In this document: in pieces, positions 1 to 64,000 of the stretch | How positions within the stretch are numbered: position 1 is the first letter of the stretch | Layout of the letters: every line of letters begins with the position of its first letter | DNA from: Promethearchaeati archaeon SRVP18_Atabeyarchaeia-1 | Lineage (GTDB): Archaea > Asgardarchaeota > Atabeyarchaeia > Atabeyarchaeales > Atabeyarchaeaceae | NCBI GenBank assembly: GCA_037308085.1 | Contig: CP147779.1 | Location: forward strand, 1,408,001-1,472,000 | DNA: 64,000 bases | Direction: 5' to 3' | Made by a program: the position numbers and the translations under genes | The notes under the pieces: generated by a model | The model's database searches: none | Told to the model about the DNA's origin: nothing | The model's input: the letters and a program-made list of their open reading frames with translations, nothing else

Positions 1-203
1 CTATACCCGTTGCTGGTTGCTAGTGTGTCAACACTGTCTTGTGCGCTGATAGGCAACCGATAGAAGCTAAGTCCAAGTCCGAACGAGAGGAGAATGCAAC
101 CGATGATTAGAAAAGCATCTGCAACCAACATTTTCTCATAAAAAGCGCTATGACCTCTAGTAACGTCACTCGGCGAGGACATCTTTGTTCTTGCTCTCCT
201 CAT
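1..203 (-). CDS. Partial membrane-anchored hypothetical protein (runs off the left edge)
   Basis: Manual translation from ATG at 203: MRRARTKMSSPSDVTRGHSAFYEKMLVADAFLIIGCILLSFGLGLSFYRLPISAQDSVDTLATSNGY; one hydrophobic segment; frame open to the window edge. Confidence 0.6.
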   Translation of the reverse strand, partial: MRRARTKMSSPSDVTRGHSAFYEKMLVADAFLIIGCILLSFGLGLSFYRLPISAQDSVDTLATSNGY

Positions 204-304
204 GTGCCAGCAATTTCATTTCCCATTAATGATAATGCAAGTCAATCGAGCAAATCCAGTTCCGGACTTCTTAACGTTTCAGTTGCCCATGCAACTGTTG
301 AAGA

Positions 305-1114
305 TCACTTCTTCGGAGCCTTCTTTCTTAGTTCCTCGTTGACAGGAAGCCTTTCGACTTTTGCGTTAATCTTCTGCAGTTCTCCAATGTACTTCTTCTT
401 TAGCTTGTCGTAGAGTTCTGGCTGTATGGCGCCTAGTTTATGCATGTCTTCCAGTCTGTCCATCAAAGTCGCCACTGCACCGCGTTCAGCCTCCAGTTCA
501 TCGATTCTCTTGGCAGCGCTCGACTCTTTCTCTTCTTCCGATTGTATCTCAGACTCGGTCGATGTGGATTCTTGCGCCGTCTCTCCAATCCTACTGGGGG
601 TGGTTGCCTTCTCGACCGTCTGACTTCCCCTTGGAACCATCGGAGGAGGCGTGAACTCAGGTTCACTCATTGTCGGCGGGGGTCTAAGCAGTTCTTCCGT
701 TGCTATCAACTTCCGCTCAGCGTCCGCAGAAGGATGCCCTGATTCAGCGGACTCAGATGCAAGAACCTCACCTTGAGCCGGTCTGGAGCGGCGTGGCTCA
801 GGGCTGCCAACGTCCTCTCTAGCATGTTGCCTAGTTGCACGAGCTCTCGCCTGTATCCTCGCGAACTCTTGAGGGGAGACCTGCCTCCTCCCTCCAGACG
901 AGCTGACGAGTCGTTGACCAGCGATCATTACAATAGGAAAAGATATGAGTATGAGAGGCCAGAGCCTGACGATAGCTTCCGCTGTAAGAAAAGGCATTAT
1001 CGGATTGGAAGGAGTACTGGGAGAGGTGTAGACCGGATTTACGAGTGCTGCGAGCAGAACGTAGAACCATACAAGTACAACTGCAAGCGCTAAGAGCTTT
1101 CCACTTCGCAACAT
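305..1114 (-). CDS. Membrane protein: 2 TM helices, Pro/Ser/Glu-rich linker, C-terminal SHOCT-like helical domain
   Basis: Two N-terminal hydrophobic stretches; low-complexity middle; C-terminal LEDMHKLGAIQPELYDKLKKKY resembles the SHOCT G-x-I-x-x-E-x-Y pattern; SD-like AGGAGG upstream. Confidence 0.7.
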   Translation of the reverse strand: MLRSGKLLALAVVLVWFYVLLAALVNPVYTSPSTPSNPIMPFLTAEAIVRLWPLILISFPIVMIAGQRLVSSSGGRRQVSPQEFARIQARARATRQHAREDVGSPEPRRSRPAQGEVLASESAESGHPSADAERKLIATEELLRPPPTMSEPEFTPPPMVPRGSQTVEKATTPSRIGETAQESTSTESEIQSEEEKESSAAKRIDELEAERGAVATLMDRLEDMHKLGAIQPELYDKLKKKYIGELQKINAKVERLPVNEELRKKAPKK

Positions 1115-1348
1115 GGTGTCCTCCTTGCACTCTAGTCATTCACTTGAAGATCACTCTAATTTGTTATCTAGGAGTCTTCCCAGATAACAATTGTTATAGC
1201 CCCTATTTATTGTTCTGGTGAGGGCGGACATCTGCCATGCTTCTGCTTCCCGGGACCAATCTGACGGCACGATATTGTCGCTGATGCATCTTTGCCCCAA
1301 CTACTATTCCGTGATGGGAAGAAGCGGCATTTCCAACAATCCCTAACT

Positions 1349-2968
1349 CTAGAATTCCTGTAGGTTGACGAATGATGCTTCAGCCCTTCTGAGGCAGAAT
1401 CTCAGGACGAGTCCAACGTATACAACAACATTGACCAACAAGAAAGCGAAAAGCGCCCAGTTGCCATAGGACAGGACAAGCATTATCGGGATGATGACGG
1501 TGAGAACTAAGGACAGTAGCGGAAGACCGAGAAGCACCAAGAAGGGTGGAGGTCCCACGCCCCTGTAGGTCGGAGGGTAGCTTACGCTTGCGAGAACCCC
1601 AACGGCGTTCGAAACTAGAAGAACAAGTGTTACCTGCAAAGCTACAAGCGGTATCGCTGAAGTGTGGGGGAGTATAACTGAGACTGTAGCAATGATCGGA
1701 GTGATATACAGAGCTGATTTGAATAATGCAAATAGGTACTTCCCTCTGATTATTGAGCTGGCGCCGATGGGAAGAGTCTTCAACAAGAAGATTGTTCGCC
1801 TCTCGCTCGCGAAAGAATCCCAGGCGGGAGGCAGAATGAAAACTGAAACAAAATAAGTTGATAAAAGGAAAACTGGATCCGTAAATTGTGACACTTCCGG
1901 ACCTGGCAAAGACAAAGGGAATATTACCTGAAGCTGGATCGTGAAGGCGAGTAGAATAAGCGTCACAAACATGGGCACCAGGAACTTTCCTGGAACACGA
2001 ACCGTTGTCCAGAAGTCCTTCATGAATACTAGTCGAAGGCTGCTCACCTCCTTATGTTCCCGGAACAACGTGTTCTTCCTCAGTCGAATGAAACTGCCTC
2101 TGGTCTGAACTAATCTTGGGGAAGCGGCCCATCTTTTCAAACCGAAGCGTGCAGTCAAAGAGGCAAAAATGAGGAAGAGAATCGCCTCAATTCCAAGCAA
2201 GGATGCTCCAACGGTGCTCCCCATCCAGAGACTAGAGGTCAACATGCTTCCAAACAAGTATGGCGGGTAGAAGCTACTTACGAATTGAAGTGGGGTCCCT
2301 CCCGCGATAATGAGAAAGGGGGTACCGATGATGAAGAAGGTGAACGCGCCGAAAGCTACTCCAAGTATCGCCTTTTGGACAGTGCTTCGGCGCATTACTA
2401 ACCCCCTTGACAGACAGTAGGAAAGATTCTCGACCAATCCATAGATCTCGATGAACGCAAGTATCGCAACATAGAGAGGAACTAGCTGAAACCCTTGGAA
2501 GCCAATTCTGCTAAACACCGGGTAGGCACCAGCAATAACCAGCGCAGCCATCATGCAGTGGACTAGGAACCTCCTAAACCTCTTTGCCACGTACAGGGCG
2601 CGAGGAGAGGCAGGCGAAGAAACGATAACGCTTTCGTCAACCCTCGTGAAAAGCCAACCGAAGCTCGAGGACAGAAGCCCCCTAACAAATGAGGAAGCCA
2701 AGAACAGCAGCATTACATAGTAGATAATCTCAGACATTCGGGCCGGGGTGAAACCCACTGAGACAAGGTATTTGGTCAGTCCAGCGCCGACCTCGGGGGA
2801 AGCGTCAAACATAAGAAATAGAATCAGTGCAAACGCAATGTGCATAACTGTAACCATTGCAGCTACCTGTATGATTAGAATGGTCGTCAGTGATCTTCTC
2901 AAAGAGAATCTGAATTCGCTCCACATCAGCTTGAGCTCGTGCCTTGCGAGGAGCAGCGTCTGACTCAA
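1349..2968 (-). CDS. ABC exporter permease (about 12 TM)
   Basis: Highly hydrophobic; ERRTIFLLKTLPI...IIRGKY motif typical of ABC-2-like permeases; overlaps the ATPase stop by 4 nt. Confidence 0.8.
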   Translation of the reverse strand: MSQTLLLARHELKLMWSEFRFSLRRSLTTILIIQVAAMVTVMHIAFALILFLMFDASPEVGAGLTKYLVSVGFTPARMSEIIYYVMLLFLASSFVRGLLSSSFGWLFTRVDESVIVSSPASPRALYVAKRFRRFLVHCMMAALVIAGAYPVFSRIGFQGFQLVPLYVAILAFIEIYGLVENLSYCLSRGLVMRRSTVQKAILGVAFGAFTFFIIGTPFLIIAGGTPLQFVSSFYPPYLFGSMLTSSLWMGSTVGASLLGIEAILFLIFASLTARFGLKRWAASPRLVQTRGSFIRLRKNTLFREHKEVSSLRLVFMKDFWTTVRVPGKFLVPMFVTLILLAFTIQLQVIFPLSLPGPEVSQFTDPVFLLSTYFVSVFILPPAWDSFASERRTIFLLKTLPIGASSIIRGKYLFALFKSALYITPIIATVSVILPHTSAIPLVALQVTLVLLVSNAVGVLASVSYPPTYRGVGPPPFLVLLGLPLLSLVLTVIIPIMLVLSYGNWALFAFLLVNVVVYVGLVLRFCLRRAEASFVNLQEF

Positions 2969-3729
2969 AGAATTTCCCTCTTAATTGGCTTTTTATCCGC
3001 AGTCAATTTCAGGAATATCTCTTCGAGAGAGCTCAGATTAAGTCTGAGACGAAGTTCGGAAAGTGCTCCTTGAGCGATTGTTACTCCGTGGTCAAGCACG
3101 GTAAATGACTCACAAATCCGTTCAGCTATTTCGAGCATATGAGTGGCTATGATTATTGTCCTACCTTCGTTCCGCTTCTCAACCAGCATTTTTCTTAGAA
3201 GCCAAGATGAGAAAGGATCAAGGCTGTTGAATGGATCGTCGAGGAGGAAGACCTTTGGCTCATGAACAAACAAGGAACATAGCACAACACGATGAGTGTA
3301 GCCTCTCGACAACTCTCCAATATATCTGCCAAGATACTCGCCGAGTTTGAATTGTTTCACATAGTTTCTAATCCGCTTCTCGGCAACTTCAGAACGCACT
3401 CCATAGAGTTTAGCCACAAAGCCTAAGAACTCCTGGACAGTTAAGGCGTCATATCCATAAGATTCCTCTGGAATGTAGCCCAAGTTGGCTTTGGCCATCT
3501 CTGGCTGATCCTCAACATCAAAGCCAGCTATCGTGCTCACACCCTCAGTGGGGGTGGAAATTCCGGATAGTATCTTGAGTGCAGTGCTTTTGCCGGCGCC
3601 ATTCGGCCCAACCAGCCCGTGAATGCAACCGTAAGGAATGTCTAGGTTGAGATCCTGCAAGGCCAAGACGTGCCCATATCGCTTAGAAAGGTTATGGGTT
3701 TTCACGGCAGCGGAGTTTTGGTCAACCAT
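2965..3729 (-). CDS. ABC transporter ATP-binding protein
   Basis: Walker A GPNGAGKST, signature-like LSRGY, Walker B FLLDDP, H-loop ATH. Confidence 0.93.
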   Translation of the reverse strand: MVDQNSAAVKTHNLSKRYGHVLALQDLNLDIPYGCIHGLVGPNGAGKSTALKILSGISTPTEGVSTIAGFDVEDQPEMAKANLGYIPEESYGYDALTVQEFLGFVAKLYGVRSEVAEKRIRNYVKQFKLGEYLGRYIGELSRGYTHRVVLCSLFVHEPKVFLLDDPFNSLDPFSSWLLRKMLVEKRNEGRTIIIATHMLEIAERICESFTVLDHGVTIAQGALSELRLRLNLSSLEEIFLKLTADKKPIKREIL

Positions 3730-4038
3730 AAACGTCGCCTGAAATCCAGTCTGGTTTAGTTTGGTCCACGTTAAGCTCGCAATGGCAGAAATTCAGCTGA
3801 AGCCGTATTGGACTCCGACCCCTCACTCGTCTCAGTGTCAACTCATTATGAGACACTATTAAAGATTTCTAAATATGCAAGGTTCAAACCCAATCTGATT
3901 TTTCTTGGCGGCCAGCTCGGAGTTATAAAACTTTAAGTAGTGCGACATTTTTAGTACTCTAAAAGCGTGGTCAGCTGGACAGAAACGATGCTTCGCAGAA
4001 GAGTGACCGACGGTTAGCGTTGGAGTCGTGATCACCGA

Positions 4039-4797
4039 ATGAAGCTCCTAGTCTCTCCCAGGGACGAAGGTGAAGCGCTTGAAGCCGTGGCAGGTGGCGC
4101 CGATATCATCGACGTTAAGAACCCTGTTGAGGGATCCTTGGGAGCGAATTTCCCTTGGATAATAAGAAGAATCAGAGAAGTAGTTCCGGCGGAAATTGAA
4201 GTTTCAGCCGCAGTGGGCGATGTCCCCGATCTGCCGGGAACAGTGTCACTTGCGGCACTGGGAGTTGCCACTCTGGGCGCAAACTACATCAAGGTCGGGC
4301 TTTCTGGACCGCGCTCAATTGATGGAGCCACCTACTTGATGAGTTGCGTTGTCCACGCGGTGAGGGATCTTGATCCGAGGGTAAAGGTCGTTGCAGCTGC
4401 ATATGCCGATTGGACAAGAGCTGGTACGGTCAATCCTGCACATGTCCCCGAGATTGCAAAGAGATCTGGATCTCGTGTGGCGATGGTTGATACGAAGATC
4501 AAGGACGGAAAGAGGCTCTTCGACTTTCTTTCTCATAGGGATCTGGATCTCTTCATAAAAAGGTCCCATGATCTTGGACTGCTCGCCGCGCTGGCAGGGT
4601 CGCTTCAGAAGGAGGATTTGCCCCTTCTCGCCAAGCTTAATGCCGATATTGTCGGGGTTCGGACGGCTGTCTGCGAACGACTGGATCGAATCAATGGACG
4701 CATAACTAGAGTAAAGGTACGGGAGTTGGTGAACGTGATACGGGAGAGTTCACCCGACCACGCCTTGAGGACAGAACCGGCGAAAAAAGGGCTATGA
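4039..4797 (+). CDS. mfnB: (5-formylfuran-3-yl)methyl phosphate synthase (methanofuran biosynthesis)
   Basis: MKLLVSP...EA...GGADIIDVKNPVEGSLGANFPW, YIKVGL, MVDTKIKDGK, ALAGSL, DIVGVR motifs of the UPF0264/MfnB family; next to other mfn genes. Confidence 0.9.
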   Translation: MKLLVSPRDEGEALEAVAGGADIIDVKNPVEGSLGANFPWIIRRIREVVPAEIEVSAAVGDVPDLPGTVSLAALGVATLGANYIKVGLSGPRSIDGATYLMSCVVHAVRDLDPRVKVVAAAYADWTRAGTVNPAHVPEIAKRSGSRVAMVDTKIKDGKRLFDFLSHRDLDLFIKRSHDLGLLAALAGSLQKEDLPLLAKLNADIVGVRTAVCERLDRINGRITRVKVRELVNVIRESSPDHALRTEPAKKGL

Positions 4798-4813
4798 CGA
4801 GATGATTTCTTGG

Positions 4814-5503
4814 CTATCCTGGCCGTATGAATGTCTCCTTCGTGGGTTCGCCTTTCAAGATGCTTTCGACTCTCTCTGGATGTAAGCCATTCACAATGTG
4901 CGTCCTTACTCTACTGTTTCTGAGGATCTTGGGAACCATCTTGTCTATGCATGTGGGTTTACTCATCGTCTCGATCAACTCGTTGGCATTAGTTTTCTCG
5001 ATTAGGGTGGCGTCTTTCACCTTCTTTGGATCATCAGAGAATATTCCATCGACGTCCTTCACCAGGATCAGCTTTTCCGCTCGCATGGATCTTGCGACGT
5101 AGGCTGCTATCGAGTCACTTGTAACCCCCCATGAGTGGGGCAGAGGATCTCTATTGAGCATCAATCGGAAGGGGGCAATTATGGCGACTTGATGACCCTT
5201 CGTCGTCCTTCTAGCATCACTCGGGTCAAAGACAACCCGCGACCCCTTAAGAAACTGGCTTATCATGTAGGCGTTCTGATCCATCGCGAGTATTGCCATA
5301 TGATGCGCTGTCGACTCAGAAAGCTGGAACTCGACGTACATCCTTCGTACCTCGTTGGCAAGTGATCCACCTCCCGGAGTCACGATCAGTCGTTGATATT
5401 TTCCTTGCTCGCTGATGATCCTGAAGAGTGGACCGATGGAATCAAAGTGGTTCACTAGGATATTGCCACCTATCTTAATCACAGCCTCAATTACCCTCTT
5501 CAA
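4814..5503 (-). CDS. mfnE: Amino-acid-kinase-family protein, [5-(aminomethyl)furan-3-yl]methyl phosphate kinase
   Basis: VIKIGG, PGGG..ANEVR, AHHMAILAMDQ, LPHSWGVTSDSIAA, KDVDGI motifs; mfn cluster context. Confidence 0.82.
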   Translation of the reverse strand: MKRVIEAVIKIGGNILVNHFDSIGPLFRIISEQGKYQRLIVTPGGGSLANEVRRMYVEFQLSESTAHHMAILAMDQNAYMISQFLKGSRVVFDPSDARRTTKGHQVAIIAPFRLMLNRDPLPHSWGVTSDSIAAYVARSMRAEKLILVKDVDGIFSDDPKKVKDATLIEKTNANELIETMSKPTCIDKMVPKILRNSRVRTHIVNGLHPERVESILKGEPTKETFIRPG

Positions 5504-5552
5504 CGAAAACCCTTCCTACAAGGATCACGGTCAAGCTTACCGAAATCAGCTG

Positions 5553-6644
5553 TTATTTCTCCTCTTGTTCAAGATTGAGCAACCAAGCATTAAGCATGAT
5601 CGCTGCGGCCGCCGACGGCGCGGTGACTGCACTTTGAGCATCAAGAAGTTCTTCAATGCTTATGATTCTCGCGAAACCTGATCTCCTTGCCGCCTCGGCG
5701 GCCAAGAAGGTGCGCGCCAGACCAGCTACTGTTACGACGAATCTCTTCTTTGACTGGTCCGTCAAGTGGAGTCGATCTGCAACTTGTGAAATGCCTCCGG
5801 CAATTGTCTCCAATTGGGCAATATGAACTTCTCTCGCTAGACCAACTATCTCTTGCTCAGTAAGCATCTCCACATCGGCACATATGACTCTGGCTAGCCT
5901 CGCAAGGGAGTCCTTGCGACTCCTCCCCCGCCCATCAGCGGTGTCACAGCCGTATTCGTCCTCGGAGATGTGTCTGAGGATCAAGTGGACGTCGGCGGAG
6001 AGCGCAAACTTCTCAGAAGAGACTCTGCATGGCTTACCATGATAGGTCAGTGTGTTTACGATGGCTGAAATTGGTGTCCTTAGTGCGCCCGTGAATACGA
6101 GTTCACCTGAGACTAGCCTCTCCGGATCAGTCTTGCCTACTGCAACGATTTTCCCATTTCTTATCGGAATAATATCGGTTGTTGTGGACCCAGTGTCGAT
6201 GAGAATTGTATCCTTGGTTTGCCGTGCGACTAGCCACGCTGTTGCCGGCCAGTTAGCGGCGGCAACCGTCAGCGGGTCTTTACGAGACTCCTCAACAGTC
6301 CGCAGCTTCGCCTCAACGTCTACCACACGGATTAGGTCATCCATCTCAGGGAAAGCAATGTTCACGCTGTCTAGTATGTGGTTTACTCCTTCACGCTTCG
6401 TGTAATATGCATCTGATAGTTCAGCGGTCATCGTGACTGCAATGCCGTCAACTTTCTGTCCCTTGAGTAGTTCCTCTTTCAATTCCTTTAGAACTTCAGG
6501 AAGACCTTCTTTCCCATCAAGCCAAATTGGGAAGTACCTTGATATGCTTCGCATCTCGACTAACTTGTCACCTGAGAACCCGGCAAGCGAAGCCTTTGTG
6601 TTTGCTCCACCAATATCCCATCCGATGATGGTGCGATTCACCAA
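5553..6644 (-). CDS. mfnF: Hydantoinase/oxoprolinase-like methanofuran biosynthesis protein
   Basis: GWDIGGANTK, VTMTAELSD, AAANW, DTGSTTTDIIP, ELVFTGALRT, TADGR, ARLARVICAD motifs. Confidence 0.85.
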   Translation of the reverse strand: MVNRTIIGWDIGGANTKASLAGFSGDKLVEMRSISRYFPIWLDGKEGLPEVLKELKEELLKGQKVDGIAVTMTAELSDAYYTKREGVNHILDSVNIAFPEMDDLIRVVDVEAKLRTVEESRKDPLTVAAANWPATAWLVARQTKDTILIDTGSTTTDIIPIRNGKIVAVGKTDPERLVSGELVFTGALRTPISAIVNTLTYHGKPCRVSSEKFALSADVHLILRHISEDEYGCDTADGRGRSRKDSLARLARVICADVEMLTEQEIVGLAREVHIAQLETIAGGISQVADRLHLTDQSKKRFVVTVAGLARTFLAAEAARRSGFARIISIEELLDAQSAVTAPSAAAAIMLNAWLLNLEQEEK

Positions 6645-6682
6645 TTTCGCGTTTAACCTCCCATTCTGACTCAGTACCGTGT

Positions 6683-8008
6683 TCAGCCTTTCTGAAGCTT
6701 CGCGGCTATCCGCTCAAGTTTTCTTTCATTTCGGGACTTGAGGTCCATGGCTTCGTCCAGAGACTTGCCAATGTTCACTAGGAATGCTTCCTTGTTCTCA
6801 CCTTGCTCCTGGAAAGGTGGAGATTCAACATACTCCAGGTTAGATAGTACATCAATCATATCCCTATCAACCTTAAGATGCGGGTTGAGCTTAGCCTTGG
6901 AGTAATATGCGACGCCTCTAAACCCAACACGAGAAGGCAACCCATCACTTCTTACAGCATCTAGGATCGCTGGGGCAACACCGTCTCTTCCATCCGTCAC
7001 CAGCACGCGGGATAGCCCAGCATAGGACGTTGTAATCCTTGCATTAACCTCCATAAACACAGGCTCCTCACCTGTAAGCACGAAGTCTATCCCCACATAG
7101 CCTCTCAAGCCCTTTACCGCCTCGACAATCCTACGCGCGCAGTCAAACGCCTTGTCTCTTAGAGGATGATCAAAAGGCGTATACCCGCCCTCATACGTCG
7201 AACTCTGTTTATCGGGGGACCTAAGTTCAACCAGTTGCCTGTTGAGAGAAAGAGGCAAGGCATGACCATTCTTAGTGGAGAGAACGCTGACGCTTGCGTC
7301 CACCCCTTTGATGTATTCCTGTATCAGCAGCCTCCTCTGGGAGCCTCCCTCACCAAGATTTCTCAAAGCCATGCCAAGATCCCGCCGATCTCTGATGACA
7401 AAGACTCCTTCAGATCCGGCCCCATCCTTCGGCTTGATGATAACCGGATAGCCGATATCTCGCGCCAAGTCGTGAACGTCCGCCTCCTCCACATCCGTTG
7501 ATGTGGCAAAAGCGGCAGGTACACGAATCCCCAGCGACTTCGCCATTTCAGCGGCCCTCTCCTTGTCAGCAACAAGTTTCACCGCGCCGGAAGAAGATCC
7601 AAGTAAGATGGGACCTCTCTCCTCCGCAATCTCAGTCATCTTGAGCAATATGCCGTTGGTCTCTGGCGCGACAACGAGTGCTGCATCAACCTGCGACAGA
7701 GATGAACTGAATGCTCTATCAAATTCACTGCTTGAAGAGATCCTGGCTACACTCTTGGCAGCCAAAGGTTCAGCAGCTCCGCTAAGCCTTCGATCCAGCA
7801 AGGTAGCTACTTCACAGCCAGCGTTGTACGAGAAGTCTTTCAACAACGTATTAGACATCGCGTACGCTTCACTCAGTACCTGTGGAAAAGTGGGGCTCTC
7901 TGAGAAGCCTCCTCCCGTGAGATACTCGCAGATTAGCACACGAAGAGACAAAGGCAACTTCACCTGGGTTTTCCTGCCCGCAGTTGTGACAGTGAGCCTT
8001 CCACACAT
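6683..8008 (-). CDS. mfnD: ATP-grasp ligase, tyramine--L-glutamate ligase-like (true start probably a little downstream)
   Basis: CEYLTGGG, VAPET, IKPKDGAGSEG, QEYIKG..ASVS, LSLNRQ, YEGGYTP, GLRGYVGIDFV, EVNARITTSY motifs; mfn context. Confidence 0.82.
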   Translation of the reverse strand: MCGRLTVTTAGRKTQVKLPLSLRVLICEYLTGGGFSESPTFPQVLSEAYAMSNTLLKDFSYNAGCEVATLLDRRLSGAAEPLAAKSVARISSSSEFDRAFSSSLSQVDAALVVAPETNGILLKMTEIAEERGPILLGSSSGAVKLVADKERAAEMAKSLGIRVPAAFATSTDVEEADVHDLARDIGYPVIIKPKDGAGSEGVFVIRDRRDLGMALRNLGEGGSQRRLLIQEYIKGVDASVSVLSTKNGHALPLSLNRQLVELRSPDKQSSTYEGGYTPFDHPLRDKAFDCARRIVEAVKGLRGYVGIDFVLTGEEPVFMEVNARITTSYAGLSRVLVTDGRDGVAPAILDAVRSDGLPSRVGFRGVAYYSKAKLNPHLKVDRDMIDVLSNLEYVESPPFQEQGENKEAFLVNIGKSLDEAMDLKSRNERKLERIAAKLQKG

Positions 8009-8179
8009 CTTTATTAGTTGTGGTCGCTTACACTCAGCGTTTCAAGATGTTCCAGAAAATTGCTCACGCATACCTAGATCGAAGAGTAGTATTGAAAGAT
8101 ATTTAGGGTGATTTCACTACGTTAGTTTCAGTCGTCCCTAGAGGTGTGATCTCTGAAGGGGAGTTGGGGGCTAGGGTGA

Positions 8180-9724
8180 TTGGGCCAGAAAGATAGGATC
8201 CTACGGAAATTAGGCAGAGAGAGACTCTTGCAGCTAGCTGTTGCTTCATCTGGCGGTCGACGCTTCCCATACTGGTCTGTTCCCAAAAGACCCAGCAATG
8301 AAATGGATGAGAGCGCGTTAATCGCGATGGTCAAGGAGTCCATGAGTGTAGAGGAGATCAGGAGACGCCTGAAGATTCAAAAAGTTCAGGATCGCCGACG
8401 CTATCATTCTGCGCTAGCTCTTGTTGCGCTGGTAACAATACTTGGAGTTTCCTTCATTCCAGTAAACTCATTTATGACCAGCTCCCTTTCGGTCAACACA
8501 ACGCCACCAGAAGTGGAATGGAGCCGCGAATACGGTTTGAATCCTTCAACTTTCGGGACGATTGACAACGATCTCCAGCGGACATCAGATGGGGGATATG
8601 TTCTTGCAGGATACAATTATACTGGAGGCATCTTAATCATCAAGGTTGATCAGGACGGATTCGTGCAGTGGAGTAGAACTTATGGCGGAGAGGTATATGG
8701 CATAGCTTACTCAATCAAGCAGACTTCTGACCAAGGCTATATCATAGCCGGATCTTGCATCTACTACAACGTTAGCGGCAATTTCATCTTCATATTCGAC
8801 GAAGTATACATGGTCAGGACCGATGAATATGGCAACTTGCAGTGGAGCAGGACTTATCGTGTACTCGACAATAGTTACGCCTACGACGTTAGGCAGACTG
8901 CTGATGGAGGATACATCGTGGCAGGTATGACGGGCAACAACAGCGGCTCGACCAGCGCCTTGCTATTAAGGATCGACTCGGAAGGGGCTCTACTATGGAG
9001 CATGACGTATGGAACTGGTAGTGTGGCCTACTCAGTCTTGGAGGCGCCTGATGAGGGGTACATCTTTGCGGGGAGGTCCCCTATTGGCGTCGCGTGGCTT
9101 TTGAGAACAAACCAGTATGGGAAGGCGATGTGGAACAAGACATGTGTTAGGTCATTGTGGTCAGAAGCCCACTGTATTGAAGCGACTTCTGATGGAGGTT
9201 ACATTATTGGGGGGCGCGATGATTCCATCGACTACTCCCCTGGCAGTGAAGCTTTTGTCGTTAAGACTGACCAGGTCGGAAACGCCTATTGGGCTGCGTT
9301 CTACCGGGAAAGTTACTATAATTGTGCCGTCTCTGTTCACGAGACCAATAACGGGGGATTTGCAGTAGGCGGCTATGCGCAAGATTACTATTTCAGCGGA
9401 AGCGCAATGTGGATCCTGAAGATTGACGGAAATGGCGGGAAACTCTGGAATAAGACGCTAAATGGCTACGGATACGCAATAGGCGGCTGGATTCAAGTTA
9501 CCCCCGACGATGGATATGTCGTAGCTGGAACAAGCAATTACTATGGCAGTGCAGCCATGTTGATCCTTGAACTGAAACTGCCTGTATCGGTTGCCGTGCT
9601 GTTGTACGGTGCGGGCGTCGTTGCTGTACCTGTTTGTATTGTCAGCTTGGTTTTTTTGGGAAGTAGAGGGAGGAAGAGCAGACGGAGAAACCCTGTGTCA
9701 CCCTCGCGCGCTTCTATGGGATAG
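8180..9724 (+). CDS. Membrane-anchored beta-propeller repeat protein with a short N-terminal cytosolic domain
   Basis: About 7 repeats of W-x-x-T-Y...(Q/E)T-x-DGGY-x-x-AG...K-x-D-x-x-G; TM near residues 77-93 and at the C-terminus followed by a basic tail. Confidence 0.8.
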   Translation: MGQKDRILRKLGRERLLQLAVASSGGRRFPYWSVPKRPSNEMDESALIAMVKESMSVEEIRRRLKIQKVQDRRRYHSALALVALVTILGVSFIPVNSFMTSSLSVNTTPPEVEWSREYGLNPSTFGTIDNDLQRTSDGGYVLAGYNYTGGILIIKVDQDGFVQWSRTYGGEVYGIAYSIKQTSDQGYIIAGSCIYYNVSGNFIFIFDEVYMVRTDEYGNLQWSRTYRVLDNSYAYDVRQTADGGYIVAGMTGNNSGSTSALLLRIDSEGALLWSMTYGTGSVAYSVLEAPDEGYIFAGRSPIGVAWLLRTNQYGKAMWNKTCVRSLWSEAHCIEATSDGGYIIGGRDDSIDYSPGSEAFVVKTDQVGNAYWAAFYRESYYNCAVSVHETNNGGFAVGGYAQDYYFSGSAMWILKIDGNGGKLWNKTLNGYGYAIGGWIQVTPDDGYVVAGTSNYYGSAAMLILELKLPVSVAVLLYGAGVVAVPVCIVSLVFLGSRGRKSRRRNPVSPSRASMG

Positions 9725-9782
9725 TACTAGAGATTCGGTCGAGGATCATGGTGTTGTGCGGGATAGAACAACTTGCAGTAGG

Positions 9783-10991
9783 TCACGCGACGCTTATCGG
9801 ATAGTTGCCAAACTTCTGGCGGATCCTCATGACAGCCTGCCAGCGATCCAAGGTCACGGCTGGATTGATGCTATGTCCGCTGCTGAAGATGTACCCCCCA
9901 CCTGGTGCAAGCTCCCTAATCAGCCTCTTGGCGTAGTCTTCGATTTCCCTTGTGGTACCTGTTGCAAGCATCATGGGGCTTATGTTGCCCACGAAGGTAA
10001 TCCTGTCACCATACTTCTCGTGCAGTTTGAAGATGTCGTACTCGGGGTTAGCCGTGGTGGGCTCGATGGGGTTAAGGGCGTCCACTCCACAGTCAACTAG
10101 GTCCTGGAAAATCTGGGTCAGGTCTCCATCTGAGTGCAACATTATCCTGCAATCATGTTTGTGGGCAGCCTGGCAGATCTGCTTGATCCAAGGGAACACG
10201 TAGTTTTGATAGTTCTTTGGGCTCATGAAGAGCCCATTCTTGTACCCGTAGTCGTCCCAGAGGAGCACCATCTGCGCGTCGTTCTCAGCTAGAATCTTCA
10301 CGAGCTCTAGGGTGAATTTGCCTCTATCGTCGAAAACCTTTTTGACTTCCTTGCCGTGCGAGAGTAATCTGGAGAATCTCTCTAGCCCAAACCCTTCCCA
10401 TGTACACTCCATTAGGGCGCCAGTTGAAGGTATTGCGAATACTTCGTTCTTCATCTTCTTCTGCACATCCCTACCCGCGAGGAAGCCTGTCAGACGGACC
10501 TCGTCGGCTGGATCAGGTTGCTCAAAACTCTCATAATCGGAGAAATCCTTGAAGTAGCCGCCATAGTAGTTAAGTGTCGTCGTGCCGTCAGCCGCAACCT
10601 TCTCAGGCCTCATGATGCGGCCATACTCGTCCACGAAGCCATTCTCAAGCAGCTTCCTAGGGAAGAGTGAGGTTACACTCAGCGTAATGTCAAGTTTGAC
10701 TCTCCGGGAAAACTCGTAGCCGTTCTCCAATCCTTTGGCAACGAACTCCCGGCTCTTCAATGCAGTTCTAACGATCTGATCCTTGTTGGGCAGAGACTTG
10801 ATAGCACCCAGACCATCTGTTAAGCCACCCGAGGTGGGCACACCATAGTGGGACATGATAGTGTTGTTTGTGAAGGCAGATTCAAAGCATGGCACCCGGT
10901 CAGGCTCCTCATGGTTCACAGTCTTCAAGACCCTTGTCGGAGCGTCCATCTTACCACCCACGTCTCTAATTGTGCGGAAGATATATTTCAA
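9783..10991 (-). CDS. Uroporphyrinogen-decarboxylase-family methylcobamide methyltransferase (MtaA-like); likely start ATG 10949
   Basis: EPDRVP, DDYGYKNGLFMSP, LHSDG, NPIEP, GNISP, GGGYIFSSGHS motifs; divergent from a corrinoid protein. Confidence 0.85.
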   Translation of the reverse strand: MKYIFRTIRDVGGKMDAPTRVLKTVNHEEPDRVPCFESAFTNNTIMSHYGVPTSGGLTDGLGAIKSLPNKDQIVRTALKSREFVAKGLENGYEFSRRVKLDITLSVTSLFPRKLLENGFVDEYGRIMRPEKVAADGTTTLNYYGGYFKDFSDYESFEQPDPADEVRLTGFLAGRDVQKKMKNEVFAIPSTGALMECTWEGFGLERFSRLLSHGKEVKKVFDDRGKFTLELVKILAENDAQMVLLWDDYGYKNGLFMSPKNYQNYVFPWIKQICQAAHKHDCRIMLHSDGDLTQIFQDLVDCGVDALNPIEPTTANPEYDIFKLHEKYGDRITFVGNISPMMLATGTTREIEDYAKRLIRELAPGGGYIFSSGHSINPAVTLDRWQAVMRIRQKFGNYPISVA

Positions 10992-11112
10992 TGCAGATGT
11001 TGTCTACTTGACAATACGAGACTTCTTGGCGACCGATCAATCAGTCGTATATATTTGATGTAAGCAGAATACTTCTGCAGAGACAAAACCCCTGGTTTCT
11101 TGAGGTGATAGT

Positions 11113-11742
11113 GTGTCATTAGACTCGATCAGGAGACTCCTAGCAGATCTAGCTGTGGATGAAATAGGCGCAGAGGTACAGTCTGAACTGGATGCTGGTA
11201 CAAATCCCCGAGACATTCTCAAGGCGCTTACTCTAGGTATGGATGACGTGGGAAAGCGATACGAAGCAATGGAGTACTATCTGACTGAGCTGGTGCTCGC
11301 AGGCGAAACGATGAAGGAAGCGTTCAAGGTGCTTCAGCCACATCTGAAGACCGAGGAGAAAGGAAAGAATCAGACCATAGTCCTTGCAACAGTTAAGGGA
11401 GATAACCACGATATCGGCAAGAACATACTTGCCTCGATGCTGATGTCAGCCGGCTACAATATCATCGATTTAGGCACTAATGTGGACGAAAAGGAGATCA
11501 CCAAGGCAGTCAAGGAATCAAGCGCCAAGGTGCTCGCGCTCAGCTCGCTTCTCACTATGACCGCTCCAGAAATCGCCGTCGTTGATAAGGCGCTAAAGGA
11601 TGCTGGAGTGAGGAGGAAAGTAAAGTTGATAGTCGGTGGGGCACCTCTCAATATGGCGCTGGCGAAGAAGCTTGGTGCTGATGACTACGCGGACGATGCC
11701 GTGGCAGGTGTGAAGCACATAAAACAGCTGATGTCATCATAA
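11113..11742 (+). CDS. Methyltransferase cognate corrinoid protein (MtaC/MttC-like)
   Basis: Cap domain GMDDVGKRYE; B12-binding DNHDIGKNI (DxHxxG), SSLLT, IVGGAP. Confidence 0.92.
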   Translation: MSLDSIRRLLADLAVDEIGAEVQSELDAGTNPRDILKALTLGMDDVGKRYEAMEYYLTELVLAGETMKEAFKVLQPHLKTEEKGKNQTIVLATVKGDNHDIGKNILASMLMSAGYNIIDLGTNVDEKEITKAVKESSAKVLALSSLLTMTAPEIAVVDKALKDAGVRRKVKLIVGGAPLNMALAKKLGADDYADDAVAGVKHIKQLMSS

Positions 11743-11798
11743 GCCAAACAATTCCTGCCCACCCCGAGTCGTAGAAGCCCGCGCACTCTCTCTCTTAG

Positions 11799-12491
11799 TC
11801 AAATCGGCTTAGCATCCAGTTTCTCAAGGTACATTTTCTCGATTTCGCTGGCATAACCGCCTATCATGCTCCGCGCAGTCGATGAGGATCCTACAATCGA
11901 GCTAAGCAATTCGTGAAGGTGCAGTACACCGGAGAACTCCTTATCGCACGTCCTGCCAAACCGCGGTGCCCGGCAGTAGTGGCAGACTCTCAACGCGAAG
12001 AATTGCAGCATTTCAACGGAAAGGGGAACACCAATAACGTCGCCAGCCGCGCCTCTCGTCGAGCCACAGGGGGATTCACGCAGAATGTCGATATGCGAAA
12101 TCCTGCCATCGTCAATTCTAGCATCAAACTTCGGCCTTCCGTAAAACTTGGCATATTCGTCGAATTCTCTCACACCTGTGCCGCTTTCCAAGGAGCACAT
12201 CGTCATGGGCGCAAGTACTTTCTCAAAAACCCGCTTCGCTTGGTTCAGGAAGCCAAGGCCAAAACTAACCCCAAGGATTGTTGGCACTCTCTTCTCCAGT
12301 AGCGCCAATACGATGTCAGGGTGTCTTAAGTAGGAGATGTAGAGATCGCATTTTGGAATATCCAACTTGGCGTCGTCTACAATTGGTGAGTCAGGAGATT
12401 CAACCAGAATCCATTCAGTAGGGAATCTCCTCTTAATGTTCTCGTATGCCCTGTCTCCGTACTTGCCATCGCTGAGTATACCTATCTCCAT
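11799..12491 (-). CDS. DUF166-like archaeal protein
   Basis: HPD, PMTMCSL, YGRPKF, ESPCGST and CRAPR motifs resemble DUF166. Confidence 0.7.
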   Translation of the reverse strand: MEIGILSDGKYGDRAYENIKRRFPTEWILVESPDSPIVDDAKLDIPKCDLYISYLRHPDIVLALLEKRVPTILGVSFGLGFLNQAKRVFEKVLAPMTMCSLESGTGVREFDEYAKFYGRPKFDARIDDGRISHIDILRESPCGSTRGAAGDVIGVPLSVEMLQFFALRVCHYCRAPRFGRTCDKEFSGVLHLHELLSSIVGSSSTARSMIGGYASEIEKMYLEKLDAKPI

Positions 12492-12982
12492 TTACTCTCT
12501 CTCCGAGGACCTGGAGTTTCACTATCAGGTGAAATTCGAATGGAGATAAATATGTTTGCTGGTTCAGTTCTGTTAGCTCTCCGAGTGATTCGATGGAAGC
12601 TAGCATCCGGAGCGCTAGCAGGGCTGCTCACTTCATGAGTGGACTGGCATGGGAGAAACAGAAAAGTGCATCACTGAGTGGTCTGGGCGCTCTGATCAGA
12701 ACACTTTTCCAAAAGGATAAAAGGCAGCTGGCAGGTAATCTGGGACAAATATTATATCCCATCTCGCTTCGTATCCTCTCCGGCATTTCTTGATGGGTTT
12801 GCTTTTGGATCTTCTCAACGAGGTTTCCTCCTTCCGCTATAGATCAATCCAGGCACGAGGTTTATCTCAATAGCTAACTGGAGCAAGACCAACTCTTTAA
12901 TGTGATGTAGCAAGAAAAAAAGGGGGAGAGCATATGTGGGATATTTCCGAACTTAGCCCACTAATGCGTGCGCTGCTAGTTC

Positions 12983-14287
12983 TTATCCTCTTCTGTTCTT
13001 GCTTCGCCCTATTACGAAGGAGACTGCCAAGGCTATGACGAAAGCTAGACCCGCACTGAGAAATACACTAGTCCACTCAATTCCTGAAGGAGCTGGCCCT
13101 GGAGCGGCGGTCGTACCATACTGGAAGACGTATAACGTATTGTCGTCGCAGCCATATGCTATAAGGCTTCCATCGCCCGAAATCCCGACAGCTGATCCGA
13201 AAGTACCTGATATAGAACCGCCAACATCGTAACTCCAGAGAAATCCAAGACTCTTTGAGAACAAGTATGCTTTTGGACTCATCCCTGTGTCACCACAAGC
13301 GATCGTGGATCCATCGGACGACACTGCGACTGAGTTAGCGATCGCGCCCATATCATATTCAATCAAGGTCGCGTTACTGGCTCGCCCGAATACCTTGAAA
13401 TAGTGGTCCAGTCCGACCCCCGAGATAGTCGTCCCGTCACGCGAAACTGCGACAAAGTCGGCCTCGTAACCAGTATCATAGTTCCATAGTGTTGCGTTGT
13501 CTTGTCTGCCAAAAGCATGAATAAAGTGGTCGTTTCCACATGCGGCTATTGTGTTCCCATCATCTGAGATAGCTACGCTGTATAGCTCACTGCTACTTCT
13601 GTAGGTCCATAGTGTTGCGTTGCTCAGTCTGCCAAAGACGCGAACATAGTGGTCGCTTCCGCCTCCGCATGCGACTATGGTGTTCCCGTCTCCCGAAACA
13701 GCTACGCCATATTTGTAAGTATTCAGCTGAGTAGTTTTGTATGTCCATATTGGTGTGCCACTCTGTCTGCCAAAAACACGAATGCAGTAGTCGTTTCCAC
13801 ATGCGGCTATTGTGTTCCCGTCCGCCGAGACGGATACGCTGTTAATGTTAACGAGAGTCGTGTACGTCCATATTGGCATGTTACTCCCTCTGCTGAAGAC
13901 CCGGATCTGGCCATCCGGTGATGCTGTGCCAGCAACTATCGTGTTTCCGTCAGCTGAGACAGCGACGACGTGTATCACAGAGGTACTTGTGAATGTCCAC
14001 ATTGGTGTGCTACTCTTTTGATTGAAGACGTAGAGATTCTTGTCCGAACTTCCAGCTACTATTGTATTGCCATCCTCAGAGACAGCCACTGCTCGAACTG
14101 TATCACCAGCTGTATACGTCCAGTAGGGCGCAGATGGTGGTGTAGGAATCAATTGTGCTGATCGCTGCGCCAGCGACTGTGCTACTGGGACGCCTTGAAC
14201 ACTGCACAAGCCGACTACAATTGTCGTCAGGACGAAGATGGTAGAGGCTAAGAAGATCAATCCATTCCTTCTTTTCATTCCCCTCAT
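12983..14287 (-). CDS. Secreted WD40/PQQ-like beta-propeller with C-terminal membrane anchor
   Basis: Signal peptide; about 8 repeats of W-T-Y...VAVSxDGNTIxxC/G...D...VF; C-terminal TM plus RSKNRRG. Confidence 0.88.
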   Translation of the reverse strand: MRGMKRRNGLIFLASTIFVLTTIVVGLCSVQGVPVAQSLAQRSAQLIPTPPSAPYWTYTAGDTVRAVAVSEDGNTIVAGSSDKNLYVFNQKSSTPMWTFTSTSVIHVVAVSADGNTIVAGTASPDGQIRVFSRGSNMPIWTYTTLVNINSVSVSADGNTIAACGNDYCIRVFGRQSGTPIWTYKTTQLNTYKYGVAVSGDGNTIVACGGGSDHYVRVFGRLSNATLWTYRSSSELYSVAISDDGNTIAACGNDHFIHAFGRQDNATLWNYDTGYEADFVAVSRDGTTISGVGLDHYFKVFGRASNATLIEYDMGAIANSVAVSSDGSTIACGDTGMSPKAYLFSKSLGFLWSYDVGGSISGTFGSAVGISGDGSLIAYGCDDNTLYVFQYGTTAAPGPAPSGIEWTSVFLSAGLAFVIALAVSFVIGRSKNRRG

Positions 14288-14522
14288 CCTACTAGCTGAC
14301 CTGAAAACTGTATCCCTATCTAATCTTATATAGTTAGCTGGGTCGCCGCGGATACTTCTATCTCCATGTTGTTCGCAGAACAGAGATCCGCATGTTTGGG
14401 GAAATCGTAGGCTCTATTCGGGAGAATATTCCCTCTGCGTGGAGTGCGCGCTCAGGAATCAGCATCCAATCACGAAGATAGAAATGAACTCTGGAGAAGA
14501 AGATTCGCCTATCCTTTCTTGC

Positions 14523-16889
14523 CTAGAAGCTTTCATGCTCTGTTCTTTTTATTATCTCATTCTGCAGTTCGGGTGTGAGATCGACGAAATAGTCGCTGTA
14601 TCCGGCGACTCTTACGATTAGATCCCTGAATTTCTCGGGGTTGCTTTGTGCCTCCCGGAGGGTCTCAGCGTCTATCACGTTGAACTGAATGTGGTGACTG
14701 TCGAGTCGGAAATGGGTGCGAATAAGGTGTAGCAGGTTGTCTAGCCCCTCCTCTGTTGAGAGCAGGTGAGGCGAGAACTTCTGGTTCAGCAGGGTCCCTC
14801 CTGTCCGCAGATGATCGATTTTGGAGACGGATTTGATAACCGCAGTCGGGCCATTTGTGTCGACTCCTTGGACCGGTGAGACTCCCTCTGACAGCGGTTC
14901 GCCGCTTTTCCTCCCATCCGGCATGGCGCCTGTCAGGCTGCCAAAGTAGATGTGGACAGTGGTAGGTAGAAGGTTGATCCTGTGGTGTCCTCCCTTGGTA
15001 TTGGGTCGTCCGTCAATGGCTTTGAAGTAGCTCTCAAAGACGGCCTGCATGACGCTATCAGCGTAGTCGTCATCGTTCCCGTATTTGGGAGTTTCGTAGA
15101 CAAACCTCTCCCTGAGTGACTCAGAGCCCTCAAAGTTGTTGTGCAGGGCCTTGAGAAGTTCTTTCATGGTGATTTGCTTCTTGTCATAGATATTGTATTT
15201 GATTGAGGTCAGGGAATCAGTTACGCTGCCTAATCCTACGCCTTGGATGTAGGAGCTGTTGTATCTGGCTCCGCCACCATTGTAGTCTTTGCCTTTGGCT
15301 ATGCAGTCGTCAATTAGGAGTGAGAGGAAGGGTGAGGGCATGTAGGTGGAATAGATCTGCTCGATAATGTTGTTTCCCTTGATCTTAATGTCGATGAAGT
15401 GTCTCAGCTGCTTCTCGAAGGCGCTGTACAGCTCTTCGAAGCTCTTGAAGGTAGCTGGGTCGCCGGTTCTCAGCCCGATCTGCATTCCTGTTCTCGGGTC
15501 AACGCCGCCATTAAGGGTTATTTCGAGGATCTTGACCAGATTGAAGTAGCCGGTCAGAATGTAACACTCCTTTCCAAATGCTCCTGTCTCAACGCACCCG
15601 CTGGATCCTCCATTTCGTGCATCCTGCAAGGATTTGCCCTGCCTGAGCAACTCCTGAATGATAGCTTCGGTATTGAATAGTGATGGCTGGCCAAAACCAG
15701 TCTTAATGATATCCAGGGCTCGTCTGAGCAGACTGTCAGGGGTCTTCTTGCTCAGTTGAACCATGGCGCTTGGCTGTAATAGCCGCATTTCGTCAACAAC
15801 GTCGAGGATCAGGTAGGAAAGCTCGTTTGTGGCATCTGATCCGTCTTCCTTGACTCCTCCTATGTTGATCAAGCTAAAATCAGTGTACGTGGCGCTCTCC
15901 TGCGCAGTCACGCCAACCTTTGGCGGCGCAGGTTGGTTGCTGAACTTAATCCAAAATGCTTGCAGTAGCTCTCTGGCTGCCTCTCTTGTTAATGTACCAT
16001 CTTCAAGCTCTTTCTTGTAGAATGGCAGAATGTGTTGGTCCAGTCGCCCGGGGTTGAATGAATCCCACGTATTTAGTTCGATGGTGACTCCGATGTGAAC
16101 AAACCAGTAGTATTGCAGTGCTTCCCAGAAGGTTCTTGGCGCATTTGCCGGCACCCAGCGGCAGATCTCCGACATCTTCAACAATTCATCTTTCCGATTG
16201 CTATTCTCCTCTTTCTTCGCCAACTCCTTCAAGGCTTCTGAATACCGTCCTGCATAGGCTATCAATGCATCGGCGGCGATATCCATTGCTTTCAGTTCTT
16301 CCCTCTTGTCGAGGGATTCAGGGTCATTGTAGAAGTCCAGGTTGGCGATAGCCTGCCTGATTTCTTGTTTGAGATCCTGAAATCCTTTTCTGTATATCTT
16401 GTCCCCCAGAACTGTATGCCCAGGTGCCCTCTGTTCCTGAAATTCCGTAAACACCCCGGCTTCGTAGGCCGCCTTCCATTCCTCGGCGACTGATTCGAAT
16501 ATCCTTTCTCGAATGGATCTGCCCTTCCAAAAGGGAATAATAGTGTCCCTGTAAATCTCTCTGGTTTGCTCACTGACTTTGAAGGGAATCTTCTTTCTGG
16601 AATCCAGGATATCCAGATCCTTCAAGCTATGAGTGCACAACTCTGGGTATGTTGGGGTGGCTTTTGGCTCTCTTCCTTTTTCCCCTACAATCAGCTCTCC
16701 ATCGTTGATGCAGAGTTGCTTGTTCTCAAGCAGATACCTGAAAGCGAGTGCCCGTTTCACCGGCAGGGACACTCGATCAGCGACATCACTCCGGTAGAAA
16801 CTGGTCAACAACATAGCCCTCTCAGGATCCACCTTAGGGACGGCCTTCAAGCTCTGTTCCCGCAACTTAGTGACCCGCTCGTTCACCAT
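14523..16889 (-). CDS. hypD: Glycyl radical enzyme, trans-4-hydroxy-L-proline dehydratase-like
   Basis: Gly-radical motif IVRVAGYS; Cys loop SGCVETG; HypD-type segments EQRAPGHTV, ELNTWDSFNPGRLDQ, PPKVGVTAQESATYTDF, YILTGY, LPTTVHIYFG. Confidence 0.85.
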   Translation of the reverse strand: MVNERVTKLREQSLKAVPKVDPERAMLLTSFYRSDVADRVSLPVKRALAFRYLLENKQLCINDGELIVGEKGREPKATPTYPELCTHSLKDLDILDSRKKIPFKVSEQTREIYRDTIIPFWKGRSIRERIFESVAEEWKAAYEAGVFTEFQEQRAPGHTVLGDKIYRKGFQDLKQEIRQAIANLDFYNDPESLDKREELKAMDIAADALIAYAGRYSEALKELAKKEENSNRKDELLKMSEICRWVPANAPRTFWEALQYYWFVHIGVTIELNTWDSFNPGRLDQHILPFYKKELEDGTLTREAARELLQAFWIKFSNQPAPPKVGVTAQESATYTDFSLINIGGVKEDGSDATNELSYLILDVVDEMRLLQPSAMVQLSKKTPDSLLRRALDIIKTGFGQPSLFNTEAIIQELLRQGKSLQDARNGGSSGCVETGAFGKECYILTGYFNLVKILEITLNGGVDPRTGMQIGLRTGDPATFKSFEELYSAFEKQLRHFIDIKIKGNNIIEQIYSTYMPSPFLSLLIDDCIAKGKDYNGGGARYNSSYIQGVGLGSVTDSLTSIKYNIYDKKQITMKELLKALHNNFEGSESLRERFVYETPKYGNDDDYADSVMQAVFESYFKAIDGRPNTKGGHHRINLLPTTVHIYFGSLTGAMPDGRKSGEPLSEGVSPVQGVDTNGPTAVIKSVSKIDHLRTGGTLLNQKFSPHLLSTEEGLDNLLHLIRTHFRLDSHHIQFNVIDAETLREAQSNPEKFRDLIVRVAGYSDYFVDLTPELQNEIIKRTEHESF

Positions 16890-16895
16890 CTGGCT

Positions 16896-17699
16896 CTAGC
16901 CCCCGATCTTGACCTTGAGTCCACCCGCCTTAAAACTTTCCGACAACTGTCTAAGTCTCTCATATGAGGGTGGCTCAAGATTCACCAATCGATTCTGCCG
17001 GTTCAATTTCTCATACTTGCCCTTTCCAAGCTTGTTGTAGGGAAGGAAGTCTATTTCCCGCACGGTTTTCAGACTGCCGAGGAATTTAACCATAAGGTCA
17101 ATGTTTCTCTCGGTGTCAGTAATTCCAGGAATGACTGGAAAACGGATGACAATATTCTTCTTCTCACTATCCAACTTGGTCAGATTTGACAATATCTGTC
17201 CATTGGAGACGCCAGTGTATCTTTGATGCTCTTCACCATCCATGAGCTTCAGGTCATAAAGAAAAAGATCCACCTTGTCCATGATTTTTCTCACGACATT
17301 CCAAGAGCCATAACCGCATGTCTCCAAGGCAGTGGCAATCCCAGCCTTGATAGAGGCGTCCAAAAGACCGTCGAGGAAAACGTGTTGCCCCAACGGTTCT
17401 CCTCCCGAAAACGTCACCCCTCCGCCTGATTCGTCATAGAAAACCCGATCCTTTTCGATCTCGACCATAATCTCTTCAACAGTCACCTCGCGACCAAGGA
17501 GCCTTTTGGTGCCGGTAAGAGATGATTTGCTCTTCTGCCGCATCTCAATCGCCTCCCCGAGATCCAGTTTCTGCCCTTCGGGATTCTGGCACCACCAGCA
17601 CGTCAGGGGGCAACCGCAGAGAAAGATAGTTGTACGAATTCCTGGACCATCGTGAAGGGAATACTTCTTGATGTCGAATATCAGCCCCCTATTCTTCAT
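16896..17699 (-). CDS. Glycyl-radical enzyme activating enzyme (radical SAM)
   Basis: HDGPGIRTTIFLCGCPLTCWWCQNPE (CxxxCxxC), GGGVTFSGGEP; directly upstream of the GRE. Confidence 0.93.
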   Translation of the reverse strand: MKNRGLIFDIKKYSLHDGPGIRTTIFLCGCPLTCWWCQNPEGQKLDLGEAIEMRQKSKSSLTGTKRLLGREVTVEEIMVEIEKDRVFYDESGGGVTFSGGEPLGQHVFLDGLLDASIKAGIATALETCGYGSWNVVRKIMDKVDLFLYDLKLMDGEEHQRYTGVSNGQILSNLTKLDSEKKNIVIRFPVIPGITDTERNIDLMVKFLGSLKTVREIDFLPYNKLGKGKYEKLNRQNRLVNLEPPSYERLRQLSESFKAGGLKVKIGG

Positions 17700-17934
17700 C
17701 CCAGTTCATCTTCCCTCTGCCTTTCATCTGATGCACCGCGTAAATGCGCCGGCTCTGCGATTAGAAACAGTTCTTCCCCCAATAGGCCGCAGTGGACTCG
17801 CTTTTCTTGGTGATAGGCGGAATCTGACTCCTTTAGCTATCCAAAAAGTGATGATGCTAATTAACTAATACTCCAGTGAGAGATACACTCAAATAAGTCT
17901 TGGTTGATGGCATACATGGGCGAGTGACCTCACC

Positions 17935-18813
17935 ATGATTGACCTAACTCTTGCGTTAATCATTCTGGCCGTTGCTGTCGGAACGGGAGTTCTCTCTGCC
18001 ACTGTTGGTGTCGGCGGCGGCTTCATAATGGTTTCATTCATGCTCGCATACATGAGCTACACTTCGCAGCAGGCTGCTGGAACTAGCGCATTCGTCATAA
18101 TCTTCTCTGCTCTCTCATCCTCAATAGCCTATTTCAGGCAAAAGAGGATCGACTACAAGGTCGGCGTAATGGCCGCCCTTTTCTCAGTACCAGCGGCGCT
18201 CATTGGAGGCTATGTCACCAAGCTCCTTCCATCCGCGTTGATTGCCTTCCTATTCGCCATATCGCTCGTTATCGTTGGAGTAAAGATGGTTTTCTTTCCA
18301 AGAGAAAAGAACAAAGACGTCGGGCTGAAGGACAAGAAAGGAGATCTTCCAAAGGATGAAACAAAGAAGAAGGACCAGAGAGAGAAACCCCGTTCTGGAT
18401 GGACTACGAGAATCATCGACGCAGCAGGACATGAATTCACGTATCATGCCAATGTGCTCCCAGCCATCCCATTCTTCATACTAGCCGGCTTCCTATCAGG
18501 CCTCTTCGGGATAGGCGGAGGCGTCGTGATAGTCCCAGCCCTACAGATAATTGTGGGGTTGCCTCTCCACCTAGCCGTCGCCACGAGCATGTTCACGATG
18601 ATCTTCACTTCAATCTCAAGTGGAACAACCCACATAGTACTGGGCAACGTAATATTCGACTACGCGCTGCTCTTCATCATAGGCATAATCGCCGGTGCCC
18701 AGGGTGGAGCCCGCGTCGCCTGGAGAATTAAATCATCATCCATCGAAAGGGTTTTCGGCGTCACTATGCTACTAATCTCCATCTACCTGCTTTTAAAATA
18801 CAACCTACTTTAG
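17935..18813 (+). CDS. TauE/SafE family sulfite exporter-like membrane protein
   Basis: Duplicated GVGGG/GIGGG motifs, AAGTS/AVATS, about 8 TM. Confidence 0.88.
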   Translation: MIDLTLALIILAVAVGTGVLSATVGVGGGFIMVSFMLAYMSYTSQQAAGTSAFVIIFSALSSSIAYFRQKRIDYKVGVMAALFSVPAALIGGYVTKLLPSALIAFLFAISLVIVGVKMVFFPREKNKDVGLKDKKGDLPKDETKKKDQREKPRSGWTTRIIDAAGHEFTYHANVLPAIPFFILAGFLSGLFGIGGGVVIVPALQIIVGLPLHLAVATSMFTMIFTSISSGTTHIVLGNVIFDYALLFIIGIIAGAQGGARVAWRIKSSSIERVFGVTMLLISIYLLLKYNLL

Positions 18814-18835
18814 GCAACTCTCAATCGCCCATCTT

Positions 18836-21800
18836 TCACAGACATTTCGAGTAGCCACAGGAACGGCAAAGCACACATCCCTCGATGAACTCCAGCACCT
18901 CTCCACAGTCTGGGCAAACACCCGCGTAACCCTTAACTCCACCAGCCTTGGTGAAAGGCTCCGTCATGCCCGGCGACACATCATTCTTGGGCGGCTCCTT
19001 TCCAAGGTGCCTTGCCAAAGCTTTTCCAATCGCGTCAGGACATGACATTATCGTCCCATCCTGGCTTATCCTCGGAGATGCGCACCTGATGCCACCAAGC
19101 TGCTTAATAACTGAGTCCACGTCAACACCAGAGCGCAGAGCAAGCGAGATCATTCTACTCACCGCCTCAGACTGGGCCGCAGCGCATCCGCCAGCTTTTC
19201 CAATGTGGGTGAAGACCTCACATAGCCCCTTCTCATCCTGGTTTATTGTGACATAGAGGTTACCGCAACCAGTCACCATCTTGTATGTTCTTCCAGAAGT
19301 CACCTGGGGTCTGCTTCTTGGAACCAGCCTCTCTCTTACCTCCCCTTCCACCTTCTTCTCAACTTCCTCTTTCTGCTCCCTCTTCTCTTCCTTCGGTTCC
19401 TTCTGAATACCCACCGTCAAAACCTGTTCCTCCCTGCTCTTGTCCCTATAGACAGTTATTCCCTTGCACCCAAGCTTGTAAGCCAGGAGAAAAGCGCCAC
19501 GAACATCCTCAATAGACGCCGTACTCTTAAAGTTGATCGTTTTGCTCACAGCATTGTTCGTGTACCTCTGAAAAGCGGCTTGGATCCTGATGTGCCATTC
19601 GGGAGAGATATCATGTGCAGTAACAAAGTTCCTCCGAATATGCTCAGGTATTCCTGGCACCCCCTGCACTGAGCCCCTCTCCGCGATCGACTTCATCAAC
19701 TCCTCATCAAAGAAGCCCTCCTGCTTCGCAACACCCTCAAACAGCGGGTTAACCTCAGCCAGCTCAGACCTATCAAGCACATGCCTCACATAGGAAAGGG
19801 CAAAAAGCGGCTCAACGCCGGAGCTACAGCCCCCGACAATTGAGATCGTTCCCGTGGGCGCGATCGTCGTCAGAGTAGCGTTCCTCAACCTAGGACCATT
19901 CGGGTAGAACACGCTCTTATCGAAATTCGGGAAGACACCCCGCTCCCTAGCAAGCCTAACCGACGCGTCGACAGCCGCATCCCGAATATACCTCATAACC
20001 AACTCCGCAATTGCAACCGCCTCACGAGAATCATAAGGTACCCCAAGCATAATCAGCATGTCAGCAAAACCCATCACGCCCAAACCAATCTTCCGGTTAC
20101 CCAAAGTATTCCGCTCAATCTCCTTCACCGGATACCTATTCATATCAATCACATCATCAAGAAAACGAACAGCCACCCGAACAACCCTGCACAGCCTCTC
20201 ATAATCAATAACAGCAGCCCCACTCTTCTCATCAGTCGTCAAAAACCTCGACAAGTTAACAGACCCGAGGTTACAGGATTCGAAGGGCAAGAGCGGCTGC
20301 TCTCCGCAATTTGCCACGATTATTCCGCCGAGTTTCCTATTACCCTTCTTGCTGACATAATCCTTGGTGATCACAGCGAAGTTGTGATGATCATCAACAG
20401 TCAGGTTGTAGACGTCTGCGACACCGTCGTCTTCTACCGACTCGACGACATGGTTTGATTTGTCAACCGAGCTAGTCTTCCAAGATCGATAAGTATTCGA
20501 ACATGAATAAGAACAGCAAACTCGTGGCTTTGATTTGGCGTAATGTAAAGTTCCTCCGCAAACTGGACATTTGGACACAATATGACTACTTTGCCACCTT
20601 CGCTTAGCGGACTCGCTGATCTTCTTCCTTGTGGTAAGACTGCTCATAGCATTAGCCATCATAGCTTTGAAGCGCTCTTTGAATTCATCATTGGAGAATC
20701 TCTTCTTTGTCATGTCGCCAATCAGTTTCTTTGCCTGAGCAGAATGTTGTCTCTCATACATACCATTGGTTTCGCCGTAGTGTATCCCAGAGGCGAGTAA
20801 CTTCTCCTTGACTGAAGGTATTCTATGATATGGGTTGTTAAGACCCTTCATTCTGTCTCCGTGTAATGCACCGTGATGCTCAGCAGTCATCACTTCCAAA
20901 TTGCCCCAACTATTATTCAGAGTATCAAAGTCTCTGTGGTGCACTACCTCACAAGTATCGAGAGGTCTTCCCAAGAGATACTCCGCGATTAGCTTGTGTT
21001 CCCCCCTGTGATAAACTCCCTTGTTCTGATGAACGCTCCAATACTTTCTATTCTTTCCTTTTTCGCGATATTGGATCTTGTAGAAGGGCATAATTCTATC
21101 GCCTGGCTTCAATTCGCCAGCAGTCTTGTAGCTTCCGTTCCTAAGCATGACTCTGTGATGGCTTGTCAGTCTGATCTTGTCGCCGTCAGTAAATACAACT
21201 TTCACTATTCTTGCGTTCCTTCCTGTTCTTCTTGGGTGTCTTGCCATCTTCACTACGACATTATCACCAGACCAAGCGTAGACTGGAACATCGCTCCCAG
21301 CTCTGGCCAAATCGGCGATTTTCACGAAGTCTCTGCCATCAGCAACAGCAACTAGGCTATCTCCTGTGATGCATGGGTTTGTGCTTTCTATTTCGCCTAG
21401 GGCTGGCGTTGGGTTTGCTTCGTTTACGCGGTCGATGAAGATGATGCCTGGCTCTCCGCTCCTCCAGGCCATTTCGGCTATGAGGTCGAATACCTGCCTT
21501 GCGTGGAGTTTCTCGACGGTCATCTTGGTTCTCGGGTTTACCATCTCGTATTCCTGGTCGTTTTCGGCTGCCTCCATGAACTTGTCGGTTACCGCCACCG
21601 ACAGGTTGAAGTTGGTCAGCTCCGCTTGGTTCTCCTTGGCTGCTATGAAGTCCAGTATGTCCGGGTGGTCTACCCGGAGGATCGCCATGCTTGCGCCACG
21701 TCTCGTACCGCCTTGTTTTATGGCTTCGGTTGCGGCGTTGAAGACCTTCATGAAGGATACGGGTCCGCTTGATACTCCCATGGTTGACTTGACGAGGTCG

Positions 21801-23485
21801 TTCTTGGGTCTCAGTCTTGAGAAGGAGAAACCCGTGCCACCACCACTTTTTTGGATTAGCGCGGTCAGTTTGAGCGTCTCGAATATTCCTTCCAGCGAGT
21901 CCTCGACAGGCAGTACGAAACAGGCCGACAACTGCTGCAGTTCCTTGCCGGCGTTCATCAGCGTCGGAGAATTGTGGGTGACGAAGCCTGATGCTATATA
22001 CGTGTTTCCCGAGGGTACGAACAGGTCGCCCGTCTTGGCTTTTATGCGTTCCACCTTTACTATCTTTTCGAAAAGTTGGTTCTTGTGGACGCTGAGGTTT
22101 GTCAGGAAGGAACTGAACTCTGGATACTCTTGGGTATATCTTTCGAGCGTCCTGTACGACACTCTCTTGTTCCAGCATATGTTAGAAGCTACGCGTCGGT
22201 AAAGGGCGAAGTTCCTGCTACTCGACTTGTACCACTTACTGAATCTATGCCATAGATTCGGTATCCTTACGGAGTAATGACCCTTCTGGGGTATGTCAAT
22301 TGCTGTCTTCTTTCTTGATATGAATCCAACGTTCTGCTTCCAAAGGATTACATCTTCATAGTTGGGGATGGTTATTCTGTAACCTTTACTCAGTTTCCCG
22401 AAAGATGATCTGTATTTTCCCTTCGCTTTTGTAGAATTTATGCCCAGGCCTAGAAGAAGAAGCTGCAATTGGCTGGCCAGTTTCTCGGAGCAGGTGAACA
22501 ACTCTATGATTCTTTTCGATCGAGATATAGATGCATCTGCTTCAAACAATCCTCTAAGGAAAGAACACACCATTTCTCGATTTGAATCGAGTATCTTCTG
22601 AGGAACTGAAAGTTCTTCTTTCCCGAATCCGTTTTTGCAAAATGATTGCGCCAAGTTCACTGAACTCAGAGAGAATTCTACGCCACCTTTGGCCTTCGAA
22701 CATGTCGCATTGACCCCAAATTGCTCTTGCGCGATCCTAGTGAAGTGCTCGATTAGATCTAGTGAATCGTTGTCAATAAAGCATCTGATCCTTCTTTGAT
22801 CGACAGCACCATCGCCATAGACGTAACCAGCAAACTCGGCTATATCGCGAGTCAGATAGGACGGAAAGCTGGTCTTGGAAGGTGGTCTCCCACGCACATT
22901 CTTTGCGGCTGAAGCGTCCAATTCCGCGACTTTTGAAGAACGTAGGAAATCTCTCTGCAGTACGAGGTAATCATCCCTTCCAATATCCTTTAGTTGTCTC
23001 CAAGCATATTCTCCATCTGAATCAATTACTCTAAAGAAGTGTTCAGGTGTGGACACTATTGAGTGCCCGCCAACAGTCGTTATCTTCCATGCATCTTTCA
23101 GCCCATTACTGTAGAATTTCTGAATGGAAGAAGTACCATTGTCAGTAGAGACATTCAACGGCAGCTGGTGGTTTCCTATTCGTTCCAATGTCAAGAGCCC
23201 TTCGTCTGTGGGTATGAGTGTATCGACTGCGATGCAATTTGGAATGAATTCTAGTTTGCTCATGGCTTCATAGAACTTGTCTTCGATCTTCTTTGTGTCG
23301 GCTTGTGGGTTGTATTTGGTTTCTGCTTGGGCTACGTTGTGGGCTACTCTTCTGAACATGCCTTCTGGTGTCTCGATTACTTTTCCGGTGTCGTCCTTGC
23401 TTAGGTATCTTTTTTCCAGTACTTTCATGGCGTTCTTGGTTAGTTTGAGTTCGGTTGGCGTGCTGGTTGATTGGTCTTCGGTCAT
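18836..23485 (-). CDS. nrdJ: Class II (B12-dependent) ribonucleotide reductase precursor with two inteins; C-terminal TSCPD-like domain and zinc ribbon
   Basis: PN|SPTLMNAG, LSACFV, GGGTG, QGGTRRGA, STNP|CGEQPL, CNLGS, TTIAPTGTIS, AVSKTIN, KGITVYRD, MSCPDAIG; spliced length 772 aa. Confidence 0.95.
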   Translation of the reverse strand: MTEDQSTSTPTELKLTKNAMKVLEKRYLSKDDTGKVIETPEGMFRRVAHNVAQAETKYNPQADTKKIEDKFYEAMSKLEFIPNCIAVDTLIPTDEGLLTLERIGNHQLPLNVSTDNGTSSIQKFYSNGLKDAWKITTVGGHSIVSTPEHFFRVIDSDGEYAWRQLKDIGRDDYLVLQRDFLRSSKVAELDASAAKNVRGRPPSKTSFPSYLTRDIAEFAGYVYGDGAVDQRRIRCFIDNDSLDLIEHFTRIAQEQFGVNATCSKAKGGVEFSLSSVNLAQSFCKNGFGKEELSVPQKILDSNREMVCSFLRGLFEADASISRSKRIIELFTCSEKLASQLQLLLLGLGINSTKAKGKYRSSFGKLSKGYRITIPNYEDVILWKQNVGFISRKKTAIDIPQKGHYSVRIPNLWHRFSKWYKSSSRNFALYRRVASNICWNKRVSYRTLERYTQEYPEFSSFLTNLSVHKNQLFEKIVKVERIKAKTGDLFVPSGNTYIASGFVTHNSPTLMNAGKELQQLSACFVLPVEDSLEGIFETLKLTALIQKSGGGTGFSFSRLRPKNDLVKSTMGVSSGPVSFMKVFNAATEAIKQGGTRRGASMAILRVDHPDILDFIAAKENQAELTNFNLSVAVTDKFMEAAENDQEYEMVNPRTKMTVEKLHARQVFDLIAEMAWRSGEPGIIFIDRVNEANPTPALGEIESTNPCITGDSLVAVADGRDFVKIADLARAGSDVPVYAWSGDNVVVKMARHPRRTGRNARIVKVVFTDGDKIRLTSHHRVMLRNGSYKTAGELKPGDRIMPFYKIQYREKGKNRKYWSVHQNKGVYHRGEHKLIAEYLLGRPLDTCEVVHHRDFDTLNNSWGNLEVMTAEHHGALHGDRMKGLNNPYHRIPSVKEKLLASGIHYGETNGMYERQHSAQAKKLIGDMTKKRFSNDEFKERFKAMMANAMSSLTTRKKISESAKRRWQSSHIVSKCPVCGGTLHYAKSKPRVCCSYSCSNTYRSWKTSSVDKSNHVVESVEDDGVADVYNLTVDDHHNFAVITKDYVSKKGNRKLGGIIVANCGEQPLLPFESCNLGSVNLSRFLTTDEKSGAAVIDYERLCRVVRVAVRFLDDVIDMNRYPVKEIERNTLGNRKIGLGVMGFADMLIMLGVPYDSREAVAIAELVMRYIRDAAVDASVRLARERGVFPNFDKSVFYPNGPRLRNATLTTIAPTGTISIVGGCSSGVEPLFALSYVRHVLDRSELAEVNPLFEGVAKQEGFFDEELMKSIAERGSVQGVPGIPEHIRRNFVTAHDISPEWHIRIQAAFQRYTNNAVSKTINFKSTASIEDVRGAFLLAYKLGCKGITVYRDKSREEQVLTVGIQKEPKEEKREQKEEVEKKVEGEVRERLVPRSRPQVTSGRTYKMVTGCGNLYVTINQDEKGLCEVFTHIGKAGGCAAAQSEAVSRMISLALRSGVDVDSVIKQLGGIRCASPRISQDGTIMSCPDAIGKALARHLGKEPPKNDVSPGMTEPFTKAGGVKGYAGVCPDCGEVLEFIEGCVLCRSCGYSKCL
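20309..21373 (-). mobile_element. Intein 2 (355 aa) with HNH endonuclease, inserted immediately before the catalytic Cys of the NPCGEQ motif
   Basis: Starts CITGDSLV, block B LTSHHRV, HNH core VHHRDFDTLNN...NL...HH..LH, block F VYNLTVDDHHNF, ends GIIVAN followed by Cys (+1). Confidence 0.92.
21971..23236 (-). mobile_element. Intein 1 (422 aa) with LAGLIDADG homing endonuclease
   Basis: Starts CIAVDTLI, block B STPEHFF, LAGLIDADG-like FAGYVYGDG and FLRGLFEADA, ends GFVTHN followed by Ser (+1). Confidence 0.93.
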
Positions 23486-23704
23486 TTGTTTTGGCCCCCT
23501 CTTACAGGTTACTCATGGGTGTGGGAGGTCGGAATATGATCTTGTTCTTCTCTGGGAGATACTGATATTGTGGTGCATGGATAAGAAGATTTTTCTCATC
23601 TCCCAAGAAGTGTGTTGCTTCGTTCCGACAAATAAATTCATAAGTCTCCTCAATGCTCTCATTTGCATCAAGTAAATAGATAGACGTGGATAAAGAGGAG
23701 AGGT

Positions 23705-24313
23705 TTGCTGTTGAAGATAACTTGGTTGAGCCATTCCTGCTTTGAGTTCAAGTTGCCGAGTAAGACGATATTGGTTGACCCGTTCTTTTCGGGCAATAGC
23801 CTTGCGCCATCGTATAATGGGAAGCCAGACTTGGTTTTCGTTACTCACAGTCACTTTGACCATGCTGATGCTAAGAAGTTCGATTGCACCGTCGTCTGTC
23901 CCTCGACCTGCAAGTTCAAGAAGACTCTGATCATGAAGGTTGGGGACAAGAGGAATGTTGAGGGAGTCGACGTTGAGATGATTTCGGCGAGCCACCACCA
24001 AGATTCTTATCCAACTGGCTACATTTTTGAGCTGGAGGGTAAGAGGATTGCCCACTTGGGGGATACCTATATTGATGGCGTCAAGAAGTTGCCCAATATT
24101 GATCTTCTGCTGCTCCCTATCGGTGGATTCTTCACTATGACCATTGACGAAGCTGTGAAGGCTTTGGAGATTATCTCTCCGAAGCTCGCGATACCGATGC
24201 ATTACAACACGTTGCCCCAGATCAAGGCCGATCCCAGCGACTTCAAACAGAAGGCAGAAAAGAAGGGATTCAAAGTCAGGGTTCTCAAAATAGGCGAGAC
24301 GATAGAATACTGA
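23705..24313 (+). CDS. Metallo-beta-lactamase-fold hydrolase (UPF0173-like)
   Basis: WLSHSCF, VDPF, THSHFDH, HLGDT, LPIGGFFTM, PMHYNT. Confidence 0.9.
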   Translation: MLLKITWLSHSCFEFKLPSKTILVDPFFSGNSLAPSYNGKPDLVFVTHSHFDHADAKKFDCTVVCPSTCKFKKTLIMKVGDKRNVEGVDVEMISASHHQDSYPTGYIFELEGKRIAHLGDTYIDGVKKLPNIDLLLLPIGGFFTMTIDEAVKALEIISPKLAIPMHYNTLPQIKADPSDFKQKAEKKGFKVRVLKIGETIEY

Positions 24314-24346
24314 AAAAGGGTGATGTGGGGGTCCGGTGGAGTCTCG

Positions 24347-25690
24347 CTAGAAAGTCTCAAGGTATCTTGCTCGTTCCCATTCGGTTATCGTCATTGGATC
24401 CCATGTGGGGTATTCCCTGCAGTACTCGTTCCATTCCTTTTTCTTTGCTTCGATGTACCTCCCAGCAGCTTCGTGACCAAGTACATTGAGGATGAGTGGA
24501 TCGTGTTCCATCTCTGTGATGGCTTCGCCTAGGGTTCCTGGTATGTGGTCGTATTTGCCTATTTGCTCGAATGTGTTCTCGGTGCAGGGTTCGCCTGCCT
24601 CGATTCCCTCTTCTATTCCTTGGAGTCCTGCTGTGAGTATGCATGCTTTGACCAGGTATGGGTTGCATTTTGGGTCAGGCATTCTGACTTCTACCCGGGC
24701 GGCCTTCCTGCTGTTGAAGTAGGGCACTCGTACCAGAGCAGACCTGTTGATGAACCCCCATGCTAGGTACACGGGTGCCTCGTATCCCGGTACAAGTCTC
24801 TTGTAAGAGTTCACGGTTGGTGCTGCGAGTGCAGCCATCCCCTTTGCATGCGTGAGTACGCCGGCTATGAATTGCCTTGCAGTTTTTGACAGCCTTTCCT
24901 TGTCGTCGTAGAAGATGTTCGTCCCGTCCTTTGCTCCTCTGAGGGACATGTGCATGTGCATGCCTGAGCCGTTGATTCCGACGAAGGGTTTGGGCATGTA
25001 GGTGACCTTAATCCCTTGGTGGGCGACGATGTTGCTTGCGACATACCTGAACGTCATGACGTTATCAGCGGTCGTCAATGCATCATTATAGCGGAGGGAG
25101 ATCTCGTATTGGCCAGTGGCAACTTCATGGTGGAGGTACTCCCCCTGTAATCCAAGTTTGCTCATGGCCTCTAGGATGTCTCTTCTCAGGTGCGCACCGC
25201 CGTCGATTGGGGGAGGGGAGAAGTAGCCTACTTGGTCCAGGGGCTTGCCGTCGCGCAGCATGAAGAACTCCATCTCGGCGCTCGTGAGATAGTCGTAACC
25301 CGTTTCCTTGGCTTTGGCGACAGCCTTCTTCAGGATGTACCTTGGGCTTGTCTCCAGCTCCTTTTCGGCCCTGAACCCCTCGACCGTGTCGCTGGGGTTG
25401 TAGATGTCGCATAGCGCTCGCCCGGCTTCAGTCGAGTTCCATGGTACGTTGAAGTAGCTCTCCATCAATGGTTTGAGAAGTATGTCGCTCCTCTCTATCG
25501 GGGCAAGTCCAACAGATGAGCCGTCGACACCTTTTCCTATCTCAAGGGCTTCCTTGAATCGCGAGAACTCAAGATCGATTGACTTTAGCTCGCCCAGAAG
25601 TGTGGTGAATTGCAGCTCAACAATAAGCGGATTCTTACCTGAATTCGAAAACTTCTTCATAATCTGCTCCCCGATGGGTAAATTCATCAA
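24347..25690 (-). CDS. glnA: Glutamine synthetase type I
   Basis: DGSS, EMEFF, HHEVATGQYEI, MPKPFVGINGSGMH, NSYKRLVPGYEAP, NRSALVRVP, RVEVRMPDP..NPYL. Confidence 0.9.
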   Translation of the reverse strand: MMNLPIGEQIMKKFSNSGKNPLIVELQFTTLLGELKSIDLEFSRFKEALEIGKGVDGSSVGLAPIERSDILLKPLMESYFNVPWNSTEAGRALCDIYNPSDTVEGFRAEKELETSPRYILKKAVAKAKETGYDYLTSAEMEFFMLRDGKPLDQVGYFSPPPIDGGAHLRRDILEAMSKLGLQGEYLHHEVATGQYEISLRYNDALTTADNVMTFRYVASNIVAHQGIKVTYMPKPFVGINGSGMHMHMSLRGAKDGTNIFYDDKERLSKTARQFIAGVLTHAKGMAALAAPTVNSYKRLVPGYEAPVYLAWGFINRSALVRVPYFNSRKAARVEVRMPDPKCNPYLVKACILTAGLQGIEEGIEAGEPCTENTFEQIGKYDHIPGTLGEAITEMEHDPLILNVLGHEAAGRYIEAKKKEWNEYCREYPTWDPMTITEWERARYLETF

Positions 25691-25914
25691 CGCACTAAAT
25701 CATGCGCTATACAGATATATACCTTATCGCATGATATGTATACAAAATAGAGGAAAGAGACTTAAAAAGCGGACAAATGTATGGCGCAACTCCTCTCTGG
25801 TAGGTAGGGACTCTACAGATGTACATCACATTCTATTATCGCATTCCAATCCTTCAATGCGAGGCGGCCGGAGCGGTAGTTGCCGGTACGTTGTCTTGAA
25901 AGGAGGGTTTAGAC

Positions 25915-26535
25915 ACGGGGAAGAAACTTGGGAGGGAAGTTGGGGAGATTCATGAGCTTGGACTCAAGAGGACCAAAGAAGATTCCAAGAGGGAGATCGG
26001 GGCAGGGAATGAGACCTCAGAGAGGACAATCGACCTCGACGAGATAGACAGTAAGATCGTATCAGCGTATCTGAGGGACTCTCGCCTTGCCAGTAGAGAA
26101 GTTGCAAAAGCTGCAGGGGTATCGGCTGCTACCGTCATCGCAAGAACTCGCCGCTTGGAAGATCAAGGAGTCATCAAAGGCTATTCAGCAATCATCGATC
26201 ACGAGAGAATAGGCTATCAGTTAACAGTAGTGACCGAGGTCACAGCCTCGCAAGGAAAACTCGTGGAAATAGAGAAGGAGGCCGCTCGCCTGCCCAACGT
26301 ATGCGCCGTATATGACGTCACTGGAGCAACAGACTTCATGATAGTTGCCAAGTTCAGAAATAGACAGGAACTCAGTGGCTTCACAAAGAGGCTGCTTTCA
26401 ATGCCCTATGTGGAAAGAACCAATACCCATGTGGTTCTGACAACGGTGAAGGAGGACTTCAGGTTTCCACTTCTTCAAGGAAGACAGTCTACCGCTTATC
26501 CCGTTCAATCGATATTAAGCGAAACCAGAGCCTGA
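25915..26535 (+). CDS. Lrp/AsnC family transcriptional regulator (start uncertain; ACG at 25915 proposed)
   Basis: Frame of ORF 26155-26535 is open back to 25900 and contains the HTH LDEIDSKIVSAYLRDSRLASREVAKAAGVSAATVIARTRRLEDQGVIKGY; RAM domain VYDVTGATDF follows. Confidence 0.85.
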   Translation, partial: TGKKLGREVGEIHELGLKRTKEDSKREIGAGNETSERTIDLDEIDSKIVSAYLRDSRLASREVAKAAGVSAATVIARTRRLEDQGVIKGYSAIIDHERIGYQLTVVTEVTASQGKLVEIEKEAARLPNVCAVYDVTGATDFMIVAKFRNRQELSGFTKRLLSMPYVERTNTHVVLTTVKEDFRFPLLQGRQSTAYPVQSILSETRA

Positions 26536-26672
26536 CGCTCAGATGCCTTGTGAAACCTGATAGTGGGCGGCGGCAAGAAAGGCAATCGATATAACTGGGA
26601 AACTCCCAACATTCCCAGTTGATGATGTAGCTAGAAATCAAGAGTCGCAAAGGATTTCAAGGGTGAAATCGC

Positions 26673-28547
26673 TTGAGAAGTAGAACCTTCACAATAGCCT
26701 TCACAGCATTGTTCCTAGTTGCCGCAGCTGGAGGCTCCATGGTTCTGATATTAAACGGCTATCAGTCGTACTACAACTACACTAATCCGTACTCCTATGT
26801 TCCCTCGCGCCCTGCTTCTTCAATAGCTGGCATGGGCATGACCCCGATCGCCAACCACACGATCATATTTCTCCTGGATGGCGTGAGAGCGGATACTTTC
26901 TACAACACAAACAAGCCCATCATCGATGGGTACCACGATTGGGCGAACTGGACAGATGTCCAATGCTCAACACTGCTCAGCGTGAGTAAGACTGGTTACT
27001 GCGTGATCACATCAGGATGCAATTCGTCCGAAAGTGCAGTCATCACCAATGACTATGCTGGGCTCTTCAAAGGCGACAGTCTCTGGAATGTCACTACCCG
27101 GCACTCTGGCACCACCGCCGTAGTGGGCAGCAGCTGGTGGTATGATCTGTTCAACCCGTACCTAAACTACTCCGTCGTGTTCACGGAATCGTCGCCCGGC
27201 AAGCCAACAGTAGCGGTGAACGTGACCAACAAGGGACCTCCAATCCAGACGCCGCTGCCCGACTATAGGGATTTCCTGGTCTCACAGTACGCGCAGTCGA
27301 TCGTTGCGAGATATGAGCCCACATTTATGGTTGTCCACTTTTCCGATACCGATGAAGCTGCGCATGCAAACGGTTCGCTGAGCGAGTCCTATGTGAATGC
27401 CCTGAGAAGCGAAGACGCTTACATCGGGCAAGTGCTGAGCAAATACCAGGCCGCAGGAATACTGGCTTCGACCTTGGTCATAGTATTGGCAGACCACGGA
27501 CACGTGGACATAGGAGGGCACGGTGGGATTGAACCAGAAGTACTTCACATCCCCCTTTTACTCAGGGGACCTGGCGTTATCCCAGGGACGTATGCGGTGC
27601 ATCAGCATCAGAACACCGTAGCCCCGACGGTCTCAGCCCTGATGGGGTGGGAAGTTCCCTCAGACGCCTCAGGCACAGTCCTTTTCGGATGCCTGAACCT
27701 TACAACAGCTCAAGCGGCGATATACAGGATTAACCTTGCCTCAATACGCCTTGCTCAAGCACAGAGCCAACTTTCGAAGATGGGGTATTTGACGGGTCAC
27801 CAACCCCAAGTCGCCATCGCGAGCAAGTATCTTGACAACGCCAAGGGCAACTTTACGGCAGCCAACTACGCGGCGGCAACGAGCAACGCTATCGCGTCTG
27901 AGACTGTCTCAAGGTTTGAGCTCGCGTCATCATGGGCTTCAAAGGAAACCGAAGAGATCACGGGAAGGCTGCTTGTTTTCGTCGTTGCCATCTTTGCTGT
28001 AGCTGTTGTGTTATCTTACCTGTTACACCGGTACCGTGGCAAGATAAGCAGCGCACTTGTACGTGAAAGAGATTTCCTTGGTGTGGCGGTGGCTTCAGTG
28101 ATCTTCTACTTCGCTTTTCTAGCGATTACAACTATGTTTACTGGGATCAAATTCTCGGCCAGCTTCTTCCCAGACTCCGCTATCGCGTTTATCTTGGCCG
28201 TATTCATACCGAATGCGCTGGCATTGATCCCTGCAGGAATCCTATTTGTCGGGCTCTTCTCGTACGTGAGTCGCAAGTCAAAGACGACGGATGCCACTTC
28301 GGTCACATACGCATCTCTGTTCTTGGTCATGACGACCGTGGTCTATGTGTCAATGGTTGCGGCAGTGGTTGTCGTGAACACTTCAGGTGTTCCTTGGTAC
28401 GCTTCTGATGTAGTTCTATGCTTGGAGTTCTTCTACCTCGTCATATCTAGCATAGCGTTTGCGATATTCGGCGTCGTCTCATTCATGGTTGGTGTGGCGT
28501 TGAGGAGGATGCTGGGCTTCGGTAAAAACGCTCGGAAGGGAAGTTGA
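26673..28547 (+). CDS. Alkaline-phosphatase-superfamily membrane enzyme with PIG-N/O/G-like layout
   Basis: N-terminal TM; LLDGVRAD, HFSDTDEAAH, ADHGHVDIGGHGG, QNTVAPTVSALMG; about 5 C-terminal TM. Confidence 0.8.
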   Translation: MRSRTFTIAFTALFLVAAAGGSMVLILNGYQSYYNYTNPYSYVPSRPASSIAGMGMTPIANHTIIFLLDGVRADTFYNTNKPIIDGYHDWANWTDVQCSTLLSVSKTGYCVITSGCNSSESAVITNDYAGLFKGDSLWNVTTRHSGTTAVVGSSWWYDLFNPYLNYSVVFTESSPGKPTVAVNVTNKGPPIQTPLPDYRDFLVSQYAQSIVARYEPTFMVVHFSDTDEAAHANGSLSESYVNALRSEDAYIGQVLSKYQAAGILASTLVIVLADHGHVDIGGHGGIEPEVLHIPLLLRGPGVIPGTYAVHQHQNTVAPTVSALMGWEVPSDASGTVLFGCLNLTTAQAAIYRINLASIRLAQAQSQLSKMGYLTGHQPQVAIASKYLDNAKGNFTAANYAAATSNAIASETVSRFELASSWASKETEEITGRLLVFVVAIFAVAVVLSYLLHRYRGKISSALVRERDFLGVAVASVIFYFAFLAITTMFTGIKFSASFFPDSAIAFILAVFIPNALALIPAGILFVGLFSYVSRKSKTTDATSVTYASLFLVMTTVVYVSMVAAVVVVNTSGVPWYASDVVLCLEFFYLVISSIAFAIFGVVSFMVGVALRRMLGFGKNARKGS

Positions 28548-28722
28548 GAGCGAGCTAAGCGGCTGAAATCAGCATCGATCATCCATACCCCTTTTCTTTG
28601 AAGCATCAGTCGGCAGAACACAGACCTGGACCCCCCCACTTAAGCCTCTGAACTTTCAAGCTGCTGAATACGGAATGCTGTTATATAATAGATCCGCATA
28701 GACATGTTCACCTGTGTAAGAA

Positions 28723-29415
28723 GTGAGCTTGGGAGATACTGTGATGAATAGTAAATCGCTATGCGTCTCAGCATTATTGTTTCTGATCTTGGTCGCTGGG
28801 ATAACTGTTACACTTTCAAGCGGAGCAGATTATACTCATATTGGTGTCAGGAACATGGATACGGCTGACTACAAGTTGTGCCACACAGGCGACCCAGATA
28901 GCAGGGCTTCTTTCTACTTCTATAATGTGATCGGAACAATGGTTTCGATCAACTCAACTTTGTACTTCCCTAATGGAACGACGGTTCGCACACACATGGA
29001 TGGCAATGTTTCCCGAGGCACAGGGTTTTTGTTCGTCTATATAATCGTAGCTGGCTTGAAGGCAGGAGATCCGATTGTAAACAGTTCTCTCGCACCCACG
29101 ATCAACGAGACTATACCCTTGGGTTTTGCAGGGGCCACAAGGTTGATCAACCACCTAAGAATGTCCCCAGCCGGAGTTCCCAGTGACCTCTACTGGGACG
29201 AACTCACTGGAATTGCAGTCAAGGTCAACCTCAATTTGGGTGGCGGTGAATGGGAGAACATCACTTTGACAGCCACGAGCTTGTGGCATTCGCCAGTCTT
29301 CGCGTATGACCCCACGATGCTCTACCTGTCCTATGGAGCGATTGCGGTGTCACTTGTAGCTGTCGCGGTCCTCTTGTGGCTGCGCGGCAGAAGGCAGAAA
29401 CCTGTGAAGAAGTAG
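28723..29415 (+). CDS. Secreted/surface hypothetical protein with C-terminal TM anchor
   Basis: Signal peptide, several NxS/T sequons, C-terminal hydrophobic helix plus RGRRQKPVKK. Confidence 0.75.
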   Translation: MSLGDTVMNSKSLCVSALLFLILVAGITVTLSSGADYTHIGVRNMDTADYKLCHTGDPDSRASFYFYNVIGTMVSINSTLYFPNGTTVRTHMDGNVSRGTGFLFVYIIVAGLKAGDPIVNSSLAPTINETIPLGFAGATRLINHLRMSPAGVPSDLYWDELTGIAVKVNLNLGGGEWENITLTATSLWHSPVFAYDPTMLYLSYGAIAVSLVAVAVLLWLRGRRQKPVKK

Positions 29416-29820
29416 CACCTGCTTAGGCCGCCCTCCAAAGAAAGAGAGAAAAGAAAGAGCATTTGGCGGCGATTCCGATGACTTCAATACATCTCCAGTG
29501 CTTTGCGGACTTGGTCAGTGCTCTGCCGACGCCGAGACGGGGATGAAGCGGAAGGGTGTCGATGAACTCGTGATGTACCTGCATGATGCGGTAGAACCCT
29601 AGATCTGCGCGGAGTACGACAGTATGCTGACGGATATCTACCTGTGCCTACGCAGGTTGAAACCAAAAGTGAGACCTAGCCGAGCATTCGTCCCGAACCG
29701 TTTGGTTCTGTCATGTTTGGGCTATCTCTTCGGAAACTATTATTATGTGGGCTCCTACTGAGCTCAGAGAGCTGCCTTCCGCCTGTTGGTCATGGCGATG
29801 GCGTTGGTCGTGTTTCCACT

Positions 29821-30903
29821 TTGAAGATCGTTCACAGAAATCTGAAGAAGGGAATACTTGTTCTGAAGCCTGAGAACCTAGATGACCTCTGGATCCTCTA
29901 CAACGTCATTTTGCCGGGGGACCGGGTATACGCCAAAAGCCAAAGACGCGTAAAGGCTCGAGATGACACCCTACGGCAAGATTCTGGTGAGCGAGTAACC
30001 TTGCACTTGGGTGTCCAAGTTGAGGATGTCTATTATGATCCCAACTTCAATAGGCTTCGAGTCAAAGGCACAATAGTGGAGGGTCCAGAAGACCTAATCA
30101 AGATAAGGTCCTATCACACGCTCAACGTTGAGTTGAACCTGGAAGTCAAAATCATAAAAGAACTATGGCCAGATTACCTGATTAAGAGAATTGGGGAGTC
30201 GCTTGGTAGCGAGAACAGACCCCGCGTTCTCGTGGTGGCAATCGAAGAGGGAGACGCTTGCATAGCGAAGGTGGGGGATTATGGAATAGATGTTGTGGCA
30301 AACATATCCATGAACATACCGGGAAAACAGGATGAGACGAAGCAGAGAGACATGGTGCTCCAAAGATTCTTCGCAGACGTGTACACAACCGTCAAGCGAA
30401 GCCTCAGCGATAAGAAAATAAGAAGCATCGTAATCGCAGGTCCTGGTTTCACTAAGGAAAGGCTTCTCTCCTATTTCGAGAGAGACAAAGAAATCTCCAG
30501 GCTATGCTCCTTGGAGAATGTCAGCAACGGCGGTAGGGCGGGGGTAAGCGAGGTCATCAAGCGGGGCGCTCTCAGCAAGGTCCTCGAGGAAATACGGATA
30601 GTCGAAGAATCAAGCCTAATGGAAGAGCTGCTCCGGCGCCTGGGTAAGGACGAGAAGACCGCTGTTTACGGAAGAGGGGAAGTTGAGAAGGCGACGGAGT
30701 TTGGCGCCGTCCAAACACTGCTCATAACTGACAGGTTCCTAAGGGGCGCCTCAGCTGAGGAAAGGACCAAACTCGATTTGCTTCTTAGGACAGTAGAAAA
30801 GGCACGAGGACGGGTAGTGATCCTGAGCGCTGAGAGTGAGGCAGGGGAACAGCTTTCATCATTGGGCGAAATAGCTGCACTTTTGCGCTTCAAGATTGGC
30901 TAG
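29821..30903 (+). CDS. pelA: mRNA surveillance protein Pelota/Dom34
   Basis: PENLDDLWILYNVI, RLRVKG, SYHTL, IAGPGFTKE, VYG..EV..A...GAV..LLITD, GEQL..LGEIAALLRF; TTG start at 29821 inside ORF 29713. Confidence 0.93.
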   Translation: MKIVHRNLKKGILVLKPENLDDLWILYNVILPGDRVYAKSQRRVKARDDTLRQDSGERVTLHLGVQVEDVYYDPNFNRLRVKGTIVEGPEDLIKIRSYHTLNVELNLEVKIIKELWPDYLIKRIGESLGSENRPRVLVVAIEEGDACIAKVGDYGIDVVANISMNIPGKQDETKQRDMVLQRFFADVYTTVKRSLSDKKIRSIVIAGPGFTKERLLSYFERDKEISRLCSLENVSNGGRAGVSEVIKRGALSKVLEEIRIVEESSLMEELLRRLGKDEKTAVYGRGEVEKATEFGAVQTLLITDRFLRGASAEERTKLDLLLRTVEKARGRVVILSAESEAGEQLSSLGEIAALLRFKIG

Positions 30904-31064
30904 TCACGGCGCCCCAAGGCGTCAAGCAGCGAAGGAAAAATATGGGGAGAGGGCGGCAAAATAGGTCAGTGCTACTTTTTCTGGACCCCTTGAAACGTGC
31001 CTACCTTCACTCTATTCGACTTATCTCCCCTTTGGTTCATCTTTTTCTGGTTCACTTTTCGCTA

Positions 31065-31244
31065 CTACTCTGCTTCGACTTCCTCTGCTTCTTCTTCAGC
31101 TACAGGATTCGAGGCACATTCTTTGCACAGCACCTTCTTGGCTGAGACTTCTCCAGCGCAATCGCTGCAAACGATTGTTCCGCAAGAGTAGCACGCGCGA
31201 ACGCCTATCTTGGTTCCACAAAACTCGCAGGCTAGTCGACCCAT
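31065..31244 (-). CDS. 59-aa protein with four CxxC pairs (FYVE/PHD-like zinc finger) and acidic tail; below the ORF-track cutoff
   Basis: MGRLACEFCGTKIGVRACYSCGTIVCSDCAGEVSAKKVLCKECASNPVAEEEAEEVEAE*; G-rich SD-like GGGGTTGG upstream. Confidence 0.8.
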   Translation of the reverse strand: MGRLACEFCGTKIGVRACYSCGTIVCSDCAGEVSAKKVLCKECASNPVAEEEAEEVEAE

Positions 31245-31336
31245 TGGTTAACCAACCCCCTAACTAGAACATACCTTCAGATAGAAATAAAAAACTTTGC
31301 CCAATGTACTCATCTTAGGAGAAGTATGTTGCGACT

Positions 31337-32869
31337 TCACCGCGGCTGGCTCGATTGTTCGAAGTGCTCCTCTATTTCTGTTAGGATCGGTCTGGCATCC
31401 AAACCTTTGAAACCGATTCTTCTGGCAAGTTCCTCGACGTCATATTTCTGCCCGCTGGACCAGAGTTCCGCCAGGAATCTTCCCGCCTCTGGATTCTTGA
31501 ACCAGGTTTTGCCGTATCTCTCGATTATCTTTGATCTCAGTTGGGCTTCGAATATCCATGCTCTTAGGTACTGAGTTGAATAGAACCCGTCGTCGAGGTC
31601 AGTTAGGTAATGCGCTTCAGGGTGCCTGAATTTCAGTGCTTGCTCAAGCGTCTCTCTGTAGACCTTACCCATACCCCCTATTTCTTGACCGCCATGTAGC
31701 AGCAACTCGTACTTCAGTTTGGCCGCATACCTTCTCAGAAAGTACATCTTGTAGAGGTAGGCAAAGTCCAGGTAGCTGTCTAGTTCCCGTAACCCGATAT
31801 TCTCCTTTAGCCATGCGGTGTTAAGAGATAGGTACTCCATTAGAAATGCGTAAGTCTCCGTCACAGAAGCGTCCCCGAGCCGCTTGTACTCTACAGGTAG
31901 CAAGGGATCAACCGAGGCGTGGTGAACGGTGTGACCAGCCTCATGAAGCATTGCCGCATAGTCATCTTGACCTCCCTTTGGCAAGAACACAAGTCTCACA
32001 TCGTCAGGCACCTTGATGACCGCTGTGAACGCTCTGGGATCCTTTCTTGGTCTCTTCTCCATGTCAATCATAATGTTCTTGTGCTGCGATATTATGAAGC
32101 CCATTCCTCTAAGTGTCTTATCGAGGATCCCTAGGGCTCTTTCCTCTTTGAAGTAAGAGTCAAACTGCTTGGCTCGAAATACATATGTAGCATCGTGTTT
32201 CTCGGCTTCGCCGAGCTCTACTCCCACAACCTGCTTCAATTTCTCGCCCATCTTTTCAACCCAAAGGGAATCGGTTTTCTGAACAAAGGACGTCATTGCA
32301 TTGTCAAGTTCTTCGAAGTTGATACTCTTTGTATCGCGATACAATTCGAGGTAGTTTTTGTATCCGAGTTCTCTGGACATGCCGTGAAGCTTCTCCATTC
32401 GCTCTCGTAGAACAGGTTCCAGCTTTTCCTCTATTGCCTTGTTCCTGGCGTCGAAGATCTTTGCCCGCTTTGTCCTGTTGTCTTCGTTGAAGTACATTAC
32501 TTCTGCGAGTCGAAAGGGGATCTCTTCCCCATCAACCTTGATGACCTCCTTCGCCGCGGTCGTGTATGATATGTCAGTCAACTCTTTTACATGCTGGGAC
32601 AGCAACTCATGAGTCACGAAGCCCTGAAGGTAGCGCAGCTTTCTATCTTCCTCTCTCCCTTTTCCTTTCTTGGACCTGAGCTGCCTGATCTCCAGTATTT
32701 TCCTCTTGTCGAACAAGTGGCCGTACTTCTCATAGATGCCGGAAAGGTTCAATTCATCTTTTTGACCAGACCAATTGAGATAATACTCCAGCTCGGAATC
32801 TTGGCTAAAGCCGTCGACGTCACTTCTGAATCTCTCAAGGTTAAGCAAGTTCCACCCCATCCCTGTCAC
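31337..32869 (-). CDS. M3/M32-like zinc metallopeptidase (oligoendopeptidase-like)
   Basis: RPRKDPRAF, HEAGH (HExxH), downstream TETYAFLME third ligand, YSTQYLRAW. Confidence 0.78.
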   Translation of the reverse strand: MTGMGWNLLNLERFRSDVDGFSQDSELEYYLNWSGQKDELNLSGIYEKYGHLFDKRKILEIRQLRSKKGKGREEDRKLRYLQGFVTHELLSQHVKELTDISYTTAAKEVIKVDGEEIPFRLAEVMYFNEDNRTKRAKIFDARNKAIEEKLEPVLRERMEKLHGMSRELGYKNYLELYRDTKSINFEELDNAMTSFVQKTDSLWVEKMGEKLKQVVGVELGEAEKHDATYVFRAKQFDSYFKEERALGILDKTLRGMGFIISQHKNIMIDMEKRPRKDPRAFTAVIKVPDDVRLVFLPKGGQDDYAAMLHEAGHTVHHASVDPLLPVEYKRLGDASVTETYAFLMEYLSLNTAWLKENIGLRELDSYLDFAYLYKMYFLRRYAAKLKYELLLHGGQEIGGMGKVYRETLEQALKFRHPEAHYLTDLDDGFYSTQYLRAWIFEAQLRSKIIERYGKTWFKNPEAGRFLAELWSSGQKYDVEELARRIGFKGLDARPILTEIEEHFEQSSQPR

Positions 32870-33037
32870 AAGAATCTATAGATGTCTTATGCGGAATACA
32901 AATAAAAGCCTATTCGGCCGCCTCGCGTGCCTTCCATCAAGAATACTGATATAAACATGGACACCATTATTGTAGTTGAGGGAAGCAGGCTGGATTCAAG
33001 CAGACCTGTTGTTGAAAAGTCGCTGTGAGGAGTTGCT

Positions 33038-33556
33038 TTGACAAGCCCTGGCGAGGAATCCTACATCAAGATCATTGTCGCTGGAGAGGCCGACGTGGGA
33101 AAAACCGCCCTAGTGAACAGGTACTCTACCGGAAGGTTTGATATCCCAGAGACAATCGGAATAGGTTTCTCCTCGAAGGCCGAGAAGACGGCTGAGCTGG
33201 GAAAATTCAAGTTCTCCATACTGGATATGGCAGGAGAGGAACGTTTTCGCTTCATATTGCCAGAAGTTTGTAGGGGAGCAAAGGCAGTCATGCTACTCTT
33301 CGATCTATCCAACCCCAAGAGCTTCAAGAACTTGGGCGAGTGGGTTGACCTGATTAGAGAATGCCTTGAAAATGCTCCTATTCTGCTCATCGGGTCAAAA
33401 TCAGATCTTGACAGCAAGGTTCCAGAGAAACAGATCAAAGACTTCGTAAATCAGAAGAAGTTGAGCGGCTACATGAAGGTGTCAGCAAAAATGAACACGA
33501 ACGTTGATACGGCCTTTCGTCAGATAACAGAGCTGATAAAAAAAGGAGCCCGCTAG
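33038..33556 (+). CDS. Rab/Ras-like small GTPase
   Basis: G1 GEADVGKT, G2 ETIG, G3 DMAGEERF, G4 SKSD, G5 SAK; no C-terminal prenylation Cys. Confidence 0.92.
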   Translation: MTSPGEESYIKIIVAGEADVGKTALVNRYSTGRFDIPETIGIGFSSKAEKTAELGKFKFSILDMAGEERFRFILPEVCRGAKAVMLLFDLSNPKSFKNLGEWVDLIRECLENAPILLIGSKSDLDSKVPEKQIKDFVNQKKLSGYMKVSAKMNTNVDTAFRQITELIKKGAR

Positions 33557-33664
33557 TGAGTATTAGTTAGGCGTTCTACACATCTCCAGAGATCGGAAAG
33601 TGGATAAAACACCTTCCCCCAAGTTCCGGTTGAGATAACATAGTTAGCAGGGAAGCGCTGGCAG

Positions 33665-34870
33665 TTGAAGCCTCGTGAGAGACTGATTACAGTTCTTGAG
33701 AAACATGAGCCAGATTGCATCCCCATTGTGCTTCAATCAATAATCTCCTCAAACGTCTCGAACGAGCTGATGAGGATTACTTCGAGAAGCCGTGCCCGGG
33801 ACTCATCCAGTGTTGACGGGGGAATCACCTTTCAAAAGGTCAGGGAGTTCTCGGACAGGATTGCAAGGGTGAATCCTTCAAACTGGAAGAAAGAGTTTGA
33901 GAAGATAGCAAACTCGGCATCAAGGGCTCCCATTGACGTCAATGTTTATGCGAGGCTCGGAGTTGACGGTTTTTTCTACCCTAGTACGCCTGGGCAAATA
34001 AGAATTCTGGATCAGAAGCATTTTGTCAACGAATTCGGCTCCACCTGGGAATTCGGAGACGCAAATGGAGAACTCATCAACTGGTACAAAGACGGATGCC
34101 TCAAAACACCTGAACAAAGAGACCGATGGCCACTACCCAAACCAGAGGCGGAACGCGTCAGAAGCTACCAAGAGGCACTCAAGATATATGGAGAAAGAGT
34201 CTACCCGATCGGATTCGTGGTCGGCATATTTGAATTGACATGGCAATCTATGGGCTTCACCGAATTCGCCCGCAACTTGAAAACTAATGCTAGCTTCGTA
34301 CATAGAGTATATGAGGAGCATGCAAAGTTCGCTGAGGAGTTGGCCAAACTCTTCTTAGATGCTGGAGCTGAGATCATAGGTATAGGTGATGACGTAGCCT
34401 ACAAGAACAATCTAATGGTTTCACCGAAAATGTGGTCAGAGTTCGTCCAGCCACTTGCGTCGAGAATAGTGAACACTATCCATAAGCGTGGCGGGCTGGT
34501 GTTCATGCACTCCGACGGATACATTACACCCCTAATAGATCTGATCATTAGAACTGGATATGACGGAATCCAAAGCCTAGAGCCGCTGGCAGGAGTAAGA
34601 TTGGCTGAGGTCAAGGAGAAATACGGGGACAGGATTGCTTTGATCGGTGGTATTGACACATCTCAGTTACTTCCGTTTGGTACTGAGAAGGATGTGGAAA
34701 AAGCAGTAAGGGATGCTATCAAGGCGGCGGGGATGAAAGGTGGCTATGGAATTGGGCCCTGCACGGAAATCCACTGGAAGTGCAGACCTCAGAACGTCGT
34801 GGCAATGGTGAAGTACGCCAGAAAATACGGCAATTACCCACTCCAAGTCGGTGGCTCAGACCCTAGCTAA
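33665..34870 (+). CDS. Second URO-D-family methyltransferase (MtaA-like)
   Basis: PRERL...EPD, GDDVAYKNNLMVSP, MHSDG, QSLEP, GGIDT, GGYGIGP. Confidence 0.85.
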   Translation: MKPRERLITVLEKHEPDCIPIVLQSIISSNVSNELMRITSRSRARDSSSVDGGITFQKVREFSDRIARVNPSNWKKEFEKIANSASRAPIDVNVYARLGVDGFFYPSTPGQIRILDQKHFVNEFGSTWEFGDANGELINWYKDGCLKTPEQRDRWPLPKPEAERVRSYQEALKIYGERVYPIGFVVGIFELTWQSMGFTEFARNLKTNASFVHRVYEEHAKFAEELAKLFLDAGAEIIGIGDDVAYKNNLMVSPKMWSEFVQPLASRIVNTIHKRGGLVFMHSDGYITPLIDLIIRTGYDGIQSLEPLAGVRLAEVKEKYGDRIALIGGIDTSQLLPFGTEKDVEKAVRDAIKAAGMKGGYGIGPCTEIHWKCRPQNVVAMVKYARKYGNYPLQVGGSDPS

Positions 34871-34941
34871 GTTTGCGAACCCGAACACAGCGACGACCGA
34901 CTAGAAGCTGGGAGAGAATTTGGCCGGGACAGTGATCATCG

Positions 34942-36192
34942 TCACGCCAAGTCTTTGACAACTTGCCTGACGGTGTCGGTGAATATCTTGACTTCTTTGA
35001 GTGTGTTATAGAAATAAAGAGATGCTCTTGCCGATCCCTCTAACCCATGGGCGTTAAACCAGCTGTGTACGCAGTGCCTTCCTGACCTTATCATGATGTT
35101 CGCCACTTCATCGAGGATCATTGCGACATCATGGGGATTCATACCCTTAACATTGAAGCTGAATATTCCTCTTCTAAGACTCGGTTCATGTGGACCGATT
35201 AGGGTGAGCTTGTCTACGTCCGCAAGTTGTTGTGTCATTGCTCGGTTGAGATTCACTTCATGCTGCTCTATTTCCTCTAAACCCACTGCCGCAAGATACT
35301 CTGCGGCGGCGCCTGCCCCAATTATGCCCGCGTAGTTCTGGAGCCCAGCCTCGAATCTCTCTGGTGGCTCAAGCAGAGTGTAGGAATCGTAGTGCGTGTC
35401 AGAGACGGTGTCTCCCCCCGTTATGAAGGGCCTAAGCTTCTCCAACTCATCACGCTTTCCGTAGAGGACGCCGATCCCGCTCGGGCCGCACATTTTGTGG
35501 ATTGAGAAAGCGAAAAAGTCAACATCCAGATCTCTGACATCGATCTTCATGTGAGGGGCGCTCTGCGCCCCATCAAGCATCACCAGCGCGCCGCGCTCAT
35601 GCGACTCTTCAATGATAGCCTTTGCCGGTATAGTCACTCCGCACAGGTTTGACGTGTGAACCATTGAGACTAGCTTCACGCTTCGATTCATAGCTTTCTC
35701 GAATTCACTCATATTGAAAGTCGTGTCATCATTTGACCTGACAGCAACATGCTTGGTTCCGATTCTTTCAGACAAAACAAGCCACGGGACAAGGTTCGAG
35801 TTGTGCTCATAATCCGTCGTTACAACAGTGTCGCCGCTCTTAAGAGCTAGAGAATTCGCGACAAGGTTGATCGCCTCAGTACAATTCTTGGTGAAGATAA
35901 CTTCGTCACTTCGCTCAGCGCCGATGATGCGACTAATCTTCTCACGAGCTTCGTCGCAAAGCCTTGTGACCTTCAACCCGAATTTGTGTAAGCTTCGACC
36001 TCCGCAGGCAGGATAATTCTCATAGTATTCATTCATGGCTTCGACTACCTGTCTCGGTCGAAGGGTCATACAGGCATTATCGAAGTATATCGGCAGCTTG
36101 CCGCTGATGGGCTTGCTAAGCACAGGGAAGTCTTCTCTTATCCTCTCGACATCCAACTCTTGCTCTGACCTCCTAGTGTTAAAGCTCCACAT
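34942..36192 (-). CDS. sufS: Cysteine desulfurase, SufS/Csd type
   Basis: IREDFPVL, YFDNA, EHNSNLVPW, DGAQS, SIHKMCGPSGIG (PLP Lys), RSGRHC catalytic Cys. Confidence 0.88.
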   Translation of the reverse strand: MWSFNTRRSEQELDVERIREDFPVLSKPISGKLPIYFDNACMTLRPRQVVEAMNEYYENYPACGGRSLHKFGLKVTRLCDEAREKISRIIGAERSDEVIFTKNCTEAINLVANSLALKSGDTVVTTDYEHNSNLVPWLVLSERIGTKHVAVRSNDDTTFNMSEFEKAMNRSVKLVSMVHTSNLCGVTIPAKAIIEESHERGALVMLDGAQSAPHMKIDVRDLDVDFFAFSIHKMCGPSGIGVLYGKRDELEKLRPFITGGDTVSDTHYDSYTLLEPPERFEAGLQNYAGIIGAGAAAEYLAAVGLEEIEQHEVNLNRAMTQQLADVDKLTLIGPHEPSLRRGIFSFNVKGMNPHDVAMILDEVANIMIRSGRHCVHSWFNAHGLEGSARASLYFYNTLKEVKIFTDTVRQVVKDLA

Positions 36193-36211
36193 GAACTCAG
36201 TCTCATGCGCT

Positions 36212-36574
36212 TCAGCTTTTCCTCAGAACCGCCGCTGACAATACTCTGTTCACTAGCTGCAGAGTCTTGACTGCGTCGTCGCGGTCCTTGGCACGCCTTA
36301 TGATTATCTTTCCTTCCTTGAATACGTGAATCCTCTTATCTTCGTACTCAATTATCGCGTAGCCCATCTCACTTGAGCAGCGGACCCTCGAGAAGTCCTT
36401 GCTCATCTTCAATACCTCGCACAGCTTAACCCCGTCAAAATACGCTTCCTTTCTCTCGACTCCAGCCTCGGTCTTGAGAATTGATTCGAGTGTTACCTTG
36501 CCATCTTCGGTGCAAGGATTCACTTCGATCATTTGCCTCTCCGCATGCTTATCATCGCTAGCGGCGACGGGCAT
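36212..36574 (-). CDS. Small Cys-containing hypothetical protein in the sulfur-relay cluster
   Basis: 120-aa ORF between two desulfurases on the same strand; Cys in NPC, LC, RCS; C-terminal IHVFKEGKIIIRRAKDRDDA. Confidence 0.7.
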   Translation of the reverse strand: MPVAASDDKHAERQMIEVNPCTEDGKVTLESILKTEAGVERKEAYFDGVKLCEVLKMSKDFSRVRCSSEMGYAIIEYEDKRIHVFKEGKIIIRRAKDRDDAVKTLQLVNRVLSAAVLRKS

Positions 36575-36627
36575 CTAAGATACCACCAAGCCTTCAGCTA
36601 ATAGTGACAATGCTTTGTCTTCTACGC

Positions 36628-37812
36628 TTATGACTCTGACGGTGCGATAGGTGACATTGCTCGCAGCTTCTTGACAATGTCAGGAAGATTCTTTAGTATG
36701 ACGTCGACGTCACTGTCCGTGTTTGACTTGCCCAGACTGAATTGGAGGGAGCCGTGTGCTTCCTCGTGCGCGCATCCTATGCCGATAAGCACGTGGGAAG
36801 GTTCAAGTTTCTTAGATGTGCATGCCGAGCCAGACGATAGTGATACCCCCAGCATGTCGAGGTTTAGAATCATCGACTCTCCTTCAACGTAGCTGAACCT
36901 TATGTTTGCGTTATTTGGGACTCTCTTGGTTGGATGTCCATTCAAAAATGCGTGATCAACGCTTTCCAATAGTCCTTTTATTAGCTTGTCCCTTAACTTC
37001 GTAAGCCTTTTTCCTTCATCCTTCATTTCGTTCTTCGCCAATTCGGCTGCCTTTCCTATGCCGACGATACCCGGCACATTTTCAGTTCCTGATCTCATCC
37101 CCATCTCCTGTCCCCCACCCTGGATGATCGGCTGAATTCTCACATCCTCGCCCACGTAGAGGACGCCCATACCCTTGGGACCATACATGTCGTTGGATGA
37201 TATTGTCATCAAGTCAATCTGCTCCGCCTTGACGTTGATGGGGATTTTTCCAGCGGCGGCCACAGCATCAACGTGTAGCGGCACACCCTTGTCGGCAGCT
37301 ATCTCGCCTATTTCGGCGATTGGCTGTATCGTCCCTATCTCCCCATTTGCGTAAGCCAAGGTTATGAGAACAGTCTTGGCCGTTATAGATGATTTCAGTT
37401 TGCCCACGTCAACCAGACCGTACTCGTCCACTGGGGCATAAGTTATCTTGAACCCCTCTTTCTCAAGCGATTTCAGAGTGTTGAGAATCGACATGTGCTC
37501 AATCGGCGTTGAAACTATGTGGTTACCTTTGTCCTTGTTCTTGGAGGCCACGCCCTTGATAGCCAAGTTGTTCGATTCAGTTCCCCCCGAGGTAAAGACT
37601 ATTTCTCTAGGGTTCTCGGCGCCTATCAGTTGAACGAGCTGCCCCCTGGCAGTCTCGACGGCGCTCTTGGCCTCCATTCCAGCGCTGTGAACCGATGATG
37701 GATTACCGTACTTGTCCGTGAAATATGGCAGCATCTCCTTCAAGACCCGGGGGTCTACCGGGGATCCTGCTACATGATCCATATAGATTCTTTTTGCGTT
37801 TTGCCCACTCAC
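36628..37812 (-). CDS. iscS: Cysteine desulfurase, IscS/NifS type (PLP-lysine motif divergent)
   Basis: YGNPSS, FTSGGTESNN, GGGQE..RSGTEN, SSGSACTS; the usual S-x-HK-x-YGPKG reads SSNDMYGPKG. Confidence 0.85.
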   Translation of the reverse strand: MSGQNAKRIYMDHVAGSPVDPRVLKEMLPYFTDKYGNPSSVHSAGMEAKSAVETARGQLVQLIGAENPREIVFTSGGTESNNLAIKGVASKNKDKGNHIVSTPIEHMSILNTLKSLEKEGFKITYAPVDEYGLVDVGKLKSSITAKTVLITLAYANGEIGTIQPIAEIGEIAADKGVPLHVDAVAAAGKIPINVKAEQIDLMTISSNDMYGPKGMGVLYVGEDVRIQPIIQGGGQEMGMRSGTENVPGIVGIGKAAELAKNEMKDEGKRLTKLRDKLIKGLLESVDHAFLNGHPTKRVPNNANIRFSYVEGESMILNLDMLGVSLSSGSACTSKKLEPSHVLIGIGCAHEEAHGSLQFSLGKSNTDSDVDVILKNLPDIVKKLRAMSPIAPSES

Positions 37813-37938
37813 TTCTCCGCACCTCTCCTAGACGACAATATTAGAATCAAACCAAATAAAGTTCGTGATGACTATGTTCAATAGTCATCACTAATCTGAA
37901 CTTAACTGTTGCTTTGATAGTTCCTTCGTCAAAGACTC

Positions 37939-38343
37939 CTAGAACCACATTGTGCCATCTGCCTCAAGCACGACGTCGTTGAGCGTGGCTGCGCCGACAA
38001 CTTGACCTGCGGGTATGAATGCACCCTTTGGATCCAGGCCAAACAACGCGCAACTCTGTCCACAAATCATTAGTTTAACCCCCGCCTTCGTGGCGTCGTC
38101 CATGACTTGTTTCAATGTGGGGAAGCTGCCGACCTTGATTTTCTCGGCTTCGCCTTTCTTCACTACCAAGACTCCTTTGCCCAAGAAGTATACTGTCGCG
38201 TCCAAACCCATTGCCTTGGCTGTCTGCGCAAGTATGAATGGTGAGTATAGTCTCTCTGGGGTATCTGGGCCGCTTGTCTGAACGTAGAGCAACGATTTCT
38301 TCTTTTCAGTTTCCCTCTTAGTTGTTGTTTTATTCTTTGCCAC
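37939..38343 (-). CDS. DsrE family protein
   Basis: 134 aa; PF..A..AKAMG...VYFLGKGV, ICGQS, VGAAT; next to TusA. Confidence 0.8.
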   Translation of the reverse strand: MAKNKTTTKRETEKKKSLLYVQTSGPDTPERLYSPFILAQTAKAMGLDATVYFLGKGVLVVKKGEAEKIKVGSFPTLKQVMDDATKAGVKLMICGQSCALFGLDPKGAFIPAGQVVGAATLNDVVLEADGTMWF

Positions 38344-38355
38344 TGCTTAATCACC

Positions 38356-38616
38356 TCACTTCTTTTTCCGTATGAGGAATCGAAGTTTGCCGTCATCAGA
38401 CTTGGTAAATGAGATTATCTCTTGGTCGGTTCTTTTTGCCCACCGAGTTATGTCTTCTTCAGCGGCGGGGTCGTCCGCAAGGACCTCCAGAACCTGTCCG
38501 ACCCTCATCTTGTCGGTCTCCTCTCTTGTGCGATACACCGGAATTGGGCAGTAGAACCCGACCAGATCCAGGGTCTTGTCAGGTTTCGGCATAGGCGCCT
38601 TTTTCGTTGGGTTCAC
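38356..38616 (-). CDS. tusA: Sulfurtransferase TusA/SirA family
   Basis: LDLVGFYCPIP (CPxP), GQVLEVLADDP, DI..WA. Confidence 0.9.
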   Translation of the reverse strand: MNPTKKAPMPKPDKTLDLVGFYCPIPVYRTREETDKMRVGQVLEVLADDPAAEEDITRWAKRTDQEIISFTKSDDGKLRFLIRKKK

Positions 38617-38860
38617 CCTCTTCTCATCTCCTCACTATTTCTCATAACGGGAGGTTTTTTGGCAAATCACACCACACTGACAGGGATAACGTTTGACTCT
38701 ATTTACACTTATGTTTGTTCTAAGAGTACCGAGTTAAAAATCTGAGACTAAACCATGGCTGCTCGAATAGTGCCGAGGTTAGAAAAAGCCGGCTTGGAGC
38801 GCTACGCTCGAGCGCTCCTCCATGTCGTGCCCACACCGATTTCAGGGGCGTTTCTGAAGT

Positions 38861-40051
38861 CTATTCTCTTTCCAGTATTACTGCCGCTCCCTGCCCGCCG
38901 CCGCAGCATGCGGTTGCCAATCCATATTGTGCCTTCTGTGCTCTTAGCATTCGGGCAGTGGTTCCTACGAGTCTTGCACCTGTCGCCCCAAGTGGATGTC
39001 CTATCGCTACGGCTCCTCCCTTTACATTCACCTTTTTAGGATCAATTTTGAGTTTGTCCATGGCGTAAAGGACGACGACTGCAAATGCCTCGTTGATCTC
39101 CCAGAAATCAATATCGCTTGCTTTGAGCCCGGCTTGCCTGAGGGCTTTCTGGCTTGCAGGGACATTCCCCTTTCCCATAATGTACGGCTCTACACCCGCC
39201 CAGCCCATTGATTTCACCGCGGCCATTGGCTTTATTCCATACTCATCAGCCTTCTCCCGAGACATCAAGAGTACAGCAGAAGCGCCTGCATTGAGCGGTG
39301 ACGAGTTGCCTGCAGTTATCAGGCCAGTCTTCGGCTTGAATACAGGAGGCAGCTGCCTCAGTTGGTCAATCGTTGTGTCAGGACGAACGCTCAAGTCATG
39401 ATCAACAACCTCGGTCGACCCGTCTGCCTCCTTTACTTCGATTGGCATAAGTTCGTCTTTGAAGTAACCCTCCTTGATCGCCTTCGCAGCTTTCTGATGG
39501 GACTCCAAGGAGAATTGATCCATCTCTTCCCGAGTGAATTTTCTTTCTGCCACTGCCAACCTTTCCGCCGTCTGCCCCATGACGAAACCTGTCTGCATAT
39601 CGTACTCCTTTTGCTTTAACACACTCAGGTTAGGTATGAAGTGTGGATTGTCCTGCATTGGGACGTGCGTCAAGTGCTCCATTCCCCCCGCTATCACTAT
39701 GTCAGAATTGCCTGTTTGGATCTCCATTGTACCTATCTGCACCGCACTCAGCGACGAGCCACACTGGCGATCCATCTGTATAGATGGTACGTGTACTGAT
39801 AGTCCTGCTAAGACCGAGATTAGCCTTCCTGCATAAGTCCAGTTTTCTCCCACTCCAAGCGCGCAGCCAACGATGAGGTCTCCGATCTCCTCCTGGTTTA
39901 TCTTGTTCCTCTCAACAATAGTCTTCACCAAGCGAGAGAGCATCTCATCCATTCGAAAATGGTTGAACTTATCCTTCTCTGGCTCCTTTGGTCGGGACCT
40001 TGAGAAGGGTGTCCTCAGATAGTCAGCTATTATGACTTCTTTCATTCTCAT
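38861..40051 (-). CDS. Acetyl-CoA C-acyltransferase (thiolase)
   Basis: DRQCGSS, TAGNSSPLNAGA, EINEAFA, GGAVAIGHPLGATG, CCGGGQG. Confidence 0.93.
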   Translation of the reverse strand: MRMKEVIIADYLRTPFSRSRPKEPEKDKFNHFRMDEMLSRLVKTIVERNKINQEEIGDLIVGCALGVGENWTYAGRLISVLAGLSVHVPSIQMDRQCGSSLSAVQIGTMEIQTGNSDIVIAGGMEHLTHVPMQDNPHFIPNLSVLKQKEYDMQTGFVMGQTAERLAVAERKFTREEMDQFSLESHQKAAKAIKEGYFKDELMPIEVKEADGSTEVVDHDLSVRPDTTIDQLRQLPPVFKPKTGLITAGNSSPLNAGASAVLLMSREKADEYGIKPMAAVKSMGWAGVEPYIMGKGNVPASQKALRQAGLKASDIDFWEINEAFAVVVLYAMDKLKIDPKKVNVKGGAVAIGHPLGATGARLVGTTARMLRAQKAQYGLATACCGGGQGAAVILERE

Positions 40052-40265
40052 CCTACCCTCTTGATTTGTTGCACTACAATGCTTGAACTAGATAGCAAGC
40101 TATTTCCTAGATAAATCTGATCTTTCCTGTCTTGCGATAATCGCTATCATGCTGCTTGGGCCTATCATTTAGCCTGCCTAGAATCGGAAACGATTTTAAT
40201 AACATATTCACTCATTCTAATTGCGGTCCTAGCAAAAATGATGCAATTCATGGTAGTCGAGCGCT

Positions 40266-41741
40266 ATGGTAGAGATGGAAAAGAAGATCCGAAAGTTTAC
40301 AAGAGACACTTGGATTAGAATCCAACCCTACATCTTCATCATCCTGATGATCTCTGTCGTTGCAGTCATATTGCTTTTCGGCGCTGCAGCCCAAACGGTA
40401 TCAGCCATCTTCATCGCAATAACACTCATAACATACGCGCTGATTGCGACAGAGAAAATGCACAGGACGCTGGCCTCCTTAGGCGGGGCAATATCGACCT
40501 TGATTGCCTTGAAGATAACTGGCAAGATGCCTGACCTCATGGATGTCATAAGCGGTTCATCTCCACTCGTTGACTGGAGCGTCATACTCATAATAATCTC
40601 GGTGGCAATAGTATCCGAGATCGCAAAGGATTCAGGCCTGTTTGATTTCATCACGATAAAGATGATCAAGAGAAGCGGGGGCGAGCCACTGAAACTGCTT
40701 CTTTACTTCTCGCTCCTAATGGTCCTTCTTTCAGCGCTCCTAGGGGATGTGCCAGCTTTCATGATAGTCTGCACGCTCACGATGATGGTTACAAAAGGGC
40801 TTGATTTGAACCCAGTCCCATACGTGATGACAGAGATCATAGTAGCCAACGCTACCGCGATGGTTACAGTTGTAGCCAGCTTTGTTAATCTACTCGTTGC
40901 CGGCTACTTCGGAATGAACCCTGCCTACTTCCTTTCTTACGTGGGCTTCCTAGCCATTGGCTTACCCTTTGCCCTCATCGCCATGGTTGTCACCTACCTG
41001 TATGTGAAACGGTTCTACCGCAAGGATTTGCAGAGGGAAGGAATAAGTAGAACAGAGATCGAGAAACTCAAGAAATCAATAATGTTGCTGAACGAGAAGG
41101 AATTCATCAAAGACCCCAAGTTCTTCAGGAACTCGGCAATAATACTTATCGGTACACTCTTTCTCTTTGCCATATCATCATTCATAGGGATTCCATTCTA
41201 TGTCGTTGGCTTAATCGGTGCTTTCGCATTCATCTTCATGTCTGGCATTGACCCACTTGACGCCTTCCACAAGGTGGACTGGAGCCTCATCTTCTTCATA
41301 ATGGGATTGTTCATTGTAGTGGGAGGTCTCGACAGGACAGGCGTACTGGCTGCGGCAGGCAGCGCCATTGGAGCAGCGGCAGCTGGAAGCCTTCCCCTTC
41401 TCATAATCGTGATCACCTTGTTCGCAGGCACGATCTCGGGTTTCCTTGACGACATATCCGTGGCAACGGCGCTAATATACACGGTTAAACCAATGATGGT
41501 CGCGGCTGGCTTGCTAACTCCAACTCCAATATTGTGGGCAATAATGATCAGCGCAAACCTCGGTGGGAACATCAGCCCCATAGGCGGCGTCGCCAACATC
41601 ATGGGTATTACCGCCCTTCAGAAAGCAGGCGCAAAGCAAGGATGGAAACAATTCTTCAAAGTCGGAGTGCCACTAACATTCATCTTCTTGGGGTTAGCCA
41701 TGGTATACTTGATCATTGTGTCAGCACTCCTCGGATGGTAG
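40266..41741 (+). CDS. ArsB/NhaD/SLC13-type ion transporter
   Basis: Many TM; DSGLFD, VDWSLIFFIMGLF, ANLGGNISPIGGVAN. Confidence 0.85.
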   Translation: MVEMEKKIRKFTRDTWIRIQPYIFIILMISVVAVILLFGAAAQTVSAIFIAITLITYALIATEKMHRTLASLGGAISTLIALKITGKMPDLMDVISGSSPLVDWSVILIIISVAIVSEIAKDSGLFDFITIKMIKRSGGEPLKLLLYFSLLMVLLSALLGDVPAFMIVCTLTMMVTKGLDLNPVPYVMTEIIVANATAMVTVVASFVNLLVAGYFGMNPAYFLSYVGFLAIGLPFALIAMVVTYLYVKRFYRKDLQREGISRTEIEKLKKSIMLLNEKEFIKDPKFFRNSAIILIGTLFLFAISSFIGIPFYVVGLIGAFAFIFMSGIDPLDAFHKVDWSLIFFIMGLFIVVGGLDRTGVLAAAGSAIGAAAAGSLPLLIIVITLFAGTISGFLDDISVATALIYTVKPMMVAAGLLTPTPILWAIMISANLGGNISPIGGVANIMGITALQKAGAKQGWKQFFKVGVPLTFIFLGLAMVYLIIVSALLGW

Positions 41742-41904
41742 ATCACTAACAAGAAGAAATCTAGAGAATCCGAAGAACGAGGTTCAGCGATATATTCATA
41801 ATGACATTCTCTTTTTTTTCTCAGAATCATCAACAATTATATCTGATACGAGATACACTCTCCATACCGATGGAGTTAGCATCAACGATGGTGGATCACC
41901 GCCT

Positions 41905-42444
41905 ATGGCATATCCCGTAGATTCAACTAGAATTCGACGTGAGATAGCTAGGAACTACGAATCAGATCCTAGGAACTGGCGCCTACTATGGAGCATCGAC
42001 ACGAGAGGACACTACAATCTCCTCGCAGCAAAGGACTCTAGGTTGTGGTGGTTGAAGGAGGAACTCATTAATCCTCTCCTCAGCGTCGGTTGCGGCATTA
42101 GATCTCCACTCGAAGGAGACCTGGAACGAAAAGTCTTCAGCGAGGAGGAGTTCAATCCGTCGTTCGGACTGCGACCAGTACCAGAAGAGCAACTGAAGAG
42201 CATAATCATGAATCTCAAGATGGGAAGAAGTCCAGAGACACCTATTCAGCAAGTACTAAACTCGGAGCCGAGACCTCTCAAGGAACTGGATACTCCCATT
42301 CTTATGCAGGGTCCGCTCTATCATGTGCCCCAACTCGCAGATATGTTGTCTGACAAGCAGAGAGAGTTGGATGCCAAGCTGAATTTGGAGCTCGAGCGTT
42401 TGGTTCTCAAACGTTATCCACAGCTAACGATGTCCTATACCTAG
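41905..42444 (+). CDS. Hypothetical protein (likely start ATG 41905)
   Basis: Protein-like sequence from MAYPVDST onward; the upstream part of the 41716 ORF crosses a T-run terminator. Confidence 0.7.
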   Translation: MAYPVDSTRIRREIARNYESDPRNWRLLWSIDTRGHYNLLAAKDSRLWWLKEELINPLLSVGCGIRSPLEGDLERKVFSEEEFNPSFGLRPVPEEQLKSIIMNLKMGRSPETPIQQVLNSEPRPLKELDTPILMQGPLYHVPQLADMLSDKQRELDAKLNLELERLVLKRYPQLTMSYT

Positions 42445-42563
42445 TCTGCTTTTTGCGTATATGACGTCGCCAATCTCAGTTAATAAGAGGACAGAAATGC
42501 TTATGAATTGGGGCACCAACCATTAATCGATTCATCTGTATTGAGTTCTTTGGGTGATATTAA

Positions 42564-43517
42564 ATGCCATTGTCACTGAAAGGAAAAGTTGCCATAGTAA
42601 CCGGTGCCGGAAGAGGTCTGGGAAGAGAGGAGTCGCTGCTCCTCGCAAAGTACGGAGCGAAAATTCTTGTGAATGACATGGGCGGAGCCCATGATGGAAA
42701 GGGCCAATTCAGAGGTCCCGCAGACGACGTGGTGAAAGAGATCAAGGGCATGGGCGGAGAAGCTGCGCCCAACTACGAGAGCGTCACGAGCTTCGAGGGA
42801 GCAAAGAAGATCATAGACCAAGCTGTAAGCACGTTCGGGAAACTAGACATCCTTGTCAACAACGCAGGAATACTCAGGGACAAAATGATATTCAACATGG
42901 AGGAAGAGGACTGGGACTCAGTAGTTGGGGTGCACCTAAAGGGAACCTTCAACTGCACGAGACACGCCTGCAGTTATTGGAGAAACGAGCAAAAAGCTGG
43001 AAAGCCAGTTGCGGGAAGAATAATAAGTACGACATCGGACGCGGGGCTGCTCTATAACCCAGGTCAAAGCAATTACGGTGCAGCAAAAGCGGGCATAGTG
43101 GCATTCACACTCATTGCGGCGAAGGAGATGGAAAAATACGGTGTAACGGCCAATGTGATAGTGCCGCTAGCTAGGACGCGCTTAACGACTGAGGCGACGC
43201 CTTCTCTTGCCCCAATGATGGGAACCAAGGAGTCCTTCGAAAAGAAGTACGGCTACGATGTTTTGGCCCCAGAGATGATGGCTCCGCTGGTCGTCTACTT
43301 GGCATCTGACGATGCCAAGGGAGTATCTGGACAGGTAATGAGGGTAGTAGGCGGCAACCTCTGGCTGATGCAGAGTTGGAAATCAGGTGATGTGCAGAAG
43401 CGTAGCCCGCCGGGAATGTGGAAGCCGGAAGAGATGGGTCCAGTACTGAAACAGATCATGGCAAAAGCCTCGAAGAGAGAGGAACTAGTAGGGGTGCTGA
43501 GCAGCGTTCTCAAGTAG
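42564..43517 (+). CDS. Short-chain dehydrogenase/reductase (3-hydroxyacyl-CoA dehydrogenase-like)
   Basis: TGAGRGLG, VNDMGG, NNAGILRD, NYGAAK (YxxxK). Confidence 0.92.
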   Translation: MPLSLKGKVAIVTGAGRGLGREESLLLAKYGAKILVNDMGGAHDGKGQFRGPADDVVKEIKGMGGEAAPNYESVTSFEGAKKIIDQAVSTFGKLDILVNNAGILRDKMIFNMEEEDWDSVVGVHLKGTFNCTRHACSYWRNEQKAGKPVAGRIISTTSDAGLLYNPGQSNYGAAKAGIVAFTLIAAKEMEKYGVTANVIVPLARTRLTTEATPSLAPMMGTKESFEKKYGYDVLAPEMMAPLVVYLASDDAKGVSGQVMRVVGGNLWLMQSWKSGDVQKRSPPGMWKPEEMGPVLKQIMAKASKREELVGVLSSVLK

Positions 43518-43621
43518 ACCTTCTCCTCCTCTTTTTGTTATCAGAAAGTCATTTAATCAGGTCTTCTCCAATATTACCTAGCATGCGGTACTGCTGCAAA
43601 TGGTGGAGAGATAGTTTTAGC

Positions 43622-46243
43622 ATGTCTGCTAAGTTCACGAGTGCTTGGCTTGCGCGACGCCATTTTTCTCGAAGAAAACTCAGGAATTCCTTAATAATTG
43701 TCGCTGTGGCACTCTCAGTCGCAATGGTAGTCAGTTCCAGCATCGCATCCCAGAGCATTTCGGCACAAGTTGTGACGAGTGTGCGGAGCGTAGGCGGAGA
43801 CGTAGACCTGTCTATCAGGAAGGTTACAGCTGAACCCTTCAACGACACCATATTCAACTCCGTCGCTAACAATGGTGCGATAACTGCCGAGAACGGATTC
43901 ACAGCTCCGCGATACTCCGGAAAATGCATTCTGTCGGGAACTTACGTTCCTTTGAATCTGGCCAGCGTTGTCGGGGTAGATCCCAGATTGGAAGACAACT
44001 TTGGTTTCTCGAATTCTTCGCTATCCGCCCTGAGCAGCGGTGACAACGTCATAGTCACAGACGACGCTGCTGCTGCCTTAGGCATCAAGAATGGTTATGA
44101 CGTTAGGCTGGGTATCGATCTTCCCAACGGGACAAGTAGATATATCGACCTCACAGTCGCCTCTATAGTGCATGTTGAGGGGAAAGGGTACAATGGTGCA
44201 CTAATGGTCAATATTAGTAGAGTGCAATGGCTTTTCGCATCCCCTCATCAGATTACTGAAATCGTAGTGAAACTTCCCAACGCGGGTAACACGCTTCGAG
44301 TGAGGGATGCGCTAGTTCAATCACTAAGCGGATATGGGGGAATCGAGGTAATTGCCCCGAAGGAAGCACTGATATCCAGCCAACTTAGCCTGGTCAATGC
44401 TTTCGGTCTTGCTCTCGATGCTGTCGCGGGAATAAGCCTAATGTCAGCAGTTATTCTTTCAGCCAATTCTCTTCTCATGGCCGCTAATGAACGAAAGAAA
44501 GAAATGGGAGTGCTTCGAGCGGTGGGCGCTTCGAGAGGATCGCTGTTTAGGATATTCATATTTGAGGGTATGATAATCGGAGTGATTGGCGGGGTAACAG
44601 GTATCCTAGTGGGCATCCTCGTGTCAGCTGGGATGACCACTGTGATCAGCTCCTTCACTGGCTACCAGCCTTCAACTCTCATTATTTCACTCCAGACTAT
44701 TGTGGCAAGCTTTGCGGTCGGCGTGCTCATAGCTACTGTGGGCTCACTATACCCCGCGTTGGTAGCTTCCTTCGCTCCTCCTGCCAAGGCAATGAGACTT
44801 AGGGCAAGAGCTGCTCATGAAAGAAGATCCACGGCGCTTCTGCTCACTCTGGGAACTGCTTTCATTGCATCAGGCGTTTTTGGCGCCCTGACGGCCGCCA
44901 GCTGGATCATGGAGATAGCCACCGTGTTTCTCATAATCGTCGGCAGCTTGCTCACGATCTCAGCTCTGACAAGGCAAGTTGTGCGGATCCTCGGGATTCC
45001 CGCTAAGCCACTTTTGAAAGTCAGTCAACCTGTCACCGTCCGCAATATCGCTAGAAATAGAAGGAGGACATCACTGACAATAGGTGTTGTCTCAATTGGA
45101 TTGACATTCGTGATCTTCGTCGGAGGCATCCAGGGTAGCCTGACTTATGGACTCAACGACTTCCTTTATCGACAGCTCGGAACAGACATAATGATACGCC
45201 CCGCGTCGAGCCTCAACATAACCGATATAGCAGCCTTGGGATCGTTCGAGGGGGTTTCGCAATACTCCTTCTGCGAATTCTACGTGACAACCATCGGACG
45301 CGCCGCCAGTTCAGTGATAGGTTACAACACGACGGCGGTCGTCGGAGTCGAGCCCAACACGTTCGCCTCTGTATCATCAGTTGATCTGAAACCCCCAGGA
45401 CCTACGGACCTAACCTTGGTTATGGGCAAGTTATCCGCCGACAATCACTCAATCGCACTTTCGACTAAACTTGCTGCAGACCTTGGCGTGTCAATAAACG
45501 ACAACGTGACGATCCTGCTCTACAAATCAGTCTTCGCCAACTTCACGGTCGTTGCGCTTTTCTACGGTTCAGGGCTTATCCAGTACGGCGATCTAACCTT
45601 GGACGTAGCTTCGCTGATGAGCTACGAAGCCATGCGCAGCCAATTCAATTTGCCGGAAGCTGTCGGACCAATTCCTAATAGAGCGACATCAGATGGCCTC
45701 ATCTTGGTGAAAACCACCCAAGGGGAAAAGCCAAGTGCCGTAGCAGAGCGCATCAAGACTTCAGGCAAGCTCGGACCAGCGCAAGGCCTCGACATACTGA
45801 CCTCAGAGTCCATTACCCAAGCTTTTGCCATCGCAAGCGGGGAAATCGTCCTGCTGTTTCAAATGCTCTTGATCGTATCCATAGTAATCGCTCTACTAGG
45901 GCTCTCAACCACAATGTTTATGTCAATCATGGAAAGACGGCGTGAGATAGGAATACTAAGAGCAATCGGAATGAACAAAAGTGAAGCGCTTCGTGGAGTA
46001 TTGGGAGAAGCGCTGATACTAGGGCTGGGTGGGCTCCTGCTTGGCTTCATCGACGCCCTGCTGCTGACTTGGATCTTCCTAACCGCGATATCCACCTTCG
46101 GCTTCTATCTGCCATTTGTCTTCCCACTACAAGGAACCATCATCGCGATTTCCCTTACCTTGGTTATCAGCCTGCTAAGCGGAGCTTATCCAGCACGAGT
46201 GACATCGAAACTCAAGATAGTGGACGCGCTGAGATACGAATAG
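43622..46243 (+). CDS. FtsX/MacB-like ABC permease (duplicated)
   Basis: Two repeats with ERKKEMGVLRAVGA and ERRREIGILRAIGM; ends IVDALRYE; ATG at 43622. Confidence 0.9.
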   Translation: MSAKFTSAWLARRHFSRRKLRNSLIIVAVALSVAMVVSSSIASQSISAQVVTSVRSVGGDVDLSIRKVTAEPFNDTIFNSVANNGAITAENGFTAPRYSGKCILSGTYVPLNLASVVGVDPRLEDNFGFSNSSLSALSSGDNVIVTDDAAAALGIKNGYDVRLGIDLPNGTSRYIDLTVASIVHVEGKGYNGALMVNISRVQWLFASPHQITEIVVKLPNAGNTLRVRDALVQSLSGYGGIEVIAPKEALISSQLSLVNAFGLALDAVAGISLMSAVILSANSLLMAANERKKEMGVLRAVGASRGSLFRIFIFEGMIIGVIGGVTGILVGILVSAGMTTVISSFTGYQPSTLIISLQTIVASFAVGVLIATVGSLYPALVASFAPPAKAMRLRARAAHERRSTALLLTLGTAFIASGVFGALTAASWIMEIATVFLIIVGSLLTISALTRQVVRILGIPAKPLLKVSQPVTVRNIARNRRRTSLTIGVVSIGLTFVIFVGGIQGSLTYGLNDFLYRQLGTDIMIRPASSLNITDIAALGSFEGVSQYSFCEFYVTTIGRAASSVIGYNTTAVVGVEPNTFASVSSVDLKPPGPTDLTLVMGKLSADNHSIALSTKLAADLGVSINDNVTILLYKSVFANFTVVALFYGSGLIQYGDLTLDVASLMSYEAMRSQFNLPEAVGPIPNRATSDGLILVKTTQGEKPSAVAERIKTSGKLGPAQGLDILTSESITQAFAIASGEIVLLFQMLLIVSIVIALLGLSTTMFMSIMERRREIGILRAIGMNKSEALRGVLGEALILGLGGLLLGFIDALLLTWIFLTAISTFGFYLPFVFPLQGTIIAISLTLVISLLSGAYPARVTSKLKIVDALRYE

Positions 46244-46332
46244 CAGAACGGTACTAGAATCCTAGTAACACATATTTAGTAGATGAAGGAGAATAGAATA
46301 AGACAGCATCAAATTGGCTATCATCTTGGGAG

Positions 46333-47400
46333 ATGAGTTCCATGTCTTGGAAGGCACTCATAGTAGCGCCGTTTAGTAATGAGGGTCTCACTTTGCTGAA
46401 GAAGTATATGACAGTCACCTATGAGAATTGGAAAGAAACCAACAAGCTCTATACCGACTCAAGAGAGCTGGCCGAAAGAATTCAGCGTGGCAAATTCAAT
46501 ATCATCATTTGCGAGGGTGACAACGTTGATGAAGAGCTAATCAACAAGTGTGACCTGAAAATCATAGCATGCTGTAGGGCCAACCCCATCAACATTGATG
46601 TCGACGCAGCTACGAAGAGGAATGTACCAGTGATCTATACTCCCGCAAGAAACGCCGACTCAGTCGCCGACCTAACAATAGGTCTAATGATCGCACAGGC
46701 TCGGCACATGACGCTGGCCGACAGACTGCTAAGATCTGGACAGATCAAGGTTGAAACCGAGGAAGAAATGATAAAGTCACTGGAGCGCTTTAGTGGAGTG
46801 GAGCTTGGGCTCAGAACAGTGGGAATCATAGGGTTTGGCGCGATCGGTTACCGCGTCGCCAAAAGGCTAAGAGGTTTTGGGTCCAAGATACTCGTATACG
46901 ATCCCTTCATCGAGGCAGGTGACCCTAGGCCTAGAGAAGTCGGAGCTACAGTTGTCACGAAACTTGATACGCTCATGAAAGAGTCGGACTTCGTAACCCT
47001 TCACGTCGCGGCGTTGCCCGAGACAGACAAACTAATCTCAAGAGAACTGATAGGCATGATGAAATCAACATCCTACTTCATTAACACGTCCCGCGGGTTC
47101 TGCGTCGACGAGGATGCACTCTTCGAATCATTGAAGGAGAAGCGAATAGCAGGCGCTGGTCTTGATGTCTTCGTAGCCGAACCAGTTGAATCGACAAACA
47201 GGTTCCTGGATCTTGACAACGTCACAGTCACTCCGCACATAGGCGGGGACACGGTGGATGTGGTCATGCACCACTCAGAGATGATCGCGACCGACATAGA
47301 ACGCATCATCAAAGGAAAGAAGCCCAACTACTTGAAGAATCCTGATGTGCTAAGTGCAGGCAAGATCAAGAAGGGCAAACCTGCAAGGCGAAAGAAGTAG
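46333..47400 (+). CDS. D-isomer-specific 2-hydroxyacid dehydrogenase
   Basis: NADSVAD, GIIGFGAIG, INTSRG, LDVF..EP, TPHIGG. Confidence 0.92.
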   Translation: MSSMSWKALIVAPFSNEGLTLLKKYMTVTYENWKETNKLYTDSRELAERIQRGKFNIIICEGDNVDEELINKCDLKIIACCRANPINIDVDAATKRNVPVIYTPARNADSVADLTIGLMIAQARHMTLADRLLRSGQIKVETEEEMIKSLERFSGVELGLRTVGIIGFGAIGYRVAKRLRGFGSKILVYDPFIEAGDPRPREVGATVVTKLDTLMKESDFVTLHVAALPETDKLISRELIGMMKSTSYFINTSRGFCVDEDALFESLKEKRIAGAGLDVFVAEPVESTNRFLDLDNVTVTPHIGGDTVDVVMHHSEMIATDIERIIKGKKPNYLKNPDVLSAGKIKKGKPARRKK

Positions 47401-47434
47401 AACGAGGAAGAATAGGAAAAGGCGGACTATTGGT

Positions 47435-48979
47435 TTGTCAGACGAGTATCTAATTGGCATAGACTTTGGCACGAGTGGCGGGAAGTGCCTTATTACGGAT
47501 CTCAAGGGAAACGAGAAAGCAAGAACATTCAAAGAATGGTGGTATAGCTCCCCGGAAGAGATCAGACCTTACGCGAAAGAGTTCAACGCAAACGATTTCT
47601 GGCGCTTCATCTCGGAGGCCGTAAGGGAGACACTTCGCAAAGCAAAGGTGCCGGCTGGCAAGGTTGTAGGTGTAAGCTCAAGTAGCCTCCGCCAGGGCAT
47701 AGTTCTACTAGATGCCGATGGAGAAGAGCTTTACGCTGGACCGAATATCGACGCCAGAGGTGCGCTGGCCCAGGACAAGATCTTGAACACGCTAGGGGAC
47801 CAAGGTATTTTCGACATAACTGGGCAGGGACCAACAGTGATTTGCGCCCCGGCGCGGCTGCTATGGTTTAAGGAGAACAAGCCCGAGGTCTACAAGAAAG
47901 TCAGTCACATGCTGATGGTGAACGATTGGGTACTATACAGGCTGAGCGGAGTATACGCGTCCGAGCATTCCTGTGCCTCATCCTCCGCGTTCTTGGATGT
48001 GGAGAAGCGGGAGTGGTCAGCAAAAGTATGCCAGGAGCTTGAGCTACCAAGTGAGATACTAGCCGACCTCTATCGCTCGGGCGAAAAGATAGGAGCGGTG
48101 ACTATGCAAGCATCAAAGGAGACAGGGCTTGCAGAAGGCACTGCCGTAGTGACTGGCGGCGGAGATTCCATGCTGGGGCTCCTCGGCACAGCTGCAGTGG
48201 ACGACTATGATACAACCGTAATCGGTGGGACGACCTCAATGCTACAGACTGTCCTCTCAACCCCCTTGGTCGACTCAGAGAGACGGATACCCACGAGTTG
48301 CCATGTAATCCCCGGAAAATGGGTCATCGAAGCAAACGCAGGCATGACTGGAAAAGTCTACAACTGGCTGAGACTGGCACTGAGCAAAGCATTGGCTACT
48401 GGGAAAACGTCAGATCGAAGCCAAGAATTAGATTTCAAACAGATGGATGAACTCGCTGGACAAATACCGCCTGGCTCCGACAACATGTATGCGATTCTTG
48501 GATCAGAGATCATGGATCTAAAGAAGATCGAGACAATAAGACCGGGCATGTTCCTATTTCCGCCACCAGCGAATCCGATGACAGTCACTCCAACGGATGC
48601 CAGACACATGATTAGGGCGACGATAGAGAACATGGCATGCGCCCTTCACGGAAACAAGCTTGTGATAGAAGAAGTCATAAAACGGAAAATCAAGAAGGTT
48701 AAGGCTACTGGCGGGTTGTCAAAGGGGAGAATCTGGGTTCAAACCCTTGCCGACGTCTCAGGGATTCCTGTTGAAACCTTCAGGCTAAAAGAGGGAAGTC
48801 TACTGGGCTGCGCAATATGCGCCGCTACCGGAATAGGAGAATACGGGAGCTTGGAGGAAGCCGCCAAGAACATGGTTCAGCTCGAAGCAACGCTGGAACC
48901 TAACAAGGAAGTTCGCGAAGTCTATGAAGGATACTTTGATAGATGGAGAGAACTCTATGACAAGATAGTAGGCTTCTAG
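47435..48979 (+). CDS. FGGY-family carbohydrate kinase
   Basis: IGIDFGTSGGK, DARG, GGGDS, GGTT, TGGLSK...Q.LADV; TTG start at 47435. Confidence 0.9.
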   Translation: MSDEYLIGIDFGTSGGKCLITDLKGNEKARTFKEWWYSSPEEIRPYAKEFNANDFWRFISEAVRETLRKAKVPAGKVVGVSSSSLRQGIVLLDADGEELYAGPNIDARGALAQDKILNTLGDQGIFDITGQGPTVICAPARLLWFKENKPEVYKKVSHMLMVNDWVLYRLSGVYASEHSCASSSAFLDVEKREWSAKVCQELELPSEILADLYRSGEKIGAVTMQASKETGLAEGTAVVTGGGDSMLGLLGTAAVDDYDTTVIGGTTSMLQTVLSTPLVDSERRIPTSCHVIPGKWVIEANAGMTGKVYNWLRLALSKALATGKTSDRSQELDFKQMDELAGQIPPGSDNMYAILGSEIMDLKKIETIRPGMFLFPPPANPMTVTPTDARHMIRATIENMACALHGNKLVIEEVIKRKIKKVKATGGLSKGRIWVQTLADVSGIPVETFRLKEGSLLGCAICAATGIGEYGSLEEAAKNMVQLEATLEPNKEVREVYEGYFDRWRELYDKIVGF

Positions 48980-49089
48980 ATCTGGGGTCGCGCCAACCTA
49001 CTTCTTTCTTCAGCTTGGAGAAACTAGCAAAGCTTTTGTACTAATAGACAACATAGGCTGCAATCAAAATAGAATTCTTTTGGATGTGA

Positions 49090-50349
49090 GTGTTTACGAG
49101 CAAAGGAACACAGGTCTACGGTTACCGTTGGGCTATCCTGCTTGCTTTTGCCGCAATAAATGCAATCGGGGGCATAGTCTACATCATCTTCTCACCGCTT
49201 GCCGACCAAGTTCTTACTCCATTCTATGCTGGCGAACACATATCCAGTTTTCTAATTGGTTTTCTCACCTTGGTCAACCCGCTCATGTATGTTTTCCTAG
49301 CGCTCCCCTTCGGGATACTTGCTGACAAGAAGGGTTGGAAGATAACGGTCGGAATAGGAGCAATTCTGATGGCGGTGTTCTGTGTTCTAAGGATATTCGC
49401 GCTTGATATGGGATTTATGTGGATGTTGATCGCGCAGACAGGATTCTCGTTCGGCGGTCCGCCCGTATTGGCTTCGGTTCAGAAAATGGTTGTGAAATGG
49501 TTCCCGGTTAAGGAAAGAACGGTAGCAAGTGGACTCGGAATACTTACCACCTTCCTTGGACTTATGCTTGGGTCATTTCTGTCACCGAAACTCTTCTACA
49601 TGTTTGCAGCATCGCCTACCGACTACTATGGTGGATTAAAAGGGACGCTAACAATCGACGGGATAATAATCGTAATTGGCGCAGCCATATTCTTCGCAAT
49701 AGCCAGAGAGGCTCCAGCCAAACCGCCTGCGATCGAGGAGAAGGTCACTTTGAAGATGGGGGGGATGCTCAGAACTAGAGATCTCTGGCTGCTTGCAGCG
49801 GGATTCTTTGCAGGGTTTGGGATCTACTTCGCACTACTGACTTGGACATCATACATCCTCGGAGCGATCGGAATAACAAGTGCAGGTGACGTGGGACTCG
49901 TGCAAGCGTGCATGACGCTCGGAGGAATATTCGGATGCATAGTAATTCCTAGAGTGTCTGACGCGTTTGGACGAAGGAAGCCATTTCTGGTAATGGCAGG
50001 ACTGTTCGCTGCGGTATTCTCGTACATCATTGGGACAGTTGGTGTGCTTCTGGTTTCAGTGATTTCTGCGTTGTTCCTGGGATTCTTCGTCATATCAGTG
50101 CTACCTATCGCTCTATCGATGCTGGGGGAGATGAAGACTATTGGTCCAATGTTAGTGGGTGCTGCATCGGGACTAACAATGACTATTGGTTACATTGGAG
50201 CGGTTGGCATCGGGATGACCGCACTGATCCTCTCCGCGCCAGGGAACTGGTACACTAGCATACTCTTCCTAGTCATACTCGGACTGGCAGGAACCATGAT
50301 AATGGCACTAGTCAAGGAAACCGGCACTGCAGCTCAGAAGAAGAAGTAG
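49090..50349 (+). CDS. MFS transporter
   Basis: About 12 TM; GILADKKG, WFPVKER, SDAFGRRKP motifs. Confidence 0.92.
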   Translation: MFTSKGTQVYGYRWAILLAFAAINAIGGIVYIIFSPLADQVLTPFYAGEHISSFLIGFLTLVNPLMYVFLALPFGILADKKGWKITVGIGAILMAVFCVLRIFALDMGFMWMLIAQTGFSFGGPPVLASVQKMVVKWFPVKERTVASGLGILTTFLGLMLGSFLSPKLFYMFAASPTDYYGGLKGTLTIDGIIIVIGAAIFFAIAREAPAKPPAIEEKVTLKMGGMLRTRDLWLLAAGFFAGFGIYFALLTWTSYILGAIGITSAGDVGLVQACMTLGGIFGCIVIPRVSDAFGRRKPFLVMAGLFAAVFSYIIGTVGVLLVSVISALFLGFFVISVLPIALSMLGEMKTIGPMLVGAASGLTMTIGYIGAVGIGMTALILSAPGNWYTSILFLVILGLAGTMIMALVKETGTAAQKKK

Positions 50350-50408
50350 ACATGAGGATTGAAGTGCGTGTGGCGACGAAGGCTGACGTATAGAAACTGA
50401 GTAGCTAC

Positions 50409-50428
50409 TTTTCTTTCCCCTTTTTTTT
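50409..50428 (+). terminator. Pyrimidine/T-rich archaeal terminator after the MFS gene
   Basis: TTTTCTTTCCCCTTTTTTTT between convergent genes. Confidence 0.5.
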
Positions 50429-50435
50429 CGGGGTA

Positions 50436-50903
50436 TCAAGGCTTTGTGCGGACTTTCCCGATCAGCTTCGATAAATGCCCTTCTATTTTCCTTGCTGTCT
50501 CTAAGTACTCTTCTTCGGTTCCTCCGTAAGGATCTCTGATGTCACCTGCTTCATTGTCGCCCACATATTCACTCAAAGTGTAAGTTCTGTCAGGTGATGC
50601 CCATCCGTAATAGATTGCGCGTTCTTTCTGTTCCCTGCTCATGGTCAGAATTAGGTCGGCCTTGATGCCCTCTTCCCTGTTCAATTCTCTGGGAACGTGT
50701 TTTGAAACATCAATCCCATATTTGTCCTTCATGACTTTGTCGGTGTAGAAGCCCGTTGTGAAGTGTCTGACATCTAATCCTCGAGAACACACTTGAACGC
50801 CTTGTACATTAAGTTCCCTCAGCATCTTCCTGAACATGTACTCGGCGATAACACTTCGACAGCTATTCCCCTCGCACACGAAGAAGATTCTCAAACAAGG
50901 CAA
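50436..50903 (-). CDS. Low-molecular-weight protein phosphatase/arsenate reductase family
   Basis: P-loop FVCEGNSCRS (CX5R), ADLILTM, DIRDPYGG. Confidence 0.9.
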   Translation of the reverse strand: MPCLRIFFVCEGNSCRSVIAEYMFRKMLRELNVQGVQVCSRGLDVRHFTTGFYTDKVMKDKYGIDVSKHVPRELNREEGIKADLILTMSREQKERAIYYGWASPDRTYTLSEYVGDNEAGDIRDPYGGTEEEYLETARKIEGHLSKLIGKVRTKP

Positions 50904-51027
50904 TTCTCCTATGCATATAGACTAAATGTCGAAGGCTGAGGTTTGTGTGCTCAGGTCTGAAAGCTCGGACCTAAATTACTGTTGCTGACGTCCACGCGTC
51001 CTCATACTGGTTCTGACTTCACTTAGT

Positions 51028-51729
51028 CTAGCGGCTCCATTCTCCATCTCTCAGATACGGATATACACTCTTCTGCATTTCAACGGTTTCCTCAGGCAGC
51101 AATGTCGGTTTTCCGATACTTAATGCTGTGACATAGATCTTGGCGATGTGCTCAACTATTTCAGCTGCTTCGAGTGTCTTTTCCACGTTCTTGCCCGTGC
51201 ACAATACTCCGTGGTTCGCTAGAAGCACGGCGCTCTTTTCGCCAAGCCCCTTAACGGCGTTGGCTGCCAGTTCATCCGAGCCTGGCATGCCATACTCGGC
51301 CATCTCTATCGTGCCCCCGAGGAATGGCACCATCTCGTCGATGAAAGCTGGTATTGACATCCTGTTTACTGCTAAAGCGCTGGCGTATGCGGAGTGCGTA
51401 TGGATCACCGCGCCGACATCCGGTCTCGCCTTATAGACAGCAAGGTGCATCCTGTTCTCGCTGGATGGGTTTCTTATTCCGCTTACGACTTTCCCATTGA
51501 AGTCCACGACCAGCAGGTCTCCGACCTGGGTTTTGTGATGACCAAAGTGGCTGGGTGTGATTATGAATTGTTCGCGGTTAGGGATTCTCGCGCTGATGTT
51601 GCCCGCTCTTTTGCCCACTAGACCGCTAGTGTATATGGCTCTGCAAGTCTCAACTATCTTCTTCTTTATTTCCGCTATTGTAGCATCCGACTTCTTACTC
51701 ATTCTTGGATTCTCAACTCCTTCTCTCAC
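51028..51729 (-). CDS. Class II aldolase/adducin family (FucA/AraD-like)
   Basis: AGNISAR, ITPS, PSSENRMH, IHTHS, LLANHGV. Confidence 0.92.
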   Translation of the reverse strand: MREGVENPRMSKKSDATIAEIKKKIVETCRAIYTSGLVGKRAGNISARIPNREQFIITPSHFGHHKTQVGDLLVVDFNGKVVSGIRNPSSENRMHLAVYKARPDVGAVIHTHSAYASALAVNRMSIPAFIDEMVPFLGGTIEMAEYGMPGSDELAANAVKGLGEKSAVLLANHGVLCTGKNVEKTLEAAEIVEHIAKIYVTALSIGKPTLLPEETVEMQKSVYPYLRDGEWSR

Positions 51730-51981
51730 GGTAGAGTGCTTACTAGGAGTCTTATCATCATCAGAGTTATTCTACTTCCCTAAAAGATTTAGCGTGTTTG
51801 TCGGATTTCTGTCGAGGTTTCTTGTGAATCACCCTGAGATCGGCCCCTATTCTGTTAGGTTTAAGAAGCTCTCTGGTTTTTTGTCCTGGACGATCCGAGG
51901 TATTGCGCGGACTCTATAATAACTAGGATTCTTTTGGCGCTAACTCTTTCGCCGAAAAGTGTGGAAAAAGCACTCGTAACA

Positions 51982-52003
51982 GCAACTGTGGATGCACAGT
52001 TGC
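51982..52003. promoter_or_regulatory. Perfect inverted repeat upstream of the hydrogenase promoter
   Basis: GCAACTGTG-GATG-CACAGTTGC, about 33 nt upstream of a TTTTAAA TATA-like box at about 52036. Confidence 0.45.
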
Positions 52004-52101
52004 CCAAGCAGGGGATCATCTTGTTCATAATAAGGTTTTAAAGACGGGTTGAGTCAAACTACGTTTTGGATTACGTTTAATCCTAGGAGTGAGAACTGAA
52101 T

Positions 52102-53127
52102 ATGTCCTTTGTAATAGAGAAAAGCGCTTTGGACTCTTTCACTAACCTGCTCCGTAAGAAAGGCTACGAAGTGTTTGGTCCAATCCGTAAGGGACCAGAG
52201 TTCGTCTTTGGTACCGTCAGTCGCGCAAGCGACTTAGCCCTCGACTACATCACCACAATAATATCTCCGAAGAAGTACCTCTACGCCCCCTCCGAGAAAC
52301 TCTTTTCCTACAATTCTGATAGCTTCGCCATCAAGGAATCTTCAGACGGCACGGGGAAACAAGCTATATTAGGAGTGCACCCGTGCGACCTCAGCGCTAT
52401 CGCTCTTCTAGACAAGGTTCGCATAAGTGGCGCTGCTTTTGAAGATCCAAAATACAAGGAGAAAAGAAACAACACTCTCCTAGTTGGCTTGAACTGTTCT
52501 AGGGCTGGCGAAGAATGTTTCTGCCCGTCTTTCGGAACTGGTCCTGAAGCCAAGCAAGGCTTCGACTTGCTCTTGACGGATCTCGGAGACCGATACTTGG
52601 TTGAGACTGGAAGTGATTCTGGCAAGGCTATCGCCACAGACCTCAAGCTGAAGAAGGCAGTGGCATCTGATACCCAAGAGAAAGAGAAGAAACTGAAAGC
52701 AGTCCGCCAGTCGATCAAGCGTGGCATCAGCACTGACGGCTTGCCCAAAACTCTTGACAAGAACTTCAATCACGAGATCTGGGGAAAGATGAAGGACGAC
52801 TGCTACTCGTGTGGTGTATGCACTACCGTGTGCCCCACATGCTATTGCTTCAACGTAGTAGACAACGTAGATTTCTCTCTCAAGAACGGTGAACGGGTGA
52901 GAAACTGGGACTCGTGCCAGCTTATTGAGTTTGGACAGGTTGCCCTAGGCGCAAACTTCAGAAAAGACCGCGATGCCAGAGTGAAGCAATGGATCTACCA
53001 TAAGCTCAACTACTTCCCACAACAGTACGGGGGCAACTTCGCGTGCGTCGGATGCGGCAGGTGCATAAAGAACTGCACCAAGGGAATAGACGTGACCAAT
53101 GTAGTCAAGAAGATACAAACAGCCTAA
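52102..53127 (+). CDS. hydB: Sulfhydrogenase (group 3b) beta subunit, Fe-S protein
   Basis: GVHPCDL, CFC, CYSCGVCTTVCPTCYC, CVGCGRCIKNC. Confidence 0.87.
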   Translation: MSFVIEKSALDSFTNLLRKKGYEVFGPIRKGPEFVFGTVSRASDLALDYITTIISPKKYLYAPSEKLFSYNSDSFAIKESSDGTGKQAILGVHPCDLSAIALLDKVRISGAAFEDPKYKEKRNNTLLVGLNCSRAGEECFCPSFGTGPEAKQGFDLLLTDLGDRYLVETGSDSGKAIATDLKLKKAVASDTQEKEKKLKAVRQSIKRGISTDGLPKTLDKNFNHEIWGKMKDDCYSCGVCTTVCPTCYCFNVVDNVDFSLKNGERVRNWDSCQLIEFGQVALGANFRKDRDARVKQWIYHKLNYFPQQYGGNFACVGCGRCIKNCTKGIDVTNVVKKIQTA

Positions 53128-53140
53128 GGGGTGAGAAAGA

Positions 53141-53965
53141 ATGAAAGCAGACTTCAAACCAGACAAAGTAGTAATCAAGAATATGAAGGATCAAACGCGC
53201 GACGTCAGGACGTTCACACTGAATTTTGCCGATGGTAAGAAGGACTCCTATTCCTTTGTGCCGGGTCAGTTCAATATGCTTACACATCTCGGCTTCGGGG
53301 AAGCAGCAATCTCGATAAGCTCAGACCCAAAGATCAAAGACACCCTCGACCACACTGTCAGGAAGGTGGGTAACTTTACAGAGGCTCTATTCCGGCTAAA
53401 GAAAGGCGACACGATAGGACTACGAGGTCCATTCGGCAAAGGCTGGCCAATGGACGAAGCTAAGGGTAAGAACGTTCTGATAGTGGCTGGAGGCGTTGGT
53501 CTAGCCCCTCTGCGCTCAGTGGTCATGGAAATCGCCAGCAACAGAGCCAGCTATGGCAACTTCGAGATACTATATGGCGCGAGAAATCCTGGTGAGATGC
53601 TGTTCACGGACGAATTCGATCAATGGAGGAAAATTAAGAACGCGAATCTGGAGCTTGCTGTAGATGCTGTTCCGCCGGGAGAGAAGTGGGCCCACACAGT
53701 TGGAGTTGTCACAGTTCTATTCGACAAGATGCAGAGCAAACCCAAGGACACAGTTGTCATGACCTGTGGTCCAGACATAATGATGCATTTCGGAGTCCAA
53801 GGGCTCTTGAAGAAGGGATTCACAGAAGACCAGATCTACGTTTCACTTGAACGAAGAATGAAGTGCGGCATGGCTCAGTGCGGAGCATGTCAAATCGGAC
53901 CTAACTATGTCTGCAAGGACGGACCGGTATTCAAGTCGCGCATAATGAAGGAGTTGTACGCCTAA
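53141..53965 (+). CDS. hydG: Sulfhydrogenase gamma subunit (FAD/NAD(P)-binding, 2Fe-2S)
   Basis: PGQFNM, GEAAISISS, RGPFG, AGGVGLAP, CGPDIMM, ERRMKCGMAQCGAC...CKDGPVF. Confidence 0.88.
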   Translation: MKADFKPDKVVIKNMKDQTRDVRTFTLNFADGKKDSYSFVPGQFNMLTHLGFGEAAISISSDPKIKDTLDHTVRKVGNFTEALFRLKKGDTIGLRGPFGKGWPMDEAKGKNVLIVAGGVGLAPLRSVVMEIASNRASYGNFEILYGARNPGEMLFTDEFDQWRKIKNANLELAVDAVPPGEKWAHTVGVVTVLFDKMQSKPKDTVVMTCGPDIMMHFGVQGLLKKGFTEDQIYVSLERRMKCGMAQCGACQIGPNYVCKDGPVFKSRIMKELYA

Positions 53966-53982
53966 GAGGAGGTTAAGTCGAA

Positions 53983-54825
53983 TTGTCATCGAATAGTGGA
54001 AAACCGAAAGTTGGTGTCTTCAAACTAGCTAGTTGCGCAGGTTGCCAAATGGTTCTTATCTACCACCACGACTACTTGCCCGAGATACTCGGCGCAGTTG
54101 ATATAAAGAACTTCAAAATGGCGAGACGAGACAACGATCCAGAGAGCAAGCTTGACCTCGCACTCATAGAAGGTGCTGTCACAGAGCCTGAACACGTCAA
54201 GTTGCTCAAAGAGCTAAGACCGAGGACAAAGCTACTTGTCGCCATGGGCTCATGCGCTTGCGACGGCGGAGTAGTAAGCCTAAAGAACACGGTTCCAGAG
54301 CATCAAGTTGAATCGGCAGTCTACACAGATACATCAAAGTTCACGTCTATGAAAGCTCAGCCTGTTGACGAGGTTGTGAAGGTCGACGCATATGCCAGAG
54401 GGTGTCCGGTTGATGGTCCTGAGCTTCTTGAGCTTCTAAAGTCAACACTAATGGGCAGAAAAGCTAACCTCTCAAACTACAGTGTCTGTATGGAGTGCAA
54501 ATTGAATGAGAATCCGTGCCTTTTTATCAACAACAAGGATGTGTGCATGGGACCAATAACTAAGGGTGGATGTGGATCACTCTGCCCAACAAACAATCGG
54601 GCCTGTCGAGGATGCAGAGGACCAACAACCGACGCGAACATCATCTCGTATGCCCGCACAATACTGGAACGCGATATACCTGGACGCGAGGATCTGATCA
54701 AGAAGAGAGAACTCGCGGAGTTCGCGCCGCCTAACGTGTTTCCCCAAGGAAGAAACGTTACCAAACTAACTGAAGTTGCTGTGCTGACGCCGCTTAACCC
54801 AAAGAAGGGAGGTAGTTCACAATGA
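53983..54825 (+). CDS. hydD: [NiFe] hydrogenase small (delta) subunit
   Basis: SCAGC, EGAV, GSCACDGG, GCP, VCMEC, CMGPITKGGC...CP...CRGCRG. Confidence 0.88.
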   Translation: MSSNSGKPKVGVFKLASCAGCQMVLIYHHDYLPEILGAVDIKNFKMARRDNDPESKLDLALIEGAVTEPEHVKLLKELRPRTKLLVAMGSCACDGGVVSLKNTVPEHQVESAVYTDTSKFTSMKAQPVDEVVKVDAYARGCPVDGPELLELLKSTLMGRKANLSNYSVCMECKLNENPCLFINNKDVCMGPITKGGCGSLCPTNNRACRGCRGPTTDANIISYARTILERDIPGREDLIKKRELAEFAPPNVFPQGRNVTKLTEVAVLTPLNPKKGGSSQ

Positions 54826-56117
54826 CAAGCGAACAGAAAACAGTCCAAGTCGACTACGTAGCGCGAGTAGAAGGAGAAGCCCTGATCGACGTTAAAGTTG
54901 ATAACGGGGAAATAAAGGAACTCAAGCTGAATATCTGGGAACCGCCACGGTTCTTTGAGGGTTTTCTTGTCGGATGCAAGTACAGCGATGTTCCAGACAT
55001 AGTATCCAAGATCTGTGGAATCTGCCCAGTAGCGCATATGATTACGTCGTGCAGGGCAGTGGAAAACGCAATGAGCTTTGCTCCAAGCCAGCAGACAAGG
55101 CGCCTTAGAGACCTCCTTGCATGGAGTCAGAACCTCTCAAGTCACGTGCTCCACGTTTACTTCCTTGCTGCCCCAGACTTCCTCGGCTACGACAGCGCCA
55201 TCACGATGCTGCCAAAGTACGGAGACGTAGTCAAGAGAGCGCTCAAGATGAAGACTGTCGCAAACGAACTCACCACAGTGGTCGGTGGAAGAGCAGTAGC
55301 TCCGCCAGCATGTGTTGTGGGTGGGTTCACAAGACTTCCATCAGAGGATGCACTGAAGAGAAGTAGAGAGGCGCTGAAGGGAATAAAGCAGGATGCGGTT
55401 GAGACAGTCAAACTTGTATCTCAACTTAAGCTCCCCGACTTCGAAAGGGAGACCGAGTTCGTGGCGGTCAGAGGTGAGAAGGAGTACGCCATCAACGAAG
55501 GCTACCTATGTTCAAGCAAAGGGATCAAGGCACCTGAACGTGAATTCCGCAAATACATAGCTGAGGTCCAAGCACCCCACTCGAATGCCAAGTGGAGCAA
55601 AGTCGCTGGGCGAGACTCGTTCCAAGTTGGCGCTCTTGCCAGGGTAAACCTAAACCAGGATCAGCTATCAGAAGACTCCAAATCCGCAATAGAAGAAAGT
55701 GGCTTCAAGTTCCCAACGACAAATAGCTTCGCAATAACTGCCGCGCAGGCAATTGAAATCATTCAGAGCATCGACGCCTGCATCAGTATTATTGATGAAA
55801 TCCTGCCGTTGAAGGAAGACAAGCAGAGCGTAACAGTTGCACCTGGAGAAGGATACGCTATAACGGAGGCGCCACGTGGACTTCTATACCACAACTACAG
55901 AATCAATAGGAAAGGATACATTGAGAAGGCTGACATAGTCAGTCCGACAGCTCACAACTCGTTGAACATGGAAAATGACCTAAAGGCGCTAGTGCAGAAG
56001 TACATTGACCTCCCAACAGAGAAGCTGACATTCCTCTGTGAGCAACTGATCAGAGCATATGACCCCTGCTTCTCGTGCTCTGTTCACAGCCTGAAGGTAA
56101 AGATAACGAAATACTAA
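54822..56117 (+). CDS. hydA: [NiFe] hydrogenase large (alpha) subunit, group 3b
   Basis: RVEGE, EPPRFFEGFL, L1 KICGICPVAH, EAPRG.LYH, L2 DPCFSCSVH plus a short C-terminal extension. Confidence 0.9.
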   Translation: MTSEQKTVQVDYVARVEGEALIDVKVDNGEIKELKLNIWEPPRFFEGFLVGCKYSDVPDIVSKICGICPVAHMITSCRAVENAMSFAPSQQTRRLRDLLAWSQNLSSHVLHVYFLAAPDFLGYDSAITMLPKYGDVVKRALKMKTVANELTTVVGGRAVAPPACVVGGFTRLPSEDALKRSREALKGIKQDAVETVKLVSQLKLPDFERETEFVAVRGEKEYAINEGYLCSSKGIKAPEREFRKYIAEVQAPHSNAKWSKVAGRDSFQVGALARVNLNQDQLSEDSKSAIEESGFKFPTTNSFAITAAQAIEIIQSIDACISIIDEILPLKEDKQSVTVAPGEGYAITEAPRGLLYHNYRINRKGYIEKADIVSPTAHNSLNMENDLKALVQKYIDLPTEKLTFLCEQLIRAYDPCFSCSVHSLKVKITKY

Positions 56118-56155
56118 ACATGCCTTGCCCTTGATGGCACTAGTGGAAGACGGAG

Positions 56156-56608
56156 CTAGGATTCGTCCGAAGATTCTTCGTCGTCCCTCTCTCTCTTTTT
56201 CGCCCTGCTCGCTTCTTTCATGTTCGTAATTGAACGTTTTACTTCAGTCGCGACTCCATCCATCTGATGCTTTACCCCAGTCACGACGACTTCCACTTGC
56301 TGCTTCACTTCGGCTACGACGCCTCCAACCTGCTGCTTGACTCCCGTTGCGACATCCTGTCTGAAGGATTTCCTGTAGTCTCTGATTGTTTGCTCAAGTT
56401 CCTTTTTGCGCCGCAACTCTGGGTCTTCTTTCTGTTCTTCATGGAACGCAGCCTTGAGTTTCTCAGTTAGGTCGCTTGCTCCATTTTCTCTGCGTCCGGT
56501 GCCGCGCTTACCAGAGAAAGCCTCCTCCTTTTTCACGCTTCCTTCAGGAGGCGCACTCCCTGCCTTCTTGATCTTCTCTTTCAAGCTGCTGAGCCTCTTA
56601 AACTCCAA
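56156..56608 (-). CDS. Charged hypothetical protein with four 11-residue amphipathic repeats
   Basis: DVATGVKQQVG/GVVAEVKQQVE/VVVTGVKHQMD/GVATEVKRSIT; Lys/Glu-rich flanks. Confidence 0.7.
   Translation of the reverse strand: MEFKRLSSLKEKIKKAGSAPPEGSVKKEEAFSGKRGTGRRENGASDLTEKLKAAFHEEQKEDPELRRKKELEQTIRDYRKSFRQDVATGVKQQVGGVVAEVKQQVEVVVTGVKHQMDGVATEVKRSITNMKEASRAKKRERDDEESSDES
56226..56357. repeat. Degenerate 33-bp coding tandem repeat (about 4 copies)
   Basis: Plus-strand units such as cagtcgcgactccatccatctgatgctttaccc, cagtcacgacgacttccacttgctgcttcactt, cggctacgacgcctccaacctgctgcttgactc. Confidence 0.7.
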
Positions 56609-56887
56609 GGGTTTCCCACATTTCCTATTTTCTATCCAACCTGAATCCCAACTGGACTGCCGCGGAGACAGTCAATCGACACATTGTTCCCCCAGCAGTT
56701 CCTCAATTGTTCTTCGCGGGTACTCGATAGTCTTCAAATAGAGATACTCGAACACAGAATATAATAGGCTATTGTCTGAGCCAATTGCCGACCCGCTTGA
56801 AGCGGCGATTCTCGCAAATCTGGTTGCAGGCGGCCCCACTTTGGCATCAGGTAGCCCAAGATCACATTCCCTGTGGCCAATTATCAC

Positions 56888-57281
56888 AATTCTGTCGCAG
56901 GGAAGCCCACGCCCTTCACGGGTGGGAGGAGCTGCAGTGGCGGCAGAGTCTAAGGGCAAAATGGGTGTCAGATGGTCTGTTTGAATGCTTCTGCCATGAA
57001 TAGTTCTTTGGGCCCTGGGGCGAGACCGCGCGGGGTGGCGCCCCCCGATGCGAAGCCTGAGTCTCTGTTTCCCAGGGCGGATCGTGGTCTCCGAGCACGG
57101 AGACGCGAAGCGTAACCCACCACGCCTGGCGAGGTGAGCGGGCTGGAAAAGCGCGGCGCGCGAAGGCCCAGGAGTCGCAACTTCCGTAACTGGCTTTCCG
57201 GAACCACCGACCCGGCGACGGGCGGACGCAGGGAAAACGAAACGGAAAGCCCACCGGCTCAAAGCCGTGGGAAGAGGTTAC
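56888..57281 (+). mobile_element. Non-autonomous IS200/IS605-family mini-element
   Basis: Left end: TCAC (56884-87) then GAAG (56902-05) and hairpin CCCACGCCC-TTCAC-GGGTGGG. Right end: AAAG (57246-49), hairpin CCCACCGGCT-CAA-AGCCGTGGG, ending TTAC (57278-81). No tnpA or tnpB ORF. Confidence 0.75.
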
Positions 57282-57301
57282 TTCTTACCTACGCTAAGGT
57301 G
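57012..57301 (+). ncRNA. Putative TnpB-type omegaRNA/reRNA scaffold plus about 20-nt 3' guide
   Basis: Abrupt GC-rich segment with perfect helices 57012-19/57071-78, 57022-26/57061-65, 57087-93/57098-104, 57192-200/57243-51, 57211-14/57219-22 (GCGA loop); GTAACC (57112-17) complementary to the terminal GGTTAC. Confidence 0.6.
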
Positions 57302-60224
57302 CGCTCCTTCGAAGTGCTTCGCTTGCTTGGAGATCAACCCGCGAATCCCTGGTTGCCTCCCCTTGCATCTCTTCGGCATCTACCACTAGAACCTTTTTCA
57401 GGAATTGCCCGGTGTATGATTGAGGAACACGCGCGATTTCTTCTGGTGTTCCTTGTGCGATTATTCTTCCCCCGTTCTCCTGCCCTCCTTCTGGGCCAAG
57501 GTCGATTACTAGGTCTGCTGTTTTTATCACATCTAGGTTGTGCTCAATTACGATCACCGTGTTGCCTGCGTCCGTAAGCCTGCTCAATACCTCCAGAAGC
57601 TTATGTATGTCTGCGAAGTGAAGACCAGTGGTGGGCTCGTCAAGCATGTAGAGAGTTTTTCCCGTAGCCCTCCTGCAGAGTTCGGTAGCCAGTTTTACGC
57701 GTTGAGCTTCGCCACCCGATAGTGTCGTCGCAGGTTGCCCCAGCTTGATGTAGCCTAGCCCGACATCGCATATCGTCTGCAGGATTGCCTTGACATGGGG
57801 TATGTTCTCGAAGAACGCGACCGCCTCATCTATCGTCATTGAAAGGATATCAGCGATGTTCTTTTCCTTGTATGTGATCTCAAGAGTCTCCCTGTTGTAC
57901 CGATTGCCTTTGCAGACCTCGCACGGAACATAGACGTCAGGTAGGAACTGCATCTCGAGCCTGATTATGCCATCTCCTTTGCATGCCTCACATCTGCCAC
58001 CGCTTACATTGAAGCTGAACCTTCCAGGTTTGTACCCCCTGGCCCTAGCTTCTTGAAGCTTCGAGAATAGATCCCTGATGAAAGTGAAGACGCCGGTGTA
58101 CGTCGCTGGGTTTGATCGCGGAGTCCTGCCAATGGGCGACTGGTCTATCATGACGGCCTTGTCGATGTTCTGAATTCCTTCGATTCTATCGTGAGCGCCT
58201 GGTTTCTCCTTGGCTCCGTGCAGCGTTCGGGCAAGGGCCCTATAGAGTATGTCGTCTAGAAGTGTGCTCTTCCCCGAGCCTGAGACACCGGTGATGCAGA
58301 TTAATAGCCCTAAGGGTATCTTCACGTCGATATTCTTCAGATTGTTCTCTCGAGCACCTCTTACAGTGATATACTTCCCATTTCCGGGTCTCCGCGAGCT
58401 CGGCACCGGTATCTTCAGCTTTCCGCTTAGATACTGACCAGTTATTGATTTCTCACACTTCGCGACTTCCTCAACGGTGCCAGACGATACGAGATACCCA
58501 CCATGCGCCCCTGCGCCTGGTCCGAGATCGACAACCCAGTCTGCCGCCCTTATTGTCTGCTCATCATGTTCAACGATTATGACTGTGTTTCCTAGGTTTC
58601 TCAGTCTCTTCAGAGTTTCAATCATCCGCCTGAGATCCCTCTGGTGTAGGCCAATAGATGGCTCGTCGAGTATATACAGAACCCCAACCAGACTCGTTCC
58701 GATTTGGGTTGCAAGCTGGGTTCGCTGTGCTTCCCCACCTGACAGTGTGCTTGTCGTCCTGTCCAAGGTTAGGTAATCGAGCCCCACATCCATCAAGAAC
58801 CCTAAGCGGCTCTTAATCTCCTTCAGGACCTGGTGGGCTATGAGTTGTTCTTTCTCAGTGAGTTTAAGAGCGTCGAAGAACTTGAGCGACTGAGACACGG
58901 ACATCTTCGTCATTTCAGCCAATGATTTTTCTGAGATCTTCACAGCCAGACTCTCTGGGCGCAGGCGGTCGCCGTTACATGCCGGACACCTCTTGACAGA
59001 CATGAACTTCTGGTACCAAGCACGCATTTCCTCGGACTTTGTTTCCACGAATCTGCGTTCCAGGTTGTTTATGACTCCCCTTGTGGGGCGTTCATGTTCA
59101 TAGAGTACCTTTTTATTCTCGTCCTCGTATCGGAACTTGATCTTCTCTTCGCCCGACCCATATAAGATCACGTGAAGCTGCTTGGCTGTCAAATCCTTCA
59201 ATGGTGTGTCCAATGAGAAGCCGTAGTGGTCTGCCAAGGACTTCATCGACTGCATCCACCAAGAATCAATGTTCTTGCTCATCGGGACTATTCCGCCTTC
59301 CGCGATCGACTTGGTCTTGTCGGGGATGACCAACTCGGGGTCGATATTCATTTTTACACCGAGCCCACTGCATTCCCTGCAAGCACCGAAGGGAGAGTTG
59401 AATGAGAAGTTCCTTGGGTTGAGCTCACCGTAGCTCACTCCGCAGTCAGGGCACGAGAGCTGTTCGCTGTAGAGCTGCTCGTCTCCGCCTTCCTTCCCAT
59501 CCTCCGCTGTTCTTATGATGACTAGTCCCTCGCTGAGTTTGAGGGCAGTCTGGACCGAGTCAGCTATCCTCCCCCTTGTCTCATCCTTGACTGAAAGCCT
59601 GTCAACAATCGCTTCGATCGTGTGCTTCTTCTTCTTGTCAACGAATCCGACTTCTTCCACCTCTACGTTCCGGCCATCTAGCCGGATCCTGACAAACCCT
59701 TGCTTTCTCAGTTTCTCCAGAATTTCTTTGTGCTCACCTTTTCTCGCTCTAACGACAGGAGCCAAGATCTGAATCCTTGATCCTGACCTCAGCTTCATGA
59801 CTTGATCGACAATTTGGTCAAGGGTTTGCCTCTTTATCTCTTTTCCACATTTGTAGCAATGAGGTATGCCGATCCTCGCAAAAAGCAACCTCAAGTAATC
59901 ATGAATCTCGGTAACGGTTGCTACCGTGGAGCGAGGGTTTCTGCTTGCGGTCCTCTGCTCAATGCAAATTGCAGGTGACAACCCCTCAATATAGTCGACA
60001 TCAGGCTTGCTCATCTGCTCGAGAAACTGTCTGGCATAGGCTGAGAGCGACTCTATGTACCTTCTCTGACCTTCAGCGTAGAGCGTGTCGAACGCCAGCG
60101 AAGACTTGCCGCTTCCGCTCACACCAGTTATGACGACCAGCTTGTCTCTCGGAATTTCAACGTCGATGTTCTTAAGGTTGTTCTGTCTCGCTCCCTTGAC
60201 CACAATCAGACTAGCGTTTCCCAT
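57294..60224 (-). CDS. uvrA: Excinuclease ABC subunit A
   Basis: Two ABC ATPase modules ([17 protein letters not shown] twice), zinc fingers, [11 protein letters not shown]. Confidence 0.97.
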
Positions 60225-60453
60225 TTACCTCTCTTCCTAAATTGCCGGCAGAATAATCCAGAAACCACATCTATCCCACTGCAAGAAGGGATAGAACCGC
60301 TACCGTATTTAAGGGAACCATTTGCCTCTACAAAGGAAAAAGAATCCCATATAAAGACATGAGGATGTGTCTTCTACGAAAACTGAAAGACAAAATTGCT
60401 TGCGATCGTTTCACTGCAGACGCGCATCGCAAGCTTGGGATTCAGACACATGC

Positions 60454-61305
60454 TCACTCGAGCGGGTTCATGCATCTGAAGCAAACCTTCGAACCGGCTT
60501 TGTTCTCAACGCCGCACATGGGGCATATTATTGGTGGCCCTGCCGGTGCAGTCGCTGAACCTGCTGCCTCACCTTCCCCTGACGGTTCAGGTCCTTCAGA
60601 AGGTATCGGTGGCAACTTCAACACTGAGGAACCCCCAGAACTCGCTAGAGGGCGTGTGAGCTTAGAGGCTACCCCCGTCGCGGCAGGTGCTGGTATAAGT
60701 GGTGTAGGTCGACCTCTGGTTATTTCCACTTGGTTCCAAGGCTCAACTTGCTTTCCCTGCCAATTTGATACTCCGGTAACGATCCTGTTTGCAATGTTAA
60801 ACAGGTCTTCAATTATCTTCCTTGGCGTTGCGTTCATTGCCGATAGCGCGTCTCTCCAATCCTTCTCAGCCTTCTTAAGGGGGACCTCGACTCTGCACCC
60901 CTCTTCCTTGGGTGAGACGCTGATCTTCTTGTTTGCCCTTATCATGCCTCCGTTGTATAGGTTGAGGATCCAGCTCTTAAGTTCCTCATCATAATCCACT
61001 AGTTCCCCGATGTTTCCCCACTTTCCTCCACCCGCAGCCGCAAGACTCCCATCCCTGAGTTCGATCTCAAGATCAAAGTTGGGATCGACTGGTGGCCTGA
61101 AGTAGAAGTACACGTGGACATTCGCATCGCCCTCAACGAACGATGCCTCGTCGATCACGCAGTTCTTCAACTTGAATCTGACTTTGTCCTTACCAGAGAT
61201 GAACTGAGGAAGACTGCTAAAGAATATCTCATCTACCAAGACCGTCTTGCGTAACTTGCCGGCGAGGAAGTGGTCAAGAGTGGACTCCGTGATACGTCCC
61301 TCCAT
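60454..61305 (-). CDS. Hypothetical protein with Pro-rich linker and C-terminal zinc ribbon
   Basis: C-terminal CPMCGVENKAGSKVCFRC; P/A/G/S-rich linker. Confidence 0.75.
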   Translation of the reverse strand: MEGRITESTLDHFLAGKLRKTVLVDEIFFSSLPQFISGKDKVRFKLKNCVIDEASFVEGDANVHVYFYFRPPVDPNFDLEIELRDGSLAAAGGGKWGNIGELVDYDEELKSWILNLYNGGMIRANKKISVSPKEEGCRVEVPLKKAEKDWRDALSAMNATPRKIIEDLFNIANRIVTGVSNWQGKQVEPWNQVEITRGRPTPLIPAPAATGVASKLTRPLASSGGSSVLKLPPIPSEGPEPSGEGEAAGSATAPAGPPIICPMCGVENKAGSKVCFRCMNPLE

Positions 61306-61681
61306 TCTAATTCTTCTGTTACTCTTACGATGACTGCGCCTTATATTCTTGTCAGCCGAGTTAGCCTTGCACTAATACGCGCCTTACATAGTTGCTGTCG
61401 CTTCAGACAATCAACTGTGAAAACCACAACAGCGCTTCTCTACAGAAAGTAAGAATGTTCTTGCTTGAAAAACCTTTCTTTTTATGCAGGGATCGCCCAA
61501 AATCAGCCGGAAAGATCGCAATAGCCAGAGCATATGCGCGCTGCCAGTCCATTCCGCCGGCGAGCGGAGATATTCTTAAATGCATCATCCATTCTAAGAG
61601 AATCAACTCGCGATTGAGAACCCGTTTTTATGAAATCCCTAATCAATATTGATCGTTGCTTTTCCTAGGAGTCGATTCCTA

Positions 61682-62995
61682 TTGGACAAAACTGTGAATC
61701 AAATTAGTCTCTCCACCGATGAGCTTCCCAGGAAATGGTATAACATAATCCCTGATCTCCCTGAGCCGTTGCCCCCTCCCCTCGAGCCGAATGATGGGGT
61801 ATCCAGATTGGATCTACTGAAGCGCATCATGGTAGGGACCTGCTTAGGTCAAGAATTCTCAACCGACCGCTGGGTAGACATACCTGAAGGGATAAGAGAA
61901 CTCTACCTACAAGCGGGACGTCCGAGGCCGCTCCACAGAGCGCGTCGCCTCGAGCGATACCTGAAACTGCCTGAGGATAAGATCAGGCTCTATTACAAGA
62001 GAGAGGACCTCAGCCCAACTGGTTCACACAAAGTGAACACGGCCTTAGCCCAAGCGTACTACGCCGCGAAGGAGGGCCACGAGACGGTCTCCACAGAAAC
62101 TGGTGCGGGGCAGTGGGGGAGCGCACTATCATATGCAGCCAGCCTCGTCGGTCTGAAGTGCGTGGTGTTCTGGGTGAGATTTGCCCATGACTGGAAACCT
62201 GAAAGAAGAGTCTTAATGAATCTATACGGGGCTGATGTCTATGCTTCTCCGAGTAAAGAAACCGATTATGGAAGAAAACTGCTATCAAAGGATCCGAAAC
62301 ACCCAGGTACCTTGGGCATTGCCATAAGCGAGGGTATGGAGTGGGCCATGAATCACGAGAAAACGGTCTACTGCCTCGGCTCAGTTCTGAACCACGTTCT
62401 CATGCATCAGTCAGTAATAGGCTTGGAGGTTATGGAGCAATTCAAAAAGGTGGACGACTGGCCAGACCTCATGGTTTCATGTCTTGGTGGTGGGAGCAAC
62501 TTCGGTGGATTCGTTCTCCCAATCATCGGAGAGGTCATAAAGAAGAAGCGCGAGACTAGGTTCCTCGCAGCACAAACTGAGGCAGCCCCAAGCCTCCTTA
62601 AAGGCGAGTACAAGTATGACTTTGCTGACCCGGCGCACCACACACCACTGCTCAAAATGTATTCCCTCGGGCCTGAGGCAGAGCTCCCAACAATCTACGC
62701 TGAGGGAATCCGCTATACTGCAGCATCTCCAATACTAAGCCTACTCAGGAACAAGAAGTACATAGACGCAGTTGCCTACCCAACTGACGAGAAGCACGTC
62801 TTTGAGATGGCGAGGACATTTGTGGCGACCGAAGGATTCATTCCAGCTCCAGAATCAGCTTACGGAGTGGCGTGTGCAATAGATGAGGCACTGAAATCGA
62901 AGAGAAAGAACGAGGAAAAGTGCATCGCTTTCAATATCTCAGGCCACGGCTTCTTGGATCTACCAGCATACCAAAAGGTGCTGGGAATAAAGTGA
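61682..62995 (+). CDS. trpB2: TrpB2-type tryptophan synthase beta-like PLP enzyme
   Basis: LPRKWYNI, SPTGSHKVNTA (PLP Lys), TETGAGQWG, GSVLNHV, GGGSN, PAPES, ISGHG. Confidence 0.92.
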   Translation: MDKTVNQISLSTDELPRKWYNIIPDLPEPLPPPLEPNDGVSRLDLLKRIMVGTCLGQEFSTDRWVDIPEGIRELYLQAGRPRPLHRARRLERYLKLPEDKIRLYYKREDLSPTGSHKVNTALAQAYYAAKEGHETVSTETGAGQWGSALSYAASLVGLKCVVFWVRFAHDWKPERRVLMNLYGADVYASPSKETDYGRKLLSKDPKHPGTLGIAISEGMEWAMNHEKTVYCLGSVLNHVLMHQSVIGLEVMEQFKKVDDWPDLMVSCLGGGSNFGGFVLPIIGEVIKKKRETRFLAAQTEAAPSLLKGEYKYDFADPAHHTPLLKMYSLGPEAELPTIYAEGIRYTAASPILSLLRNKKYIDAVAYPTDEKHVFEMARTFVATEGFIPAPESAYGVACAIDEALKSKRKNEEKCIAFNISGHGFLDLPAYQKVLGIK

Positions 62996-63049
62996 GACAA
63001 GACTGACTGCCCCTCCTTTTTCCTCTTATCAGATCTTGAGGAAACCAAA

Positions 63050-63880
63050 ATGCCTGAGCTTCCAGATTTGGAGTACCTGAGGGAGTTCCTGACATCGAAG
63101 CTAATTGGCGTGGCAGTCGAAGATCTCAAGGTAATGGGACCAATAGTGGTCAGATCTGCGGATCCTGAGAAGTTCGGCGAATCGTTGAAGGCTAGGAGAT
63201 TCGAGAGCATAAGACGACGCGGAAAATACCTGCTCTTCTCTTTTGACTCTGGAGCATTAATAGTGATTAGCCCGATGCTCTCAGGGAGACTTCATTATCG
63301 GACGATGGGAGACTTCGATGCGAAGAAGAGATTCTTCCTTTCGATTATCTTGGAGGACGGAGCTGAGATTCGGTATTCGGATGACACCGCGATGGGCAGA
63401 ATATATCTGCTCGATAACGAAGGCGCCTTGAACAGCGTGCTGAAGTTCGCTAAGCTTGGGACGGAAGCACTTGACACGGCACTCTCACTCCAGAAATTCG
63501 CTACACTTCTGAAGCACTTTGACTGGGAGGTCAAGAGGGTGCTGACCTACCAGAGCTTCATAGCTGGGATCGGCAACGCATACTCGGATGAGGTACTCTT
63601 TGACGCGAGGATCAACCCCTTCCGCAGATGCAACACTCTCTCCCAGGAAGAGAGCGCAAGGTTATACAATTCGATGAGGAAAGTGCTAACCGAGGCAATC
63701 AAAACTCTTAGGAAAAGGGTTGGCGAAAATATCGAGGTCGAGGTTAGAGATTTCATGAAGGTTCACGGTAAAGGTGGTCAGCCTTGCCCAACATGTGGAA
63801 CGAAGATATCTGAAGTGAAAGATGAAGGGCGAAAAACCAATTTCTGCCGGAACTGCCAGCCCGGATCACTCTTCAAGTAA
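63050..63880 (+). CDS. mutM: Fpg/Nei family DNA glycosylase/AP lyase
   Basis: N-terminal PELPD, RRGKYL, H2TH AGIGNAYSDE, zinc finger CPTC...R.TNFCRNCQ. Confidence 0.88.
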   Translation: MPELPDLEYLREFLTSKLIGVAVEDLKVMGPIVVRSADPEKFGESLKARRFESIRRRGKYLLFSFDSGALIVISPMLSGRLHYRTMGDFDAKKRFFLSIILEDGAEIRYSDDTAMGRIYLLDNEGALNSVLKFAKLGTEALDTALSLQKFATLLKHFDWEVKRVLTYQSFIAGIGNAYSDEVLFDARINPFRRCNTLSQEESARLYNSMRKVLTEAIKTLRKRVGENIEVEVRDFMKVHGKGGQPCPTCGTKISEVKDEGRKTNFCRNCQPGSLFK

Positions 63881-63899
63881 AGAATCCAGCTTGTGAGGC

Positions 63900-64000
63900 T
63901 CACACATCTGGCAGTCGGATCTGCTTCGATTCCTTCTTTTCTCTTATCTTCTCTTTGTGGTCGTCTCGCGCTTCCTTCAATTCCTTTATCCTATCTCTTA
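63900..64000 (-). CDS. C-terminal fragment of a gene entering from the right edge, probably UvrB (UVR coiled-coil end)
   Basis: Manual translation RDRIKELKEARDDHKEKIREKKESKQIRLPDV*; RDRIKEL matches the end of the UVR domain; uvrA is nearby. Confidence 0.55.
   Translation of the reverse strand, partial: RDRIKELKEARDDHKEKIREKKESKQIRLPDV

Follow-up and report, generated by a model that had tools for sequence, protein, structure and literature searches.

The 394-bp segment at positions 56888-57281 (plus strand) of the window, a 64,000-nt stretch of an Atabeyarchaeia (Asgard) genome, is a real, multi-copy and protein-free derivative of an IS200/IS605 transposon that has both transposon ends. We interpret it, with a probability of roughly 0.7, as an element similar in kind to the palindrome-associated transposable elements (PATEs), which were first described in haloarchaea; its sole cargo would be a promoter-driven omegaRNA, and it would use both TnpA and TnpB in trans. 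The initial annotation had described a 394-bp insert with two related imperfect hairpins, the guide tetranucleotides GAAG and AAAG, and the motifs TCAC and TTAC, all of which are present in the positions assigned to them (Table 1).

Table 1. Features of the element and its immediate flanks (positions in the window).
Feature	Position	Strand	Details
Target/left cleavage tetranucleotide TCAC	56884-56887	+	Would be the TAM for a TnpB
Left end (LE)	56888-56927	+	14-nt spacer, GAAG (56903-56906), imperfect palindrome CCCAC...GTGGG (56907-56927)
TATA-like box	56980-56987	+	TTTGAATG here; consensus of copies TTTAAATA/TTTAAGTA; putative promoter by sequence alignment
Conserved structured RNA, omegaRNA-like scaffold	57010-57281	+	~272 nt, predicted 5' end
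5' domain	57013-57077	+	H1 57013-57020/57070-57077; H2 57022-57028/57058-57065; H3 hairpin ~57032-57045
Hairpin H4	57087-57104	+	GTCTCCG/CGGAGAC
Proposed 5' pseudoknot strand GTAACC	57112-57117	+	Exact complement of the last 6 nt
Core helices	57118-57169	+	H5 57118-57136; H6 57140-57144/57165-57169; H7 57151-57154/57158-57161
Extra ~70-80-nt segment	57182-57249	+	Without counterpart in tnpB-linked right ends; conserved, no compensatory changes
Parts of extra segment			Helix 57192-57200/57243-57251; GCGA-loop hairpin 57207-57225; A-rich linker; AAAG 57246-57249
Right-end (RE) imperfect palindrome	57250-57271	+	CCCACCGGCT...AGCCGTGGG; then 10 nt to the cleavage point
GGTTAC	57276-57281	+	Right cleavage site TTAC and proposed 3' pseudoknot strand
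3' flank, putative guide	57282-57301	+	Overlaps the uvrA stop codon (57294-57296, minus)

Homology among copies begins and halts exactly at the two boundaries of the element. Its own 2.8-Mb genome (G000) contains eight full-length copies, which are 74-89% identical, and two deletion stubs, and one further copy is found in a sister genus (G002). The boundaries are sharp, and the flanks are unrelated at all ten genome copies. The sequence directly 5' of the element is TCAC in eight copies and TTAC in two (nine of the ten genome copies and the G002 copy), the tenth genome copy having lost its left end; there is no target-site duplication, and the 3' flanks do not repeat the tetranucleotide. At the right end, homology stops after GGTTAC in seven of the nine full-length copies aligned (six of the eight from G000 and the one from G002), and one of the two stubs has GGTTAC exactly, the other GGTCAC. 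The syntenic hyp-uvrA spacer of two relatives (G001 and G002) is without the element. These related copies with different flanks, together with the syntenic absence, bear out the proposal that this is a non-autonomous IS200/IS605 element. The empty site that the initial annotation had suggested looking for could not be recovered to the base in the relatives, whose spacers have diverged or been rearranged too far.

No transposase or other protein gene lies within the element. Its GC content (0.58-0.68) exceeds that of the flanks (0.44-0.54), as had been noted from the window itself, and the genome-wide value of 0.496. The accompanying statement that it holds no intact ORF needs qualification, because mechanical ORFs do exist, among them one of 196 aa on the minus strand. 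However, all three minus-strand frames are open in every copy and a Pfam search of the internal ORFs gave no match, so these ORFs are an effect of composition. These GC-rich, ORF-like tracts of 370-400 bp should not be annotated as genes. A scan of the window revealed no tRNA, and Rfam produced no matches over the whole window at gathering thresholds and two chance matches only, with no HEARO, for the element region at E up to 10. On these Rfam results we reject a housekeeping RNA (RNase P or SRP, for instance), a possibility that the initial annotation had held against its own reading.

Both subterminal palindromes are on the plus strand, and no inverted repeat is formed by the two termini (AATTCTG... 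and ...GGTTAC). The left end is the same as that of about nine tnpB-type left ends in the genome. In IS608 from Helicobacter pylori, the cleavage sites are specified by guide tetranucleotides located 5' of subterminal imperfect palindromes (PMC3201880), and the element has the same arrangement, with its right guide directly 5' of the right hairpin. Guide/cleavage pairs covary over the left and right ends of different IS families in the genome (GAAG-TCAC, AAAG-TTAC and CAAG-TGAC), and the IS608 rule, which the initial annotation had invoked, holds in these sequences: cleavage sites would be set by the guide tetranucleotide 5' of each hairpin. The distances are also similar, as right cleavage is 10 nt 3' of the hairpin in both elements and left cleavage is 19 nt 5' of the hairpin foot in IS608 and 18 nt in our element (PMC3201880). 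However, AAAG-TTAC, the left pair of IS608, is the right pair here, and the left one is GAAG-TCAC; TTAC at the right cleavage site resembles the target, unlike the TCAA of IS608 (PMC3201880); and neither tnpA nor tnpB is found internally.

Over its last ~90 nt the element is 85-90% identical to the right end adjoining an intact Y1 tnpA (G000:C1:1955329-1955796, minus strand) that encodes HUH and Y motifs and matches Pfam Y1_Tnp with E 9e-35. The distal part of the extra segment and the RE are common to this tnpA-adjacent right end (G000:C1:1955202-1955290). A left end of the tnpA unit was not found; the idea that the tnpA-adjacent end is itself a plus-strand left end was rejected, as the guide/cleavage tetranucleotides do not fit. 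The ends of the element are mosaic, the LE being that of a tnpB family and the RE that of a tnpA-linked end.

The LE and TATA-like box align with the LE and promoter of the 421-aa tnpB elements; in tnpB elements that share the LE, the corresponding CTTAAATAC box lies ~30 nt upstream of the tnpB ATG. The conserved RNA begins ~25 nt downstream of the box, where the tnpB ATG would be. Column identity averages 91% in the core (57110-57184), while the LE-proximal spacer (56930-56975) is much less conserved and indel-rich. Helices H1, H2, H4, H5, H6 and H7 are 92-100% paired among the copies, and in ten pairs both partners have changed, well in excess of slid controls, although these counts overstate the number of independent events, as the copies are related by descent. 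H1 is 92% paired with both sides changed in three pairs, and H2 has two such pairs; in H4, one pair is C-G in four copies and G-C in four, and another is U-A in seven and C-G in two; H5, H6 and H7 are 100%, 95% and 94% paired, with one compensatory pair in each. The RNA structure appears to be under selection. Its proposed location on the top strand with a 3' terminus at the right end is upheld by conservation that stops at 57281 and by a pairing asymmetry, in which plus-strand pairing gives G.U at 12 positions as compared to A.C at three, the latter in a single copy each. This asymmetry and the position of the TATA-like box favor a plus-strand RNA, though a top-strand G.T asymmetry could in principle also reflect single-stranded DNA structure. 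The interior, which the initial annotation had called almost fully pairable, is not exceptional in this respect: the single-sequence MFE z-score is -0.75, and folds of either strand are no more stable than shuffles. Four metatranscriptome runs from related studies yielded nothing for the stretch, which says nothing about whether the RNA is expressed. The perfect 9-bp helix reported to overlap the right hairpin (GGCTTTCCG pairing with CGGAAAGCC) is present and conserved but shows no compensatory change.

The termini also contain a candidate pseudoknot strand. The terminal GGTTAC is complementary to an internal GTAACC at -170, and the GTAAC at 57112 is invariant in 9/9 aligned copies and unpaired in the consensus fold; the second GTAAC (57186-57190), to which the initial annotation had given equal standing, is not conserved among copies. 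Three tnpB-linked right ends in the genome have analogous pairs (ACTGAC/GTCAGT at -95, GTTGAC/GTCAAC at -97 and GCTCA/TGAGC at -93), and a second mini family has CGTCA/TGACG at -188. In the ISDra2 omegaRNA, nucleotides -5 to -3 pair with -103 to -105 (PMC10097598). No compensatory change in the two strands is seen within the element family, and the pairing is broken in three copies with altered termini. The internal GTAACC matches its own terminus although the terminus module stems from a different, tnpA-type, end. The GGTTAC/GTAACC complementarity fits a putative pseudoknot of the omegaRNA type.

Potential partners in trans were sought by sequence. The genome contains at least about 40 tnpB-like loci (Pfam finds 49 TNB-domain matches, of which several are broken), and intact 421-aa TnpBs (for instance at G000:C1:1948311-1949576) have an LE and a TCAC target in common with the mini-element. 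A different tnpB family, at about 1964899 and 2422716, targets TTAC. Genome-wide, the best non-self covariance model (CM) matches are in the sense orientation at the 3' ends of three copies of one tnpB family, with E 7-9; nhmmer limited to tnpB 3' regions gave E 0.02, and local alignment of the RNA core against tnpB-linked omegaRNA gave z ~2.3. Sequence homology of the RNA to any tnpB-linked omegaRNA appears marginal. A tnpB-bearing parent with the same scaffold was not found in the element's own genome by nhmmer or CM; the sole CM match in 150 other Asgard genomes is a chance one inside a CDC48-like gene; and the exact conserved pattern occurs only in the sister Atabeyarchaeum genome among public genome contigs and has no match among public metagenome contigs. 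The expected tnpA and tnpB genes with the same ends were thus found in part, as a tnpA with a near-identical RE and tnpBs with the same LE, but no cognate TnpB was identified, since no tnpB with this scaffold is present in its own genome, the 150 Asgard genomes or the two public collections.

We propose that a Y1 TnpA acting in trans would excise and insert the element as single-stranded DNA, recognizing both subterminal hairpins and finding the cleavage sites via GAAG (with TCAC, left) and AAAG (with TTAC, right). The sole cargo would be a transcription unit in which a tnpB-type TATA promoter is fused directly to the ~270-nt top-strand structured RNA, which would end at the right end and read into the flank. 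This RNA is predicted to be an omegaRNA, whose last six nucleotides and internal GTAACC would form the pseudoknot typical of TnpB guide RNAs; the guide would be the ~16-20 nt of flank that come next. Loaded with this RNA, a TnpB encoded by a different element would cut the donor site left empty (TCAC and then the flank), after which recombination would restore the element copy. The RE ends in TTAC, which is itself an accepted target, so a longer TAM would be needed to guard against self-targeting. The 3' flank of each copy is unique in the genome, and the putative guides taken from the flanks of the copies have no secondary targets there; a unique flank per copy is as expected for candidate self-homing guides.

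The same observations could be read differently. If the RNA were functional but not a TnpB guide, acting instead as a transposition regulator, a stabilizing or antisense RNA, or the partner of another protein, this would suit its weak homology to known omegaRNAs, the strongly covarying H1-H4 domain and extra 3' segment that have no counterpart in tnpB-linked right ends, and the fact that transcription would run antisense into the 3' end of uvrA (ORF 57294-60224, minus strand). We regard this as unlikely, as the position, strand, RE-boundary end and terminus-interior complementarity of the RNA reproduce the plan of a TnpB omegaRNA (PMC10097598); moreover, the neighboring genes differ at every copy, which makes a shared antisense target unlikely. 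Less credible still is that the element is an inert deletion relic, a TnpA-mobilized MITE or PATE with an interior of leftover tnpB 3' sequence and right-end DNA that has no RNA function. Although the missing cognate TnpB, the two stubs (1306474 and 1319876) showing that the interior is deletable, the degraded termini of several copies and the unexceptional stability of the single-sequence fold are in its favor, the interior is the best conserved part of the element in comparison to the indel-rich LE-proximal spacer, pairing is kept at the ten doubly changed base pairs at a level far above slid controls, the TATA box has been conserved with the appropriate spacing, and the internal motif agrees with a terminus of tnpA-type origin.

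A minus-strand omegaRNA of the IscB/IsrB type (HEARO-like), whose 5' guide would come from the right flank, would be in keeping with the three RRXRR (IscB/IsrB-like) loci encoded in the genome and with IscB omegaRNAs being long, GC-rich and right-end-bounded (PMC10055086). This reading was rejected on strand evidence and is highly improbable: the plus-strand G.U pairs would become A.C mismatches on the minus strand, the TATA box lies upstream on the plus strand, Rfam gave no HEARO or other match at E up to 10, and the element HMM found nothing near the RRXRR genes.

The preferred reading, a mobile omegaRNA gene, makes the element a well-supported further example rather than a new system, as such elements have already been noted in bacteria; PATEs, as protein-less IS200/IS605 derivatives, 'often encode omegaRNAs' (Meers et al. 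2023 preprint, PMC10055086). Like PATEs, the element lacks a protein gene, has IS200/IS605 LE and RE hairpins and would be mobilized in trans, and its omegaRNA-like right part would need the TnpB of another element. It differs in its Asgard host, in joining a tnpB-type TATA promoter of its own to the RNA, in the length of that RNA, which is roughly double that of the tnpB-linked ones in its genome and for which no close tnpB-linked counterpart was found, and in its mosaic ends, which combine a tnpB-family LE with a tnpA-linked RE. Given that the general idea is published for bacteria, its value is as a well-characterized archaeal example with an expanded, mosaic scaffold. It suggests that a gene for nothing but a guide RNA is able to survive and diversify as a mobile element in an Asgard archaeon, keeping promoter, scaffold and ends; it supports a modular view of IS200/IS605 in which TnpA, TnpB and omegaRNA can each act in trans; and it offers a natural set of ~10 putative trans-acting guides for asking which tnpB-like locus loads a foreign omegaRNA.

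Among known guide RNAs, the ISDra2 TnpB omegaRNA (reRNA) is likewise a top-strand RNA that ends at the RE and takes its 3' guide from the flank, pairs its last nucleotides before the guide with an upstream segment in a pseudoknot, and has a long, partly dispensable 5' region, the RNA in the structure being 247 nt (Nakagawa et al. 2023, PMC10097598). In contrast, the predicted RNA of the element has no detectable sequence similarity to it, places the pseudoknot partner at -170 rather than ~-103 and lies outside any tnpB ORF. The 421-aa tnpB elements (e.g. G000:C1:1948236-1949581) share with the mini-element the LE hairpin, the TCAC target, the TATA position and the order of pseudoknot strand, helices, GCAA motif, RE hairpin and terminal strand, but their omegaRNA region is only weakly alignable to the core (57118-57169). 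Unlike the mini-element they are 1346 bp long, encode TnpB, and have neither its 5' domain nor its extra segment of ~80 nt; their omegaRNA region, of ~120 nt, lies wholly within the ORF and ends in ACTGAC.

The initial annotation had suggested a new omegaRNA class. This was not established: the extra ~80 nt travels with the tnpA-type right-end module, and the ISDra2 omegaRNA that was studied already had 247 nt (PMC10097598). It is possible, but doubtful, that elements lacking proteins in this genome share a separate, enlarged omegaRNA architecture, one shaped by existence apart from any linked tnpB; in the present family, the internal pseudoknot strand would have been adapted to an RE module taken over from a tnpA-type end. 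If true, such elements would be mobile genes for guide RNAs that evolve autonomously, hyperparasites exploiting TnpA as well as TnpB, with features that serve stability or TnpB loading in trans. The second mini family (G000:C1:2412925-2413367) differs from the present one in hairpin specificity, and local alignment to its tnpB-linked right end is not significant. Each of the two families has a putative promoter of its own and a structured domain on the 5' side; between core and RE hairpin, each also carries ~75-95 additional nt that include a GCGA-loop hairpin, so that the pseudoknot partner is found at -170/-188 and not at about -95.

The protein-less mini-element lies between the gene for a 150-aa hypothetical protein and uvrA, an interval with a hydrogenase pair upstream, and its GC content (0.58-0.68 vs 0.44-0.54 outside) sets it apart from its surroundings; the genome itself, which belongs to an Atabeyarchaeia (Asgard) archaeon of wetland soil, is a single contig of 2.81 Mb with a GC content of 0.496. 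The motifs named in the initial annotation are all present where it had placed them (see Table). BLAST and HMM searches recovered eight full-length copies in the genome, with 74-89% identity, and two stubs of ~150-160 bp that keep the ends alone, and one additional copy is found in G002, a genome of the sister genus. The copies have unrelated flanks, as had been anticipated, each unique within its genome, and no target duplication is seen. When the copies are aligned, their similarity sets in immediately 3' of T(C/T)AC, and it breaks off precisely behind GGTTAC in six of the eight full-length copies and in the G002 copy. The expected empty site could be followed only in part: the mini-element is absent from the syntenic spacer between the hypothetical gene and uvrA in both G002 and G001 (a genome of the same genus), but these spacers are too diverged for a base-exact empty site to be recovered.

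The left hairpin is shared with ~nine tnpB-type left ends (LEs) elsewhere in the genome. When LEs and right ends (REs) were compared across families, the tetranucleotide directly 5' of the hairpin covaried with the cleavage tetranucleotide (see Table), which is the IS608 guide/cleavage rule that had been invoked for the mini-element. Its distances from cleavage site to hairpin foot, 18 and 10 nt, match the 19 and 10 nt of IS608 (PMC3201880). An intact Y1 tnpA, whose presence with the same ends had been predicted, has an RE ~130 nt past its stop codon, and this RE terminates in GGTTAC, as does the mini-element; the last ~65 nt of this RE are 85% identical to the mini-element and 90% to the G002 copy, and weaker similarity reaches ~90 nt. 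The end rule and this near-identical RE make the mini-element a bona fide non-autonomous IS200/IS605 derivative, on which the Y1 TnpA could plausibly act in trans. The tnpA is divergent from a 379-aa tnpB across a 54-nt palindromic AT-rich spacer, and beyond each gene comes an outward-facing RE-type hairpin, with the terminus GGTTAC for tnpA (minus strand) and GTTGAC for tnpB (plus strand). The pair yielded no left end, and its arrangement does not fit the layouts of IS605 or IS608.

Table. Coordinates and sequence pairs of the features discussed (five-digit positions count from the window start; all others refer to the G000 contig, C1)
Feature	Coordinates	Strand	Remarks
Hypothetical gene, 150 aa	56156-56608	minus	one side of mini-element
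Left cleavage tetranucleotide TCAC	56884-56887	plus	
Mini-element	56888-57281	plus	sharp boundaries in alignments
Left end		plus	GAAG, then CCCAC/GTGGG hairpin; present
Promoter-like box TTTGAATG	56980-56987	plus	window copy, left-end alignment
GTAACC	57112-57117	plus	present
Extra segment	57182-57249		between RNA core and RE hairpin
9-nt complementary pair	57192-57200 with 57243-57251	plus	present
Right end		plus	AAAG, hairpin, then AAGAGGTTAC; present
Putative guide	57282-57301		overlaps uvrA stop codon
uvrA	57294-60224	minus	other side; stop codon 57294-57296
Guide GAAG, cleavage TCAC			mini LE; group-A tnpB LEs; two REs
Guide AAAG, cleavage TTAC			group-B LEs; mini RE
Guide CAAG, cleavage TGAC			two tnpB REs
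421-aa tnpB family	1948236-1949581 and copies		ACTGAC with GTCAGT at -95
tnpB RE	tnpB at 1955850		GTTGAC with GTCAAC at -97
RE of tnpA-tnpB element	~1.574 Mb		GCTCA with TGAGC at -93
Second protein-less element	2412925-2413367	minus	CGTCA with TGACG at -188
Third protein-less family	~1174400-1174710, ~1971800-1972122	minus	
Third protein-less family	~1604389-1604700	plus	
Y1 tnpA, intact	1955329-1955796	minus	HUH and Tyr motifs; Pfam Y1_Tnp E 9e-35
tnpA/379-aa tnpB pair	1955202-1957002	minus/plus	
IS-rich island	1947000-1973000		
RRXRR loci	774713-775186, 793465-793992, 817276-817548		Pfam E 1e-60 to 2e-30
Mini copy	784309-784674		among the RRXRR loci
Orphan RE fragment	428639-428745	minus	

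The cargo is predicted from its sequence to be a unit from which a structured RNA is transcribed. An alignment of the leftmost ~150 nt of the copies with the tnpB-bearing elements that share their LE shows a CTTAAATAC box in the latter, with the tnpB ATG ~30 nt downstream of it; the mini-elements keep this box as GTTTAAATA/GTTTAAGTA. The highly conserved interior starts ~25 nt downstream of this promoter-like box, at the position of the would-be ATG, and it is the best-conserved part of the element (91% column identity in a 75-nt core), while the spacer next to the LE varies and contains many indels. RNAalifold and pair counts show that helices H1, H2, H4, H5, H6 and H7 are 92-100% paired, ten pairs in H1, H2 and H4-H7 are altered on both sides with pairing retained, and control helices slid by 1-3 columns score far lower; the plus-strand RNA structure is under constraint. 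The RNA is assigned to the plus strand, reading toward the RE, since G.U pairs occur at 12 plus-strand positions and A.C at only 3, each in one copy. That the mini-element is an inert relic is improbable, because its promoter is conserved and its helices carry compensatory changes. In every copy the minus strand is open in all three frames; the internal ORFs have no Pfam match and are a composition effect.

The 3' end of the RNA coincides with the RE boundary, and its terminal hexanucleotide GGTTAC is exactly complementary to a GTAACC at -170; this internal motif lies within an invariant and unpaired stretch that adjoins H5 on the 5' side. This complementarity, proposed in the initial annotation and recurring in other right ends of the genome (see Table), follows the omegaRNA plan: in the ISDra2 TnpB-omegaRNA structure, positions -5 to -3 pair with -103 to -105 in a conserved pseudoknot (PMC10097598), a partner closer to the terminus than that of the mini-element. 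No such partner was found in the tnpA-linked RE, which has no RNA core. The landmarks follow one order in the mini-element and the 421-aa tnpB family, namely pseudoknot strand, helices, GAGTYGCAA motif, RE hairpin and terminal strand, and the architecture by this analogy fits an omegaRNA. In the 421-aa family, the ORF spans the whole ~120-nt omegaRNA region, and its TGA stop codon falls within the last 4 nt of the RE (ACTGAC).

Sequence homology to tnpB-linked omegaRNAs appears only marginal: the core covariance model matches three 421-aa family copies in the right place and orientation at E 7-9, nhmmer gives E 0.02 in a search confined to tnpB 3' regions, and a local alignment of the core scores 2.3 SD above shuffles. 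A tnpB carrying the same scaffold, which had been expected, was not found in this genome, in 150 other Asgard genomes or, by exact pattern, in two public collections, and no Rfam family matches the RNA. A functional RNA with some role other than TnpB guide is an unlikely alternative. Three loci in the genome match RRXRR, the IscB/IsrB-like N-terminal region, which would favor an IscB-type omegaRNA; the strand evidence is contrary and a HEARO match is absent, and this very improbable reading was set aside. The open frames at these loci encode 248-388 aa. Across the 64-kb window, no Rfam family reached its gathering score and ARAGORN found no tRNA gene.

The tnpB-linked omegaRNA versions are ~120 nt long. 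The mini-element exceeds them by a 5' domain (H1-H4), for which covariation gives good support, and by ~80 nt that separate the GCAA motif from the RE hairpin. The latter contains the 9-bp helix highlighted in the initial annotation and a GCGA-loop hairpin; the helix is present and the segment conserved, but with zero compensatory changes. Because part of this segment is common to the tnpA-linked RE, the mini-element is a mosaic, in which a left part of tnpB type is joined to an RE module of tnpA type, and the extra length may serve TnpA instead of the RNA. An analogous segment occurs in a second mini family, and a third (three copies) is also mosaic, yet short. The scaffold does exceed the tnpB-linked versions, but a new archaeal omegaRNA class, as had been suggested, is possible rather than established, because long omegaRNAs are not unusual: the ISDra2 RNA in the structure is 247 nt, with a disordered, dispensable 5' half (PMC10097598).

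In the mechanism that we favor, transcription would run into the 3' flank, and the RNA would load onto a TnpB encoded elsewhere, for which the intact 421-aa family, sharing the LE and TCAC target, provides candidates. TnpB would then cut the empty site (TCAC joined to 57282 onward), and recombination would restore the copy. Since TTAC, the last tetranucleotide of the RE, is also accepted as a target for insertion, a longer target-adjacent motif would be needed to escape self-cleavage there. The initial identification as an IS200/IS605 mobile unit with a plus-strand structured RNA was largely right, while its novelty was overstated: Meers et al. described similar elements without protein genes, resembling palindrome-associated transposable elements (PATEs), in Geobacillus (PMC10055086), so the mini-element is a well-characterized new example, in a new lineage and with some distinctive details, of a known kind. 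The same preprint states that PATEs frequently carry omegaRNAs. A PATE with IStron ends has also been reported. A paper on mobile elements of Atabeyarchaeia genomes makes no mention of TnpB, IS200/IS605 or MITEs. The mini-element lies downstream of the uvrA stop codon, 12 nt away, and read-through from it would run antisense to the uvrA 3' end.

Several other elements were observed in the genome. The second protein-less element, single-copy and 443 bp long, has an LE matching the tnpA-tnpB element at ~1.573 Mb and an RE hairpin of another kind (CCAAC/GTTGG); it also contains a TATA box, a GCGA-loop hairpin and an interior that is long and structured. The third protein-less family (~260 bp) combines a TTAC-type LE, which has the GCCCAC hairpin, with an RE of a different hairpin type (CCAAC/GTTGG) and the terminus GCTCAC, and thus has mosaic ends in one element; it also has a TTTAAAT box, and its scaffold measures ~150 nt. 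Within ~25 kb, the IS-rich island has six or more tnpB genes, which belong to several families, together with a single tnpA and several LE hairpins. The orphan fragment is of the mini RE type and has neither left end nor RNA core: GCAAC is followed by a hairpin, AAACGAAACGGGAAG, the RE hairpin and a terminus whose last letters are GGTGAT. A GCGA-like loop caps the first hairpin, whose stem (CCAACC/GGTTGG) carries compensatory changes.
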